Positions 1 through 64,000 of a DNA stretch of 64,000 bases are shown here, piece by piece. A program made the position numbers and the translations under genes. How positions within the stretch are numbered: the first letter of the stretch is position 1; each line of letters starts with the position of its first letter. The stretch is from NCBI GenBank assembly GCA_000146045.2, contig BK006944.2, positions 288,001 to 352,000 on the forward strand, read 5' to 3'. Under the pieces are notes generated by a model. That model had not been told where the DNA came from. It worked only from the letters and a program-made list of their open reading frames with translations, and made no database searches. Source of the stretch: TPA_inf: Saccharomyces. Its lineage: Eukaryota.

Positions 1-573
1 TTAACGAAAAGATGCGAACAGATTGCTCAGCTTGAGTTATCTTTTGATCGACAGATGAATTCCAATTCTAAGTTGCAGCAAGAGTTAGAATACAAAAAGT
101 CAAAAGAGGAAGCCTTAGAGTCTATGAACGTTAGGCTACTAGAACAAATTCAGCTTCAGGAAAGAGAGATTCAAGAGCTTTTAACTACTAACGCCATCTT
201 AAAGGGTGAACTAGAAACTCACACTAAACTTACTGAAACACGCAGTGAAAGGATAAAATCTTTGGAAAGTTCTGTCAAAGAGCTTTCTCTTAATAAATCT
301 GCAATCCCATCTCCTAGAAGAGGGTCTATGAGCTCGTCATCAGGAAATACTATGTTGCATATCGAGGAGGGTTCTGAAATATCAAATAGCCCTTGGTCAG
401 CCAATACTTCCTCAAAACCTTTAGTATGGGGCGCGAGAAAGGTTTCTTCTAGCAGTATAGCAACCACTGGATCACAGGAGTCTTTTGTGGCAAGACCGTT
501 CAAGAAGGGATTAAACCTCCATTCGATAAAAGTCACTTCGAGTACTCCAAAAAGTCCCTCTTCTGGAAGCTGA
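1..573 (+). CDS. SMY1: C-terminal portion of the kinesin-related protein Smy1 (partial; the ORF is open from window base 1 and the N-terminus lies upstream of the window)
   Basis: Frame 1 is open from base 1 to the stop at 571-573. The tail is predicted coiled-coil and Ser-rich. It lies directly upstream of DHR2 on the same strand, matching the chrXI order YKL079W-YKL078W. Identity rests on synteny and memory, not on the motor domain, which is outside the window. Confidence 0.65.
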   Translation, partial: LTKRCEQIAQLELSFDRQMNSNSKLQQELEYKKSKEEALESMNVRLLEQIQLQEREIQELLTTNAILKGELETHTKLTETRSERIKSLESSVKELSLNKSAIPSPRRGSMSSSSGNTMLHIEEGSEISNSPWSANTSSKPLVWGARKVSSSSIATTGSQESFVARPFKKGLNLHSIKVTSSTPKSPSSGS

Positions 574-844
574 CTATAATTAAGTTCGATAATTGTACGA
601 TACAACTGTGTAGTATCTTTGTAATTATAATCATGATGATAACGCTAATAATTTGTACGTATAATGCTGACTGAAAGATGTACTTTTCTTCTACCGTTTT
701 TCTTCGGCGGCTATTCGTTTACAATGATTTGGAAAAATGAGAAAAATTGAAAATAAAAAATTCTGCTCGATGAGATGAGATGAGGTTATGATATATATGT
801 AAGAATTCCTCAAGAAGAGGTTGCAAGAGTCTGCAGACATTATC

Positions 845-3052
845 ATGGCAGCAAATAGCAATAGTAGAGTTGCATCAAACCATACTTCTAAAAAACAAAA
901 GGTTAGGAGGAATATACATCCATTCACGAATAACACTCGGATTAAAAGAGCTAGTAAAATCGTAAAGTTTAATGATTCAGGCGAGGGCGACCATGTTTCA
1001 GACCAACGTTCGAACAAGGAAAATGTCCTTACTTATAAATCTTTGAAAAGTCGGGCAAGCGATTTACTCAAAATGAGAGAAACACTTCCCGTTTACCAAC
1101 ACAAGCGAGAAATAATGTCATATATTGAAAGCAATCCCGTTACCGTCCTTATTGGTGAAACAGGTTCTGGTAAATCAACACAAATTCCGCAATTCGTATT
1201 AGAAAAATTATATGATACGAAGAAGCATGGGTCGATTGCTGTAACTCAACCCCGTCGTGTTGCGGCCATCAATTTGGCTACACGTGTTGCTCAAGAACAT
1301 GGTTGCAAACTGGGTGAACAAGTAGGTTATTCTGTCAGATTTGACAATACGACTACTACAAGAACAAGACTTAAGTATCTGACTGACGGTATGTTACTTA
1401 GAGAACTTATGATGAATAGTGACCTTAGAGAATACAGCGTCATCGTTATCGATGAAGCGCATGAAAGAACTGTGCTTACAGATTTGATATTGGGGTTCTT
1501 AAAATCCTTGATACAAGGGCCAAGACCTGATTTGAGAATAATTGTTATGTCTGCAACATTGCAAGCCGAAAAATTTAGTGAGTTCTTCAATAATGCCCCA
1601 ATCTTATTTGTAGAAGGAAGAAAATTTGATGTCAAACAATACTACTTGAAGGCGCCAACAGATGATATAGTAGACGCTGTCATCAGGTGTTGTATACAAA
1701 TAAACCAAGGTGAAGAACTGGGAGATATCTTATGTTTTTTACCGGGCCAAGAAGAGATTGACAAAGCAGTGACTATAATGGAGAAAATTGCAAAGTATGT
1801 TTCAGATGAGGCCCCAGTACCATTAATAGTTCCTTATCCTTTATATGCAGCTCTTCCCGCGGTCCAACAGTCCTTGGTCTTCGCTCCGATAAAGGGTTTC
1901 AAGAGAAAAGTCGTCTTTAGTACCAATATTGCAGAAACATCTGTTACCATATCCGGTGTTAAATTTGTCGTTGATTCTGGTCTTCGAAAAGTCAAAGTTT
2001 GGAGACATCAGCTGGGATTAGCCACTCTACTTACCGTACCCATTTCTCAGGCAAGTGCGATGCAGAGAAGTGGTCGTGCTGGTAGAGAAAGTGAAGGAAA
2101 GAGTTTCAGGCTTTATTGTGAGTCTGATTATGTGAAATTACCTAAACAAAGTGAACCTGAAATAGCCAGAAGTGACGTCACATCTCCTGTGTTAATGTTG
2201 AAGAGATATGGTGTTGATGACCTGCTAAACTGGACCTGGTTTGAGAACCCTGGAAAGGAAGCTATAGTAATGGGGCTTCAGGAACTTTATGAATTGGGTG
2301 CTCTTGACACTCGTGGAAAGATAACTAAACGGGGTCAACAAATGGCTCTGTTACCGCTACAACCGCATTTAAGTAGTGTCTTAATTAAAGCCAGTGAAGT
2401 CGGATGTTTGAGTCAGGTCATTGATATCGTCTCTTGCCTTAGTGTGGAAAATTTACTGTTGAATCCGTCACCAGAAGAAAGAGATGAGGTGAACGAGCGT
2501 CGTTTGTCCTTATGCAACGCTGGTAAAAGGTATGGTGACCTTATCATGCTGAAAGAGCTTTTTGATATCTATTTCTACGAACTAGGGAAAAGTCAAGATG
2601 CAAGCTCTGAAAGAAATGATTGGTGTAAAGGATTGTGTATTTCGATACGTGGGTTTAAAAATGTAATTCGTGTCAGAGACCAGTTAAGAGTTTATTGTAA
2701 GCGTTTGTTTTCTTCAATCAGTGAAGAGGATGAAGAATCCAAAAAGATTGGTGAAGATGGCGAGCTAATTTCGAAAATTTTAAAGTGTTTCTTAACTGGG
2801 TTTATCAAGAATACAGCTATAGGGATGCCAGACAGGTCTTATAGAACTGTTTCCACTGGAGAGCCGATAAGCATTCATCCATCATCTATGCTATTTATGA
2901 ATAAAAGCTGCCCCGGTATAATGTACACGGAGTATGTCTTTACTACGAAGGGATATGCCAGAAATGTTAGTAGGATTGAACTTTCATGGTTACAAGAAGT
3001 TGTCACTAATGCAGCCGCTGTAGCAAAGCAAAAAGTTTCTGATTCAAAATAA
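845..3052 (+). CDS. DHR2: DEAH-box ATP-dependent RNA helicase (nucleolar, ribosome biogenesis)
   Basis: Walker A GETGSGKST, DEAH box (IDEAHER), SAT motif and the HA2 / OB-fold region are present. The track ORF is 743 aa. Starting at the second in-frame Met (MAANSNS...) gives 735 aa, which matches the remembered DHR2 length. Confidence 0.9.
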   Translation: MAANSNSRVASNHTSKKQKVRRNIHPFTNNTRIKRASKIVKFNDSGEGDHVSDQRSNKENVLTYKSLKSRASDLLKMRETLPVYQHKREIMSYIESNPVTVLIGETGSGKSTQIPQFVLEKLYDTKKHGSIAVTQPRRVAAINLATRVAQEHGCKLGEQVGYSVRFDNTTTTRTRLKYLTDGMLLRELMMNSDLREYSVIVIDEAHERTVLTDLILGFLKSLIQGPRPDLRIIVMSATLQAEKFSEFFNNAPILFVEGRKFDVKQYYLKAPTDDIVDAVIRCCIQINQGEELGDILCFLPGQEEIDKAVTIMEKIAKYVSDEAPVPLIVPYPLYAALPAVQQSLVFAPIKGFKRKVVFSTNIAETSVTISGVKFVVDSGLRKVKVWRHQLGLATLLTVPISQASAMQRSGRAGRESEGKSFRLYCESDYVKLPKQSEPEIARSDVTSPVLMLKRYGVDDLLNWTWFENPGKEAIVMGLQELYELGALDTRGKITKRGQQMALLPLQPHLSSVLIKASEVGCLSQVIDIVSCLSVENLLLNPSPEERDEVNERRLSLCNAGKRYGDLIMLKELFDIYFYELGKSQDASSERNDWCKGLCISIRGFKNVIRVRDQLRVYCKRLFSSISEEDEESKKIGEDGELISKILKCFLTGFIKNTAIGMPDRSYRTVSTGEPISIHPSSMLFMNKSCPGIMYTEYVFTTKGYARNVSRIELSWLQEVVTNAAAVAKQKVSDSK

Positions 3053-3452
3053 GTCACCTACTCTTAGCGCATTTTTATTGTATATAAAGGCATTTAATGT
3101 AATTTATAGAGCATTATAAATCGTAACAACTACTGCAGTATGAGTTTCATGGATTCATTTCTCAATATCTTATGAATATACACAGGTATATATGTATATT
3201 CATGTTAAACGCCTTTCGAATTGTTCGTTGGCTTTTTTTGTGAAATTATCTCGGGAAAAGGGCGAAATTATATTATTTTGCCGTTGACATTTTGAAAAGG
3301 AATAAAAGATCATGAAAAAAATAAGAAAGGCAATTCGACGCATTTCTCTCAGCAAGCTATTCTTTACTTTTGAAGAACAAAATATTTTAGCAAAAAGGTT
3401 AAGACAATATAGTCGGAAGCAGTTCTGCGGGATCTGAAGGAATTGCGGAATA

Positions 3453-4631
3453 ATGAGATTTCACGATAGTATACTTATCTTCTTTTCTTTGGCATCGCTT
3501 TATCAACATGTTCATGGTGCAAGACAAGTCGTTCGTCCAAAGGAGAAAATGACTACTTCAGAAGAAGTTAAACCTTGGTTACGTACGGTTTATGGAAGTC
3601 AAAAAGAATTAGTCACTCCTACGGTCATTGCCGGTGTCACTTTTTCTGAAAAACCAGAAGAAACACCAAATCCATTGAAACCTTGGGTATCTTTAGAGCA
3701 TGATGGTAGGCCAAAAACCATTAAACCAGAAATCAACAAAGGTCGAACCAAGAAGGGAAGACCTGATTACTCAACTTACTTCAAAACGGTAAGTTCCCAC
3801 ACATATTCTTATGAAGAATTGAAGGCTCACAATATGGGCCCTAATGAAGTTTTTGTAGAAGAAGAGTATATTGATGAAGATGACACCTACGTCTCCCTGA
3901 ATCCTATTGTCAGATGTACTCCTAATCTTTACTTCAATAAAGGTCTAGCAAAGGATATCCGCAGTGAGCCATTTTGTACCCCTTATGAGAATTCTAGATG
4001 GAAGGTTGACAAGACTTACTTCGTTACTTGGTATACAAGATTTTTTACAGATGAGAATTCCGGTAAAGTTGCTGATAAGGTTCGTGTTCATTTGTCCTAT
4101 GTTAAAGAAAACCCCGTAGAGAAGGGCAATTATAAAAGAGATATCCCTGCAACTTTTTTCTCTTCCGAATGGATTGATAATGACAACGGTCTAATGCCGG
4201 TTGAGGTCAGAGATGAATGGCTGCAGGACCAATTTGATCGTAGGATCGTTGTATCAGTTCAGCCAATATACATATCAGATGAAGATTTCGATCCACTACA
4301 ATACGGTATTTTATTATACATCACTAAGGGTTCAAAAGTGTTTAAGCCTACTAAGGAGCAACTGGCTTTAGACGATGCAGGTATAACAAATGATCAGTGG
4401 TATTATGTTGCATTATCTATCCCTACTGTCGTGGTGGTATTTTTCGTCTTCATGTACTTTTTCTTATATGTCAACGGGAAAAACAGAGATTTCACAGATG
4501 TTACTAGAAAAGCTTTAAACAAGAAACGCCGTGTTTTGGGTAAGTTCTCGGAGATGAAGAAATTCAAAAACATGAAAAATCACAAGTACACCGAATTGCC
4601 ATCTTATAAGAAAACCAGTAAACAAAATTAG
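3453..4631 (+). CDS. PSG1: Secretory-pathway membrane protein YKL077W (N-terminal signal peptide, C-terminal TM segment, lysine-rich tail)
   Basis: 392-aa ORF with a hydrophobic N-terminus (ILIFFSLASLYQHVHG), a TM helix near the C-terminus (ALSIPTVVVVFFVFMYFFLYV) and a KK-rich tail. Length and position match YKL077W. Confidence 0.75.
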   Translation: MRFHDSILIFFSLASLYQHVHGARQVVRPKEKMTTSEEVKPWLRTVYGSQKELVTPTVIAGVTFSEKPEETPNPLKPWVSLEHDGRPKTIKPEINKGRTKKGRPDYSTYFKTVSSHTYSYEELKAHNMGPNEVFVEEEYIDEDDTYVSLNPIVRCTPNLYFNKGLAKDIRSEPFCTPYENSRWKVDKTYFVTWYTRFFTDENSGKVADKVRVHLSYVKENPVEKGNYKRDIPATFFSSEWIDNDNGLMPVEVRDEWLQDQFDRRIVVSVQPIYISDEDFDPLQYGILLYITKGSKVFKPTKEQLALDDAGITNDQWYYVALSIPTVVVVFFVFMYFFLYVNGKNRDFTDVTRKALNKKRRVLGKFSEMKKFKNMKNHKYTELPSYKKTSKQN

Positions 4632-4837
4632 ATTCCCTTCGAAGTATGCATTCACCCTTCCTCGAGAGGGCTGTTTTTATCTTCCGTCACACTAATAGAA
4701 AACCACTCTATCCAGTTTTTTTTGTTACTTAACTTATCTTAACTCGATATTGTATAAATACTGAAGTCCATATACTTCTTTTTTTCTCCTTTGGATAGTA
4801 AATACGGTAAATTAAAATTAGTGTAAACTGAACAATA

Positions 4838-5221
4838 TTAACATATATAAATCATCTGTACGACAATTTGATACCAAATAAATAGAGAATGCATCAGCAT
4901 CCTCCAGGGTTCAAAAGAAAACGCTGGATCTTGCTTCTTTTCCTTTGATTTCTCCTTATATCCATTTCTGTCTTGCAGCAACTTCACATATTTTTTCCAG
5001 TGTAATGACCCTTGGATCAGGCTTAAAATGACGCTCAACCACATTATCATCTCCTTCCACATTCCTGCTAAGTAAGCTTTCTTCGTCGCCCTCGCTATTG
5101 TCCACATTATCTTCATCTTCATCATCATCTCCGCCGACGTCTTCAATGTAGTAGAAAAAGGGTTCCAACACCAACATAATTTTCCAGAAGTTGTTCGTGC
5201 CACAATTAGCAAACAAGACAT
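4838..5221 (-). CDS. PSY1: Dubious ORF overlapping the 3' end of YKL075C (YKL076C / PSY1), probably non-coding
   Basis: 127-aa ORF that lies partly inside and antisense-frame relative to the 450-aa YKL075C ORF. The sequence is low-complexity with no domain. Listed only because it matches a known dubious annotation. Confidence 0.15.
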   Translation of the reverse strand: MSCLLIVARTTSGKLCWCWNPFSTTLKTSAEMMMKMKIMWTIARATKKAYLAGMWKEMIMWLSVILSLIQGSLHWKKYVKLLQDRNGYKEKSKEKKQDPAFSFEPWRMLMHSLFIWYQIVVQMIYIC

Positions 5222-6308
5222 CTACAAGGGCAGGTAGGTATTCCAATTCAATGTACTCCTCTGCGCAACAAACAAATTCATCTAATTCGTAATCTTGCTC
5301 ATCAGCAGATAATGTAGAATACATTTCTGATAACAACGTTAATTCTTTGCTAATTGTTTTTGGAATATCTTCTCGAGCTTGCCATAACAGCTTTTGCGCT
5401 CTTTCCAGTCTTTCTTGGCTAACGGCATCATCCTTGCTCTCTTTTTCGCCTTTATCACCTTGGACATTTTCGGAGTCTTGTAGAGAAGGCAAGAATCCGT
5501 TCTTTTCGCTTTTGACCATAAGCTCATTGTATTCGTTATAGAGGGAGATAATTTTCATCATAGGCTTGTATAATTGCTGACAGACTTTCATTTCCGAGTA
5601 AGGTACAATGACTTTTTCCAAATAGTGATTGATCAGTCCTTCCATGAAGTTTGCCCAAATTGACGAAAATACATAATCCTCGTCGTAAGTCGATTCCGTA
5701 AAATCTTGGTTGATGTTATGCTGTATGATTTGCTCTGTAAGAGTTGGGAAAAGGTTTTTATGGCTTTTGACCATTTCATCTCTCAAAGCAGTAGATCCAG
5801 CGCTATCTGCTCCTTTAGTAGAATTTTCCAAACTATTATCTGTTGAAGACGCCTCTGAGTTCTTTTCACCATCTGTCTTATCTAGCCAGTATTCCGGACC
5901 ACCCTTTTCAGACAATGTCACCAATAAAAGGAAGAGTTTTACTTTAACCCACGGGTTTAGCGAGTTTACATAGGCGTCCGTAATTTTGCTAACATCGATA
6001 TTTATTTTTCTATGGATGCATTTGATAAATTTTTCAATGTAATGTGATTTTTTCAATCCGTATTTTTCATTCAGATATCCAACCGAAGTGATTACGTCGT
6101 AATTTGTATTTTCCATGTTCGTATGCTTCAAAAAGTTGAATGTTAACTTTCGTCTATTTCCATAATGTCTTTCTCTTTTCTCCTCACCTTTCTTCTTTCT
6201 TCTAATCTTTTTTTCTTTTGAAGCACCCAATTTAAGACATCTTTTACAGGTACAGTCCTTTAACGATGGCTCGTTGGCCGCTTGCTTGGGCAATAAATCT
6301 TTAGCCAT
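4956..6308 (-). CDS. YKL075C: Protein of unknown function YKL075C
   Basis: 450-aa ORF with an acidic D/E-rich N-terminus and a basic C-terminal region containing a C-x2-C...C pair. Length and position match YKL075C. Confidence 0.8.
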   Translation of the reverse strand: MAKDLLPKQAANEPSLKDCTCKRCLKLGASKEKKIRRKKKGEEKRERHYGNRRKLTFNFLKHTNMENTNYDVITSVGYLNEKYGLKKSHYIEKFIKCIHRKINIDVSKITDAYVNSLNPWVKVKLFLLLVTLSEKGGPEYWLDKTDGEKNSEASSTDNSLENSTKGADSAGSTALRDEMVKSHKNLFPTLTEQIIQHNINQDFTESTYDEDYVFSSIWANFMEGLINHYLEKVIVPYSEMKVCQQLYKPMMKIISLYNEYNELMVKSEKNGFLPSLQDSENVQGDKGEKESKDDAVSQERLERAQKLLWQAREDIPKTISKELTLLSEMYSTLSADEQDYELDEFVCCAEEYIELEYLPALVDVLFANCGTNNFWKIMLVLEPFFYYIEDVGGDDDEDEDNVDNSEGDEESLLSRNVEGDDNVVERHFKPDPRVITLEKICEVAARQKWI

Positions 6309-6609
6309 CTTCTTTGGCGCGCTATACTAGGCTTGATTTATAATGTTAGTTATTCCAAAAATGTGAAGGAAATTGATCAAGGCAAGCTCTAATGATGATT
6401 ATTGACCCATGCAACAAAAAAAGTTTGAATTCTCTTAATTTTCCAGATCGCAAGTTAGTAGTCAATCTGCTAACTTTCGTTATATTTCAAAAAAGTAATT
6501 GTACAAAAAAAGTCACCAAAAACGAGGACTTTTTTCACTGCGTTAAAGATTAGATCTACATAATGAATACTCAATTCTTTACTTAATTTCGCTCTACAAA
6601 ATAGACCAT

Positions 6610-8193
6610 TTAGGAAAGTTGGGTTGCTTCCATCATGTCAAAGTCGTCCTCATCTATATAAGTACACAGAACAGTGCGATCGTTGAATTGCGTACCCGGC
6701 AATTCTTCCATTGCGTGTTTTGCTGCCTCCAAGGTCTTGAACTTGATATAAATATTACCGGCTCCGGAAGCCAAGTTTTCAAAATTAAGTCTGTAATCGA
6801 CGCCGGGTTGGCATATTTTAATCGTATCTGCTCCCGCGATACTATACTTTAATGTTTCTTTAATTTCTGTGATAAAGGTTTCATCTTTCAAATCCAATGG
6901 ATCAAGACAATTTAAGAGCAACAAAACTCTCGATTCAACACGAACAGATTGGGTAACCAGATTTGGCAGGCTTTGAAACGTAATCCATGAAGTAACTTGT
7001 GATATCTTTCCATCATTTGGCTTGAACCATTTGTATGGTTTTAATTTATCAAGAATATCCTGAGTGACGACTTCAAACGATAATAGAATACATTTAGTGA
7101 ATTCGGATTCTTTGCCAGTGTTGTTTGTATTGGACGAACATTTGTAAAAAAGTGGCTTAGCGGTACCGTTTGTTACATTCAATGACGAAAAAAGCTCTTT
7201 CATTCTATAATCTTCACCCTCGCCTATATTTTCCAAATTTTCCAATGCAATTACCGTACCCCTGCAAAAATCGACCAGATGATCAAGTTGTTGAACATAA
7301 TCATTAGGTCTTCTCCATTTTAAGTCGAAAGTACCAAGCTTCGCATTAAAGAATGATCGACAGGCCAAAACCATAGTGCTACAGATCTGAGAACTAAACT
7401 CAACAATAATATGGTCCGGCCTTCCTTCACCAATATAAAAGTTGGAAATTTTAAAGTCCTCCGCATTACTCTCAGTTTTCTGGAGACCTGAAATAAAATT
7501 TTCCAGCAAATCTTTCAATCTTGCTACAATGCTGGGGTCGCTGCTTTGAGACAAGCCCGAAATTACAAGCCTTGAATTTGCCTTGGATGAGGCCATGTTG
7601 TAGTAAGCCGGAGAATCGAATGATGAACCCGGGTACATTACATTTTGGGAATTATAGTTCATGTCATATTTATTAGTTTGCAACTGCCTTTTATCACGGT
7701 CGCCATTGAATTTAGAACCTTCGTTCTTCCTTTGGTAATTGAAACGATCGTAGTTTCCGTTTCCATTTCTTCCCCTTCTATCGAACCTTTCATTTCTTCC
7801 TCTTCTTTCATCCCGTTGCCTATTATAGGGATTGTTGTTCCATTGGGGCCCAGTATTGTGACTACTATACCGATTCTCCCTGTTATATGATCTTCCCGAT
7901 GCATCCCGATAACTTTGACGATGAGGACCTGCCCTTGTTTGTTCATAAGTCGTTCGATTCGTGCTCATAGTAATTATTGACGATGGTCCTCTGTTATTAG
8001 AATGTGAAACGTTTCTACTTTTTGGCGCTTTCGGAAGCTCACCGTCACTTTTTTGCCTCTTAAAATGTGTATCTATAACTGCATTATCCGTGTTGAATCT
8101 TTTGTTCTCAATCGGCACAACATCCTTTTCTGATTTTCCTATAGACTCCATTATTTTGGATCTCAAATCCTCCAGTCTCTTTTCATCAGCCAT
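6610..8193 (-). CDS. MUD2: Pre-mRNA splicing commitment-complex factor (U2AF65-like, branchpoint bridging partner)
   Basis: 527-aa ORF with an N-terminal R/N/Y-rich low-complexity region and C-terminal RRM-like segments. Length and position match MUD2 (YKL074C). Confidence 0.85.
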   Translation of the reverse strand: MADEKRLEDLRSKIMESIGKSEKDVVPIENKRFNTDNAVIDTHFKRQKSDGELPKAPKSRNVSHSNNRGPSSIITMSTNRTTYEQTRAGPHRQSYRDASGRSYNRENRYSSHNTGPQWNNNPYNRQRDERRGRNERFDRRGRNGNGNYDRFNYQRKNEGSKFNGDRDKRQLQTNKYDMNYNSQNVMYPGSSFDSPAYYNMASSKANSRLVISGLSQSSDPSIVARLKDLLENFISGLQKTESNAEDFKISNFYIGEGRPDHIIVEFSSQICSTMVLACRSFFNAKLGTFDLKWRRPNDYVQQLDHLVDFCRGTVIALENLENIGEGEDYRMKELFSSLNVTNGTAKPLFYKCSSNTNNTGKESEFTKCILLSFEVVTQDILDKLKPYKWFKPNDGKISQVTSWITFQSLPNLVTQSVRVESRVLLLLNCLDPLDLKDETFITEIKETLKYSIAGADTIKICQPGVDYRLNFENLASGAGNIYIKFKTLEAAKHAMEELPGTQFNDRTVLCTYIDEDDFDMMEATQLS

Positions 8194-8330
8194 CTCCGTG
8201 TGCTTGTTTTCTGTGTCAATTAACTTTCCTTTTCTACTTCTTTTATATTAGCATGTACAGTTTAATTTCTCATCTCGAATTTTTTCAGCACTTGCTAATT
8301 AGGCGCGCGCCTCAAATATATAATATCGAA

Positions 8331-8337
8331 CACGCTG
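8331..8337 (-). promoter_or_regulatory. UPRE core (CAGCGTG on the minus strand) in the LHS1 promoter, followed by a TATA-like TATAAAAG
   Basis: The plus strand reads gaaCACGCTGttataaaag. The reverse complement contains CAGCGTG, the Hac1 UPRE-1 core as in KAR2. It lies about 95 bp upstream of the LHS1 signal-peptide ATG. LHS1 is a known UPR target. Confidence 0.55.
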
Positions 8338-8429
8338 TTATAAAAGTGATCCATTCTACAGCGTAATATTAACAGTATCGCTCCTGCAGTATTCTGGCAT
8401 TATTAGTGCAAATAAGTACGCATATTACC

Positions 8430-11075
8430 ATGCGAAACGTTTTAAGGCTTTTATTTTTAACAGCTTTTGTTGCTATAGGGTCTTTAGCAGCCGTTTTAGG
8501 TGTTGATTACGGTCAGCAAAATATCAAGGCCATTGTGGTTTCTCCGCAAGCCCCATTAGAACTTGTGCTCACACCAGAGGCAAAACGGAAGGAGATATCT
8601 GGTCTTTCGATAAAAAGATTACCAGGTTATGGAAAGGATGATCCGAATGGGATTGAAAGAATCTACGGTTCCGCTGTTGGCAGTTTAGCAACAAGGTTTC
8701 CCCAAAACACATTGTTGCATTTGAAACCGCTACTTGGGAAATCACTAGAAGATGAAACCACTGTAACTTTGTATTCAAAACAACACCCCGGTTTAGAAAT
8801 GGTATCAACAAATAGAAGTACCATAGCCTTTTTAGTTGATAATGTGGAATATCCATTGGAAGAGTTAGTGGCAATGAATGTCCAAGAGATTGCCAATAGA
8901 GCCAATTCACTGTTGAAGGATAGAGATGCAAGAACTGAGGACTTTGTAAACAAGATGAGTTTTACAATTCCTGACTTTTTTGACCAACATCAAAGGAAAG
9001 CACTTTTAGATGCCAGTTCAATAACCACAGGAATCGAAGAGACATATCTGGTTAGTGAAGGGATGTCTGTTGCAGTTAACTTTGTATTAAAGCAGCGCCA
9101 ATTTCCACCAGGTGAACAGCAGCATTATATCGTATATGACATGGGGAGCGGTTCTATTAAGGCCTCAATGTTCTCTATATTGCAGCCGGAGGACACTACT
9201 CAGCCCGTTACAATAGAATTTGAAGGATATGGGTATAATCCACATCTAGGTGGTGCAAAGTTTACAATGGATATTGGCAGTTTGATAGAGAATAAGTTTT
9301 TGGAAACACACCCAGCCATAAGAACTGATGAATTGCACGCTAATCCCAAGGCCTTAGCAAAAATCAACCAAGCAGCAGAGAAGGCAAAGTTAATTTTAAG
9401 CGCCAATTCTGAGGCAAGTATTAACATAGAATCACTGATCAACGATATTGATTTCCGTACTTCTATAACTAGACAGGAATTCGAAGAATTTATTGCAGAC
9501 TCGTTATTGGACATTGTCAAACCCATAAATGACGCTGTTACAAAACAATTCGGTGGCTATGGAACAAATTTACCTGAGATAAATGGGGTCATTTTGGCGG
9601 GAGGCTCTTCCCGAATTCCCATTGTGCAGGATCAATTAATCAAACTCGTATCCGAAGAAAAAGTGTTGAGAAATGTCAATGCTGATGAATCAGCTGTGAA
9701 TGGTGTTGTTATGAGAGGGATCAAGTTATCTAATTCGTTTAAGACCAAGCCGTTAAATGTTGTTGACCGTTCTGTAAATACTTATTCATTCAAATTATCA
9801 AACGAATCTGAACTGTATGATGTGTTCACGCGCGGAAGTGCTTATCCAAACAAAACATCTATTTTGACAAACACGACTGATTCGATTCCTAATAATTTTA
9901 CCATTGACTTATTTGAGAATGGTAAATTGTTCGAAACTATCACAGTTAATTCAGGAGCTATAAAGAATTCATATTCCTCTGATAAGTGCTCGTCAGGAGT
10001 TGCGTATAACATTACTTTCGACTTGTCCAGTGATAGATTATTCTCTATTCAAGAGGTTAACTGCATTTGTCAGAGCGAAAATGACATAGGTAACTCCAAG
10101 CAAATTAAGAACAAAGGCAGCCGTTTGGCTTTTACTTCTGAGGATGTTGAGATCAAAAGGCTTTCTCCTTCAGAACGTTCGCGTTTGCATGAGCATATCA
10201 AGTTGCTCGATAAACAGGATAAGGAAAGATTTCAATTCCAAGAAAATTTAAACGTTCTTGAAAGTAACTTGTATGATGCTAGAAACCTGCTAATGGATGA
10301 TGAAGTTATGCAAAATGGACCAAAATCCCAAGTAGAAGAGTTATCGGAGATGGTTAAAGTATATTTGGATTGGCTCGAAGATGCATCCTTTGATACTGAC
10401 CCTGAGGATATAGTTAGCAGAATTAGAGAAATTGGAATATTAAAAAAGAAAATAGAACTTTACATGGATTCTGCAAAGGAACCTTTGAACTCTCAACAAT
10501 TTAAAGGAATGCTTGAAGAAGGCCATAAGTTACTTCAGGCTATAGAAACCCATAAGAATACCGTTGAAGAATTTTTGAGTCAATTTGAAACCGAGTTTGC
10601 GGATACCATAGATAATGTTAGAGAAGAATTTAAAAAGATTAAGCAACCAGCGTATGTGTCGAAGGCGTTATCTACATGGGAGGAAACCTTAACCTCTTTT
10701 AAAAATTCCATTAGCGAAATAGAGAAGTTCCTGGCAAAAAACCTATTTGGCGAAGACCTTCGTGAACATTTATTTGAAATCAAATTACAATTTGATATGT
10801 ATCGTACGAAACTAGAGGAAAAACTGCGTTTAATAAAAAGCGGTGATGAAAGTCGCTTAAATGAAATAAAGAAGTTACATTTAAGAAACTTCCGCCTACA
10901 AAAGAGAAAGGAGGAAAAGTTGAAAAGAAAGCTTGAACAGGAAAAAAGCAGAAACAACAATGAAACAGAATCGACAGTAATCAACTCGGCTGACGATAAA
11001 ACTACTATTGTCAATGACAAGACCACCGAGTCGAATCCAAGTTCTGAGGAAGACATTTTGCATGATGAATTATAG
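8430..11075 (+). CDS. LHS1: ER-lumenal Hsp70-family chaperone / nucleotide exchange factor (GRP170 homolog)
   Basis: Hsp70-type ATPase motifs (DLGGGT-like 'VYDMGSGS', 'ILAGGSSRIP'). An ER signal peptide begins at the second Met (MRNVLRLLFLTAFVAIGSLAAVLG) and the protein ends in the ER-retention tetrapeptide HDEL. That gives 881 aa, matching LHS1. A UPRE core lies upstream. Confidence 0.92.
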   Translation: MRNVLRLLFLTAFVAIGSLAAVLGVDYGQQNIKAIVVSPQAPLELVLTPEAKRKEISGLSIKRLPGYGKDDPNGIERIYGSAVGSLATRFPQNTLLHLKPLLGKSLEDETTVTLYSKQHPGLEMVSTNRSTIAFLVDNVEYPLEELVAMNVQEIANRANSLLKDRDARTEDFVNKMSFTIPDFFDQHQRKALLDASSITTGIEETYLVSEGMSVAVNFVLKQRQFPPGEQQHYIVYDMGSGSIKASMFSILQPEDTTQPVTIEFEGYGYNPHLGGAKFTMDIGSLIENKFLETHPAIRTDELHANPKALAKINQAAEKAKLILSANSEASINIESLINDIDFRTSITRQEFEEFIADSLLDIVKPINDAVTKQFGGYGTNLPEINGVILAGGSSRIPIVQDQLIKLVSEEKVLRNVNADESAVNGVVMRGIKLSNSFKTKPLNVVDRSVNTYSFKLSNESELYDVFTRGSAYPNKTSILTNTTDSIPNNFTIDLFENGKLFETITVNSGAIKNSYSSDKCSSGVAYNITFDLSSDRLFSIQEVNCICQSENDIGNSKQIKNKGSRLAFTSEDVEIKRLSPSERSRLHEHIKLLDKQDKERFQFQENLNVLESNLYDARNLLMDDEVMQNGPKSQVEELSEMVKVYLDWLEDASFDTDPEDIVSRIREIGILKKKIELYMDSAKEPLNSQQFKGMLEEGHKLLQAIETHKNTVEEFLSQFETEFADTIDNVREEFKKIKQPAYVSKALSTWEETLTSFKNSISEIEKFLAKNLFGEDLREHLFEIKLQFDMYRTKLEEKLRLIKSGDESRLNEIKKLHLRNFRLQKRKEEKLKRKLEQEKSRNNNETESTVINSADDKTTIVNDKTTESNPSSEEDILHDEL

Positions 11076-11581
11076 AAGAATCTTTATAATATATAGCACT
11101 AGATTTATTTTCCGATATCAAATTCAGTTACTTATATAAAGTTAACCACTTGTTACTTCTTTTTTCGCAGCGATAACGGTAACTATTATTGTTAGCTCTG
11201 TTTATGCGGAAAGGTTATATGATCTTCGGTGCAAGATTTAGTGCCCTATTTAGTCACCCGGACATCTATTGTTTGATGGTGGGGCAATTTCGAGAGATGA
11301 CTTATTTAAGCATAAGACAGATAATAATGCATAGAAGGTGGATATACGTAATGCACATTAATATTATAGTGGCACTGAAGCAAAATTCAGAAAAATTTAA
11401 AAACATATAAATATAAAAGAAAAAAAAGAAGAATTTCGAGACTGCTACGAAAAGTGAAAGTAATAACAAGCGTGCAAAAGTTCATAATATCCATAATAGA
11501 TTGGACATAGAAATTACCGCAAAGCGCAAAGAGTTATCATTCGTACGATTTTGAAAAATAATATATTTGCTGGGGGAAAAA

Positions 11582-13882
11582 ATGCAACTGGAAGCCACTC
11601 ATCAGAAAGAAAACCACCTGTCTCCTTTGGCTAGCTTCATTTTTCCAGACTTCAGGGCATTGTTCAACATAGGGTTTAATTTATATTCTAATATAAACTA
11701 CAAAGAAGTAGATATTAATGGATTTGAAATTTACATTGTCGAACAATGGGCTGCCCAGAGAAAAATATCAACTCTAATCACTTCATATACGGGCAACTTA
11801 CAAGACACCATATCTGCAGTAGAGGTTGCTCTTCCCGAAGATCCTGAGGAATGGCCATGTTGTTTGAAGAAATACCATGAAGAATTGTTGAAGTTTTCTA
11901 GTCCAAAAAAGACTGCCAAAGGAACTTTATTTGTTACAAACCTTTCTTCTTTCAAATCTACGCTAAACTTATTGCATGTTGAGTGTGGTAATCTAAAGAA
12001 AATCTGGAAAAACTTCAAAACCAACTACGACCTAAAGAGATTACATTGTGGTGGTCGTTCAGCTCAGCTGTTAAAAAAGACACCTAGTGCCTCAATAGCG
12101 AAGTTTGCACAGTTATATAAATTTCCGAATTCAGCTTTTTCTCATGAAATAACGTCGGATTTCCAACAACCTTCTCTTCAGAATGACAACAGCTCAATAA
12201 GTAGCATAGAAAATATTCCTGTTAATCATTGCCCTGTGGTAGAACTAACTACCCTCGTGCAAATATCACTTAGTTATTTTGCGCTGTTTGAATACAAGAA
12301 GGAGAGAGATGGTCTCTTATGCAATGGAACGAAACAATCCCTTGAAAAATGGTGGGAAATATATGGGAAACGATACCACGGCATTGATAAGCCGAAGAAT
12401 GAAACGATCCTTGGTCCGACTACGGTGGCATCACTACTTAGTCTTGTATTGACTTGTTACTTCAAATTAATGGTAGAAGATTGCATGTCAGCAAAAGATC
12501 CGTTTGATGAAGAAGAGTTTTATTCTGGTCTTTATGCATTTCAAAAGAAATACGGCCTATCCAAAAACAATAAACAGACCTCCTTAGACGAACTAACAAT
12601 TGATAAATTATTTGAAGTATCTTCCAAGACTTCAAACAAAGATATTTTCAAGTTTAAAAAGGTTGTGAAGTCAACTGTTCAAGACATGACTGGCAAAGGA
12701 AACTTTATGCATCTATCCAATGAGATCCTAACAACTGATTTAGATACCCTGGTAAAGAATATACACGGTGGATCCCTTGGTAAGCTCTGGAAAGGGAGAA
12801 GTGCTTCGAGAAAGGAAACATGCATGGTTTGGGAAAGAAAAACCTTTCTAAGTTTCAAGTTTGAACGTGGAGATCCATCCTTACAATTGGAAAATAATGA
12901 GCTGTTTTATGGTACGAGTGTGCCAAGTGAACAGTTAACGACTTCCAATAAGGAGGACAGTGATACGCAACCCACAAAGAGAAATAGTATATATGATATT
13001 GCCAATGGCTCCAAATCATCGCTATCTATCTCATCCATGTTCTGTAATTATGATGAAACCCGTTACAAAAGTACCAACAACCTTAATAGAGCCTATAGGG
13101 GGGAGTATTTTAGGCGCAATTCGATCCCATTTTGTAACGATGGTATACACGATACTAAAAAAATATCTGCTGATCTTAATAAGATAGATGGATTGTATCG
13201 TTGCAATTCATATTCTGAGGTACAAAACGCAATAGAGCTGTGGAGCTTGCCATTCGATTCATCAGTCATCAGATTAGCAAGAGACTTACTTAAGATACAA
13301 AGTCTAATGTCAGTTCAACGTCAGCTCGATGAAATACGTGACGGATATCTGGGAAAAAATTCACAAAGATCATACCAGAATGATCTGATGTTTAGACAAA
13401 GCTTGAACAAATTGCAGGAAATGTGTGAGAGATGTAAGAGAGGTTCTAACGAATTTCACTGGGAATATGGTAACATGCAAAACAAACAGCAAATTTTGGA
13501 GAGTGAGAAAAAAGATATGAAATCACTTTCTTCGAAACTGAAATATAACGTTCGTATCCTAGATAGACGTGTAAGAGATGTTGAAGCCAGCGTAGATCAT
13601 TTTGATCGCAAGTTAGAGGATGTTAGAAAAAAGCTTCTGGAGCAAAATAATAGTAAAGACATATCTATGGCCTTAGAAAGTCCTTGTGATAAATTTGAAT
13701 TTGACAGTTTTATGGACTCTATAGTGCAGTCCCAACAGACTAAATATGAAGGGCTGTGTTTTAAAATTTTAGACAAGAAAAGTCTTCGAAAGTTAAAAAA
13801 GGAATTCTGGAAATGGAGCACCTGGACATTCGATACCTTCTTATACAAAAATAGGCCCAATAAGGAGAAAGATACACTATGA
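11582..13882 (+). CDS. STB6: Sin3-binding protein Stb6
   Basis: The track ORF is 771 aa. The second Met (MQLEAT...) gives 766 aa, matching STB6 (YKL072W). It is adjacent to LHS1 as on chrXI. Confidence 0.8.
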   Translation: MQLEATHQKENHLSPLASFIFPDFRALFNIGFNLYSNINYKEVDINGFEIYIVEQWAAQRKISTLITSYTGNLQDTISAVEVALPEDPEEWPCCLKKYHEELLKFSSPKKTAKGTLFVTNLSSFKSTLNLLHVECGNLKKIWKNFKTNYDLKRLHCGGRSAQLLKKTPSASIAKFAQLYKFPNSAFSHEITSDFQQPSLQNDNSSISSIENIPVNHCPVVELTTLVQISLSYFALFEYKKERDGLLCNGTKQSLEKWWEIYGKRYHGIDKPKNETILGPTTVASLLSLVLTCYFKLMVEDCMSAKDPFDEEEFYSGLYAFQKKYGLSKNNKQTSLDELTIDKLFEVSSKTSNKDIFKFKKVVKSTVQDMTGKGNFMHLSNEILTTDLDTLVKNIHGGSLGKLWKGRSASRKETCMVWERKTFLSFKFERGDPSLQLENNELFYGTSVPSEQLTTSNKEDSDTQPTKRNSIYDIANGSKSSLSISSMFCNYDETRYKSTNNLNRAYRGEYFRRNSIPFCNDGIHDTKKISADLNKIDGLYRCNSYSEVQNAIELWSLPFDSSVIRLARDLLKIQSLMSVQRQLDEIRDGYLGKNSQRSYQNDLMFRQSLNKLQEMCERCKRGSNEFHWEYGNMQNKQQILESEKKDMKSLSSKLKYNVRILDRRVRDVEASVDHFDRKLEDVRKKLLEQNNSKDISMALESPCDKFEFDSFMDSIVQSQQTKYEGLCFKILDKKSLRKLKKEFWKWSTWTFDTFLYKNRPNKEKDTL

Positions 13883-14204
13883 AAGCTTCCTCATTTCGTT
13901 ACTGCTGTTGCAGATCTATTAAATCAGACAATGCATAAGATACACTAATTTCCTGGAGAGCCATATACTTATAGATATTATAAAAATTCGTAATTTTAAG
14001 AATTCTGCCATTTGAGGGATGCATATTTAATTTCCTGGGAGAACTGTATATTTATGGTTGATCTTTGGGGACAGTTAGCTATTTTCTTCTTTCACATTAT
14101 AGATGTCACATAGACTTCCTTCCTTTTTACGGAATAAGCCCACTGAAATTTTTAAGGAAGCTCCAGCTCATTATGCTCTCGTTCTTCTGTTCTGAGTTTC
14201 GAGA

Positions 14205-14334
14205 AATACTACGAATTATTGAGAAAATGAAAATCAACTATCATTTATCGATCAGTACATATAAGGTGAAAAGAGAAGGTAATAGCATTATGTAAAATAT
14301 TGGTGTCCTATATTCTCGAGGAAAACTTCTAGTG
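14205..14334 (+). mobile_element. Degenerate, internally deleted Ty LTR fragment (delta-like)
   Basis: 'gaaaatgaaaatcaactatcat...' resembles a delta 5' end (AATCAACTATCATCTAC). '...tcctatattctcgaggaaaacttctagt' resembles the delta 3' portion (TCCTATATCCTCGAGGAGAACTTCTAGT). The middle is missing. Confidence 0.4.
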
Positions 14335-14625
14335 GATTCCATTGTTGATGAAGGCTATAACATTAGGTATACAGAATATACTAGAAGTGCCTCCTCGAGG
14401 ATCTAGGAATACTCAAAATCTATATTTCTACATAAAAATATTACATATTATTCCTCGTTCCGTTTTATAGGTTTCATTATTACATTATCTATCCTTGCAT
14501 TTCAGCTTCCCCTGACTTCGATGACAGCTTCTCATAACTTATGTCATCATCTTAACACCGTATATGATAATATATTGATAGTATGACTATTAGTTGATAG
14601 ACAATAGTGGATTTTTATTCCAACA
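14335..14625 (-). mobile_element. Solo Ty LTR (delta/tau family; the 5' end looks more tau-like, i.e. Ty4) inserted upstream of tRNA-Trp
   Basis: The reverse complement begins TGTTGGAATAAAAATCCACTAT...ATATTATCATATACGGTGTTAAGATGATGACATAAG and contains ...GAAGCTGAAATGCAAGGATAG...GATTCCTA...CCTCGAGGA..GAACTTCTAGTATATTCTGTATACCTAATGTTATAGCCTTCATCAACAATGGAATC. It lies about 290 bp 5' of the tRNA gene, a typical Ty target zone. Confidence 0.7.
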
Positions 14626-14917
14626 GTTTCATACTTATTTAAATGTTTAGGTTGATATATTGGTAATGATATGTTATCTTACTCTGAGATGCAACATATA
14701 TGCTACATACTGAACTCATTTATCCAATATTAAATTAAGAGATTGGTGAATTTTGAGGTATTTGTTGGCAGATCTAAACTTCATCATGCTCTTCTTTTTC
14801 TATGTATCTAATCTTGTATTTTATCTTCATAGAACACTGTTATCTCTGCTCTTTTCAGATATAGTCGTCATTGTTTGAGGTGATCTATCCTATTTTAAAA
14901 CGTGAATATTCCAAGAT

Positions 14918-15023
14918 GAAGCGGTGGCTCAATGGTAGAGCTTTCGACTCCAATTAAATCTTGGAAATTCCACGGAATAAGATTGCAATCGAAGGGTTGC
15001 AGGTTCAATTCCTGTCCGTTTCA
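14918..15023 (+). tRNA. tW(CCA)K: tRNA-Trp (anticodon CCA) with 34-nt intron (about 14954..14987)
   Basis: GAAGCGGTGGCTCAATGGTAGAGCTTTCGACTCCAA[intron]ATCGAAGGGTTGCAGGTTCAATTCCTGTCCGTTTCA has A-box and B-box (GGTTCAATTCC) elements and a downstream T-run terminator. The intron sits one nt 3' of the anticodon, as in yeast tRNA-Trp. Confidence 0.93.
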
Positions 15024-16882
15024 TTTTCTTTTTTTGCCATACATTTAGCGCTCCACACTCTAAATAAAGTATTTCTTCTTTTCTTGAAAATGATGTACTT
15101 AGGTTGATGAAATAGCCTCAGTTACTGGAATTTCCTTACCTTTGTCGTGTTACTGATAGTATATCTTAATCATTATTTCTTGTTTCAATCTGGATTTTGA
15201 TTTGCGCGGCATATCGTTACCGCCTTTTGCATATTATAAATGGCTTATATAAGTATACAGCAACTTTCATATATTATAGATAGGTAATTGCCTCCACATC
15301 GAATCACATAGGATAAAGAACCGACTTCCTGCCGCGAATTTAGAGTTTTCACGTTATGTGACCATCTCAATTTTTAGAATATTTGCTAAGCCACTTGCTA
15401 TTAAAACTTCATGGACAGGCCCCAGTATTATCGCAATAATACTGGAAACATCAACGAATGCTATAATAATGCGCATTTACTTTGGGCAAAAGAACTATTT
15501 AAAATTACGCATTACGTAGTTTATTTTGACATTATGATCATAAACATGCGCAAATCCTAAGATCGTGAATTACCTCTACTGCGAGAATACAAATTATAAC
15601 ATATGACTAACGTTACACAACATTGTATTACATTTCTGACTAATTTGAAGTCTGGGAGTTAATTGTAGTAGCCTACTAAATAGCGCGGTTATTTATAAAG
15701 CTAACATTACCATGTTACATGACATGCTATTTCTAGCGAGGTAAAAGCATTGCTCCGGCTTTTCGAAGATAAGTATTCCTTCAATTTCCAAATGTCACAA
15801 CATAAAATTTTGATTTGCGTTATCTCTCGTTCTCTTTAATCACTACAATAGCATCAACCAAGTCAATAAAACATGTTGTGAAGAGACTACGCAGACGTGA
15901 CGGTCATCTAGCAACTCTCCATCTTTTGATGCAGCCATCCACAGTTTATCGTGAGTTATGGCAAAATCCAAAAATGTACCGTACCATTTCCTCTTTAATC
16001 CTGTATTCAATAAGCAAGTTCCCCATTTCAATTGATCTACACATCACTGCGCGTTAAAGCGCACCTAATTTATTCGGTAGGAAACAGAAATAGTCTGCAA
16101 AGTCATTCAAGCACCTTTCTTTACCAAATGAAAGGATTTAATAGTACCTATGAAACAATAGTTCGAACTTTTGCCATTTCCCGGTTTTTTTGGCCAGCTT
16201 GTATAAAAGTGCACCTTACCCTTATATTGGGCTCTTATTGAATGCCTTCCGAAGAACTGACTATTCAAAAAATAGAAACAAGTACGTCAATAAAAAATTT
16301 TGCAATTCTACGAATAATTATTCCTGTTTCTTTAACCTGGTAAAAAAAAGTACAAACACTTAAGCTTTTTGAAACAGCTTTATTTTGCTTCATTAAATAG
16401 CTAGGATAAGAAATCCCTCATCCGAAAGGTTTTGTATCTAACTACCCTAGAGAACATTTGTCCTGATCAGGTTCATTTGGAGTTTATATTTTTTAGAAGC
16501 TCAAAGTTTGTTGGACTCATTACCATGGAAGAAAAAAAGAAGATACTACGAAATATTGGTTTCTCAGGTTAAATAAGGGACACCATTTTCCTATTAGGCT
16601 AGTCGAGCTTAGTTCTTCTAATTTCTTCAGATCTTCTATAATTTCCTATCTTCTACCTGATGTGTGCATGATATATCTATGAGCTCCTGATATTGCTTGT
16701 TTTACTTTAGCTTGCATGACTTGCAATAATCTAATCATATATGTTCCCGATTAATATACTGTGCACAAATTGCAGGACATATAATTTTTCCGTGGATTAT
16801 ATCTTCGATTAACGTCCGCGGGTCTCATAAAAAGCAAACCAACTTCGCAATTCCCTAGAAATACCTCAATAGAAAGTTATTT

Positions 16883-16972
16883 GTAATGAGATTAGTAATG
16901 AGATTAGCAATGAGATTAGTAATGAGATTAGTAATGAGATTAGTAATGTGATTAGTAATGCATAGCGGTATA
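16883..16972. repeat. 12-bp minisatellite (GTAATGAGATTA)x7.5; junctions create tandem Yap1-type TTAGTAA elements
   Basis: Seven consecutive 12-bp units plus a partial unit. One unit is GCAATGAGATTA, one is GTAATGTGATTA and the rest are identical. It is about 140-230 bp upstream of the YKL071W ATG. Confidence 0.95.
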
Positions 16973-17113
16973 AATGGTAGTACTAATAAGTAAGATAGTA
17001 TACCAGTTATAATAAATAGGCGGCGATGCTTCAAAACTAATTTTTGACGTTTTTAAGAATAAAGCCTTTACCAGTGGCATAAATCAGTAGAATTCTAAGC
17101 AAACAAAGTCGAT

Positions 17114-17884
17114 ATGAATACTTCATCAAGAATAACTTACTTTATCATCGGTGGTAGCCGTGGAATTGGTTTTAATTTGGTCAAAATTTTAAGCGCTTCT
17201 ACGGGCAATACAGTTATAACCTCTATTCGTGGATCACCTTCATTACCCAAGAACAAACAAGTGGAAGATTTAGCAAAAATCAGGAAGAATATCCATATTG
17301 TCCAACTTGACCTTACAAAGGACGAAAGTATTGGCAATATTGCGGACGAGATCAAGAAAACGCCATTCTTCTTGGGTATTGATATTTTTATCGCATGTTC
17401 TGCAGTATCTGATTCTTATTACAAGGTCCTGGAAACTCCCAAATCAGTCTGGCTCAACCATTATAGCACAAACGCTCTGGGTCCGATACTAGCCCTTCAA
17501 AAAGTTTATCCACTGCTTCTTTTGAAAAAGACGAGGAAGATATTCTTTATCTCTAGTGTTGCAGGATCTATCAATGCGTTTGTACCACTTTCTGTTTCCG
17601 CTTATGGTCAATCGAAAGCTGCCTTGAATTATGCGGTAAAGACGCTCAGTTTTGAATTGAAACCGGAGGGTTTTACTGTCGTTGCTTTTCACCCAGGTAT
17701 GGTATCTACTGATATGGGCCAATATGGCCTTGATCATTTTAAAGAGAAGAATATAGACATCAGCGGCGTAAATATTATCACACCAGAAGAAAGTGCCTCT
17801 GCGCTAATTGATGTCTTCCGAAAAATTTTACCAGAAGATAATGGAAAGTTCTTCAACTATGACGGCAGCGAAGGCGTCTTTTAG
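17114..17884 (+). CDS. YKL071W: Short-chain dehydrogenase/reductase family protein (NAD(P)-binding Rossmann fold)
   Basis: N-terminal GxxxGxG-type motif (IIGGSRGIG) and a YGQSK catalytic motif (Y-x3-K). 256 aa, matching YKL071W. Confidence 0.88.
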   Translation: MNTSSRITYFIIGGSRGIGFNLVKILSASTGNTVITSIRGSPSLPKNKQVEDLAKIRKNIHIVQLDLTKDESIGNIADEIKKTPFFLGIDIFIACSAVSDSYYKVLETPKSVWLNHYSTNALGPILALQKVYPLLLLKKTRKIFFISSVAGSINAFVPLSVSAYGQSKAALNYAVKTLSFELKPEGFTVVAFHPGMVSTDMGQYGLDHFKEKNIDISGVNIITPEESASALIDVFRKILPEDNGKFFNYDGSEGVF

Positions 17885-18210
17885 ATAAGTGCAAATTTGG
17901 CTACTTATATACAACTCAGATACGGAATATACCTTTGTGTAATACACTTTTTTATTGGTAGGTGCTATATGATGTGACTTTGCTTTTGCCTCACGCCCCT
18001 TTAAGAAGGTATTTTGTGGCATCACTTTGTATGCTGATCTTTTAACGCTTAACCAGATTTGAAACTATCTCTATTATGTCCTCTGATTTTAATTAGGATG
18101 GTATATAACTGGTCCTAGAACCGAAGATTCTGCATATTCGCCGAAAACCATCCCTTAATATTATAGACATAAATTGCCAGTCTGAGAAGAATCCAAGAAT
18201 CTATTTCATA

Positions 18211-18720
18211 ATGTACATTCCTAAACATTTTGAGTCCATGGAACTCTCAAGGTACAAATTATCAAAAAAACCCCCGCTAGGAACACTATTCTCCTCTAAG
18301 GCTAGCAGGCAAGGTTTCTTCGGATGGAGAACTTCTTCCAATAAAGATGACCCCGATTTTGGTATGTGCGCATCACATATTCCATTTGTATTCGTGGAGT
18401 TCGATAATGGAGAGCATAAACTTATTGCACATTTAGCACGGAAGAATAAACATGTGGAAATGCTGGAAAGAGTTCAAAAATGCTTAGTGGTATTTCAGAG
18501 CGTCGATTCATACATTTCTCCGGCGTGGTTCCCAATGAAGAAAAAGACCCATAAGTTCGTACCAACATGGGATTTTGCCGCTGTGCACGTTTACGGTACA
18601 CCAAGGATTATCCGCGACGATAAAGACTGGCTTATTAATATGTTATCAACTTTGACTGACCAAGAAGAAGAGAAAAGACCTGAGGGGGAAAATGTACGAA
18701 GTAAAGTGGAGCGTTTCTGA
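18211..18720 (+). CDS. YKL070W: Small protein of unknown function YKL070W (putative FMN-binding split-barrel-like)
   Basis: 169-aa ORF at the position and length expected for YKL070W. No strong motif recognised beyond that. Confidence 0.7.
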   Translation: MYIPKHFESMELSRYKLSKKPPLGTLFSSKASRQGFFGWRTSSNKDDPDFGMCASHIPFVFVEFDNGEHKLIAHLARKNKHVEMLERVQKCLVVFQSVDSYISPAWFPMKKKTHKFVPTWDFAAVHVYGTPRIIRDDKDWLINMLSTLTDQEEEKRPEGENVRSKVERF

Positions 18721-19284
18721 TGCCCCAGATTATTATATCAATGCTATGCTTCAAAACATTGTCGGGCTTGAAATCAGTATTACCCATATTCAATCAAAGT
18801 TCAAATTCGACCAAAATAAATCACAGATTAATGTTGAAGGCATATGTTGAAAATTCAAAGAATTTGGTGGAGAAAGAGGCCAAGAAATGGCTCGCCTTGT
18901 AAAAGATAACTATCCAGGTAGCTTATAAGTTTTGTATTTTCTCTGCGCATTAAATATCAATAATTATTTATTCGTTTTCATTCTTTTCTTATCTTATCTT
19001 TTAATATTGACTTAACAGAGGGCAAGGCCCACCGTGATGCAGAAAGAACACAAACGCAAAGGTTTACCTATTCCCTGCAGTTAGAAAACCATGTTTGGAG
19101 GAAATGAAGAAAGATATTTACAGTTGAGTTTACAACGAAGTATTATCCTTTTTAACGAACGCTAATATCATCGGTTTCTTCATGTTTATATGATGACGAT
19201 TTTCCCAAATGTAAGCAAACAAAGGCGTTTGCTGATAAAACAAATCCGTAAATTAGAAAAAAAAACAAAAAAAAACAAACAGAT

Positions 19285-19827
19285 ATGGGCTCATCAACCG
19301 GGTTTCATCATGCCGATCATGTTAACTATTCTTCAAATCTGAATAAGGAAGAAATTCTAGAACAGCTTCTGCTTTCATACGAGGGGCTATCAGATGGACA
19401 AGTCAATTGGGTTTGTAATTTGTCAAACGCTTCGTCATTGATCTGGCATGCGTACAAGTCATTAGCTGTTGATATCAATTGGGCTGGATTTTACGTTACT
19501 CAAGCTAGCGAAGAAAACACACTGATATTGGGCCCATTTCAAGGAAAGGTCGCTTGCCAAATGATTCAATTCGGTAAAGGTGTTTGCGGAACTGCAGCCT
19601 CTACAAAGGAAACGCAGATTGTTCCAGATGTCAACAAGTATCCCGGTCATATTGCGTGCGACGGTGAAACCAAGAGCGAAATTGTTGTTCCAATCATATC
19701 CAATGATGGTAAGACATTGGGCGTCATAGACATAGATTGTTTGGATTACGAAGGATTCGACCACGTAGACAAAGAATTCCTAGAAAAACTTGCTAAATTA
19801 ATTAATAAATCATGTGTCTTTAAATAA
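19285..19827 (+). CDS. YKL069W: GAF-domain free methionine-(R)-sulfoxide reductase
   Basis: 180-aa ORF with conserved Cys residues typical of the fRMsr GAF fold (e.g. ...QFGKGVCGTAA... and ...HIACDGETKSEIVVP...). Length and position match YKL069W. Confidence 0.85.
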   Translation: MGSSTGFHHADHVNYSSNLNKEEILEQLLLSYEGLSDGQVNWVCNLSNASSLIWHAYKSLAVDINWAGFYVTQASEENTLILGPFQGKVACQMIQFGKGVCGTAASTKETQIVPDVNKYPGHIACDGETKSEIVVPIISNDGKTLGVIDIDCLDYEGFDHVDKEFLEKLAKLINKSCVFK

Positions 19828-20143
19828 GAGTTTTGAGAACGAACAAGTATTTACGCACATAACCAATATTCCCATGTAGCTCTCTTGTCAAATATATTGT
19901 CGGACGGGCACGAATAGAGATAAACATCAAGAAAGATTGAGGGGCTTCAGGAGATCATTGGTGAAGAAAACATTCCCTGTTCGCCAAATTGACAGCTCTC
20001 AATCTTTATTTGTAACCCTTATTGCAAATTTATGGCATGTTTACCCTCAAACAAAGGATATTCAGCATTTATTAAAAATATCTTTGCTTGGTAAGAAAAA
20101 AACGTCAACGAAAATGACGGAGATATCTGACGGAAAAAAAAAT

Positions 20144-20217
20144 TGATTTCGCCCAGGATCGAACTGGGGACGTTCTGCGTGTTAAGCAGATGCCATAACC
20201 GACTAGACCACGAAACC
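20144..20217 (-). tRNA. tV(AAC)K: tRNA-Val (anticodon AAC)
   Basis: The reverse complement is GGTTTCGTGGTCTAGTCGGTTATGGCATCTGCTTAACACGCAGAACGTCCCCAGTTCGATCCTGGGCGAAATCA, with an AAC anticodon loop, a B-box GTTCGATCC, and a T-run immediately 3' on the minus strand. Confidence 0.93.
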
Positions 20218-21205
20218 ACTTAATTGTTGAATAACGGACATCTAAAGTCATATCTATAGTGCAGCAAGTTCTTCTTCAGCTCACCCCAGTCTCGCTAAAG
20301 GCATGCTTACTTTGCCGTAAAGAAGAAAGGAACGTTCAAAATGTGTTTGATGCGTAACTGTGATGATTTTCTATCATTTACTTGCATGATATCGGTGAAA
20401 ATTCTAGCTAGATTTATCAATGCATAGAAGCAGTAAGTGATGCCACAGATATGAGCTTTTCTCTGTGGCGAGGTCTTTGAGAAATTAAGTGGCTTGTACA
20501 GTTTTCACATGACGATTGGAAATGTTGAAAAAAGAGCCTAAAAATAGGCCTTATCGAACAACATTAAACTAATAATCTTCTGGATGCGATAGTCTTACTT
20601 GATAAAAATCATTGGCGATATTGTGTTACCTGGATTATCAAGCTCGCCACTAAAGGTGTCTGGATCCTTACTCAATACAAAGTCCAAGGAAAGGTGTGCC
20701 ACAGGAAGAGGTAGCATCCCTTTATTTCTTTTCAAGGAAAGAAGCATTTTCAATCACATATGTATACAATAGTCTTCCGTGTGGCTGCACCGCACCACCT
20801 TGCAGGTCCCGTGTATGTAGGAGTCGCATGCGAATAAAAAATTGAGAAAGATCATGGGGTTTTTTGTTCACGCGGGCCGCAGTTGTGGCTCCTCTGTCAC
20901 TTTTTTGCCCTCTGCTAAGGGCAAAAAAGAAAAAAAAACGCAACGAGAAAATTAAAAGTGTGGCATTTCGACATCTATCGCCATTCGTGCGGCCATTTCT
21001 CGAAACAACGCTAAACTTTTGTTTCGACTGTGAGGCCCTAGAACAGTTCGATTCTGATGTAGGCAATGGAAGAAACAATCATATATAACTACAGAACCTA
21101 ATGTTACATGCTTGCATCTCTCAGCTCCCGCGAATTTTCAAGTGAGACTTAATGGTAGCCATCTAGTAACTCATAAATCAACGACATTATATATCATCAA
21201 CTACA

Positions 21206-21442
21206 ATGCAGGCAAACCATTCCGTCAGTTACCTTTACGAATCAAGTACTTCAAAGAGGTCAAATGGGCTCTTTTCTCAAACACAAAAGCAAGGAAGTTT
21301 TCAAAAAGCTTTAAGTCAAACTCAGGAAGAAATAGAAGATGAAGACCTGATGGTAGACCTCAACACAGGATCTTTAACTCCCGTTAAGTTAAAATATTGG
21401 ACTCAAATGAGTGCTATGACGGAAAAATTTGGTAAACTGTGA
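21206..21442 (+). CDS. YKL068W-A: Small ORF (78 aa) matching the position of YKL068W-A; coding status uncertain
   Basis: 78-aa hydrophilic ORF between tV(AAC)K and NUP100 with no recognisable domain. Called only because of remembered annotation at this locus. Confidence 0.3.
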   Translation: MQANHSVSYLYESSTSKRSNGLFSQTQKQGSFQKALSQTQEEIEDEDLMVDLNTGSLTPVKLKYWTQMSAMTEKFGKL

Positions 21443-22198
21443 GACCAATTTTGGCGGTAATTTCGTTTAGCTGTTTTATTTTCACATTTTTAATTGTCAA
21501 TGCTGGAGGTTGTTAAAGTTTGGCTAGCTGTTCTGAACAATCCTTGTATACCGGTGAGACTTTTTGTTATAGATATTGGCGATATTCATTTTTTAGGAAG
21601 GTGTTTTTATAGATTTTTCAATTTTTTTTGTGTAGATGCATGTTTTGATTACTTATGCATAGTACGAATTTTTAGTTTATTAAGCTATAGAGGTTTTTTT
21701 TTTTTTCACCTCTTTACCACAAATTTAATAGCTATTGTGTAGAATAACTTTTAATGGAAAACATTTGCAGTATTTTAGTATTTTTCTACCTGTTTATTGC
21801 AAGTAAGGGCAGCATTATCCTGATAGGAGTAGAGGTTAACCGCACATCGGAATGAGACTTCTCCAAGAACGTTCTCAAAGTAAAACATTTAGCATTAGGA
21901 AATTTCTTTGGTCGATTATTAGACAAAGATTAGATTGTATTATGTTCTGATGCTTAGTTAGAACGGAAAGTGTTACCCATCTTGCAATCACCGTGACACC
22001 TTAAATATTTGCCGTAAGCGAAGAAAAAAAGCATGAAAAAAAAAAGCATATTTATGCTGAAGTCATCTACAAATGACCACCGCTTTTGGACCTGAAGAGG
22101 AGAAGAAAATAACATATCGTAGAACAGTCTTTGTTAACCAAAATATTTTAGCTTTGATTCCGGACTATTAGTACATTGAATTTTTTCAGGTACTAACA

Positions 22199-25078
22199 AT
22201 GTTTGGCAACAATAGACCAATGTTTGGAGGGAGCAACCTTTCCTTTGGATCAAATACGTCATCCTTCGGTGGGCAACAATCGCAACAACCAAACTCTCTT
22301 TTTGGAAATAGCAATAACAACAACAATTCCACCAGTAACAATGCCCAATCAGGATTTGGTGGATTCACTTCTGCCGCTGGCAGTAATAGTAACAGTTTAT
22401 TTGGAAATAACAATACTCAAAATAATGGGGCATTTGGCCAGTCAATGGGTGCCACCCAAAACTCACCATTTGGGTCGTTAAACTCCTCAAATGCCAGTAA
22501 TGGGAACACTTTTGGAGGATCCAGTTCAATGGGTTCTTTTGGTGGTAATACCAATAATGCATTTAATAATAACAGTAACAGTACCAATTCCCCGTTTGGT
22601 TTCAATAAACCGAATACAGGAGGGACCTTGTTTGGTTCGCAGAATAATAATAGTGCAGGTACTTCTAGTTTATTTGGCGGCCAAAGTACAAGTACCACTG
22701 GCACATTCGGAAACACCGGAAGTAGTTTCGGAACAGGCTTAAATGGCAACGGCTCTAACATATTTGGGGCAGGGAACAACTCACAAAGCAATACTACCGG
22801 CAGCTTGTTTGGCAACCAACAATCTTCAGCGTTTGGGACAAATAATCAACAAGGAAGTCTATTTGGACAGCAATCTCAAAACACCAATAATGCGTTTGGT
22901 AATCAAAATCAGCTGGGGGGCAGTTCCTTCGGATCAAAACCAGTTGGTTCAGGGTCGCTGTTTGGCCAGAGCAACAACACTTTAGGTAATACAACCAATA
23001 ATAGAAATGGATTGTTTGGTCAAATGAATTCCAGTAACCAAGGCAGTTCTAACAGTGGATTGTTTGGACAAAACTCGATGAACAGCAGCACTCAAGGGGT
23101 ATTTGGACAAAACAATAATCAAATGCAAATTAATGGCAATAACAACAACAGTTTATTTGGAAAGGCAAACACCTTTTCAAATTCCGCATCAGGAGGTTTA
23201 TTTGGCCAAAATAATCAACAGCAAGGGTCCGGGCTGTTTGGTCAAAATTCTCAGACAAGCGGTAGTAGTGGACTTTTTGGGCAGAATAATCAGAAACAGC
23301 CCAATACTTTTACCCAATCTAATACAGGAATAGGTCTCTTTGGACAGAACAACAACCAGCAACAACAATCTACAGGTTTGTTTGGAGCCAAACCAGCAGG
23401 TACCACAGGATCTCTTTTCGGTGGTAATTCATCAACCCAGCCTAACTCTCTTTTCGGTACTACCAATGTACCTACCTCTAATACACAGTCACAACAAGGA
23501 AATAGTCTTTTTGGTGCCACGAAGCTGACCAACATGCCCTTTGGAGGAAATCCCACTGCAAACCAGTCAGGGAGTGGAAACAGTCTATTCGGAACTAAAC
23601 CTGCCTCCACTACCGGCTCATTATTTGGAAACAACACAGCTTCTACGACAGTACCTTCCACGAATGGATTGTTTGGTAACAACGCTAACAATTCAACTAG
23701 CACTACGAATACGGGACTTTTCGGTGCAAAGCCTGATTCTCAGTCCAAACCTGCATTAGGGGGAGGGTTATTCGGCAATTCAAACTCGAATTCTTCCACA
23801 ATCGGCCAAAACAAACCAGTTTTTGGAGGCACAACCCAAAATACAGGACTCTTTGGCGCCACCGGCACGAACTCTTCAGCAGTTGGTTCAACTGGTAAAC
23901 TTTTTGGCCAGAATAATAATACGCTTAATGTTGGTACACAAAATGTACCACCTGTGAACAATACCACCCAAAACGCCCTTTTGGGTACAACGGCAGTTCC
24001 TTCCCTACAACAAGCCCCAGTAACTAATGAACAGCTTTTTTCCAAAATATCAATCCCTAACTCTATTACAAATCCAGTTAAAGCAACAACTTCAAAAGTG
24101 AACGCAGATATGAAAAGAAATAGTAGCCTCACGTCTGCCTATAGACTTGCCCCAAAGCCGTTATTTGCTCCCTCTTCGAATGGCGATGCTAAATTTCAAA
24201 AGTGGGGCAAGACACTGGAAAGAAGTGATAGAGGAAGCAGTACCAGCAATTCTATTACGGACCCAGAATCAAGCTATCTAAATTCAAACGACTTGTTGTT
24301 TGATCCAGATAGAAGATATTTGAAACATCTGGTGATTAAAAATAATAAGAACTTAAATGTCATTAACCATAATGATGATGAAGCAAGCAAAGTTAAATTA
24401 GTGACGTTTACAACAGAATCAGCTTCAAAAGATGACCAAGCCTCATCAAGCATTGCTGCTTCAAAATTAACTGAAAAAGCACATTCTCCTCAGACTGACC
24501 TAAAAGATGATCATGATGAAAGCACTCCTGATCCTCAATCGAAATCTCCAAATGGTTCCACCTCTATACCAATGATTGAGAATGAAAAGATTAGCAGCAA
24601 AGTTCCCGGCCTATTGAGCAACGACGTTACCTTTTTCAAGAATAACTACTACATTTCACCTTCCATAGAAACGCTTGGCAATAAGTCATTAATTGAACTT
24701 CGTAAAATAAACAACCTAGTCATTGGTCACAGAAATTATGGTAAAGTCGAGTTTCTGGAGCCCGTTGATTTGTTGAATACTCCTTTGGATACTTTATGCG
24801 GGGATCTTGTCACCTTTGGACCAAAATCATGTTCAATATATGAAAACTGTTCCATAAAGCCAGAAAAGGGCGAAGGCATTAATGTACGTTGTAGAGTGAC
24901 TTTATATTCCTGTTTTCCTATTGACAAAGAAACAAGGAAACCTATAAAGAATATAACACATCCTCTACTGAAAAGAAGTATAGCCAAACTAAAAGAAAAC
25001 CCAGTGTACAAGTTTGAAAGCTATGACCCCGTAACAGGCACCTATAGTTACACCATAGATCACCCAGTTTTAACTTAA
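22199..25078 (+). CDS. NUP100: GLFG-repeat nucleoporin (Nup98 homolog, FG-repeat N-terminus plus C-terminal autoproteolytic-type domain)
   Basis: 959 aa. The N-terminal ~600 aa is dominated by GLFG / SLFG / FGxxxN repeats rich in N, Q, S and T. A structured C-terminal domain follows. Length and neighbours match YKL068W. Confidence 0.95.
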   Translation: MFGNNRPMFGGSNLSFGSNTSSFGGQQSQQPNSLFGNSNNNNNSTSNNAQSGFGGFTSAAGSNSNSLFGNNNTQNNGAFGQSMGATQNSPFGSLNSSNASNGNTFGGSSSMGSFGGNTNNAFNNNSNSTNSPFGFNKPNTGGTLFGSQNNNSAGTSSLFGGQSTSTTGTFGNTGSSFGTGLNGNGSNIFGAGNNSQSNTTGSLFGNQQSSAFGTNNQQGSLFGQQSQNTNNAFGNQNQLGGSSFGSKPVGSGSLFGQSNNTLGNTTNNRNGLFGQMNSSNQGSSNSGLFGQNSMNSSTQGVFGQNNNQMQINGNNNNSLFGKANTFSNSASGGLFGQNNQQQGSGLFGQNSQTSGSSGLFGQNNQKQPNTFTQSNTGIGLFGQNNNQQQQSTGLFGAKPAGTTGSLFGGNSSTQPNSLFGTTNVPTSNTQSQQGNSLFGATKLTNMPFGGNPTANQSGSGNSLFGTKPASTTGSLFGNNTASTTVPSTNGLFGNNANNSTSTTNTGLFGAKPDSQSKPALGGGLFGNSNSNSSTIGQNKPVFGGTTQNTGLFGATGTNSSAVGSTGKLFGQNNNTLNVGTQNVPPVNNTTQNALLGTTAVPSLQQAPVTNEQLFSKISIPNSITNPVKATTSKVNADMKRNSSLTSAYRLAPKPLFAPSSNGDAKFQKWGKTLERSDRGSSTSNSITDPESSYLNSNDLLFDPDRRYLKHLVIKNNKNLNVINHNDDEASKVKLVTFTTESASKDDQASSSIAASKLTEKAHSPQTDLKDDHDESTPDPQSKSPNGSTSIPMIENEKISSKVPGLLSNDVTFFKNNYYISPSIETLGNKSLIELRKINNLVIGHRNYGKVEFLEPVDLLNTPLDTLCGDLVTFGPKSCSIYENCSIKPEKGEGINVRCRVTLYSCFPIDKETRKPIKNITHPLLKRSIAKLKENPVYKFESYDPVTGTYSYTIDHPVLT

Positions 25079-25400
25079 ACCGGAATAATTTTTGTAGAGA
25101 ATCCTTGTATCGTCTAAGTAGTCTAGATGTTCAGCTGATAGATTTTCGTTGTATTGTATATATAATAATTGTCGGAAAACAAAAATACTTAATTGTAATT
25201 GTGTGACCGAAAATGCCTGATCAACAGCCATGGCACATTTGAATGGGATTTTGAGGAGACAAAAATGAAGAGGTTCTATAACCTTTGTAGAAGAACATTG
25301 ACCTCTTTTCAATGAAGGTTGGTGGCATCGCCAGATGCAGAAAGGTTGTCTCATGAAATAAAAACGGACAGACCATGAAGGCTAAAGGAAAAAAATAAAA

Positions 25401-25472
25401 TGCCATCTCCTAGAATCGAACCAGGGTTTCATCGGCCACAACGATGTGTACTAACCACTATACTAAGATGGC
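25401..25472 (-). tRNA. tH(GUG)K: tRNA-His (anticodon GUG)
   Basis: The reverse complement is GCCATCTTAGTATAGTGGTTAGTACACATCGTTGTGGCCGATGAAACCCTGGTTCGATTCTAGGAGATGGCA, with anticodon GTG, a B-box GGTTCGATTC, and a T-run 3' on the minus strand. Confidence 0.93.
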
Positions 25473-25601
25473 AAACAACTGTGAAGTTTTTGGTTACATC
25501 TGCACATCTGGTTGAATAAATATTATGTACTCTTTGCTTTTTTATGTTAAACCTACAAGTGGTGACTGTAAAGAAGCATTACAACGTAGAACTGATAAAG
25601 G

Positions 25602-25918
25602 GGAGAAATATGTGAGTTGTTAGATAATTGTTGGGATTCCATTGCTGCTAAAGGCTATAATATTGGTATACAGAATATACTAGAAGTTCTCCTCGAGGAT
25701 ATAGGAATCCACAAAAGGGAATCGATAGTTCTACATAATGTTATTATTTTATCTTCCTTCCTTTTATATGTTGTCATTCATTATCCTATTACATTATCAA
25801 TCCTTGCATTTCAGCTTCCATTAGATCGGATGACTGTTTCTCAATCTTTATGTCATCTTCTCACACCGCATGTGATAATATAATATTAAATAGATGATAT
25901 TAGAGTTCAATTCCAACA
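25602..25918 (-). mobile_element. Solo Ty LTR (delta/tau family), reverse orientation, about 130 bp upstream of tRNA-His
   Basis: The plus strand reads ...GAGAAATATGTGAGTTGTTAGATAATTGTTGGGATTCCATTG...CTCGAGGATATAGGAATCC...TTCCAACA, i.e. an LTR on the minus strand with a TGTTGGAA... terminus. Confidence 0.75.
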
Positions 25919-26192
25919 AAAGGGGAGTAGTTACATAAGCTTTCCGTAATGGTGAATTTATAGCAGTTTCCTTCTCGATGAAAGGAAGGGAAAGAATTAA
26001 ATATACTCGAATGCTTGTACCACTCCATTTCCCCATTTATCACATTTAAAGTTACGAGTAAAAAAGTGACCGATATAGAATGTCTGATGAAAGAGCAAAT
26101 GAAAGAAACATCAAGAAAGCATATTGAAATTAGCAAGTGAAAGCAAAAAAAGTAGATGAGTAAGCATTATAATGCGTCCAGTCTGACTTTTT

Positions 26193-26524
26193 TGTTGGAA
26201 TAAAAATCAACTATCATCTACTAACTAGTATTTACGTTGCTAGTATATTATCATATACGGTGTTAGAAGCTGGCGCAAATGATGAGAAATAGTCATCTAA
26301 ATTAGTGGAAGCTGAAACGCAAGGATTGATAATGTAATAGGATCAATGAATGTTAACATATAAAACGATGATAATAATATTTATAGAATTGTGTAGAATT
26401 ACAGATTCCCTTTTATGGATTCCTAAATCCTTGAGGAGAACTTCTAGTATATCTACATACCTAATATTATAGCCTTAATCACAATGGAATCCCAACAATT
26501 ACATCAGAATCCACTGAGTCTTCA
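26193..26524 (+). mobile_element. Solo Ty1/Ty2 delta LTR (forward orientation)
   Basis: TGTTGGAATAAAAATCAACTATCATCTACTAACTAGTATTTAC...TATATTATCATATACGGTGTTAGAAG...GAAGCTGAAACGCAAGGATTGATAATGTAATAGGATCAATGAAT...CCTTGAGGAGAACTTCTAGTATATCTACATACCTAATATTATAGCC...ATGGAATCCCAACAATTA is a near full-length (~332 bp) delta. Confidence 0.88.
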
Positions 26525-26811
26525 TTTTTTCCTATTTTTTGAATTAATTTTTGTTCGTATCCATTGGGCTGGCGAGCAAGTCCATCAAATAAAAAGGCGC
26601 GTAATTCGCTTCGTTTCGTGTCTTCGAAAATGAAGACCAGTTTTCCTCCTTAAAAGTACTTTAATTCGGAGAGCCGATTATATAAAGTGAAAGACTTAGT
26701 ACTTCGTTAGCTCATATCGTTTTCTTATTTTGAAATAGGTTATCTATAGAATACTTTATCAAGTTATCAGGTTCTTTCCGGAAAAACATCTCATAAATCA
26801 TCCCTGGAAAA

Positions 26812-27273
26812 ATGTCTAGTCAAACAGAAAGAACTTTTATTGCGGTAAAACCAGATGGTGTCCAGAGGGGCTTAGTATCTCAAATTCTATCTCGTTTTGA
26901 AAAAAAAGGTTACAAACTAGTTGCTATTAAATTAGTTAAAGCGGATGATAAATTACTAGAGCAACATTACGCAGAGCATGTTGGTAAACCATTTTTCCCA
27001 AAGATGGTATCCTTTATGAAGTCTGGTCCCATTTTGGCCACGGTCTGGGAGGGAAAAGATGTGGTTAGACAAGGAAGAACTATTCTTGGTGCTACTAATC
27101 CTTTGGGCAGTGCACCAGGTACCATTAGAGGTGATTTCGGTATTGACCTAGGCAGAAACGTCTGTCACGGCAGTGATTCTGTTGATAGCGCTGAACGTGA
27201 AATCAATTTGTGGTTTAAGAAGGAAGAGTTAGTTGATTGGGAATCTAATCAAGCTAAGTGGATTTATGAATGA
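26812..27273 (+). CDS. YNK1: Nucleoside diphosphate kinase
   Basis: 153 aa with [16 protein letters not shown] and the active-site His region NVCHGSDSV. Canonical NDK. Confidence 0.97.
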
Positions 27274-27280
27274 ATAACTT

Positions 27281-27724
27281 ATGGCATGGGAGGGTACATA
27301 TGAGCGCCTTTTTTTTCTCGCTTTGGGCAGCTCATATCATGTTCCCTCACTAGCTAATAATATAATGAATTTTTTAGAAGGAGCACGATTATATAAAAAA
27401 AATACCACTTATGTTGCTACCCTTATATACGAATTTATAATACTTAATGACGCTTCAATGACGCCTGATGTCAAATGCTTTTGGCTCCCAGTGAAATTGC
27501 CACACTTCCTTCTTCTTTCCGAACTTTATAGTATCATCGAAAAATACAAGTTGGCAAAGGTCTATTACAATCGCGGAACGTACGATGTTCATACGGTTTC
27601 AGCGAATAGTCTTGTAATATCCGGAAGCATGCCTACCGGCATTATTATAGGTAGTTCATCGCCCTTGGACTATGTAGGGGTACAAGTAAATAGGCAACTT
27701 GAAATGGATCTCCCTATTGAATGA
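27281..27724 (+). CDS. YKL066W: Dubious ORF immediately 3' of YNK1 (YKL066W); probably not protein coding
   Basis: 147-aa ORF starting 8 nt after the YNK1 stop. No domain and AT-rich codon usage. Included only as a known dubious annotation. Confidence 0.15.
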   Translation: MAWEGTYERLFFLALGSSYHVPSLANNIMNFLEGARLYKKNTTYVATLIYEFIILNDASMTPDVKCFWLPVKLPHFLLLSELYSIIEKYKLAKVYYNRGTYDVHTVSANSLVISGSMPTGIIIGSSSPLDYVGVQVNRQLEMDLPIE

Positions 27725-27950
27725 AACATTTAAGGGTGCCCAACCCTTAAGTTGATAGAGCTACTACCGTTCTTTTAGGTTTAACAGTTTCTCCAATAAA
27801 TTTGGCAATATGCAGGGATCCCAAATTGAAATTTCTGGCGGAATGTATATATTAGACTTGCAGCTGAGTTTTATCGCGTACACTATTCTAGGGACTTTGG
27901 ACCTAACTCTGACAACAAAAACTCAAGTAAAAAAAAGCTTACATTTTTAA

Positions 27951-28175
27951 ATGATGAGATCTAATATTTTGAAATTATTACAACGGACAAGTAGGAGATA
28001 TGTATCCTCAAAGGATTTTGAGCCTGTGATAGGGTCTAATCCTAAGAAACAAACATCTAGACTAATGGTCGGTTCTGTGGGTGTTATGATTCCAGTTCTA
28101 CTTTATTTGTTTTATAAGAACGATAGCAAACATAGTGAAATTAAAAAGATATACCAAAATGAGAAAAAAATTTAA
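27951..28175 (+). CDS. YKL065W-A: Small ORF (74 aa), possible YKL065W-A
   Basis: 74-aa ORF with a basic N-terminus followed by one hydrophobic segment ([17 protein letters not shown]), resembling a mitochondrial presequence plus TM helix. Weak support. Confidence 0.3.
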
Positions 28176-28436
28176 AAAGTTGTTATATAAGGGTTTTCGT
28201 ATATAACACAGAATGGTAAACCGAGTCACGAAGCTCAATCTTTTTTTTTTATGTCTTTCTCTAACGTTTTTTCGTCTATATTCAAAAAAAATAAAGTTGG
28301 TAACATATAATGCATATATTCATTTGATCTAATCGCTTGCTTTTTATTTCAGTAGCATTTTCGTATTGCGTCGCGACCAGAGAAGTATGAGCACCAGAGG
28401 TAACACGTATATACATTTATACATAAATATATCTAT

Positions 28437-29057
28437 TTAGTTTCCTTTCTTGGAAGCTTCAGCAGCTGCTACATTTCCAGGTTGATTCTTCTCATCAAAA
28501 TATTTCTCCAGGTTTTTGACTTGCTTTTGTAGGCCCTCCAGAGAAATTTGCTTTTTCCTTAGTTCCTCTTGAAGTTTGGTGGAATCAGCTTCATTTGAGT
28601 CTTTCTTGCTGTTTGAGGAAGGTTTGTTCAATTTTTGCTTTTCTTGTTCGTTGATTAAGCCTTGGTATTTCACCAGTCTCTTGACAATAGACATGACAGT
28701 TGGGATACAGATAGAAAAGTACAATATGAACCCGGAAATATACATATTTCTTTGATTGTACGCTCTTGATGCTAGTGCCTGTATTGGAGTTACAGCAGAT
28801 GACCCGATTGAGCCACTGTTGTCGTTGTGGTATAATGAAACACGAATTTGAGACCTTTTCCATGAATCAATAAACAACAGGCCAACAAGACAACCCGTTA
28901 TAAAGATTATAGTTTTTATTTGCTGCTTCGCTGTCAATTGGTTATAGGTGCTAAAAATACCCCTACGGATCCGGAATGGCAAAGGCAAAACGAAGATGAA
29001 GAGCATTACCATCTCAACAGTGAGCAATAAAAATAATGTCGTAAAGTATAAACTCAT
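28437..29057 (-). CDS. YET1: ER membrane protein, BAP31 homolog
   Basis: 206 aa with three N-terminal TM helices and a C-terminal coiled-coil with a K/E-rich region. Length and position match YKL065C. Confidence 0.85.
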   Translation of the reverse strand: MSLYFTTLFLLLTVEMVMLFIFVLPLPFRIRRGIFSTYNQLTAKQQIKTIIFITGCLVGLLFIDSWKRSQIRVSLYHNDNSGSIGSSAVTPIQALASRAYNQRNMYISGFILYFSICIPTVMSIVKRLVKYQGLINEQEKQKLNKPSSNSKKDSNEADSTKLQEELRKKQISLEGLQKQVKNLEKYFDEKNQPGNVAAAEASKKGN

Positions 29058-29763
29058 CGCAATATTATTTATTCTTCTCGGTTTTCAGTACTTGCCACTT
29101 TGCGAAAGGATAGCAGAAAGGAGCGTTGCAATGAACGAATAGCTTTAAACCAGAAACTATACAAGGTCCCACTTGGCATATATTTCTATTTTTGCACTGC
29201 GCCAGAGGGTTTAGTAGCGCCCCCTTTATGTTAACGTATCCTGTGATATAGCATGCAGCTGCGGGTTACATGTAAATTGTTCAGGGCATAAGCAGTACGT
29301 ATCGAGGAGGTAAAAGACGTTGCAAGTAGGTAGATAGTACAATATAGATAAGCCCAACAGTTTGCGTACGCCTTAAAAGTAGTGGTGTTCTGCGTTTATG
29401 TTCTCTCCCTTCTTTTCTATCTAGGTTTTTATGGCGCACTTAAAATATTCTGCTGCTTCAACGGGCGGCGATCTACGGAGAAATTTTTGGCATAAAGTCA
29501 AACTTAGAAAGAGCACATAAGCCATAACTTCTTTTTGATATGTGAAACCTAGCCCAGGTTGTCGTTAGTAGTACCTGGCCCTTTAAATATATTTTTGTAC
29601 TATCGTATACTTGTATAACTATTCATCATTTTCTGGTTTGGTAGTCCGCATTTTTTCATTTGATGACTAAGTTGTACGTATTGCTACACTGAGTTTATCC
29701 CCTTACTTCGACAGTAAATTGAGAGAATAAAAGTGAGAAGTGTAGAGAAGAAAAAGATTAAAA

Positions 29764-32673
29764 ATGAGCACTGATAACTCACAAAAGGATGAAGGTGTTC
29801 CTTTGCTTTCCCCTTACTCTAGTAGCCCTCAACTAAGGAAAAAGAAGCGCAATCAAAAAAGAAGAAAGGACAAGTTTGTTGGTCACTTGAAGTCAGACTC
29901 ACGTAGGCCAACGCAACTGCTGCATGATAATCTGCAACACAATCACGGCCAGATTACTGATTTCGACCAGATCGATTCCTGGGGCATGCTGCATGAATCT
30001 GATTCTACAAGTAATGATATAATAAAAAGTGAGGATCCATCGCTCAAGGGCGCGTTCATTGATCATAGACCTTCAATGAGCCAACCTAGGGAGGGGCCTC
30101 AAAGTGTATCAAGCACAGTTCAACCACAGCCAATAATGAAGTTTTCAACACCAAGTTACAAGAAACCCGCAGGGTTAAGACCCTCTGATCAGAATAGATC
30201 ATTAGTATCGGACTTATCCCCTTCAGAGCTTGAATCATGGCTGAAGAGAAGGAAATCTGTTCATAAGAGTTTTGTTGACGAAAACTCCCCCACCGATAGG
30301 AGACAATCGAACGCGAATAATGATGTCGTGATTGATGTTGATGCGTTAATGAACCATGTTAACAACAATGCAAGTACTGGGGTTAATGATAACAGCAAGA
30401 GAAGAAAGAAAAAGAGGGGTTCTGATGATAGTAGCAACAAAAATTCCAAATCCACATCCAGTGATTCAAACGATGAAGAGGATGAGTATAACTCAAGGCC
30501 ATCTTCTAGTCTTTCTTCAAATAACTCTTCTTTGGATGACGTTTGTTTAGTGCTTGATGATGAGGGTAGCGAAGTGCCAAAAGCTTGGCCTGATTGTACT
30601 GTTTTGGAAGAATTTTCCAAGGAAGAAACAGAGAGACTAAGAAGTCAAGCTATTCAAGATGCTGAAGCTTTCCACTTCCAATACGATGAAGATGAGGAAG
30701 ATGGAACATCAAATGAAGATGGAATTCTTTTTTCAAAGCCAATCGTAACTAATATTGATGTCCCTGAATTGGGAAACAGAAGGGTAAACGAAACAGAGAA
30801 TTTGAAGAACGGCCGTTTAAGGCCAAAAAGAATTGCGCCATGGCATTTGATTCAACGTCCAATGGTCCTTGGGTCCAATTCAACCAAGGACTCAAAATCA
30901 AGAATTCAAAGCGGATTACAAGATAACTTACTAGTCGGCAGAAATATTCAATATCCTCCGCATATTATTTCTAATAACCCAGAACATTTCAGGTTCACTT
31001 ATTTTAGGGTGGATTTGGACTCTACTGTTCATTCTCCGACAATATCTGGTTTACTGCAACCTGGTCAAAAATTTCAAGATTTATTTGTCGCTTCTATATA
31101 CTCCCAAGATAATAGCGCTGGTCATATCAAGACACATCCAAATTCTCCAACACCTGGTATAAAAGCAGAAACTGTATCTCAACTCCAGGGATTGACAGCT
31201 AAAAACCCTTCCACTTTATCGTCTATGTCTGTGGCAAATATAGAGGATGTTCCTCCATTCTGGTTGGATGTCAGCAATCCTACTGAAGAGGAGATGAAAA
31301 TATTAAGTAAAGCTTTCGGAATTCACCCTTTAACTACAGAAGATATTTTTTTGGGAGAAGTTCGTGAGAAAGTGGAACTATTTAGAGATTATTACCTGAT
31401 TTGTTTTAGAAGTTTCGATATTGTAGCAGAAAAGCATGTTCGTCGGAGGAGAAAAGAAAAGCAAGAATCTGCTACCTTGGATCATGAAAGTATTTCACGT
31501 CGTAAATCACAAGCCTATGGTGCTACTATGTCAAATGAATCAAATGCAAATAACAATAACAGTACAAGCAATGCAAGTAGGAGCAAATGGCTTCCATCGA
31601 TTTTACGTGCACGCCGTCGGTCATCTGCAAATAGAACAACCAATACATCATCATCAAGCTATAAACGCCGTGTCAAAAGCGAAAAGAAAAAGATGGAAGA
31701 GAACGAAAAATTCAAAAGAAAATCAGGAGACAGGCACAAACCACGTGAGGGAGAATTAGAGCCATTGAATGTTTACATTATTGTTTTCAGAACTGGTGTA
31801 TTGACGTTTCATTTTGCTCCCACACCACATCCTATTAATGTTCGAAGAAGAGCAAGACTACTAAAGGATTACCTTAATGTTACCTCTGATTGGATTGCGT
31901 ATGCCTTAATCGATGACATTACAGACGCATTTGCCCCTATGATAGAACTTATCGAAGATGAAGTTTATGAGATTGAGGACGCCATTTTGAAGATGCATCA
32001 GTCAGATGATTCTAGTGATAGCGATTCTAGCGATAGTGATTCCGATTCGGGCGCTAGCGATGAGGATGCATTTCCGTTCGATGTCTATTCTAAAAAGACG
32101 TCCTACTCTAGTGCAAAATCTAGTGTGAGTTCAAGAAGTATGAGCACTTCTGAAGCGTCATTCAATGCAAATTTGATAGGTTGGAAGAGAAAAGGAGATA
32201 TGTTGAGGCGGATTGGTGAATGCCGTAAAAGAGTGATGAGTATACTAAGATTGCTAGGATCCAAGGCTGATGTGATAAAAGGATTTGCCAAAAGGTATAA
32301 TGAGCAATGGGAAGCTTCGCCACAATCTGAAATCGCAATGTATTTGGGTGATATTCAAGATCATATTGTAACCATGGTCTCATCGCTAAACCATTATGAA
32401 AAACTGTTAAGTAGATCGCATTCAAATTATCTGGCACAAATCAACATTGATATGACGAAGGTTAATAATGACATGAACGACGTTTTGGGAAAAATTACCA
32501 TACTGGGTACTATTGTTCTGCCAATGAATGTGATTACGGGTCTGTGGGGTATGAATGTTATCGTGCCCGGACAATACAGGGATTCGTTGACATGGTTTAT
32601 AGGCATTGTGCTTTTTATGTGTATGCTAGCATGTTCTGCATATATGTATACTAAGAGAAGATTCGGGTTTTAA
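29764..32673 (+). CDS. MNR2: CorA-family Mg2+ transporter (vacuolar membrane)
   Basis: 969 aa. The C-terminus has two TM helices with the signature GMN motif (LWGMNVIVPGQ). A long S/N/D-rich N-terminal region precedes them. Matches YKL064W. Confidence 0.9.
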   Translation: MSTDNSQKDEGVPLLSPYSSSPQLRKKKRNQKRRKDKFVGHLKSDSRRPTQLLHDNLQHNHGQITDFDQIDSWGMLHESDSTSNDIIKSEDPSLKGAFIDHRPSMSQPREGPQSVSSTVQPQPIMKFSTPSYKKPAGLRPSDQNRSLVSDLSPSELESWLKRRKSVHKSFVDENSPTDRRQSNANNDVVIDVDALMNHVNNNASTGVNDNSKRRKKKRGSDDSSNKNSKSTSSDSNDEEDEYNSRPSSSLSSNNSSLDDVCLVLDDEGSEVPKAWPDCTVLEEFSKEETERLRSQAIQDAEAFHFQYDEDEEDGTSNEDGILFSKPIVTNIDVPELGNRRVNETENLKNGRLRPKRIAPWHLIQRPMVLGSNSTKDSKSRIQSGLQDNLLVGRNIQYPPHIISNNPEHFRFTYFRVDLDSTVHSPTISGLLQPGQKFQDLFVASIYSQDNSAGHIKTHPNSPTPGIKAETVSQLQGLTAKNPSTLSSMSVANIEDVPPFWLDVSNPTEEEMKILSKAFGIHPLTTEDIFLGEVREKVELFRDYYLICFRSFDIVAEKHVRRRRKEKQESATLDHESISRRKSQAYGATMSNESNANNNNSTSNASRSKWLPSILRARRRSSANRTTNTSSSSYKRRVKSEKKKMEENEKFKRKSGDRHKPREGELEPLNVYIIVFRTGVLTFHFAPTPHPINVRRRARLLKDYLNVTSDWIAYALIDDITDAFAPMIELIEDEVYEIEDAILKMHQSDDSSDSDSSDSDSDSGASDEDAFPFDVYSKKTSYSSAKSSVSSRSMSTSEASFNANLIGWKRKGDMLRRIGECRKRVMSILRLLGSKADVIKGFAKRYNEQWEASPQSEIAMYLGDIQDHIVTMVSSLNHYEKLLSRSHSNYLAQINIDMTKVNNDMNDVLGKITILGTIVLPMNVITGLWGMNVIVPGQYRDSLTWFIGIVLFMCMLACSAYMYTKRRFGF

Positions 32674-32823
32674 TTTAAGTGTTTTTTCGCGCATTAGCGC
32701 TTGCTTTTCCTTCGATTTTAATTATCAGCCTAAATTATTGTTGTCTTTCCCGAAGGATAGAATTGTAAATTATCAGCGCCGTATCGTATACTTGTGGTGA
32801 TAAATATCTTTAATCTATTTATG

Positions 32824-32843
32824 TTTTTTTTTTTTTTTTTTTT
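32824..32843. repeat. Poly(dT) tract, T20
   Basis: An uninterrupted run of 20 T residues between the convergent 3' ends of MNR2 and YKL063C. Confidence 0.95.
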
Positions 32844-33014
32844 CGTGTCTGGTTTCTACATGTTTGTGAACGTTCTGCATATCTTTATGTACGTACACAG
32901 TATGTTAGTATGCACTTATACTATACAAAGAATAAGGGAGGTGAGGTTAATCAATAAGGTTAACGTAAAACATTTATTATTTTCATCACCAAACTGTTGG
33001 AAGTTTTGAATTGG

Positions 33015-33518
33015 TTAATTATCAAGGATTTCATTGTTAGCCAAATTTTCCTTGGCGAGATCTTGTTTCTCTTTCTGGAGTTGCTGTTTTTGTTCTTTTT
33101 TGTCCTTGTTTATTTGTTTTTGCTTTTCTGAATCAATTTGTGGTTTCAAATCGTTCTCCAAATTCTTTACTTCTTGTTGCTTTGCGACTTCATTATTGAA
33201 CTTTTCTTTAGGTACTTTAGCTTGTTGTGGTTGCTTATTGTTAGTCGCATCAGCTGCACCGCCGGCTGCAATATTGGTATGATCGCTTGCACTTGCAGAA
33301 ACATCAGAAGAATGGCTTTCTAGCTTGATCTCAGTTTCTTTATTCAGATCAGAATAGGCAACTTTTATAACGAAATAAACGCCACATAACAGTATAATGT
33401 ATACTATAATCTTTTTCATAGGGGTAGTCAGATAACCGCCCCTTCTTCTGGAATTATATTTGCTTCCTGTTTTATAACGAGGTAAAAGATCTTTTTTCCT
33501 TCTGATATCGCCCTGCAT
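33015..33518 (-). CDS. YKL063C: Small type II membrane protein of unknown function (Golgi-localised, YKL063C)
   Basis: 167 aa with a basic N-terminus, a single TM helix (IIVYIILLCGVYFVIKVA) and a K/Q/E-rich coiled-coil-like C-terminus. Confidence 0.75.
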   Translation of the reverse strand: MQGDIRRKKDLLPRYKTGSKYNSRRRGGYLTTPMKKIIVYIILLCGVYFVIKVAYSDLNKETEIKLESHSSDVSASASDHTNIAAGGAADATNNKQPQQAKVPKEKFNNEVAKQQEVKNLENDLKPQIDSEKQKQINKDKKEQKQQLQKEKQDLAKENLANNEILDN

Positions 33519-33765
33519 ATTTTCTATAATTATGAATCACTTTAGTTTGATTTATATTTGCTCAGAATACCCTAGCTTTATCTATATAGTACTACTACTT
33601 TGGAGGGGAGGAACGTATGTTGGAAGGCAATAGCACTCTGGTAAAGTGCTAACTCTTAATGTTAATGACGAAATCACTTTTTTTGCCTTTCTGAAAGATT
33701 GGAAGACTGTCACTGAGAAATTCGCTATTCTTTTCTTTTTCTTCGTGTTTTTTTTTGTTAGAATA

Positions 33766-33814
33766 CTGCACAGCTTGCTATCCCGCTGCACAGCTTGCTA
33801 TCCCGCTGCACAAC
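33766..33814. repeat. Tandem duplication, 2.45 copies of a 20-bp unit CTGCACAGCTTGCTATCCCG
   Basis: Two perfect adjacent copies plus a 9-bp partial third copy, about 250 bp upstream of the YKL063C ATG. Confidence 0.95.
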
Positions 33815-34329
33815 ATGAAATTGCTCACGTCGTGCCAAATTACATATAGGTGCTTACCCTGTTTATATTTTTTGCCTTCATAGCGGAGTTTTTAAGGGTA
33901 GCCCTTATGTTTTTAGCGTTCATTTGAACGAATGGCTAACGCTAAACGGAGAAGAGAGGAAAACAAGGCCGCTGGCGTTATTGCGCGTAAAAACAGGAGA
34001 TAAGCACTGTTTAACATACATTTCATTGAAAGCTTAAAGCCGCAAAAGATGAAGGGTTTTCAAAATTTTCATCTCTTGCAGTATAAGGATGCAGTGAATC
34101 TATCTACAGACAGTTGATAAAAACGTCTACCTTGCCTAGTGTACCCAGCTGCTGTCAACTTCTTTCCTTAGCGCGTAAAGAGCTATGTTTTCGATAAAAG
34201 ATGCAACATAAATGCTACGATGTAAGGCACCCAGGACCTCTGAAGGCAAAGAAGTTGTGAAATTTGAAAAATAATCGCTCAAAAAGGAATAATTGTCAAG
34301 CGTAACGATTTTTTTGATTTTCCGAAATC

Positions 34330-34358
34330 AGGGGAGGGGAAAAGAAAAGGGGAAGGGG
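34330..34358. promoter_or_regulatory. Cluster of four AGGGG (STRE) motifs in the YKL063C-MSN4 intergenic region
   Basis: cAGGGGAGGGGaaaagaaaAGGGGaAGGGGtc has AGGGG at 34330, 34335, 34348 and 34354. The STRE core bound by Msn2/Msn4 is AGGGG/CCCCT. Confidence 0.5.
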
Positions 34359-34439
34359 TCTCCTCACAGGTATTGTGAGCTCCAAGCAATCATTTTGCCA
34401 GCACTAGGAAATAATAAAATGAAAGAAAAAAACATACAT

Positions 34440-34760
34440 AGAAAGTGCCGCTCCGGGGCATTTTGAGCGCGGCAAAAAAAGCCCGAAGATCCGTTCCTCG
34501 AAGGAACGGCAACCGCACACCAAGAAAAAGGGAAAAAGGTGGGGTTGGCTGTAAAGTACGAGCGCGGGGACGGATCCGTAACAATTTCTATGTGGGGCCA
34601 GCAGCCGGCTGCTGGTGGGTACTGTTGTACGAAGCGGTTGGTAGCGATGACAGTGGCCAGGGCTGCTAGGCATGGTGCCGTGAAAACCCAGCGCAAATGT
34701 CAGGCTGCAGGAACCGGCTTTCTCCCACGAGGTTTCACTGCTGGCGGCGTACTGGTCATT
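34440..34760. other. GC-rich (~55-60% GC) palindrome-rich island, atypical for yeast intergenic DNA. Function unknown; could be a regulatory island or a structured non-coding transcript
   Basis: There is an 18-bp perfect palindrome CCAGCAGCCGGCTGCTGG (34598-34615), an 8-bp-stem hairpin CCGTTCCTcgaAGGAACGG (34491-34509), and CTCACAggtatTGTGAG (34363-34379) just upstream. All six frames carry stop-poor ORFs of 64-110 aa with no protein-like composition. Confidence 0.6.
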
Positions 34761-35227
34761 TTTAGAACCTGAAAACCCGAGCTAGAACTAGGACTCTTGA
34801 GCAATAAGGTTTGCGCATTGCTATTCTCCGGATAAACCAAACCCACCCTTTTAAGAGCGTTTAACAAAGGTCTCTTATCTATCAAAAGTATTATGGCTAT
34901 TTCTGGGATTCCGCTTGCGGGCCTTTCTACCCTCTTGATGCTACACATGTTTCCCTTAGATGCATGAGCATACCTGTAGGTACTTAAATTTTATTTTTAT
35001 GCATCTTATTTCTGTCTAAATTTGTATATAACAAGCAACTGCAGTTCTGTGATGTGTTTTTCGCAACTGGTCAACAGGCTTAAGAATTTTTCCGTCTCTT
35101 TCCGTTTTATTTCCAGAGAATTAACATTTATAGAGAAAAGAATTAAAACGTGAAATTTCCTTTTTGAATATTTAACGCCTTTATCAGTTCGGCTTTTTTT
35201 TCTTTTCTTCTTATTAAAAACAATATA

Positions 35228-37120
35228 ATGCTAGTCTTCGGACCTAATAGTAGTTTCGTTCGTCACGCAAACAAGAAACAAGAAGATTCGTCTATAATGA
35301 ACGAGCCAAACGGATTGATGGACCCGGTATTGAGCACAACCAACGTTTCTGCTACTTCTTCTAATGACAATTCTGCGAACAATAGCATATCTTCGCCGGA
35401 ATATACCTTTGGTCAATTCTCAATGGATTCTCCGCATAGAACGGACGCCACTAATACTCCAATTTTAACAGCGACAACTAATACGACTGCTAATAATAGT
35501 TTAATGAATTTAAAGGATACCGCCAGTTTAGCTACCAACTGGAAGTGGAAAAATTCCAATAACGCACAGTTCGTGAATGACGGTGAGAAACAAAGCAGTA
35601 ATGCTAATGGTAAGAAAAATGGTGGTGATAAGATATATAGTTCAGTAGCCACCCCTCAAGCTTTAAATGACGAATTGAAAAACTTGGAGCAACTAGAAAA
35701 GGTATTTTCTCCAATGAATCCTATCAATGACAGTCATTTTAATGAAAATATAGAATTATCGCCACACCAACATGCAACTTCTCCCAAGACAAACCTTCTT
35801 GAGGCAGAACCTTCAATATATTCCAATTTGTTTCTAGATGCTAGGTTACCAAACAACGCCAACAGTACAACAGGATTGAACGACAATGATTATAATCTAG
35901 ACGATACCAATAATGATAATACTAATAGCATGCAATCAATCTTAGAGGATTTTGTATCTTCAGAAGAAGCATTGAAGTTCATGCCGGACGCTGGTCGCGA
36001 CGCAAGAAGATACAGCGAGGTGGTTACCTCTTCCTTTCCTTCTATGACGGATTCTAGAAATTCGATCTCTCATTCGATAGAGTTTTGGAATCTCAATCAC
36101 AAAAATAGTAGCAACAGTAAACCCACTCAACAAATTATCCCTGAAGGTACTGCCACTACTGAGAGGCGTGGATCAACCATTTCACCTACTACCACTATAA
36201 ACAACTCTAATCCAAACTTCAAATTATTAGATCATGACGTTTCTCAAGCTCTGAGCGGTTATAGTATGGATTTTTCTAAGGACTCTGGTATAACAAAGCC
36301 AAAAAGCATTTCCTCTTCTTTAAATCGCATCTCCCATAGCAGTAGCACCACAAGGCAACAGCGTGCCTCTTTGCCCTTAATTCATGATATTGAATCTTTT
36401 GCAAATGATTCGGTGATGGCAAATCCTCTGTCTGATTCCGCATCATTTCTTTCAGAAGAAAATGAAGACGATGCTTTTGGTGCGCTAAATTACAATAGCT
36501 TAGATGCAACCACAATGTCGGCATTCGACAATAACGTAGACCCCTTCAACATTCTCAAGTCATCTCCGGCTCAGGATCAACAGTTTATCAAACCCTCTAT
36601 GATGTTGTCGGATAATGCCTCTGCTGCCGCTAAATTGGCGACTTCTGGTGTTGATAATATCACACCTACACCAGCTTTCCAAAGAAGAAGCTATGATATC
36701 TCGATGAACTCTTCGTTCAAAATACTTCCTACTAGTCAAGCTCACCATGCAGCTCAACATCATCAACAACAACCTACTAAACAGGCAACGGTAAGCCCAA
36801 ACACAAGAAGAAGAAAGTCGTCAAGTGTTACTTTAAGTCCAACTATTTCTCATAACAACAACAATGGTAAGGTTCCTGTCCAACCTCGGAAAAGGAAATC
36901 TATTACTACCATTGACCCCAACAACTACGATAAAAATAAACCTTTCAAGTGTAAAGACTGTGAGAAGGCATTCAGACGCAGTGAGCACTTGAAAAGGCAT
37001 ATAAGATCCGTTCATTCAACGGAACGCCCTTTTGCTTGTATGTTCTGTGAGAAAAAATTCAGTAGAAGTGACAATTTATCACAACATCTAAAAACTCACA
37101 AAAAGCACGGTGATTTTTGA
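35228..37120 (+). CDS. MSN4: Stress-responsive C2H2 zinc-finger transcription factor
   Basis: 630 aa. The C-terminus has two C2H2 fingers ([24 protein letters not shown]; [23 protein letters not shown]) after a long S/N/T-rich region. Confidence 0.95.
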
Positions 37121-37770
37121 AAAAAATAAGGTCAAAAGCAAATAAAAGCAAGACAAGCTACGGTATGACAAGTTTTCGGAGAAATAATATTCTTTCTTCC
37201 TCAGTTTACAAAACAAGTAGGTTGGTCATTTCATTCGGATATATTCTAAGGAATGAAATGAACATTGGTGTTTGTTTCTAATATAATCTTAAGATATTTT
37301 AAATTGTTTCTTTCCTTTTTTGCCTTTCTAACTATTACTTCAACTTCTTTTCCGTATATTTCCGTTTTTTCCATTTGGCAGATTAAAAAAATTGTGCACG
37401 TTCTGGTTTTAACGTATAGACTTCTAATATATTTCTCCATACTTGGTATTTTTTATTCACTTTTTTTATACATATTTGGTTTTTTTATACAATATCAAAA
37501 ATCAATAATAATTAATTTAATAACAAGAATATGTTGCTGTGATGACTCTTAATATACAATTGGGAAGCATTCAAGGATTGGTACGACGTTTGCTTTCTGA
37601 TAATTAAACGCTTGGCGTTTAATCTTTTTTGCCGATTAATAATATTATTATTACCCTCTTATTTATTAGCATTGTCTTCCGTACTAAAAGGAGTAGGGAA
37701 AAAGGCGAAGTAGAGTGACACGTCCATTACCCAGCGCTTCATAAGAATCCATCAGGTATATTAAATTGTG

Positions 37771-38112
37771 ATGGGAGAACAAAACAAATTGTACTATGAT
37801 GTCGAGAAATTGGTGAATTCTTTGCAGGAAAGTTTTGACCTGGATTGCGCGCAAAGTGTATCACTTTTCACCAGTAAATCAAGGAGCAATGAGGCTTGGT
37901 TGGAAGAGCTAGAGAATAAATTCAAGTTAAAAGATGATGTTGAACTTGATGATGTGGAAAATTTAAGAGCCGAAATTGACATGAAGTTAAATATGTTGGA
38001 GGATAAAGTAAGCTACTATGAAAGACTTTACAAAGAACTCGAAGAGTTCCAGAATGAAATAAAAATTAAAACAGTTGTGAATAACAGAAGACAATCGCGA
38101 ACTCCAAAATGA
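37771..38112 (+). CDS. BLI1: BLOC-1 complex subunit (small coiled-coil protein)
   Basis: The track ORF is 114 aa. The second Met gives 113 aa, matching YKL061W. The sequence is predicted coiled-coil. Confidence 0.7.
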
Positions 38113-38407
38113 GCTATCAAAAACGATAGATCGATTAGGATGACTTTGAAATGACTCCGCAGTGGACTGGCCGTTAATTTCAAGCGTGAGTAAAATAGTG
38201 CATGACAAAAGATGAGCTAGGCTTTTGTAAAAATATCTTACGTTGTAAAATTTTAGAAATCATTATTTCCTTCATATCATTTTGTCATTGACCTTCAGAA
38301 GAAAAGAGCCGACCAATAATATAAATAAATAAATAAAAATAATATTCCATTATTTCTAAACAGATTCAATACTCATTAAAAAACTATATCAATTAATTTG
38401 AATTAAC

Positions 38408-39487
38408 TTATAAAGTGTTAGTGGTACGGAAAGTTTCCAAAGACTTGGTGATCTTAGCACCCATGGTCTTTTCACCTTCTCTAACCCAGACTCTTGGGTC
38501 GAAGAACTTCTTGTTTGGCTTTTCTGGACCTTCTGGGTTACCGACTGGGGACATTATGTAGTCCTTCTTGTTCAAGACGTAGTCTCTGATACCAGTCAAG
38601 TAAGCGTATTGACAGTCAGTGTCCAAGTTGACCTTGACAACACCGTTGTCAATACCAGTGTGGAATTCTTGGACAGTAGAACCGGAACCACCGTGGAAGA
38701 CCAAGAACAATGGCTTTTCTTCCTTGCAACCAACTTGTTCTCTGGTGTACTTTTGGTGTTCAGCCAAGATTTCTGGTCTCAAAGCGATGTCACCAGCGTA
38801 CAAACCGTGACAGTTACCGAAAGCAGCAGCAATGGAGAAGTTTGGAGAGATTGGGTGCAAAGCCTTGTAGACGTTGTAAACTTGTTCTGGCTTGGTGTAC
38901 AAGTCTTCCTTGTCAGCGTTTTCGTTGTTAACACCATCTTCTTCACCACCGGTAATACCGATTTCCATTTCTAACCATTGGTCCATAGCGGCCATTCTCT
39001 TGAAGTACTTGACACAAGTAGAGATGTTTTCTTCATCGGTTTCTTCAGACAAATCCAACATGTGGGAGGAGAATAATGGTTCACCGTGTTCCTTGAAGTA
39101 AGCTTCATCAGCTTCCAACATACCATCGAACCATGGCAACAACTTCTTGGCACAGTGGTCAGAGTGTAAGACAACTGGGATACCGTAAGCTGGAGCAATG
39201 GATCTGATGTAGTGGGCAGCGGCAATAGCACCCTTGATGGAAGCATTTTGACCTTCGTTAGAGATACCCTTACCAGCGAAGTAAGCAGCACCACCGTTAG
39301 AGGTTTGCAAAATGATTGGGGACTTGCTGTCTCTAGCAGCTTCTAAAGCAGCGACGGCAGTAGAAGAAGAGGTGACGTTAATAGCTGGAATAGCGAACTT
39401 GTGTTCCTTAGCGTAAGTGAATAAGTTGTGGACATCTTCACCAACGATGACACCGGTCTTTCTCTTTAAGATTTGTTCAACACCCAT
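38408..39487 (-). CDS. FBA1: Fructose-1,6-bisphosphate aldolase, class II (zinc-dependent)
   Basis: 359 aa, beginning MGVEQILKRKTGVIVGEDVHNLF...HSDHCAKK...FHGGSGS. This is the unmistakable class II aldolase, with strongly biased glycolytic codon usage. Confidence 0.98.
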   Translation of the reverse strand: MGVEQILKRKTGVIVGEDVHNLFTYAKEHKFAIPAINVTSSSTAVAALEAARDSKSPIILQTSNGGAAYFAGKGISNEGQNASIKGAIAAAHYIRSIAPAYGIPVVLHSDHCAKKLLPWFDGMLEADEAYFKEHGEPLFSSHMLDLSEETDEENISTCVKYFKRMAAMDQWLEMEIGITGGEEDGVNNENADKEDLYTKPEQVYNVYKALHPISPNFSIAAAFGNCHGLYAGDIALRPEILAEHQKYTREQVGCKEEKPLFLVFHGGSGSTVQEFHTGIDNGVVKVNLDTDCQYAYLTGIRDYVLNKKDYIMSPVGNPEGPEKPNKKFFDPRVWVREGEKTMGAKITKSLETFRTTNTL

Positions 39488-39982
39488 TTTGAATATGTAT
39501 TACTTGGTTATGGTTATATATGACAAAAGAAAAAGAAGAACAGAAGAATAACGCAAGGAAGAACAATAACTGAAATTGATAGAGAAGTATTATGTCTTTG
39601 TCTTTTTATAATAAATCAAGTGCAGAAATCCGTTAGACAACATGAGGGATAAAATTTAACGTGGGCGAAGAAGAAGGAAAAAAGTTTTTGTGAGGGCGTA
39701 ATTGAAGCGATCTGTTGATTGTAGATTTTTTTTTTTTGAGGAGTCAAAGTCAGAAGAGAACAGACAAATGGTATTAACCATCCAATACTTTTTTGGAGCA
39801 ACGCTAAGCTCATGCTTTTCCATTGGTTACGTGCTCAGTTGTTAGATATGGAAAGAGAGGATGCTCACGGCAGCGTGACTCCAATTGAGCCCGAAAGAGA
39901 GGATGCCACGTTTTCCCGACGGCTGCTAGAATGGAAAAAGGAAAAATAGAAGAATCCCATTCCTATCATTATTTACGTAATG

Positions 39983-39994
39983 ACCCACACATTT
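39983..39994. promoter_or_regulatory. Rap1-type site (ACCCACACATTT) in the FBA1 upstream region
   Basis: It matches the Rap1 consensus ACACCCRYACAYM core (ACCCACACAT) about 500 bp upstream of the FBA1 ATG. Glycolytic promoters typically pair Rap1 with Gcr1 CTTCC boxes. Confidence 0.45.
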
Positions 39995-40117
39995 TTGAGA
40001 TTTTCAACTATTACGTATTACGATAATCCTGCTGTCATTATCATTATTATCTATATCGACGTATGCAACGTATGTGAAGCCAAGTAGGCAATTATTTAGT
40101 ACTGTCAGTATTGTTAT

Positions 40118-41443
40118 TCATTTCTTAGGGCTTGCGTCAGCTTGATGAGGATTTGTGATAGTAGCCGTTGGAGGCATGAAGGGCATTGGAAACATGGGGA
40201 AAGGAGGTATACCGAAAGGTAACGGTACTGGTGGCACTGGCGTACCGCCGTTATTTACAGAAGTTGGAAGGCTGGTATTGTTGTTCAAGCCAGCGGTGCC
40301 AGTTGGATCCATCAACTTCATTTTCTTAGTTTCTGGCTGGTTGCCATCTTTAGAGCTTCCGTGTAGTTCCTCTTGTTTCTTCAAAAACGTTTCGACCTCC
40401 TTTTCCTTGTCCTGGTCGGGTACTAAAGAATCGAGAAGGATATCGCGGGTTTCGCAATTGGGGCATACAAAGTCGCTCTCTACCAGTGCATTTTCCAGCG
40501 CCTCTTTTGAGAAATCTATGTTACAGCACTTGCTTGTCTTTACCGGCTGCCTCAAAAGACCACCTGTCAAGGGACATTTTAAATCGTCAGGAAGATCTTT
40601 GAAATGGCCTTTTCTCCAAATGGTTTCATCACCATCAATTTGACGGTTCTCTCTTTTCCTTTGGTAGTCTTCCCATGATTGTTTGTCTTCAACTTGTACC
40701 ACGAACTTGCCTTCGTCCGTAATCATAATCTTTCGCTGAGCCATCTCTTCCGGTGTCATTGTCTCGGGATCTATTTCAATGGATTTTAAAAACTTCTTTG
40801 GAATACCTGTGGTTCTTCTGATTCTTTTTCCTTCAAAATTTGGATCGCTGTTAGTTGGACAATTTTTAATCCAGTGGTCTCTACCCCCACAACGATAGCA
40901 CATATAACCTGGTGGCGGTGGGCCTTCGTTTTCTTGTGCAGAATTCTTATTCGTCTGTGACTTGAAAAAAACAGGTGTGGCTGCAGACATTTCTTCTTGC
41001 GTTTGTTCCCATTGATTTTCTTGTGTGGCAAACATACTAGCAATTCTTTCTTCTTCCGTTGTACCACTAACATTAGCAGTGGTTGTAGCAGTGTGTTGTC
41101 TCTTTTGCAACACTCTTGGCCTACCAGTAACATACCTTGTTGCGTTCCCAAGAGCTGCTGCTCCCACATTCCCTTTAAGTCGACTGTGTACGGAGAATGA
41201 TTTAATTGCTGGAGATCTTTTTACTATGACACTAGTAGATCTAGGTATAACAAAGGCATCATCGTCGTATTCCTCTTCTGTATCTGGGTTGTAAATTTTT
41301 AATTGGAAATCTGTGCCGTCACCTAGTTTGTTCTCTTGAATAATTTCCCTTTTCAAATCAAATACTGTCAGGCCGGTACCATCAAATAAAATTCTTGATG
41401 TGTTTCGTTGAGACTTAAAGCGGTAAAATATCGTGCTACTCAT
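40118..41443 (-). CDS. MPE1: Cleavage and polyadenylation factor subunit with DWNN-like N-terminus, CCHC zinc knuckle and RING-like domain
   Basis: 441 aa with a ubiquitin-like N-terminus (MSSTIFYRFKSQRNTSRILFDG), a zinc knuckle (CYRCGGRDHWIKNC), a C-rich RING-like region and a P-rich tail. Confidence 0.9.
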   Translation of the reverse strand: MSSTIFYRFKSQRNTSRILFDGTGLTVFDLKREIIQENKLGDGTDFQLKIYNPDTEEEYDDDAFVIPRSTSVIVKRSPAIKSFSVHSRLKGNVGAAALGNATRYVTGRPRVLQKRQHTATTTANVSGTTEEERIASMFATQENQWEQTQEEMSAATPVFFKSQTNKNSAQENEGPPPPGYMCYRCGGRDHWIKNCPTNSDPNFEGKRIRRTTGIPKKFLKSIEIDPETMTPEEMAQRKIMITDEGKFVVQVEDKQSWEDYQRKRENRQIDGDETIWRKGHFKDLPDDLKCPLTGGLLRQPVKTSKCCNIDFSKEALENALVESDFVCPNCETRDILLDSLVPDQDKEKEVETFLKKQEELHGSSKDGNQPETKKMKLMDPTGTAGLNNNTSLPTSVNNGGTPVPPVPLPFGIPPFPMFPMPFMPPTATITNPHQADASPKK

Positions 41444-42165
41444 GTTACACTATTCCAGTCTCTGCCGATATGATGAGAGCTACCGAAATTTCAGTACCCT
41501 CTTGATTGTTCTTGCTTATTTTATGTTGGCCATAAACTTGGTTATTAACAATATGCTTGATATTCATCATCATTGTATTAACTTTCAGTAAAGTTACCCG
41601 CCTGAATTACAATGTTGTGACATAATATAATGGCATAAGGAAGGTTATTGCACCAGCAATGGATTAAGGTAGTTATATTTACCGCTTATACACTACATGA
41701 TAATGAATATATCAAGTCGATCATCCTTTTTTATGTTTTAAAATACTTTACATACATAACTGTGTTTTTACTTTATCTAAAAAAAGAGTTGTTATGAATT
41801 TGTGATTATTTATATTTCCAAATATTTATGATCTCAAAACGTAAAAAAACATAAAAAAAAAGTGTTAACCAAAGAAATTGAAGAAAGATAGATAAATAAG
41901 TTCCAAAAGTTCTATGAATTTTCAGGTTGCATGGCAGATAATGTCTTCTGCTAGGCAAATGTCAAACATGAACTGAATTGTCAATACAACATAATGTTAG
42001 CTTCATTATTGTTGTATTGCCGGGTAAGCTAATTTTACTAATAACAATATTTTCTTAACGCCTTAGAATACTTTGTGAAATATTCGACCGAATAAGGAAT
42101 AAGTAGAAGATGCACTTAGAGGTTAGGAGGGGGACACAGGCTATCGAAGATAACAGTAAGGATAA

Positions 42166-42534
42166 ATGGCAGTACCCGGGTATTACGAATTATATCGTAG
42201 AAGTACTATAGGGAATAGTTTGGTGGATGCTCTTGATACTTTAATTAGTGATGGGAGAATAGAAGCGTCGTTAGCTATGCGTGTTTTAGAGACATTTGAC
42301 AAAGTGGTGGCTGAGACTTTAAAAGACAATACCCAATCTAAATTGACTGTGAAAGGAAACCTGGACACATATGGATTTTGCGATGATGTTTGGACTTTTA
42401 TCGTAAAAAATTGTCAGGTTACTGTTGAGGACAGCCACCGCGACGCCTCCCAGAACGGGTCTGGAGATAGCCAAAGTGTAATTTCGGTGGATAAGTTGAG
42501 GATTGTGGCATGTAACTCAAAAAAGAGCGAGTAA
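42166..42534 (+). CDS. TOA2: TFIIA small subunit (gamma)
   Basis: 122 aa, beginning MAVPGYYELYRRSTIGNSLVDALDTLISDGRIEASLAMRVLETFDK... Canonical TFIIA-gamma. Confidence 0.93.
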   Translation: MAVPGYYELYRRSTIGNSLVDALDTLISDGRIEASLAMRVLETFDKVVAETLKDNTQSKLTVKGNLDTYGFCDDVWTFIVKNCQVTVEDSHRDASQNGSGDSQSVISVDKLRIVACNSKKSE

Positions 42535-42855
42535 TATCTATGCTATATGCCCGGATGCTTTGTTGACCAATAGTTACATTGAAATTTCTCTATTATCTCC
42601 TCTCTTCTACCGCTTTTAATACAAGCTCTAGGAACAGTGTCATGAAATAATGTTTTGTATTCTTTTATATTAGGGAACTTGTGATTCTTCTGTTTTTGTT
42701 TTTTATTTTTCCTGTCTGTACATTCATGTAATAATAATTTAGATTTAAAGTTCAATCTTTTTACTTAAAAAACAAACGAAGATCATGGTGCTAATATTCG
42801 GATTTGAGTTGATCAATTTTTTAAATGAAGTATTAATTTACAGTTTATATATTCA

Positions 42856-45800
42856 CTATAGACCTCGTAACTCATCTCTTAAATCAGTTAAAGTAACCAC
42901 TTTACTTCCGTTTAGAATCCATTGATCGTATGCACTATCAAAGCTAGATAAAACGTTGATGACCATTAGGTAACATTTTCTCTTTCGAATAACATCAAGA
43001 TCAGCTTGCATTAATATGTACTGGTACAGTACTTCTGCAGCAGCCCTCTCGCTTTTGTTCAACATTCTAAAACAATAAAGTTTCTTAAAACACTCCCAAT
43101 CACCACTCCGTAGATTTTGTGACAGAATACTATCCACTATTTTAATATCTACTGTACGAAGATATAGCTCGCCATTGTCTGAATGTGCGTTACACAAGCG
43201 CAGAAGTGTGCTGAAAAAATCTCGTGAATATATGTCTTCCTGTAATAATAATTGGAGAAAATTTGTTCTTACTGTGTCGGAAAGACACTCGTGACCCAAT
43301 CTCAAAACATCCAAGACTTCTTCAAACATTCTGAAGTGGATTAAAAGATTTAAATAATGAATATGCTGTTTTTCTTTGAAGTCTTGCAGTTCTTCAATCT
43401 GAATTTCTTTTAATGAATATTCTGCTGACTTAGATATACATTTCAAAGCAAATTCTTGGCTGTTATTTCTATCAAATAAGAGAGATAATTGATAATAGAA
43501 TGCAGAATGCCTATATGGAACTGTAAAGGTGCACAAAAGATCTTTCCATATACTATCACCGTGATAGTTTTCACTCTTAAGGTCTTCTAAGAATGTCGGC
43601 AATTTATCATTGATAGCCTCCGGATAATCGTGTAGTTGAAAAATTTCATAGGATTGATCGAAATTACCACAACTAAATAACGTCATGGCAAACATAAATT
43701 CTTGCACCTCGTTGTGGCGTAAGTAGAAGGGGCATTCAACGTTCTCGAGAAAGAACCTTATATTCTTATGAGATGTGTTTTCAATGATATATGAGCGGAA
43801 AAACGTCATAAAGAAAGAATTTTCAGTGATGGAAGCATTGTAAACATTAGAGTTTAAGGAATCGATATAGGCAATGAGTTGGCCGTAGTTAAAAAATTTG
43901 ACACCGAAAGAGAATTCAGAAGAATCCTTGAGAAGAACTTCCGCCAACAGACACTTATCTTGTCTATAAAGGTTTAACAATAAAAATTGCTTATAATGCA
44001 AATCCAATAATGTAGATATATGCTGTCCGAAAATTTCGGTATCAAGATCGAACAGAACGAATGTTAACAATACTTGTAAAGTAATACGATAATGTATGGA
44101 AAGTAACTGGTGAAGAGATTCTAGGGAAATTATACTTGTGAAACCATCGAATTTGATTGCAGAGATGAAATCCTTTTTCCAAAATATACCAGGCTTCATT
44201 TGGTTATTGATTAAATCATTTAAAACAACGGGTATATCAAAAGAGTTTAATTCGTCGAAAAGAATCTTTAGATTTGTGATTTCAAATTGATTTTCTAGGC
44301 AATTTTTGAAAATGTCCGTAAATTTTTCTACGGTAGTCATAGAATCAGGCAGCTCTCCTGTTATTATATCAAGAAACTTCTTAGAAATGGATCTAAGAAC
44401 ATCATTTGACAAAGTAGAAGCAAAACCATTCAATGTCCTTAAATACTTGAACAATTCAGAACCATCAGTTTCAGAGTGCATATTATAAAACCAATTCTCC
44501 ACAGTAGTATTCAGCTTGTAAAGGGAATGATTATACGGTTGGAAACAATTGACGAGAATAATTTCATCGCCATAAAGTGTTATAGAAGAAGCCTCGTTGA
44601 ATGCGGTTTTTACGTCTCTCAATATTGTTTCTAAATTAGCCAAATATTCTTCATCTTCGTTATGAGCCATAATAATCTTATTTTCACTCAATATTTGCTG
44701 TGCACGTTCAAAAATTTGGGTACCATATCTTGATTTCAAATTACAGAAACCCCTCTCAACATCTCCAGTCTTTGTAACGATATCCAAATCATGTTCGGAT
44801 TGCAAATCTACTAAGGATTTGTTAACTGATTCTATCCATTCATAGTTTTTGAAACTTTCATCATTTACGTTTAGTATCTGTAACTTGCTAGCAGTGCCAC
44901 TTTTCCATAAAACGATCAAATTTAAATAACTAGCCTCGACATTCAACTCCAATGGTCTCGTTAGAACTAAATCTACAATTGACCAAATAGCAGAAGCTGA
45001 AAGATTAGTGGGGATGTTATTTTGAAAAGTATAAGTCAAAATACCGCTTGAATCAACCAACAAGGTGCCCATTTGAAAAAGCCCATTTTCCAAAGGCAAC
45101 AATGTAACTAGAGTATTGTTATACAAGGAAAGGTATTCCCCTACAGCTTCCACTTTTCTAAAATGGCTTGGGTCTGAATCTGACTGTGAAACCATATCAT
45201 AATCTTGTATTAAAGTAAATGAAGTTAAATCCCAAATTTTCAAGTGGCAATTCTGAGTCAACACAATTAAGTATCTTTCATGGAATAATTTACAACTAAT
45301 CACACTATCGTAATCCGATTTAGAACTCCTAGAAAAAAATCGCGTTAGGCTTTTCAAGTATGAATTATCATTGAATAGTAAAGGCTCGTAATGTACGCCG
45401 TCAACTTTTTTTAAACCCAACAAACCGCCATCTTCCAAAAAAACAACTGAGAACTGGGGTGATACATAGAAAAGGAAATGAGGAACTCTAACTGTAAAGT
45501 CGTAGGGATTTTGGAGATGAAACCACTCTCCATTGAGAGTGTTGGCCGATGAAAATAGGAAACTTAGGGGTAGTTGTAACGTTAAAAACGAACCATCTTT
45601 TAAGATAACATTAACCAGTAATTGCTGTTCCACTTCTTGTATCGTTAAAGTGTATCTCTGATTCATAGAAGCATTTGGTAAGTGTATATTAATTGTCTTC
45701 CCATGGTATGCGTCACTCAAAGGATAAAATGTCAACAATGTTGATCTTGAGGAAAAATGGTAACAGATATACTCAGAGTTACTCAATAACAAACAATTGG

Positions 45801-45969
45801 AATATTCACTTCCGTAAGGCTGAGGAACTGGTGTAGAGATGGACTTATCTCCTTCTTTCAGCCCGTTATTATTACTGTTATTACTGACGTATAAATCAAC
45901 CGTATTATTGGGTTCAGGTTTTTCATAATATTGGAGCAAATTTGCATCAATTCTTGAGAGGCATGCCAT
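42856..45969 (-). CDS. NUP120: Nucleoporin of the Nup84 (Y) subcomplex
   Basis: 1037 aa with beta-propeller plus alpha-solenoid composition. Length and position match YKL057C. Confidence 0.88.
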   Translation of the reverse strand: MACLSRIDANLLQYYEKPEPNNTVDLYVSNNSNNNGLKEGDKSISTPVPQPYGSEYSNCLLLSNSEYICYHFSSRSTLLTFYPLSDAYHGKTINIHLPNASMNQRYTLTIQEVEQQLLVNVILKDGSFLTLQLPLSFLFSSANTLNGEWFHLQNPYDFTVRVPHFLFYVSPQFSVVFLEDGGLLGLKKVDGVHYEPLLFNDNSYLKSLTRFFSRSSKSDYDSVISCKLFHERYLIVLTQNCHLKIWDLTSFTLIQDYDMVSQSDSDPSHFRKVEAVGEYLSLYNNTLVTLLPLENGLFQMGTLLVDSSGILTYTFQNNIPTNLSASAIWSIVDLVLTRPLELNVEASYLNLIVLWKSGTASKLQILNVNDESFKNYEWIESVNKSLVDLQSEHDLDIVTKTGDVERGFCNLKSRYGTQIFERAQQILSENKIIMAHNEDEEYLANLETILRDVKTAFNEASSITLYGDEIILVNCFQPYNHSLYKLNTTVENWFYNMHSETDGSELFKYLRTLNGFASTLSNDVLRSISKKFLDIITGELPDSMTTVEKFTDIFKNCLENQFEITNLKILFDELNSFDIPVVLNDLINNQMKPGIFWKKDFISAIKFDGFTSIISLESLHQLLSIHYRITLQVLLTFVLFDLDTEIFGQHISTLLDLHYKQFLLLNLYRQDKCLLAEVLLKDSSEFSFGVKFFNYGQLIAYIDSLNSNVYNASITENSFFMTFFRSYIIENTSHKNIRFFLENVECPFYLRHNEVQEFMFAMTLFSCGNFDQSYEIFQLHDYPEAINDKLPTFLEDLKSENYHGDSIWKDLLCTFTVPYRHSAFYYQLSLLFDRNNSQEFALKCISKSAEYSLKEIQIEELQDFKEKQHIHYLNLLIHFRMFEEVLDVLRLGHECLSDTVRTNFLQLLLQEDIYSRDFFSTLLRLCNAHSDNGELYLRTVDIKIVDSILSQNLRSGDWECFKKLYCFRMLNKSERAAAEVLYQYILMQADLDVIRKRKCYLMVINVLSSFDSAYDQWILNGSKVVTLTDLRDELRGL

Positions 45970-46411
45970 AATAGGTCAGTTGTGTACGAGTGAAATTGCG
46001 ACCTCTTGAAAAATGCTTATGAACGTTGGATTTCGTCAATTTCTACTTGTTTCTCAGCTTCTCATGCTATTTCAATTCAATTTTTTTTTCACGTAATTGG
46101 AGAAAAAGACAGGAAAACAAAAAACATGAAAGTTCTGTAGGGTAATGGAAAAGAAAATATTGATGAACTATACATATCTACGGCAATTGATAAACGTGTC
46201 TTAATAAAATCATAGAATAATTAAAAACGTCCTAATGCGTGTTAAGAAGTAATTAGGAAGTTTAGATACCTATAGAATCAAAGAATAGAAGCTAAAAAGT
46301 TGATGCAGAGAAAAAAGAGAGAGAGGTTACATATACATTAAAAATGAGAAAGGGGAGTCCTACTCTCAAATTCAAATACAAAATACGAAAATTTTTCTAA
46401 TTTCGCTAGAC

Positions 46412-46915
46412 TTAGATCTTTTCTTCCACAATACCGTGCTTCCAGATGGCAACAAATGGAGTGGTACCATCTTCACGGTAGTTCAACATGACAACCATGG
46501 CATCTGGGTCCATGGATTCACCAGTGAAGAACTCCCAGTCCTTGAAAGAACCAATAACCTTCTTGACGTAAGTTTGAGCACCCTTTTCGAATTTAGGAAC
46601 TTCTTCTGGGTTAGTTTCTTGCAACTTAGCTTTAACAGCCTTCATGTAACCCTTAATGTAGGTCAAGAAGGACTTCTTGTCAAAAGCGGTTTGTTGTAGA
46701 CGGAAAGAGTGGACAACGTTGTTGACCATTTCAGCACCTTCTTCAACATCATCGTCACCACCTTCAGCAGATGGGTTAGCACCGATATCGATGTTGTCAC
46801 CTCCGACATTGACCATAGCACAGTCGGCTTCGTAGATAACGTCATCAACTAACTTAGCGTCGTAAGCATCAGACAACAATTCGTCGTTAGAGAAGATATC
46901 CTTGTAAATAATCAT
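46412..46915 (-). CDS. TMA19: Translationally controlled tumor protein (TCTP) homolog
   Basis: 167 aa, beginning MIIYKDIFSNDELLSDAY...IGANPSAEGGDD...FVAIWKHGIVEEKI, which matches the TCTP signatures. Confidence 0.95.
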   Translation of the reverse strand: MIIYKDIFSNDELLSDAYDAKLVDDVIYEADCAMVNVGGDNIDIGANPSAEGGDDDVEEGAEMVNNVVHSFRLQQTAFDKKSFLTYIKGYMKAVKAKLQETNPEEVPKFEKGAQTYVKKVIGSFKDWEFFTGESMDPDAMVVMLNYREDGTTPFVAIWKHGIVEEKI

Positions 46916-47090
46916 ATTTGTCTATAGTATGTTCTGTGTTAATCTGCTAACCGCAACTGAGACCCCAGAAAGAAAATTGTTAAAAAGCTAAAATGAAAGT
47001 AGTAAACCATTGAATGAAAACATTAACCAAAATAAAATTTTTTTTTAAGTCCCAATTGAAATACTTCTCCTTATAAATATCATGAAAGGA

Positions 47091-47140
47091 AGAAAAAAAA
47101 GTGAAAAAAAAAAAAAAAACCAATAAAAAAATAAAAAAAT
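47091..47140. promoter_or_regulatory. Poly(dA:dT) tract (A16 plus flanking A-runs) in the TMA19 upstream region
   Basis: A run of 16 A residues at 47104-47119 plus A7 and A7 runs, about 190 bp upstream of the TMA19 ATG. Such tracts exclude nucleosomes in yeast promoters. Confidence 0.6.
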
Positions 47141-47320
47141 ATCAATTCTACGAGAAATGCGTGCGAAATCGATGAGTTTTGTTTTGCCTCTGAAAAATTC
47201 TGGAAAATTTTTCTTAGCGGAAAAAAGAAAAAAAAGAAACGTGATGTGAAAATGTGTTCACTGAGCTCATCGATATACACATTGAACAGACACAAATCTA
47301 TTATTTGTTTCGATTTTCTT

Positions 47321-48181
<861 letters not shown>

Positions 48182-48536
48182 CTATACCAATGTACTCATG
48201 TGTATTCCATAGTTCTCATCAGTTGCAAACAGTAACGGCGGAAATTTTGACGCTGTGATATATAAAACAGAAAAAGTGGCATTTCCAAAACCCCGCAAAA
48301 TAAAGACACAGCTAGCTAGATAGATAACACAACATATATATACCTTTTATTATTTACGTACGTATATATATATATGCAAAATTTAAATGATATATGACAT
48401 CATCAAAAGGATATGGAATCCTTGCCCAAACATTGAAGAAAGTAAAACATAATAGTGGTAATAAAATGTGTATTTAAATTCATTGTATTTTATTCCCCAT
48501 TTCGTTTTTTATGTGGGAGGTTCTACTTCTCCCTTA

Positions 48537-50753
48537 TTAGTAGAAACCTCTTGAATTTTTAGAATTGTAATCATAACCGTTGTAGCCATATGGTACACCT
48601 TGTTGGGCAGCAGCAGCGGCAGCGGCAGCAGCTTGTTGCTGTTGTTGTTGGAATTGATAGTATTGTTGGAACTGCATTTGTTGTTGTGGGTTAACAGGTT
48701 GGCCATTTTGCATTTGAACTTCAGGTTGGGGTTGACCTTGAGGTTGCTGTTGCTGTTGCTGTTGTGATTGCTTCTGTTGAGAGTCTTCAGAATGCTGGGC
48801 AACACCTTGATTTGGACTTTGCTGTTCCTGACCGTTTTGAGTTTGGTAATAGTTGTAATTGTTCTTTGGTAACTGGTATGGATATTGACCAGCTACACCG
48901 TATTGAGGTTGACCATATGGGAATGACTGTTGGTAAAAGTGGGCGTAGTATGGCATGAATGAGCCACCGTATGGCTGTTGTTGTTGAGGTTGGGCGTGAG
49001 CTGTAGCTGGAGAAGCGGCAGCAGCAGCGGCAGCACTAGTCAAATTAGCAGCAGCAGTGTTCGCGCCTGCTTGACCATAACCTTGTTGGAAATTATATTG
49101 GTTAGCATTACCACTAGTTTGAGCGTTGTTTTGAGCAAGTTGCTGATATTGTTGACCGTAAGCGTATCCTTGTGAATCAAACATACCTGGATAAGAATAT
49201 CCAGGAAATTGGTTTTGATACATGTAGTACTGTTGGGCAGCCACGTTGTTCCCTTGTTTTTGACTTTGTGGACTTTGCTGTGATTGAGGTTGTTGTGATT
49301 GAGGTTGTGGATGCTGTTGCTGTTGCTGAGCATATTGTTGTTGTTGGGACAAATACTGTTGCTGTAACTGATGCTGTTGTTGAGCGTATTGTTGCTGCTG
49401 TTGTTGAGTATAGTAGTTTTGAGATAATTGTTCTTCTTGGGCTTGAGCTTGAGCTTGTACTGGTTGTTGTTGCTGTTGCTGTTGCTGTTGTAGTTGTTGT
49501 TGTGGTTGTTGTGGTTGCTGTGGTTGTTGTTGTTGCTGTGGTTGCTGTGGTTGCTGTGGTTGCTGTGGTTGCTGTGGTTGCTGTGGTTGTTGGGATTGTT
49601 GTTGTGGTTGAGGTACAGTATTAGCTTGATCTTCTGGAGGCTCTGAAATAACAGCACTAATTTCAACCTTTTCTTCAACAACTGTAACTTCTTCTTCTGG
49701 AGCAGCAACATTATCTTGTTCTTGTTCCAGCTCTTCCGCTGTCTGTTCCTCTTCTTTTACTTGTTCCTTTTTTTCAGCTTCTTCTTGGACTTCTTCTCCG
49801 TCCACTTCAGGGACTCTGTCTTCATTTTCTTCAGAAGGTTCAGCAGTCTCCTCCTCTTGTTCTTGTGCAGATGTTTCTTGTTCATTAACTTTTTCTTCAC
49901 TAGCTTCAGACTTTTGGTCATCCTTCTTAATATCGCTTATTTCTTTCTTCAATTCAGCAACGTTTTCAAGAGGAGACTCGGTCTTTTTAACAGCCTTTGG
50001 CTTTGGTGTAGCAATTGCAGCCCACGACATTTTCTTTGGTTGTGAAGCAGATGTCCTAGAAGTTGTTTTCTTTGAAGATAAAGAAGGTTGCTCTATTTGT
50101 TTGTGTTCTTCTTTGTTATTATGCCCTTCCTGCTGTTGTTGCTCTTCTTGCTCTTTTTCTTGATTTTTCTCCTGCGCTTGTTGCCCTTGTGCTTCTAATT
50201 CTTCATTATTGTTATCATTTGAATCTTGAGGAACGTCATGTTTAGTATCTACAGAAACAGCTGCTGCCCACGATGTAGTGTTTGAAACAGGCTTGGATGG
50301 TACGTGCTTCCCCTTGTCGAGATTAACATGTTTCCCGGTTGTATGAGCTCGTGGTGTTTGTACCTTCTTCTTATTTCTGGCTTGAGTATAATTGTTACTA
50401 CTGTTATGCTTTGTAGAAGTAAAAGAATTGCTATTATTAGAACTCTTATATGTAATATCATCTTCTGGATTTGGCAAATGTTGTTGAGGGACATATGAGT
50501 GTTGTTGCTCCTTTTTTTCATATTTTTCCTTCTTAGCAGGTTTCTTTACTTCATCCCATCTTGTCACTGCGCCGGAAGTAATTTTATCAATTATAGTTTC
50601 CAAATCATCATATTCTTGAACTATATCAATTAAATCATCACTCGTCCAGTCAGGGAACAATTCTGTAAGCGTATCTATTTTGGACTTTAGCGCAGGATTT
50701 AGTTTTTTACTACTATGACTATTATGATTAGACTTCCTAAATTGTGTAGACAT
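48537..50753 (-). CDS. DEF1: RNAPII degradation factor with N-terminal CUE domain and long Q-rich C-terminal region
   Basis: 738 aa. The N-terminus reads ...[30 protein letters not shown] (CUE-like). The C-terminal half contains (QQP)n, polyQ and polyA tracts. Confidence 0.9.
49461..49612. repeat. Imperfect trinucleotide and 9-mer tandem repeats (TGGTTGCTG)n on the plus strand, encoding (QQP)n / polyQ in DEF1
   Basis: TGGTTGCTG repeats six times in a row (49536-49590), embedded in a TTG/CTG-rich tract. Confidence 0.9.
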
Positions 50754-51181
50754 TATATATATATGATGATGTAGATTATATTGAGAAAACGACCAAACAA
50801 AAATAAATATGTAAGTACTTTATGATGGTGATTTTTTTGGGGTAATTGGTAAGAGTTTTTCTTGTAGCTTCAAAAGATCAAATATAAAATACGAATGTTT
50901 CTGAAATTACTGTAAAAGACTTAGGAAAAGGAATGAAACGTTTATATGGGAGAGAACGAAAATTTTTCCTTTTCCCGCCACTACTTTTTGCCACCATTTC
51001 CCGTTATTTATTTGGGCGAGTGCTCACCTCCGACGGAATCACGGGTGACGGATATCCTAAAAAGGTAAAGAATTGAAACAGATCTATTAATATACGGATC
51101 ACTATACATTATTATAAGTCGATATTGCAGTATTAGTATTTACATGTTGAATAATGCACATTCTGTGCTAAAATATATACT

Positions 51182-51454
<273 letters not shown>

Positions 51455-51571
51455 TTATTGTTATTGTAATTCAAGTTAAAACACAAACAGATGTTTTCTA
51501 ATGACCTCTCCCGGCATATATCTGGCGCACTTAGAATAAATTTCTACATGCAAATACTCTGAATATTCTGA

Positions 51572-51946
51572 ATGTGGCTCTCCCTATATCGAAGAAAAAA
51601 TATAGCGGGCCCATTACCCTGCGTTCTGATATTCATCACTAGTAAAAATTGTATGTACTTATTTATTCTATCTATTCGTAGAAAAATGAATGATGGTCCC
51701 AGGCTTTGGTACTTCTTTCGTACTCTCTTCTTCATCGGGCCCTTCGTTGTTATCATCCGCTTGTCCCTTCGGGTGGTGGTGCCCCTGCTTCAGAGGCGAG
51801 CTCTCTATATTATTGCTGTTCTCATCGTCGTTATCGCCGTCGTTATTAATATGTTCTTCATGAGCCAGTTGCTTCCGCATTTTATTGGGCACAATCGGAG
51901 ACGGTACCATGCTGGAACTAGACCCGTACTGCTGCTGCAAAAGTAG
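51572..51946 (+). CDS. YKL053W: Dubious ORF antisense to ASK1 (YKL053W); probably non-coding
   Basis: 124-aa ORF lying entirely within ASK1 on the opposite strand. No domain. Confidence 0.1.
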
Positions 51947-52546
51947 CGAAATCTTTCTTTTGCGGCTTTGTCTCTGTATTGTACTTTCATCTTGCTCATC
52001 ATCAGCTCCACCATGACCCTCGCCTGTAAGGTCTGTTTGCTCCCTTGAAGGCACCGCCTCTGAACCAGTATCTTCGTCGCTAGAGTCCGGAAGTTTCAAT
52101 ATCTGTCCCGTGGATGTTATATTCGCTGTGTGGAAATCATCTATACTGTCGTTATTAAACATAGAATGGACATCCCGGTTGACATGTACAGCTGAATCTG
52201 CCTCGTTAGGCCCATTGTCTGTCTGGGACTGCCTACTCGCCTCTTCAGCGGATGTAGGAAATATACCAACATTATTGCTCACAAGGCTTTTGACTGGAGC
52301 GTTTCCCACTGGTGCAGCTGCATTTGCCTGCAAATTCACCAGCCCAGTCTCTTGAAACATAGTCCCCAGCCATTCGGTGCTATCCATGATCCGCTCACAT
52401 ATTTCTGAATATGTAGCCACGTGTGGGATGATGTCCTGGGTGATCTTATGAAAGCAGAAACTCAAGTTAGAGTCTATCTTCTGCAGGTTCACTGTAATTT
52501 CTTGATCAAGTTTTTCCAATGTTTCCTCTTTGCTTGCAGAATCCAT
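51668..52546 (-). CDS. ASK1: DASH/Dam1 kinetochore complex subunit
   Basis: The track ORF is 308 aa. The Met at residue 17 ([18 protein letters not shown]...) gives 292 aa, matching ASK1, with a coiled N-terminus and an S/D-rich tail. Confidence 0.8.
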
Positions 52547-52661
52547 TTTTTGTGTCAACAATCCCTTATGTTGCTCTTTCCATACGTTGATCAACCTGGC
52601 TCTATTCCCACCCCAAACTGTAGATATCTATTTTGTTGATGCCTCAGCTCACCAAAACAAA

Positions 52662-52735
52662 CCAAAAAAACGGAAAAAAAAAACGGAAAAGAACGGAAAC
52701 AAACGGAAAAGAACGGAAAAGAAAACAGGAAAAAC
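52662..52735. repeat. A-rich tract with five phased AACGGAAA(A/C) motifs (10-bp periodicity) in the ASK1-SFK1 divergent promoter
   Basis: CGG occurs at 52671, 52684, 52694, 52704 and 52714, embedded in aaaCGGaaaag-type units. Spacings are 13, 10, 10 and 10 bp. Confidence 0.85.
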
Positions 52736-53311
52736 TCGCTGTTCTGTTACCCGCGCGGCACTACCGCATTTAATCGGAGTAGCTACTAATCAAGCAAGGG
52801 CCTCCGTTCCTCTATGACGCACCGGACATATCGCATTTCCACTATAATAGTGCAAGTAGGACGGGATAAGGCCCAAGATTATCAATGAAGACTAACACAA
52901 CGGTCTTGCCAGCCATATCCAACTCTAAACATCTTCCACGGCTGTTCAAAAACGAAGATCTCTTACCCCTCTGCGGCTTAAGGGCTCTGTTCAATTGAAG
53001 GATCCGCGGCAGTAAAGTAAATGGATGAAAAAAAAAAACTGGAAAAATAGCAACTTTTTTCAGCCTGGAAGATTTGTCATCTAAGCGAAGGAGAATGAAA
53101 CCGGAATTTTCACTCCTTCTTAGGGGCATTCAGTTTATAAATATAGTTATTCCCTGAAGTTGAGATTTACTGATTTAACATCTGGACAACTAAAAACCTA
53201 AATAATAAGACACAATTTTTTGCGGGATTTTTTTTCCTTTAGATACTTTTAACATTCATAGTAAAAAGTTCTGCTACATAGTAAAAACACATAGAAGGTA
53301 CAAGCAATAGC

Positions 53312-54373
53312 ATGATTCAATTTAAAAGTCCAGGTAACTGGCTGTTCATAGTACCCTGGATTGCCTTCATTCCATGGTATGGTATGCTGATAGCCATGCT
53401 TATTTGCTGGGCCAGTCAAGGCCATCCCATATATTGGTTCATGCACTCGGAGCAATTCCCTGTGTACATTTCAGATATAGGTGCCACTAATTTAAGGCCA
53501 CTGTTTATATCGTGCGCCGGCTGGCAGGGTCTAGGCTATGTAATCACTGTTGCCCTTGAGTTTTTTCAAAGATCCGGCTATCTGCCTTTCCAACTGAAAA
53601 AAAAAGACCCTTCTATCTCTGATTCCACATCTTATGCTGAGAAATTGCACAGCGGTAAATACTTAATGCCTCCATATTACACAAAGGATGAACGGAACCT
53701 GATTTTCGCAGCTTTTGTTCTCGGCAGCATTGGTGAACTAGCCCTTTTATTCAGTTCCATCTTCTCAACCGCCCTGTACCATCGCGTTCACATTGCTATG
53801 GTCTCTGTTTTCGTCGTCTTCATGTTCCTATCCACTTGCTGCTTGATTGCAGAGTATTTCCTCATGGGAAGGCACTATGCCTCAGTCCACCCCCTAGCCA
53901 GCCCTCATTTCAATCCTCAATCATCTGAAAAAAGCTTTAACCAAGATTATAACACTGTGGATGAGCTGCCTTGGTATAAATGGAAAGGCCATGTATGGAA
54001 TAAATTTACCATCAGTGCAACTCTAAAAGTTATATGGTTAACTCTCGCAGTTGTATGGGCCATTTGTTTTGGTGCTATCAATGATAGATCTAAGAGTGCT
54101 TGTTTCGAATGGTTGCTAGCATTTTGGTTTGGTATCATATTTATGATTCTTTCCGCCGACTTTTATTTAGGTGGAAGATACAGACAATCCCGCTATTTCA
54201 ACCACGTGGAATCATTTTCGGGTTATTACAAGTATGACAAGGCGCTAGGCCTCTACCACAGTGAAGACGTTTTGCCTTCGGACGATAACGCCGGCGTGAT
54301 TGCCACAGAAACAGCATCTTCAAATATTTACAATAATTCCTCTTCCAACGAATCTATTCAAGTAGTCGTATGA
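53312..54373 (+). CDS. SFK1: Multi-pass plasma-membrane protein (Stt4 PI4-kinase localisation factor)
   Basis: 353 aa with about six predicted TM helices. Length and position match YKL051W. Confidence 0.85.
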   Translation: MIQFKSPGNWLFIVPWIAFIPWYGMLIAMLICWASQGHPIYWFMHSEQFPVYISDIGATNLRPLFISCAGWQGLGYVITVALEFFQRSGYLPFQLKKKDPSISDSTSYAEKLHSGKYLMPPYYTKDERNLIFAAFVLGSIGELALLFSSIFSTALYHRVHIAMVSVFVVFMFLSTCCLIAEYFLMGRHYASVHPLASPHFNPQSSEKSFNQDYNTVDELPWYKWKGHVWNKFTISATLKVIWLTLAVVWAICFGAINDRSKSACFEWLLAFWFGIIFMILSADFYLGGRYRQSRYFNHVESFSGYYKYDKALGLYHSEDVLPSDDNAGVIATETASSNIYNNSSSNESIQVVV

Positions 54374-54851
54374 CCTCATATATGCTAGACTTGACTAGGA
54401 AATACCCTCTAACCTGCAAGATATATTCATCTTTTTCTTTCCAAAGCACAATTTAATAAAACTTGCAAGAACATCGTCATCATTTCCCCCTTTTATTTTT
54501 GTTATCCCCGTTACTGATGTAACTAATACCTAATTCTATGCTTCTCAATCTGTATAGTAGTTTTCCTTTTGCCGAAGAATTTCTTCTGGCTGCTTTTTTT
54601 TTTGACATATTTCGCATTGTCCACAATGGTCATTGCGTTAAAAGCTAGAAATTAAAAAGAGAATATTGTTCAGCATATGTAGTTTAAGTTGGCAAATTTG
54701 TTCTGCTCTTGATGTACCTAGAATAAATAAATATTAATCAGAAAAATAAAAAAAAAATAAAAGTAATGAAAAAAAATATAACAAAACCAACATTAAGGTA
54801 TATATTACAGCGAGTAGCGGCACCGGTTATCATCAAACGATTGATAGAAAG

Positions 54852-57620
54852 TTAGATAACCTCTTTGAAAAAACTTTCCTTAGGAGAGGTATTGGAATCG
54901 TTGGAATCGCGAACTCTTATCTCCGATCCCTCTTGATCGTCTTGATCATCTGTAACTTCATTACTATAATCATTTTCTATCGAACCTTGAGAAAAGCCAC
55001 TAAAAGACCGGCGGCCGTTGTCGTTACAATGGGTAAAATCGTGCCCCTTTTTTGAGTCCATTTGATCCACCACAGGCTCCCTCTTCATAGTTACAGACTC
55101 TGTTTTGGATAGTCCTTGTTTATCGGCATTCTTATTAAATAAAAATTGTTCTATCGTTATGGAGCCTCCACTGTTCGCCGCTGGTCTTGAAGATTTATCC
55201 CTCTTGTTTGCGATGGAATCTTCACCGGTGCCATCTACTGCTTGGTGCACTTTATATGACTTCACTTCATCGTCAATTAATTCATTCTCCTTATTGGAGG
55301 TTGGTGTTTTAGGCCCATCATCCAACACGCCGCTAACACCAGTGATTGACCTAGCACTGGCAGAACTATCAATATCCTTTCCTGTATTATAAGTAGAAAG
55401 GAAACGGCTTTTAACAACATCTTTTGGAGATGCACTCTTCCCTATAGGAGTCACTTTTTCATTGTTATCAGGTGTACTCATGATAACATCTCGAGAAAAA
55501 TTAGAATTATTCTTTGACTCCTCAGTGCCCCTTCTAGACCTCTTAGCCGTTTCCTTCTCCTCTTCGAGCTTCTTTTCACACTCCCGCAGCATAATGTTCC
55601 TGATTATAATCATTTCATCTACCTGTAATTCTTTCAACATACATTCTTCTGTAGCCATTTCTGCTTCTTCTTTTGCCATTTCTGCAGAAATAACCAAAGG
55701 ATCATTCACGGTAGCATCAAGAAGGTCCTTCCTTGTTGGAATTTTCTGTTTCTGTACAGCTGGTATAGCTCCACCAGCATCTGCTGTTTCCCCAAAACCA
55801 TGGATTGCAGTTTTATGTTCAGCAATGGAAGCGACAAGTCTTTCGATTTCTACCTGTATTTTGCTGCGCTCCTCCAAAAGCTCATCATACCCTCTTTCCG
55901 AATTTCCCAAATTGTCAAAGTGTGATCTGACGGCATAATAGTGTTCAATGCTCGAATTTTTGAGATCTCTTTCACATGCATCGTTCCAATCATTCAATTC
56001 ATCATTCTCTCCTGACAGGTTCTTGGACAACCTTTCCTGTAGTTCGTTTCTTAGATTTTCACGATTTTCCCTAGCATTTTCAAGTTCTTTTTCCTTCTGC
56101 TGTAATTTGATATTCATCTTTTGTACGAACTGATCATACCGTTGTCCCTCCTCGGCCTTTTTAGCTTCTTTCTCCTGTTGTTGTTTTGAAGCCATCGCTA
56201 ACAATAATTGCCCGTCGTTTTGCTCTTTTGCACGTTCCATAGAATTCCCATCCTCATATTCCTGATCAAGAACTCTTGACCTTCTCTCAATATCTTTATC
56301 AACATCACGTTGTCTGCTGGCTCGTTCATCAATTTCGTTCACCACTGGTGATATCAACTTTTTGGCGACTGCGTTAACCTCTTCTGGAGTCATCCACAAA
56401 CCACCACCCAAATATATTTTCTTTTTTTCTTCTTGTTTAACAGAATAGTGCTGTAGAGCTATGTTAACAGCAAGCTTATTGTAAGCTTGGTTACCAAATA
56501 AAAGCATGTAAGTATCGCGCGAGTCAATATCCTGCAATTTCCTATTCGCAAGCTTTTGAGCTTCATTTAGCACTACCGGAGATGCTACCTGCTTTATGTA
56601 CAGTTTCTTTTGTGCCTCTCTTGCAGCAAAATCTGGGTCTTCCAATGTCTTCGGGTCAAGATCTTTAACTGCATCAGCTGCACCCTTTGCACACATATAT
56701 TGTTGATCACTTAGCCTTTGTCTTTCATTACCAGCATGAGACTCTAAGAACTGCTCTGCGGAATGTTCAAGTTTTTCCAAAGTTCCTTTCTTAAAAACTT
56801 CTTTGTTAGCTTTTGATACACCACTTTGATCGCTGCTTTGTAATCCATTTTTAAAGTTTACCTTTTGGGGATACAACCTGTCATTAACTCTGCTAATCGC
56901 CCTTCTTTCCGCTCCATCCAATACCTTAGATAAATCGAGGGATTTGAAACCTGCAGGGTGCTGTGGATTAACTAAGTTTGCATCAAACTCATTACCAATA
57001 GGGGCACCAGAAAACCTCTTTTTTTTAACACTGGAACTGTCGGAGGTGCCCTTCATGGAATTGTCTAAAGAAGGACTGAAAGCCAATGCTTTTTGTGCAG
57101 CTAATCTTGTTAAAAAATCACGCCTTCCCTTCAGACCTAAATTGACCGTTATTGGGACGTCTTCAGGCGGGGTCAATGGAATCTTGGAAAAGGTTACTTT
57201 GAAAGCCTCACCTCTGGCCTTTTGCTCGATTGCTGTTTCGACACAGTCATCAGGCGAGACTTTCGTTCTCTTACTAGCTAAACGGGCCGCAAGATCAACT
57301 GACTCACTCTTGGAGTCTCCTAAACCAAGTGTTTTGTAATTAGCCGGAGTATTCAAAATGCCATACTTCTGTTTCGCACGGAATATCGCCTCTTTACTCA
57401 ATGGTTGTCCACTCTGCTGGTAAGTAGAATATATAGTTTTCAGTTTGTGAACGCTATTTGAAATTGAGCGAGGTGTTTCTGGAGCAGCGCGATGCATTTC
57501 AGAAGAATGTAGCGATTCTTGCAAAGTGGATACTCTAACCGCCTTTCTTTCAGTAATTTGCTCAGGGGACGTCTGGACAGATTCCACATCGGTGGTTTGC
57601 AACGCAGATATTAGTGACAT
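54852..57620 (-). CDS. YKL050C: Large coiled-coil / charged protein of unknown function YKL050C (EIS1 paralog)
   Basis: 922 aa with a K/E-rich central coiled-coil. Length and position match YKL050C. Confidence 0.8.
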
Positions 57621-58074
57621 TATAGTATTGTACTTGTTCCTAAAGTTTTATTGTCAATCACACTCTAAAACTACTGATTTGAACTCATGTGATCACTTTT
57701 GTTTAGACATTGTAGAAAACATGGTGCTTTCTATGAAGATTTTCATGTGTTAAATACCATCTTTGAGTGCATCATTTTCCATCATGTATATCCTGCAGAA
57801 GTATCCCTTAATCAGTCTGAAAAAGAAATAACCTCTACCCTTAACCTTTGATTTGGAGCTTCATCGCGAAATATAGGGGACTGCCAAAAATGTCTTACAA
57901 AGCCAACAAGTGAACATGAAAAAAAAACTGTCAACAGCGGAGAGCACTTGTCGAACCGAAAGGTATGCTAATATGACCTTATAATAACCTTATTTAAAAC
58001 ATTTAAAGTACCTTAAGTCAATATAAACCCCGAAAAAGGGAAAAATCGGCTCCAGCCCTGAAGCACAAATATCA

Positions 58075-58764
58075 CTAAATAAACTGTCCCCTGATTCTTC
58101 TTGCTAGTTGCATGTCTTTCTTCATTATAGTAATTCTTTTTGCATGCAGCGCCAAGAGGTTTGTATGTTCCAATAATCCTACCAGATACGCTTCGCTTGC
58201 TTCCTGTAACGCCATAATCGCCATTGACTGCCAACGTAAATCCTGATCTTTAGTTGTAAACTCGTCTGTAACTTCTTTCACTAGCCTTGCAAATGGAATT
58301 TTGGAGATTAATAAATCCGTGGAACGTTGGTATTTTCGAATTTCGTACAGAGCTAATTCACTAGGAGTATATTTCTTTTCGACGCGCTTTAAGCTCTGCT
58401 TTCTTTGTTTTTCCCTCCTTTTCTGTCTAACATATCTGTCTAAGGCATATGAATGAGTTCGCACTGGTGCAGGTACTTCAGTTTCCATTTCAGCTTCTTC
58501 TTCATTTTCTGTCTCGATTTCTAGATTACCTGCTTGGTCTTCGTAGTCTGTTTCGATATCTAGGTCACTTTTTGAGCTTTCATAACGTCTTCTTTCCTCT
58601 CTTCTTGGAAACAGGTTCTTTGTCGCTCTTGTTCTCTGCAATAACGATAACGCACGATCGTTAATAGATTGTTGGTCTCCTGCAAGCCTGTTGACGTTAC
58701 TGAGTGATCTTCCACTCGAATCACTTTGAATAGCAGAACTAACCCATTGTTGTTTACTTGACAT
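58075..58764 (-). CDS. CSE4: Centromeric histone H3 variant (CENP-A)
   Basis: 229 aa. The C-terminal histone fold is H3-like (...[26 protein letters not shown]...[44 protein letters not shown]) and follows a long unique N-terminal tail. Confidence 0.96.
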
Positions 58765-59213
58765 GATTATGTTATATTAGTATTCTTTCTATATTCAGTC
58801 CTTCTTCTGTTTTTTATAAAGTAAATTCTCAAGATTATCTACTACTGTTTTTAAGAGATGTTTTCTCAATATTTATCGATGAAGTTTTGTTTTTCTTTTG
58901 TTTTCAATTTACTTCCGCGATTTCGCGACACAGTGGGATCAAGATAAATCATATCGTTCGATATTCTCGCAATAGAAGACCACTAAACTCTCAATTGATA
59001 AATGTTGATGTCGATTTCAATTATCAATGATGGTATATTATGAATATTATCTTTAGTGTTATTAATACAAATGCAAATGTGGGTAATTTGCCGTTTCTAT
59101 ATATATATTTATGTATTTACCATAACCAAGTAAATCAATTAATAATCATATTTCACATCGGCTATACGATTATCAGCTAACCCAATCCGACAGATATCAT
59201 CCTGTAGTTTCAT

Positions 59214-61136
59214 CTATATTTGACCATTATCTGCAAAGTTCAGATACGTTTTTACATCTTCTACTGTTTCTCGAATGTCACTATCTTCCGAATTTATGTA
59301 TGCTTTAAAGTTGAGAATATTACTTGAATGAGCAAGCTTTCTAGCCCCTGAATTGTTAACCGTGCGCTTTCCAACAGTCCTATCCATTAGTGGGGAACTC
59401 GGTTTGTCCTGTGAGCAATTAATATGGGTTCTGTTCCCGTTCTCTTTAGGGGAACTCTTTAGTCTTATCATGGCTTTGATAGGTGTTGGGATTTTCAATG
59501 ACGAATGAGAGGATGACTCGCTTCTGTCAGTTTTCATGTCCGAATTCTGCTTATCATTATTCACAGTCAAATTAGGTAAGCTTTCATTTGACCTACAAAA
59601 AGTATCTAAGAAATCCGTAACCTGAATGGCTTCCTCCCCTAACGATGAACAATAATCGCTCGAGTCTGGCGAAGATCTAAGGACCGTAGTCGAAAAACAT
59701 TCTTTATCCGGTTCCTCGTCGATATGTATCGAAGGTGTTACTTTACTAGTTGCAGATACCAATACCTTGTCTTTCCCTTTTCCTGAGGTCTTTTTCTTTC
59801 CTTTTTTAGTCAGTAGCCTACCAAAAAATCTTCTTACAGGACCTTCGTTTCTTACGGGGTTCACACTGGACGATGAAATTTGACTGTGATTCCTAGAATC
59901 TATGGGCTGGTCACGCGACAAAACCTTTACTAAATCCTGAATACTTATGCGTAAAGTAACGTCTTTCTCCAATAACCTTTTAATGACTAAATCGTTTAAA
60001 GTATTACCATTTATTTTGGAACTCAATGATACTTCGATGATTTTGTGGTAGGTTTCGAATTCATTTTCCCCGAAAAATGGCAGCTCGTTGTACAGTAAGC
60101 AGTATAGTGTCACTCCCAATGACCAAATATCCAACTTAAAGCCATCCGTCACAAAATCTCTTTTGGAATTGCCCAAATGACATAGCTCTGGTGCAATAAA
60201 TGCCGGAGTACCAACAATTTTGTTCAATTCCCTCTGAAAACAATCTTCAAAATTAGCATCGCTGAAAGGTAATGATTGGGGAGTGAAAATACAACTTCCA
60301 AAATCAGAAAGTTTCGCTACTTTTTCTTCTTCATCCAATAAAATATTGGACGGTTTGATATCACGATGAATACAACCCTGAGAATGCAAATATTCCAACC
60401 CTTTTGTCATATCCTCCAGGATTTTTTTGGCAAATGTAGAAACACTACAATTTGAAATCACAATTTTTTTCCATTGCGGTAAAATATCTTCATCATCGTC
60501 ACGTTTCCACTGTAGTTCACCAAGGCTGCACCAATTAGTGACTATCCAGATAGATTCGCTGAAAGGAGAGTCCAAGCATTCTATTAGTCGCACAATATGA
60601 ACATTATTTCGAAGTCTTGAAGCCGCAAAAATTTCCCACCTACATTTTTCGATATTCATAAGTCTCATAGCCTCATTACCACTCATATTTGTCGTTATTT
60701 TTCCTTTACTCTTCCAAAGCTGGATTTGCCTCATTACTTGATTTACTGAATATTGCTGGGCATTCCAAGGTTTTTTTGGTATAATCTTGACAGCAACAAC
60801 CTTGCCTAAAGTAGAACTGTACGCTTTTCGTACATAACCAAATTGTCCACTTCCTGCAGAGACTCCTAGCGTATATTGGTTTATAGTTTTCTTATCTTGG
60901 TCACTAACAGTTATTTTTTTCACATATGGTCGAATTTCATCCAGGATCGTGTGTATATTTTCTCCTATAATTGTACTATAGGTTGGTTTCTGTTGAGAAA
61001 AAGAAGAACCAAATGAAGATGTCTGGCTCGTAGGCGTTATCGGGGGACTATCTAACTCATCCTCTCTTATGCACGATTGCTGGGATAATGGTGCCCATTC
61101 CGGAATTAATGTCGGTATAAGCTGTCGAGGTGACAT
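59214..61136 (-). CDS. ELM1: Ser/Thr protein kinase (bud-neck kinase upstream of Snf1 and Hsl1)
   Basis: 640 aa with kinase subdomains (GxGxxG-like GSGQFGYV, VAVK, HRDIKPSN, DFG and APE-like motifs) and a long Ser-rich C-terminus. Confidence 0.9.
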   Translation of the reverse strand: MSPRQLIPTLIPEWAPLSQQSCIREDELDSPPITPTSQTSSFGSSFSQQKPTYSTIIGENIHTILDEIRPYVKKITVSDQDKKTINQYTLGVSAGSGQFGYVRKAYSSTLGKVVAVKIIPKKPWNAQQYSVNQVMRQIQLWKSKGKITTNMSGNEAMRLMNIEKCRWEIFAASRLRNNVHIVRLIECLDSPFSESIWIVTNWCSLGELQWKRDDDEDILPQWKKIVISNCSVSTFAKKILEDMTKGLEYLHSQGCIHRDIKPSNILLDEEEKVAKLSDFGSCIFTPQSLPFSDANFEDCFQRELNKIVGTPAFIAPELCHLGNSKRDFVTDGFKLDIWSLGVTLYCLLYNELPFFGENEFETYHKIIEVSLSSKINGNTLNDLVIKRLLEKDVTLRISIQDLVKVLSRDQPIDSRNHSQISSSSVNPVRNEGPVRRFFGRLLTKKGKKKTSGKGKDKVLVSATSKVTPSIHIDEEPDKECFSTTVLRSSPDSSDYCSSLGEEAIQVTDFLDTFCRSNESLPNLTVNNDKQNSDMKTDRSESSSHSSLKIPTPIKAMIRLKSSPKENGNRTHINCSQDKPSSPLMDRTVGKRTVNNSGARKLAHSSNILNFKAYINSEDSDIRETVEDVKTYLNFADNGQI

Positions 61137-61462
61137 TTCATGCTAAGTAATTATTGTTAACCTGGCGTTCAAAAAATAATATCTATGCGAGTAAGTTTGT
61201 AACACCTAAAGAAGTATCATCGGGGGGTTTTCAAGGCCAAATTAGTTCATAGGACTAGAGACTGTTGCATTGTTTATTTGTTGCTACCTCATCATTCACA
61301 AATTATACGTTTAAAGTGATGTAAAATCATGCTATATACTAATTTGGCATAACCTCTGTTGAGCGGCATCATTTAATGATTTACTTCTATTTTAATAATT
61401 ACTTCATTTCGAACAACTTAATAGCTACTTCAAGAAGGATCAAGTAAGTTCCTCGAAGCACT

Positions 61463-63013
61463 ATGAATTCCGGAGGTGAAGAACCAACTATAAAGCCAAA
61501 TGTATTTAATATTACTCAACTTTTAAACTCAAATGGTGAAAAACCGGGAATTGCTTGCATCTTCTTAAGTAAATTTGACATGAAAAAGGGAAATATCATA
61601 ATATGGTCTAAAAGTATTAATGGTGCGGCAATTGACTTAAGCAATATTGAATTTAAATCGTTACCAGCCGGTATTCACGAACAAACTGACGATGTTGTCA
61701 ATTTTGTAGTTCCTAAAGAATTAGATGTCTGTCAAACTGCCAAGACGACAACTTATGATTACGGCATCGCCTATTTCAAACAAAATTCGTTCGATATTAT
61801 TGAGAATGACAATCGTATTGATAGGAGTAAAGTTCAAATGTTTTCTCTTGGTGTAATTATCGATGTCCAAAATGCCTCATCAGATAGTAAAAAGCACTTT
61901 TATAAGGAAATATACCATGCGTATGCTGCCAACAGATACTCAAGCTATCTAGAAAGTTTACTCGGTCAATGGATAAGGCAGCGTGATCTTGATAAGTTTG
62001 ATATTTTTGAAAAGTTTTTTGACGAGAATAACCAAGGGCACATGGCTGAAAATTCAGTAGAAGTCTTTGAACATTCACCCAAAGAAAGACGGCATTTGGT
62101 TGAATATTTGCCATACTGGACAAGGAAGTTAGGGCCTCTCATATTTCCACTTTGGAAAGCAAGTCTCCTTCAGTCAAGGATATTGATACTAGTTCCTCAA
62201 GGAGAATCGTTCGAATTGTGCAATTCTTTGGCCTATTGTGTCTTCTTAATATCAATGCTTCCAAAAAACTTGATAGGAAACCATGTAAGCGATGAATATA
62301 TTAAGCCTATTTTCACGGTATCAACATCAGATATTCCTTTTCTAGAGTCGTTCAAAAAGGGGAACGGTTATGTGGCTACGACCAGCGAGGAAATTTTGTT
62401 GTATAAGCCTGAAATTTACGACATAGTAGTCAAACTTACTTCGAGCTCAACTATAGAAGAATCACCAGAAAAAGAAGTGGAAATTCTTACCGCATCTGGT
62501 GAACAAAACAAAGCAACTCCTCTTGACTTAGAGGTGTATGAAAAACTTATACTGGGGGAGTTACAAGAGGATGCCTCTACAAATGCGACATGTCGACATC
62601 ATGAGGTGACAGAACCCATATCATGGCTACAGTTTTTAATTGATGGGTTTTTTCTTTTAACTACTGCAGGCTATCTGGTAGCGCCATATCACCTTGCAAA
62701 TAATTTCAAGATTCCGAGGCACGTTTCTGGCCCAGAACCCAACAATTCAGAAATACAGATCGCTGAAAATTTAGTTCGCTATTTTCACCGCAGAACATCA
62801 AATCTGTACAACGATCTGAAGGATGTCATACAAAAAAGTGAAAATATTGATTCAGAACAACCGATTACTATCGCAGCTTCATTTTTAACCAAGTTAAATT
62901 TGGATTGCTTTAGCAAACAAGATCATCAATTCGTCAAGGATATCGCCCTTAAATGGTTCCAAAGAAGCATTGATATTAGCAACCTACCAGAATGTTTGGG
63001 AAATCTCTGTTAA
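61463..63013 (+). CDS. ANR2: Protein of unknown function YKL047W (lipid-droplet associated)
   Basis: 516-aa ORF. Length and position match YKL047W. No catalytic motif recognised. Confidence 0.75.
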   Translation: MNSGGEEPTIKPNVFNITQLLNSNGEKPGIACIFLSKFDMKKGNIIIWSKSINGAAIDLSNIEFKSLPAGIHEQTDDVVNFVVPKELDVCQTAKTTTYDYGIAYFKQNSFDIIENDNRIDRSKVQMFSLGVIIDVQNASSDSKKHFYKEIYHAYAANRYSSYLESLLGQWIRQRDLDKFDIFEKFFDENNQGHMAENSVEVFEHSPKERRHLVEYLPYWTRKLGPLIFPLWKASLLQSRILILVPQGESFELCNSLAYCVFLISMLPKNLIGNHVSDEYIKPIFTVSTSDIPFLESFKKGNGYVATTSEEILLYKPEIYDIVVKLTSSSTIEESPEKEVEILTASGEQNKATPLDLEVYEKLILGELQEDASTNATCRHHEVTEPISWLQFLIDGFFLLTTAGYLVAPYHLANNFKIPRHVSGPEPNNSEIQIAENLVRYFHRRTSNLYNDLKDVIQKSENIDSEQPITIAASFLTKLNLDCFSKQDHQFVKDIALKWFQRSIDISNLPECLGNLC

Positions 63014-63274
63014 CCACTAGAAACGAGCTAGATCATGTGAGAGAGATAGTATATGTCTTTGTAACTGTATTTTATATTTATATGTATATGGTGAATTTTA
63101 CTTAAATTCCTTGGTAGATTACATACACGACTCTGTTGCTTGTTCATTCCCTAAAAATCAGGGAATCTAGGTAAAACACATATGAACAAAGGTCTCCTTT
63201 TTTTTTTTTCTTTCATTTCTTTCATTTTTTTCATTTTTCATTTATGGAAATGTTAAGCTTTCATAAGTTCTGCA

Positions 63275-64000
63275 TCAAAAGACTAACCACAGAGCACATG
63301 CGACAATTGAAATACCAATGACAGCGGTAATAATACCTGCACCTGCCTTTGAACCCTTAGTGATATTTAATGGTGCCAAATTTGTGGGTTGCGCTTGAGT
63401 ACCTGCTGCCCCATCACCAACAGATGAACCACCATTCTCTGCCGTGTATGGTGCGGGTTTATCTAAGGCCCTCGTGTTGACCATTACTTCTAAGGCGGAC
63501 ATTTGTTCACCTAGACCATACATACCATCCCAAGTCCCATTGAACCAATTCAATCCACAGGTATGACCATCAGTACCTCCAGAACATGATTTCGCGGCCG
63601 CAATGGCAGATGTATTCAACCAAGACATAATTTGGTTCCTAGTTTCTGGCACTAGTTGTGCAGTGACACCTAAGAAACGGGCAAAATAGGCTTTGAAGGA
63701 ACGTTGATCTGTATTACAAGAATTTGGACCTTGACAAGCAGCTTCATACACAATACCATCATGGAAAAACACTTGGGAAGCGTTCAAAAACTCTTTGGTT
63801 CTTGTGTGCCAGAGGTCTGATCCCGTAAAGTTGTAAAGGTAGGCAGAGCCAGCCAACAGCAAACCTTGATTATATGTCCATTGATATGAGGTCACTTTGG
63901 TGCAATTATCATCAATGCTGACACCATCGTAAACATACTTATAGGTACCATTAGAAATTAAGTTCACACCGACCATCCACTCGTAAACTTTTTCGGCCCA
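63275..64000 (-). CDS. DCW1: GPI-anchored cell-wall glycosidase family GH76 (Dfg5/Dcw1 family), C-terminal part; the N-terminus lies beyond the window end
   Basis: The C-terminus has a Ser/Gly-rich omega region followed by a hydrophobic tail (GIITAVIGISIVACALWLVF), typical of a GPI signal. The reading frame stays open to the window edge. Position matches YKL046C. Confidence 0.75.
   Translation of the reverse strand, partial: WAEKVYEWMVGVNLISNGTYKYVYDGVSIDDNCTKVTSYQWTYNQGLLLAGSAYLYNFTGSDLWHTRTKEFLNASQVFFHDGIVYEAACQGPNSCNTDQRSFKAYFARFLGVTAQLVPETRNQIMSWLNTSAIAAAKSCSGGTDGHTCGLNWFNGTWDGMYGLGEQMSALEVMVNTRALDKPAPYTAENGGSSVGDGAAGTQAQPTNLAPLNITKGSKAGAGIITAVIGISIVACALWLVF

Follow-up and report, generated by a model that had tools for sequence, protein, structure and literature searches.

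A strain-variable 12-bp tandem array of putative Yap1 response elements upstream of OSI1 (YKL071W) in Saccharomyces cerevisiae

The promoter of OSI1 (YKL071W), a short-chain dehydrogenase/reductase gene of Saccharomyces cerevisiae, was found to carry a head-to-tail array of 12-bp units, and the array as a whole is, with good confidence, best explained as the Yap1-dependent upstream activating sequence of the gene. Yap1 control of OSI1 is correct and already published, at textbook level for the field, and the link between the two adds by itself nothing new. What is new here is the polymorphism of the array in S. cerevisiae, together with a 12-bp array in S. kudriavzevii and a decaying one in S. 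paradoxus. The locus is of value as a compact natural test bed in which the stress response can be related to how many identical activator sites are present and how they are packed, as it combines a natural allelic series of two to eight heptamers in otherwise near-identical promoters, an S. kudriavzevii version that separates conserved cores from drifting spacers, and an OSI1::luciferase reporter that already exists.

Structure of the array and of the OSI1 promoter

In the window (the whole 64-kb stretch of DNA that was analysed), a unit search found 6.5 units of GTAATGAGATTA over 78 bp (Table 1), corresponding to chrXI 304883-304960. The six full units, at 16883-16954, are two copies of GTAATGAGATTA, one of GCAATGAGATTA, two further copies of GTAATGAGATTA and one of GTAATGTGATTA, such that only units 3 and 6 depart from the exact GTAATGAGATTA sequence, and the array is closed by a half unit, GTAATG, at 16955-16960. 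Read in the register of the Yap1 response element (YRE), the unit is GATTAGTAATGA. Tandem Repeats Finder (TRF) reported 16879-16960 with a period of 12, 6.8 copies and 94% matches without indels, and the score of 143 ranks second among the 69 rows for the window. Head-to-tail units of at least 10 bp are a property of minisatellites, and the 12-bp period of the array conforms to it. An initial annotation made from the sequence had recognized the start, strand and period of the array, but counted 7.5 copies extending to 16972, which is one unit too many; 16961-16972 is CATAGCGGTATA and includes no repeat unit.

The array contains five exact TTAGTAA heptamers and one TTAGCAA variant at 12-bp steps, not the six and one counted originally, and all of these elements are co-oriented and separated by 5-bp spacers. 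The unit with TTAGCAA may be inactive. The array was correctly placed upstream of the dehydrogenase reading frame; the distance to the OSI1 ATG (17114), given before as 140-230 bp, was measured as 154-231 bp.

Table 1 Features of the OSI1 promoter and gene. Positions are those of the window.
Feature	Position	Strand	Basis
Tandem array, 6.5 units of GTAATGAGATTA, probable OSI1 upstream activating sequence	16883..16960	+	sequence, TRF, unit search
TTTGTAA, heptamer with one mismatch, left array edge; the S. paradoxus counterpart is a perfect TTAGTAA	16880..16886	+	sequence
Putative Yap1 response element 1, TTAGTAA, extended form GATTAGTAATG	16892..16898	+	motif match
Variant heptamer TTAGCAA; TTAGTAA in allele L005, duplicated in allele L018	16904..16910	+	sequence, allele comparison
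Putative Yap1 response element 2, TTAGTAA	16916..16922	+	motif match
Putative Yap1 response element 3, TTAGTAA	16928..16934	+	motif match
Putative Yap1 response element 4, TTAGTAA	16940..16946	+	motif match
Putative Yap1 response element 5, TTAGTAA; S. paradoxus, S. kudriavzevii, S. arboricola and S. uvarum have a TTAGTAA about as far from the ATG	16952..16958	+	motif match
Candidate TATA box TATAAATG	16969..16976	+	consensus match
OSI1 / YKL071W ORF, 256 aa, short-chain dehydrogenase/reductase (Pfam adh_short)	17114..17884	+	protein identity, orthologue names, coordinates

The consensus of the TATA box is TATA(A/T)A(A/T)(A/G), and this is matched by TATAAATG, which begins 145 bp before the ATG and is separated from the end of the array by 10 bp. 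It is the candidate TATA box of OSI1, and the array thus has the location, upstream of the core promoter, of an upstream activating sequence. In S. paradoxus (L007), the position matching -145 of S. cerevisiae is without a TATA box, and a consensus TATA, TATAAATA, is present at -110; the S. cerevisiae sequence there, TATAATAA, is weaker. From these sequences, the core-promoter element looks to have shifted between the two sister species.

The identity of the gene was assigned from its 256-aa product, which is identical to S. cerevisiae YKL071W entries and has orthologues annotated as Osi1p/YKL071W, and from the published YKL071W coordinates, chrXI 305114-305884, which agree with the offset of the window. 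According to work cited in PMC13398684, the product is an aldehyde reductase that depends on NADH and has furfural, glycolaldehyde and further aldehydes as substrates.

Copy-number alleles and related promoters

Promoters were retrieved from public assemblies by searching for exact matches to OSI1 protein alleles, plus one metagenome scan with the left flank, which gave three contigs, and array alleles were defined by excising the sequence between the conserved flanks. At least seven array alleles, of 2.5, 3.5, 6.5, 7.5 and 8.5 units, were found in public assemblies of S. cerevisiae (Table 2), in agreement with the strain polymorphism predicted in the initial annotation, which had proposed this comparison of copy number across strains. 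The array flanks are co-linear between alleles, and the promoters are otherwise near-identical. The number of perfect TTAGTAA heptamers per allele ranges from 2 to 7 and tracks the number of units; with TTAGCAA variants included, the alleles have 2, 3, 6, 7 or 8 heptamers. Thus, copy number differs between individuals and each unit brings one putative binding site, both being properties of a minisatellite of this kind.

Table 2 Array alleles of S. cerevisiae. A, GTAATGAGATTA; T, GTAATGTGATTA; c, GCAATGAGATTA; d, GCAATGTGATTA; a, GTAATGAAATTA; >, closing half unit GTAATG with CATAGC, the initial six right-flank bases; }, likewise with CATAAC.
Allele	Units	Found in
AT>	2.5	nine loci, including the chromosome-scale GCA_000977055.4, GCA_030036015.1 and GCA_000977505.2
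TAd}	3.5	GCA_947370215.1 (L006)
AAcAAT>	6.5	the window and six other loci
AAAAAT>	6.5	L005 (copy number less secure)
AAccAAT>	7.5	L018 (copy number less secure)
AaATTTT>	7.5	GCA_029990825.1 (L015)
AAcAAAAT>	8.5	GCA_932563355.1

Four of the alleles, those with 2.5, 3.5 and 8.5 units and one with 7.5 units, are each found in contigs of 575-698 kb. The copy numbers of AAAAAT> and AAccAAT>, seen only in short-read or metagenome assemblies, are less secure. Indeed, the Logan short-read contigs L020, L021 and L023-L026 end inside the array, typically 195 bp before the ATG, which indicates that the repeat breaks de Bruijn assemblies, so that copy number is missed or possibly collapsed; standard short-read variant calls will miss the polymorphism. 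The unit that has been expanded differs by allele, being of A type in some and of T type in another, and one protein allele (P0083) occurs with both 7.5 and 8.5 units. These two observations point to several independent and fairly recent length changes.

Two alleles are next to a frameshifted OSI1. The 3.5-unit allele is accompanied by a 2-bp AT insertion at about nucleotide 223 of the reading frame (L006 1501-2273, GCA_947370215.1), and AaATTTT> by a 1-bp deletion at nucleotide 15 (L015 ~1650-2426, GCA_029990825.1). OSI1 looks disabled in both, judging from the reading frames, though the frameshift in L006 may be an assembly error. Gene models in the annotations bridge the two frameshifts and give proteins of 239 aa (L006) and 261 aa (L015), the latter model being recorded on four contigs. 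As two alleles are linked to a frameshifted gene, part of the length variation may be drift after inactivation or under relaxed constraint; alleles with an intact OSI1 ORF still range from 2.5 to 8.5 units.

The left flank of the array, CAGAAATAC, is common to S. cerevisiae, S. paradoxus and S. kudriavzevii, which indicates that the promoters of the three species are homologous. In the S. paradoxus orthologue, found at the same locus, TTAGTAA occurs at -189, -177 and -156, and the promoter reads as a decayed four-unit array, TATTAGTAATGG GATTAGTAATGA GGTTA-TAATGC TTAGTAATGT. Upstream of the S. kudriavzevii homologue, six heptamers are spaced at exactly 12 bp, at -213, -201, -189, -177, -165 and -153, and these are, in order, TTACTAA, TTAGTAT, TTAGCAA and three of TTAGTAA (four perfect and two near sites). 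The units are CATTACTAATAG AATTAGTATTAG TATTAGCAAAAC CATTAGTAACAG AATTAGTAATAT CATTAGTAATGG, identical in two sources. A TCAGTAA was considered as a seventh near-site in this species and was excluded, its distance to the next site being 10 bp instead of 12. Pairwise identity between the S. kudriavzevii units is 0.86 for the heptamer versus 0.44 for the spacer; the corresponding values in S. cerevisiae are 0.95 and 0.80.

The other promoters have fewer sites. S. arboricola has one, GATTAGTAATGG, followed 12 bp on by the degenerate AATTAATAATCG; S. uvarum has two, and Zygosaccharomyces bailii has one, GATTAGTAATGG at -205. Each of these three retains (G/C)ATTAGTAAT within -138 to -215. The extended palindrome ATTAGTAAT recurs across species, all orthologue sites bear the ATTAGTAA extension, and TTAGTAA is retained at the corresponding place in five species, as would be expected of sites conserved in orthologous promoters. 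The closest OSI1 homologues in S. kudriavzevii (L032), S. uvarum (L017) and S. arboricola (L016) are located about 0.4-13 kb from a contig end and outside the STB6-YKL070W interval, that of S. kudriavzevii adjoining an NMT1/THI5-type gene. In these species the gene and its promoter may have moved, or the homologues may be paralogues.

The retention of heptamers and period while the spacers drift is a signature of constraint on the sites and on their packing. On this comparison of sequences, the 12-bp-periodic architecture is old and constrained, and the S. cerevisiae array is an old design that has recently expanded again and been homogenised. The suggestion that the array is a purely young minisatellite is contradicted by the diverged spacers of the S. 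kudriavzevii array.

Yap1 control and alternative explanations

Oxidants and thiol-reactive electrophiles modify cysteines of Yap1, either through a peroxide relay or by direct alkylation. Modified Yap1 is no longer exported by Crm1, accumulates in the nucleus and binds DNA as a bZIP dimer. In the table of DeRisi et al. 1997, YKL071W reportedly has several Yap1 sites, at about 160-220 bp upstream, and the gene is said to be given as Yap1-bound in ChIP-chip compendia.

In the published work, PMC8088429 cites TTACTAA as the sequence that Yap1 prefers, and the reverse complement of this heptamer, TTAGTAA, as the second of the natural sites in TRX2, which bears out the assignment of TTA(C/G)TAA as the recognition element in the initial annotation; the array carries five exact sites of this form. 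The gene was also correctly taken for a strong Yap1 target. OSI1 was described as 'absolutely Yap1-dependent' and as the most allicin-induced gene, and a fusion of its promoter to luciferase is a highly sensitive Yap1 reporter (PMC8001868). Likewise, YKL071w was grouped with Yap1-regulated, YRE-bearing genes and was up more than 70-fold in trr1-delta, where Yap1 is constitutively nuclear (PMC4172583). Yap1 dependence and induction of the downstream gene are taken from these two reports. PMC7801573 provides only a generic in-silico promoter score. In the searchable papers that name YKL071W, neither a tandem repetition of the sites nor any polymorphism is described, and a search for YKL071W with TTAGTAA, or with eQTL or strain differences, returned nothing.

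The clustering of the heptamer in the array exceeds chance. TTASTAA occurs 7 times in the 64-kb window versus 15.3 +/- 4.0 in dinucleotide-preserving shuffles, and five of the seven occurrences fall within the 78-bp array, where base composition predicts 0.027. No other TTASTAA, and no TGASTAA, TTACGTAA or TGASTCA, is present from 15637 to the OSI1 ATG, which covers 1.2 kb upstream, and the last three motifs are likewise absent from the OSI1-YKL070W spacer. As no other canonical site is found near the gene, the array provides the only canonical sites of OSI1, reportedly an absolutely Yap1-dependent gene.

This last point bears on the reading of the array as a neutral product of slippage, in which the heptamers are incidental and Yap1 acts elsewhere or through a single site. 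The S. cerevisiae units are 94% identical, as expected after a recent expansion, copy number drifts between strains, including alleles beside frameshifted reading frames, and the common 2.5-unit allele suggests that a functional, intact gene can go with two sites. Neutral slippage nevertheless appears quite unlikely, since it would have to place by accident the only canonical sites of a gene that depends absolutely on Yap1 (PMC8001868), and a random 12-mer unit would hold TTASTAA in only about 0.4% of cases (12 phases x 3.5e-4). Furthermore, S. kudriavzevii keeps the heptamers and the 12-bp period despite the divergence of its spacers, and TTAGTAA stands at the corresponding place in all five species.

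Little credence can also be given to a role of the array in chromatin or spacing of the type described by Vinces et al. 2009, in which nucleosome exclusion or distance would make length matter and not the number of sites. The review PMC3899988 states that yeast promoter repeats are enriched in nucleosome-free regions and that their length alters expression, and in OSI1 the array abuts the TATA box, so that its length displaces everything upstream. On the other hand, the Yap1 dependence of the gene (PMC8001868) is left unexplained by this reading. The unit has 67% A+T versus 62% in the window and is without a poly(dA:dT) tract, and the part of the unit conserved in S. kudriavzevii is the heptamer, not composition or spacer. 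A contribution of this type may exist as a side effect of the array.

The TTAC half-site is shared by the members of the Yap family. Accordingly, the sites could be read by other Yap-family bZIPs (Cad1/Yap2, Yap3-8), or by a homeodomain-type reader of the ATTA/TAAT cores that the extended palindrome ATTAGTAAT contains, with Yap1 acting indirectly. This seems very unlikely in view of the reported absolute dependence of OSI1 on Yap1 (PMC8001868) and of its rise alongside other YRE genes in cells with constitutively nuclear Yap1 (PMC4172583), and the searchable papers naming YKL071W gave no evidence for another factor; it is possible that other Yap-family factors use the sites in addition to Yap1. 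Last, a decoy that titrates Yap1 off other promoters and sharpens their response, by analogy with the repeated sites that sequester an activator and sharpen the dose-response in a synthetic yeast system (PMC3322331), can be dismissed, as a decoy array calls for enough sites uncoupled from a core promoter and here only 2-8 sites are present, 10 bp from the TATA box of a strongly induced gene.

The preferred reading, an upstream activating sequence that depends on Yap1, can be compared with characterized promoters. The OSI1 array resembles the TRX2 promoter (Kuge and Jones 1994; Fernandes et al. 1997, both as cited in PMC8088429) in its TTACTAA/TTAGTAA heptamers, in the factor and in the stress logic, and the sites of TRX2, as summarized in PMC8088429, are likewise roughly 150-230 bp upstream of the ATG. 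The two TRX2 sites, however, stand in unique sequence with 29 nt between them, whereas OSI1 has 5-6 co-oriented sites 5 nt apart in a tandem repeat that varies with the strain.

Closer in layout are the synthetic Yap1 biosensors, namely pSynOS_4(alt1) (Dacquay and McMillen 2021) and the hybrid TRX2 promoters of Zhang et al. 2016, in which head-to-tail TTAGTAA sites with short spacers are placed at the core promoter, as in OSI1. These are engineered with four sites at a 16-bp period (9-nt spacer), while the OSI1 array is natural, has 2-8 sites by strain at a 12-bp period and, unlike them, has an architecture conserved in S. kudriavzevii. In synthetic promoters the number and spacing of Yap1 sites govern both basal level and fold induction; minimal promoters required at least three sites, performed best with 4-6 and had a higher basal level with 8, spacer lengths of 0, 9, 19 and 29 nt were tried, of which the two shorter were functional and the two longer were not, and the TTAGTAA orientation gave a lower basal level and induction up to about 21-fold (PMC8088429). 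The authors called the cooperation of close Yap1 sites previously unknown (PMC8088429). The OSI1 array, with its 5-nt spacers, TTAGTAA orientation and 5-6 sites, is within the synthetic working range and looks like a natural counterpart of an optimised sensor, in keeping with reports that OSI1 is induced very strongly.

With its unit holding a site and its polymorphism in the population, the OSI1 locus falls into a known class, that of transcription-factor sites repeated in tandem in variable number. In the cases described in PMC3899988, section 3.1, an effect of copy number on expression was demonstrated, while for OSI1 such an effect is proposed by analogy, and that section gives no example from yeast. 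The repeats of Vinces et al. 2009, such as that of SDT1 (via PMC3899988), are like that of OSI1 in being polymorphic promoter repeats of S. cerevisiae and candidates for expression divergence. They are described there as nucleosome-excluding, whereas the OSI1 unit is an activator site and is not unusually rich in A+T.

In the proposed mechanism, each 12-bp unit would give one Yap1 response element, ATTAGTAAT, built around TTAGTAA. Upon stress, Yap1 would become nuclear and its bZIP dimers would bind the closely packed sites, and several activators bound beside the core promoter would result in OSI1, the gene of an aldehyde-reducing detoxification enzyme, being transcribed at a very low level in the basal state and at a very high one upon induction. 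In this model every site would be occupied, neighbouring dimers would act in synergy, and the response may be switch-like. The 12-bp spacing corresponds to a rotation of about 51 degrees per step on a 10.5-bp helix, and a centre-to-centre distance of 12 bp leaves little room for bZIP dimers; adjacent sites may be occupied simultaneously, but the filling of all sites at once need not be necessary. Since a unit is a site, replication slippage or unequal exchange would add or remove whole sites, and in this way S. cerevisiae strains would have come to carry 2 to 7 perfect ones. Copy number probably tunes the OSI1 response, if the analogy with synthetic promoters is accepted; as these respond to the number of sites, two-site and seven- or eight-site alleles are expected to differ in both basal level and fold induction. 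The sensitivity of a biosensor built on the OSI1 promoter may, too, vary with the strain of origin.

A further proposal is made only tentatively, namely that the array acts as a natural rheostat, in which site gain and loss at a high rate (2-8 sites with intact reading frames) would set a lineage-specific threshold and dynamic range, and the 12-bp packing would reflect cooperativity of Yap1 dimers. If so, an electrophile-detoxifying enzyme would be tuned differently by lineage.

Features of the neighbourhood

Assignment of the array to a mobile element or an RNA gene was considered and rejected, the nearest tRNA and LTR-like stretch being more than 1.8 kb off. The former is an intergenic, intron-containing tRNA of 106 bp at 14918-15023 (+), with the anticodon CCA and tRNA-Trp-like (detected with Rfam and missed by ARAGORN). 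The LTR-like stretch, 14334-14625, is 76-78% identical to 25634-25882 and 26193-26492, both of which adjoin a second tRNA at 25401-25472 (-). The tRNA and the LTR-like stretch account for the unusually long gap, 3.2 kb, between the upstream ORF (ending at 13882) and OSI1.

Downstream of OSI1 is YKL070W, encoding an FMN_bind_2 protein (region 18211-18902, +), which groups with YKL071W in one oxidative-stress dataset. Its product is 169 aa in the window versus 212 aa in several other strains (compare L008 2598-3236). An additional A at 18689 puts the sequence out of frame, leaving the remainder as a separate 60-aa ORF at 18720-18902. Thus, the reference-type strain has a truncated allele of YKL070W.

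Outside the array, TTASTAA is strongly under-represented in the window (2 found versus about 15 expected from the shuffles), likely because the heptamer and its complement hold TAG/TAA stops in some frames and are shunned by coding sequence. The window also contains a perfect 20-bp tandem repeat, CTGCACAGCTTGCTATCCCG, of 2.3 copies with 100% matches, in intergenic sequence at 33766-33812, about 1.4 kb 5' of a 630-aa ORF at 35228-37120.

Follow-up and report, generated by a model that had tools for sequence, protein, structure and literature searches.

The general stress response of yeast is governed by two master regulators, of which MSN4 is one, and the inducibility of MSN4 itself is what sets it apart from its paralogue MSN2. 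For the MSN4 promoter, the passages of Chapal et al. (2019; PMC6874299) that deal with this locus describe a TATA box and a nucleosome-occupied transcription start site (TSS) ~105 bp upstream of the ATG, both of which are conserved in post-WGD species, and the region from −400 to −650 is predicted there to bind many factors. Deletion of the nucleosome-free region (NFR) abolished the induction of Msn4 (Chapal et al., 2019; PMC6874299), and deletions nearer to the ORF had little further effect (preprint of Chapal et al., 2019; PMC6874299). In the S16 data of the same work, two of five promoter truncations lost induction, with a maximum fluorescence of ~135 compared to 328 for the wild type (PMC6874299), and the swapped segment that carries the NFR (+TSS) is named promoter(400-650) in the strain table (Chapal et al., 2019; PMC6874299). 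The corresponding passages place the TSS of MSN2 ~430 bp upstream, at the edge of its own nucleosome-free region, and suggest that, following the duplication, MSN4 acquired transcription factor (TF) sites (Chapal et al., 2019; PMC6874299).

The locus analyzed here is the one described by Chapal et al. (2019), seen in a 64,000-nucleotide stretch of Saccharomyces cerevisiae DNA (hereafter the window) in which a short, exceptionally GC-rich island precedes MSN4. The promoter(400-650) segment is taken to be numbered from the ATG, because the MSN2 TSS (~−430) must fall inside the segment. Numbered in this way, the segment overlaps the 3′ 60% of the island, while the 5′ 40% of the island and a cluster of STREs next to it lie outside the −650 limit. 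The putative match of the island to the published NFR is made through the strain name (400-650) and the figure legends rather than through coordinates. The passages of Chapal et al. (2019) on this promoter carry no comment on its GC content, on conservation among six species or on palindromes. The gain of TF sites that they suggest fits the genus-specific appearance of the island described below.

Among described promoter classes, the closest are the long, noisy and flexible multi-factor promoters of yeast that contain a TATA box and in which the proximal nucleosome is occupied. The MSN4 promoter likewise contains a TATA box and a long upstream region (1.7 kb intergenic), is highly inducible and holds many conserved short sites that are putatively those of stress and nutrient regulators. 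Such promoters are, however, usually A/T-rich, whereas MSN4 carries a 320-bp stretch at 57% GC. The paralogous MSN2 upstream region also has a conserved GC-rich stretch (53–56% per 200 bp; in both S. cerevisiae and S. uvarum it is located ~700–940 bp ahead of the start codon), which contains 8 of the 17 CCGG sites of that locus within 250 bp. At −400 to −650, in contrast, MSN2 is A/T-rich (31.9% GC), compared to 53.8% GC in the MSN4 counterpart (34578-34828), and the MSN2 promoter has no TATA box. Homology between the MSN2 and MSN4 upstream regions was considered and rejected, as the local alignment score was no better than that of shuffles, and a string common to both (TTCTCCGGA..ACCA) is within chance for two regions of ~1 kb. 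A further comparable system is found in the meiotic hotspot promoters, which in yeast are GC-rich, nucleosome-free and promoter-associated, and in the GC-rich divergent intergenic regions where ORFs preferentially arise de novo (Vakirlis et al. preprint, 10.1101/119768). The island resembles these in being GC-rich, in lying in divergent intergenic DNA and in carrying fortuitous long ORFs, and differs from them in showing no GC-enriching bias, in being constrained and in having no conserved ORF.

Identity and Composition of the Locus

The main features of the locus are as follows, with positions counted from the first nucleotide of the window.

29764-32673, + strand: CorA-family ORF, MNR2-like, 969 aa (from the ORF list)
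33015-33518, − strand: 167-aa ORF at the YKL063C position (from the ORF list)
34200..35100, no strand assigned: conserved MSN4 upstream block of ~900 bp, with an all-six-species identity of 0.36–0.59 per 100 bp
34440..34760, no strand assigned: GC-rich island, 57.3% GC in S. cerevisiae, with a range of 56–60% GC for the orthologous interval across six Saccharomyces species
34578..34828, no strand assigned: −650 to −400 interval from the MSN4 ATG, which takes in the 3′ 60% of the island together with the TAGAAC blocks and the CTCCGG block
35228-37120, + strand: MSN4 CDS, a C2H2 zinc-finger ORF of 630 aa with its ATG at 35228
3′ of MSN4 in the locus order: 114-aa ORF matching the BLI1 family

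The 630-aa protein shares 99% identity with a 270-member cluster and 83% identity with the S. kudriavzevii protein that NCBI names “stress-responsive transcriptional activator MSN4,” and the genes flanking it are the same set in five other Saccharomyces genomes. Because of these protein matches and the shared flanking genes, its identification as MSN4, which had been made from the letters alone, is accepted.

The sequence-only reading had estimated about 320 bp at 55–60% GC, placed 470–790 bp before the MSN4 ATG, and measurement bears out both figures: the island has 57.3% GC, compared to a mean of 37.6% (sd 4.4) for 321-bp windows across the 64 kb, and it lies 468–788 bp upstream of the ATG (35228). 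It is the top 321-bp GC window of the whole 64 kb, 4.5 sd above the mean, with the next distinct peak at 49.8%; its rarity is judged within this window and nine fetched loci. The maximal-scoring GC segment, at 34445-34757, has 58.5% GC and nearly coincides with it. The island is situated in divergent intergenic DNA of 1,709 bp that is flanked by the 167-aa ORF (YKL063C, − strand) and MSN4 (+ strand), 265–585 bp upstream of the TATA box (35025).

Yeast nucleosome-free regions are normally A/T-rich, and a GC-rich one is unusual. The MSN4 regulatory region is reported to be nucleosome-free and yet has 54–58% GC, in contrast to this usual A/T-richness. Its GC-richness raises a modest question of promoter architecture rather than pointing to a new kind of element.

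Conservation among Saccharomyces Species

The orthologous loci of an S. paradoxus-like assembly, S. kudriavzevii, S. arboricola, S. uvarum and S. eubayanus were found via their Msn4 orthologues, and the intergenic region as well as ~12 kb around it were aligned for the six species including S. cerevisiae. The island is found at the same offset in all six, with 56–60% GC over the orthologous interval and 57–62% at the 200-bp peak. The ~900-bp block that contains the island is conserved to a degree similar to that of the MSN4 CDS, whose all-six identity is 41–77%, while the rest of the intergenic region and most neighboring intergenic DNA show all-six identities of mostly 0.05–0.33. Polarized substitutions per site amount to 0.45 in the island, above the 0.37 of the MSN4 CDS but below the 0.64–0.77 of three control intergenic regions, and the substitution rate in the island is ~60% of the neutral one. 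The FBA1-proximal upstream region is also well conserved.

A comparable island and the conserved blocks were found neither in the 788-bp upstream region of N. castellii MSN4 nor in the 486-bp upstream region of a non-WGD MSN homologue, and the intergenic region of Saccharomyces exceeds those of N. castellii and the non-WGD relative in length by ~1 kb. Judged from these two outgroup regions, the island is thus specific to the genus Saccharomyces. Within it, conservation is not uniform: it is lowest in the GC-richest core (34575-34700), which has an all-six identity of 0.36 in the bin 34600-34699 and about 59–64% GC in every species. As the core is the least conserved part, discrete binding sites are not an obvious explanation of its composition.

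The 18-bp perfect palindrome and the hairpin that had been noticed in the sequence were both located:

34491..34509, no strand assigned: hairpin CCGTTCCTcgaAGGAACGG (CCGTTCCT-cga-AGGAACGG) with an 8-bp stem, perfect only in S. cerevisiae
34598..34615, no strand assigned: 18-bp perfect palindrome CCAGCAGCC/GGCTGCTGG, perfect only in S. cerevisiae

Within S. cerevisiae, these two palindromes exceed chance. When the island is dinucleotide-shuffled, 0.75% of the shuffles have a perfect arm of 9 bp. The 64 kb contain nine distinct palindromes whose arms reach 8 bp or more, and two of these lie within the 321 bp of the island. Their fate in the other species is different from that of the GC content. 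S. kudriavzevii and S. uvarum lack 7 nt at the center of the 18-bp palindrome, S. eubayanus has a longer gap of 14 nt that spans it, and the S. paradoxus-like sequence and S. arboricola have uncompensated mismatches. Two base pairs of the 8-bp hairpin are broken in 5/6 species, with none compensated. Neither the S. paradoxus-like sequence, which is that of the closest relative, nor S. kudriavzevii contains a palindrome of 7 bp or more, and the one present in S. uvarum is a different palindrome at another place. Given that both palindromes are absent from the relatives, they are lineage-specific, and they are probably recent S. cerevisiae-specific accidents without a conserved role. The alignment to sister species, which had been proposed as a check of both properties, therefore separates them: the high GC is conserved in six Saccharomyces species, whereas the two palindromes are not.

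Conserved Blocks and Putative Factor Sites

Conservation is concentrated in discrete blocks of 6–24 bp, which include A/T positions, and 19 blocks of at least 10 bp are kept in at least five of the six species. The motif scan used the consensus sequences tabulated by MacIsaac et al. (2006), and a match was regarded as kept when it was found at the same aligned position in at least five of the six species. The blocks and matches are, from 5′ to 3′:

34330..34358 (−898 to −870), + strand: four STREs (AGGGG), putative Msn2/Msn4 sites, three of them kept in 6/6 species and the fourth in 5/6
34442-34458: conserved block AAAGTGCCGCTCCGGGG, including GCTCCGGGG with copy 1 of CTCCGG (34450..34458, + strand)
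34482-34495: conserved block CCCGAAGATCCGTT
34532..34546, + strand: GAAAAAGGTGGGGTT, an A-run and an SYGGGG box (Mig1-type GC box), kept in 5/6 species
34564..34579, no strand assigned: GCGGGG box (GCGGGGACGG) followed by the palindrome ACGGATCCGT, conserved
34592..34597, + strand: third SYGGGG box, GTGGGG, kept in 5/6 species
34675-34684: conserved block GTGCCGTGAA
34700..34715, + strand: TCAGGCTGCAGGAACC, with a Sok2-type CAGGMAM match kept in 6/6 species
34757..34788, + strand: CATTTTTAGAAC and CGAGCTAGAAC, with TAGAAC twice, 20 bp apart, invariant
34801-34812, + strand: GCAATAAGGTTT, invariant
34824-34839, + strand: TTCTCCGGATAAACCA, with copy 2 of CTCCGG and overlapping CGGANNA and GATAA matches, invariant
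34874..34880, − strand: AGATAAG, the GATA-factor consensus (CTTATCT on the + strand), invariant
35025..35037, + strand: TATATAACAAGCA, TATA box, invariant, 203 bp before the ATG

The STRE cluster is located directly 5′ of the island, inside an almost invariant stretch that runs from GATTTTCCGAAATCAGGGGAGGGG to AAAGAAAAGGGGAAGGGGTCTC. Consensus matches kept in at least five of the six species comprise those of Msn2/4 (four), the Mig1 core SYGGGG (three, all on the + strand), CGGANNA (three), GATA (two), Phd1 (two), Sok2 and Skn7. Among paired CGG elements, only the CGG-N2-CCG at 34570-34579 keeps both half-sites in 6/6 species, with a center that varies (AT, TT, CT). TATATAACAAGCA is the only match to TATA[AT]A[AT] in the kilobase upstream of MSN4. 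The TAGAAC blocks were also considered as an HSE and rejected on inspection, as the GAA spacing of 6 and 20 bp is not in the 5/10-bp register of an HSE.

All these motif matches are short strings of low information and are best treated as leads rather than as proof of binding. A column-shuffle control for their conservation was discarded as too lenient, because the contiguity of the conserved columns is lost in it and any k-mer would look enriched; k-mer and trinucleotide comparisons were used instead. In the upstream kilobase, 17 of 27 CGG/CCG triplets are conserved, compared to 11 of 26 for GCG/CGC and 13 of 28 for GGC/GCC (63% vs. 42–46%), a signal for CGG that is only weak. The blocks provide a base-resolution map for mutagenesis, which includes the four STREs, three SYGGGG boxes, the CGG-N2-CCG palindrome, two TAGAAC copies, two CTCCGG copies and two GATA sites.

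A Probable Distal Regulatory Region of MSN4

With the composition, position, constraint and block structure observed here, and with no coding or RNA-structure signal, we propose, at a probability of about 0.8, that the island is the GC-rich core of a distal cis-regulatory region (UAS/URS) of the MSN4 promoter. Its position is that of a UAS/URS, upstream of the TATA box and TSS and within ~1 kb, and so is its footprint, which consists of short conserved blocks, some of them matching TF consensus sequences, in DNA that changes at 0.45 substitutions per site, compared to 0.64–0.77 for the neutral regions. The layout of the proposed regulatory region begins with the STREs at −898 to −870, followed by the GC-rich segment at −788 to −468 with its candidate binding blocks (the SYGGGG boxes, CGG-N2-CCG, CTCCGG and the CAGGAAC block). 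Further candidate blocks follow at −470 to −350 (TAGAAC twice, CTCCGGATAAACCA and AGATAAG), and after these the TATA box (−203), with the mRNA starting near −105.

As Msn2/Msn4 sites, the four STREs imply auto- or cross-regulation, and binding of Msn2/Msn4 to them would lead to auto/cross-induction under stress. Mig1-type C2H2 GC-box repressors and GATA factors may act on the conserved blocks and thereby couple MSN4 to glucose and nitrogen status, and one Zn-cluster dimer on CGG-N2-CCG could possibly take part in the same carbon/nitrogen coupling. The high GC would then largely be the sum of G/C-rich sites, to which a need for nucleosome-favoring DNA in a TATA-type, noisy and highly inducible promoter may add.

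The suggestion of a dense binding platform is therefore upheld in general by the blocks that match TF consensus sequences, although its assignment to Zn-cluster factors is unproven. The contrast drawn by the sequence-only reading with ordinary promoter DNA was wrong in kind, as the island is promoter DNA that is only unusually GC-rich. The island is real, conserved and of unusual composition, but of a known kind and at a known, already-studied locus. With this odd GC island explained as conserved distal MSN4 promoter, one candidate for a “novel ncRNA” is struck off.

Alternative Explanations

A tentative variant of the regulatory reading, which we regard as possible but doubtful, is that the island is a Saccharomyces-specific module whose composition itself is under selection, i.e., a ~300-bp nucleosome-favoring stretch between the STREs and the core promoter. 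Competition between nucleosomes and factors on such a stretch would account for the large dynamic range and high noise of MSN4, and the island might also hold a site (GACGGNTCCGT) for a zinc-cluster regulator. Selection on composition would explain why the core keeps 59–64% GC while it is the least conserved in sequence, and the fact that this core is GC-rich in all species though least conserved leaves room for selection on composition, for example for nucleosome affinity.

A role of the island as a binding platform dedicated to Zn2Cys6 (CGG/CCG) factors is unlikely. The CGG/CCG triplets are among the best-conserved trinucleotides of the upstream kilobase (17/27), the palindromic CGG-N2-CCG (ACGGATCCGT, 34570-34579) retains both of its triplets in 6/6 species, CTCCGG is found in two conserved blocks, and three conserved CGGANNA (Rgt1-type) matches are present, all of which agree with such a platform. 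The numbers of the motifs in the island are, however, those expected from its composition, with 9 CGG compared to 8.5 expected (P = 0.48), 9 CCG compared to 5.9 (P = 0.065) and 3 CCGG compared to 2.0 (P = 0.32), and the gap in conservation between CGG and the other G/C triplets is small and consists of counts only. Neither the 18-bp palindrome nor the 8-bp hairpin is conserved, CCG-N3-CGG (34449-34457) is kept in only 4/6 species and the CCGG at 34714 in only two. Moreover, no known Zn-cluster factor was matched to the specificity of CGG-N2-CCG, and the conserved G-run boxes suggest C2H2 rather than Zn-cluster factors. The everted CGG/CCG motifs, which had been read as consistent with Zn2Cys6 factors, thus do not establish them, as the triplets are not enriched and the palindromes are lineage-specific.

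Less probable still is an origin of the high GC as a by-product of GC-biased gene conversion at a stable meiotic hotspot in the divergent promoter, without sequence-specific function. The divergent arrangement of YKL063C (−) and MSN4 (+), the hotspot properties cited above (10.1101/119768) and the GC-richest core, which is the least conserved part and yet GC-rich in all species, would be compatible with it. The substitution spectrum shows no W>S excess, which is moderate evidence against it because it is parsimony-based: the polarized substitutions in the island number 69 S>W and 37 W>S by parsimony, with a polarization that is biased at this divergence, and the per-site ratio of S>W to W>S is 1.39, compared to 1.1–1.3 in ordinary intergenic DNA. 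As this spectrum is like that of ordinary intergenic DNA, no force appears to be enriching GC at present. The rate of ~60% of neutral and the block-wise conservation that includes A/T positions argue further against gene conversion. Constraint keeps the island sequence in place, and on this moderate evidence nothing is currently enriching its GC.

Slightly lower still do we rate the possibility that the island yields an RNA acting via secondary structure, either a structured non-coding one or a long, highly structured 5′ leader in an alternative isoform of MSN4. The two perfect hairpins of S. cerevisiae and the low absolute folding energy of the island, −117 kcal/mol for 321 nt, which comes from its high GC, would be consistent with such an RNA, and the TSS of the MSN2 paralogue at ~430 bp upstream, as placed in the passages on that promoter (PMC6874299), makes an upstream start at MSN4 conceivable. 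Every comparison against a background was nonetheless negative. An E-value scan with Rfam 15 over 30000-40000 on both strands gave no matches at E ≤ 1, a tRNA/tmRNA search with ARAGORN returned none, and the fold of the island showed no excess stability over dinucleotide shuffles (z = −0.07 for the + strand and −1.46 for the − strand). RNAalifold on the six species, in 150-nt windows on both strands, yielded z values of −1.5 to +1.3 relative to column shuffles and a structure conservation index (SCI) of at most 0.52. No compensatory pairs were found in the two hairpins among the six species, in which two pairs of the hairpin stem are broken in five, and the palindromes are absent from the closest relative. 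In the S. cerevisiae minimum free energy structure, five double changes were counted compared to 2.8 ± 1.3 in shuffles (55 of 500), a comparison to which six species give limited power. The published MSN4 TSS at ~−105, which the cited passages describe as conserved in post-WGD species (PMC6874299), is downstream of the island, and neither S. uvarum nor S. eubayanus retains the first upstream ATG 3′ of the island. A literature search on possible upstream transcripts or a LUTI at MSN4, and on a uORF or long leader there, returned nothing relevant. A structured transcript, which the sequence-only reading had offered first, is hence disfavored by the lack of an Rfam match, by folds equal to shuffles and alignments equal to column shuffles, and by the absence of compensatory change. 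The covariation analysis on orthologues that it had proposed as a check detected none in the hairpins and no excess over shuffles in the minimum free energy structure.

A bacterial or plasmid origin was considered and rejected, with no match in a distant blastn search against plasmids and E. coli genomes. A coding origin of the island, whether as a protein-coding gene, a gene emerging de novo or what is left of a lost one, can practically be dismissed, although 5/6 frames are open for 64–125 codons, GC-rich divergent intergenic regions are favored sites of de novo ORFs (10.1101/119768) and the intergenic region has the extra ~1 kb noted above, since no ORF is preserved across the species, none has a Pfam match and the lengths of indels in the alignment are not divisible by three. 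The only ATG-started ORF that is wholly in the island region (34404-34673, − strand) has an ATG that is absent in 5/5 of the other species. When the six ORFs were tracked in the five other species, none survived, owing to frame-shifting length differences, early stops and lost starts, and a Pfam scan of the six gave no match at E ≤ 1, in line with the earlier view that they are not protein-like. The stop-free stretches that overlap the island are 43, 75 and 101 codons long on the + strand and 111, 65 and 125 codons on the − strand, so that the claim of ORFs of 64–110 aa in all six frames stands for five frames, which have at least 64 codons, and falls for the sixth, which has only 43. The open frames are attributed to the low frequency of stop codons at 57% GC together with a purine-skewed strand.

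Strand asymmetry and the STRE cluster

Strand asymmetry was strong across window 34200-34700, which includes most of the GC-rich island in the distal MSN4 promoter (window 34440-34760). In the sub-windows covering 34200-34699, AT skew ranged from +0.28 to +0.32 and GC skew from +0.14 to +0.21. Purines made up 58% of the + strand of the island, which in part explains why stop codons are scarce on both strands.

Just 5' of the island, the four conserved stress-response elements (STREs, AGGGG) were arranged as GGGG-A-GGGG-AAAAGAAAA-GGGG-AA-GGGG (window 34330-34358). On the + strand, the four G4 tracts of this cluster are separated by loops 1, 9, and 2 nt long and could together form a G-quadruplex; the motif is largely kept across the six Saccharomyces species compared.

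Upstream regions of MSN2 and of MSN4 outside Saccharomyces

A GC-rich stretch was likewise conserved upstream of the paralogue MSN2, at 53-56% GC per 200 bp; it was not alignable with the MSN4 island.

GC-rich stretches upstream of MSN2
S. cerevisiae MSN2 locus (L006), 1150-1450: GC-rich stretch, -920 to -620 from the ATG
S. uvarum MSN2 locus (L009), 3064-3400: GC-rich stretch

Eight of the 17 CCGG sites in the 8.2-kb MSN2 locus fell within 250 bp, in the GC-rich stretch. A small ORF was found between CCS1 and the MSN homologue in a non-WGD relative (L008), which places the GC-rich stretch on the MSN2 track at the position of a lost gene.

The GC island was absent from the upstream region of N. 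castellii MSN4, which carried an inverted pair, GTGGGGTAGTACCCCAC, whose two GGGG boxes form a palindrome, and several CCCTAA repeats (L007 3440-3480). The upstream architecture of MSN4 is therefore different outside Saccharomyces.

Other features of the window

Directly upstream of the aldolase gene FBA1 (window 39500-39900), the sequence was also conserved, with an all-six identity of 59-71% (bins 39600-39899). Thus, the MSN4 promoter block with its coding-like conservation is not unique in the window. The upstream part of the YKL063C-MSN4 intergenic region contained a 20-bp perfect tandem duplication, CTGCACAGCTTGCTATCCCG, in 2.3 copies (window 33766-33812), which in the six-species alignment was found only in S. 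cerevisiae; at its position S. uvarum had a short insertion of a GTGA/GCTGT microsatellite. Between MSN4 and BLI1, the perfect intergenic palindrome ATTAAACGC-ttg-GCGTTTAAT with 9-bp arms (window 37603-37623) was among just 9 distinct palindromes in the 64 kb whose arms measure 8 bp or more.
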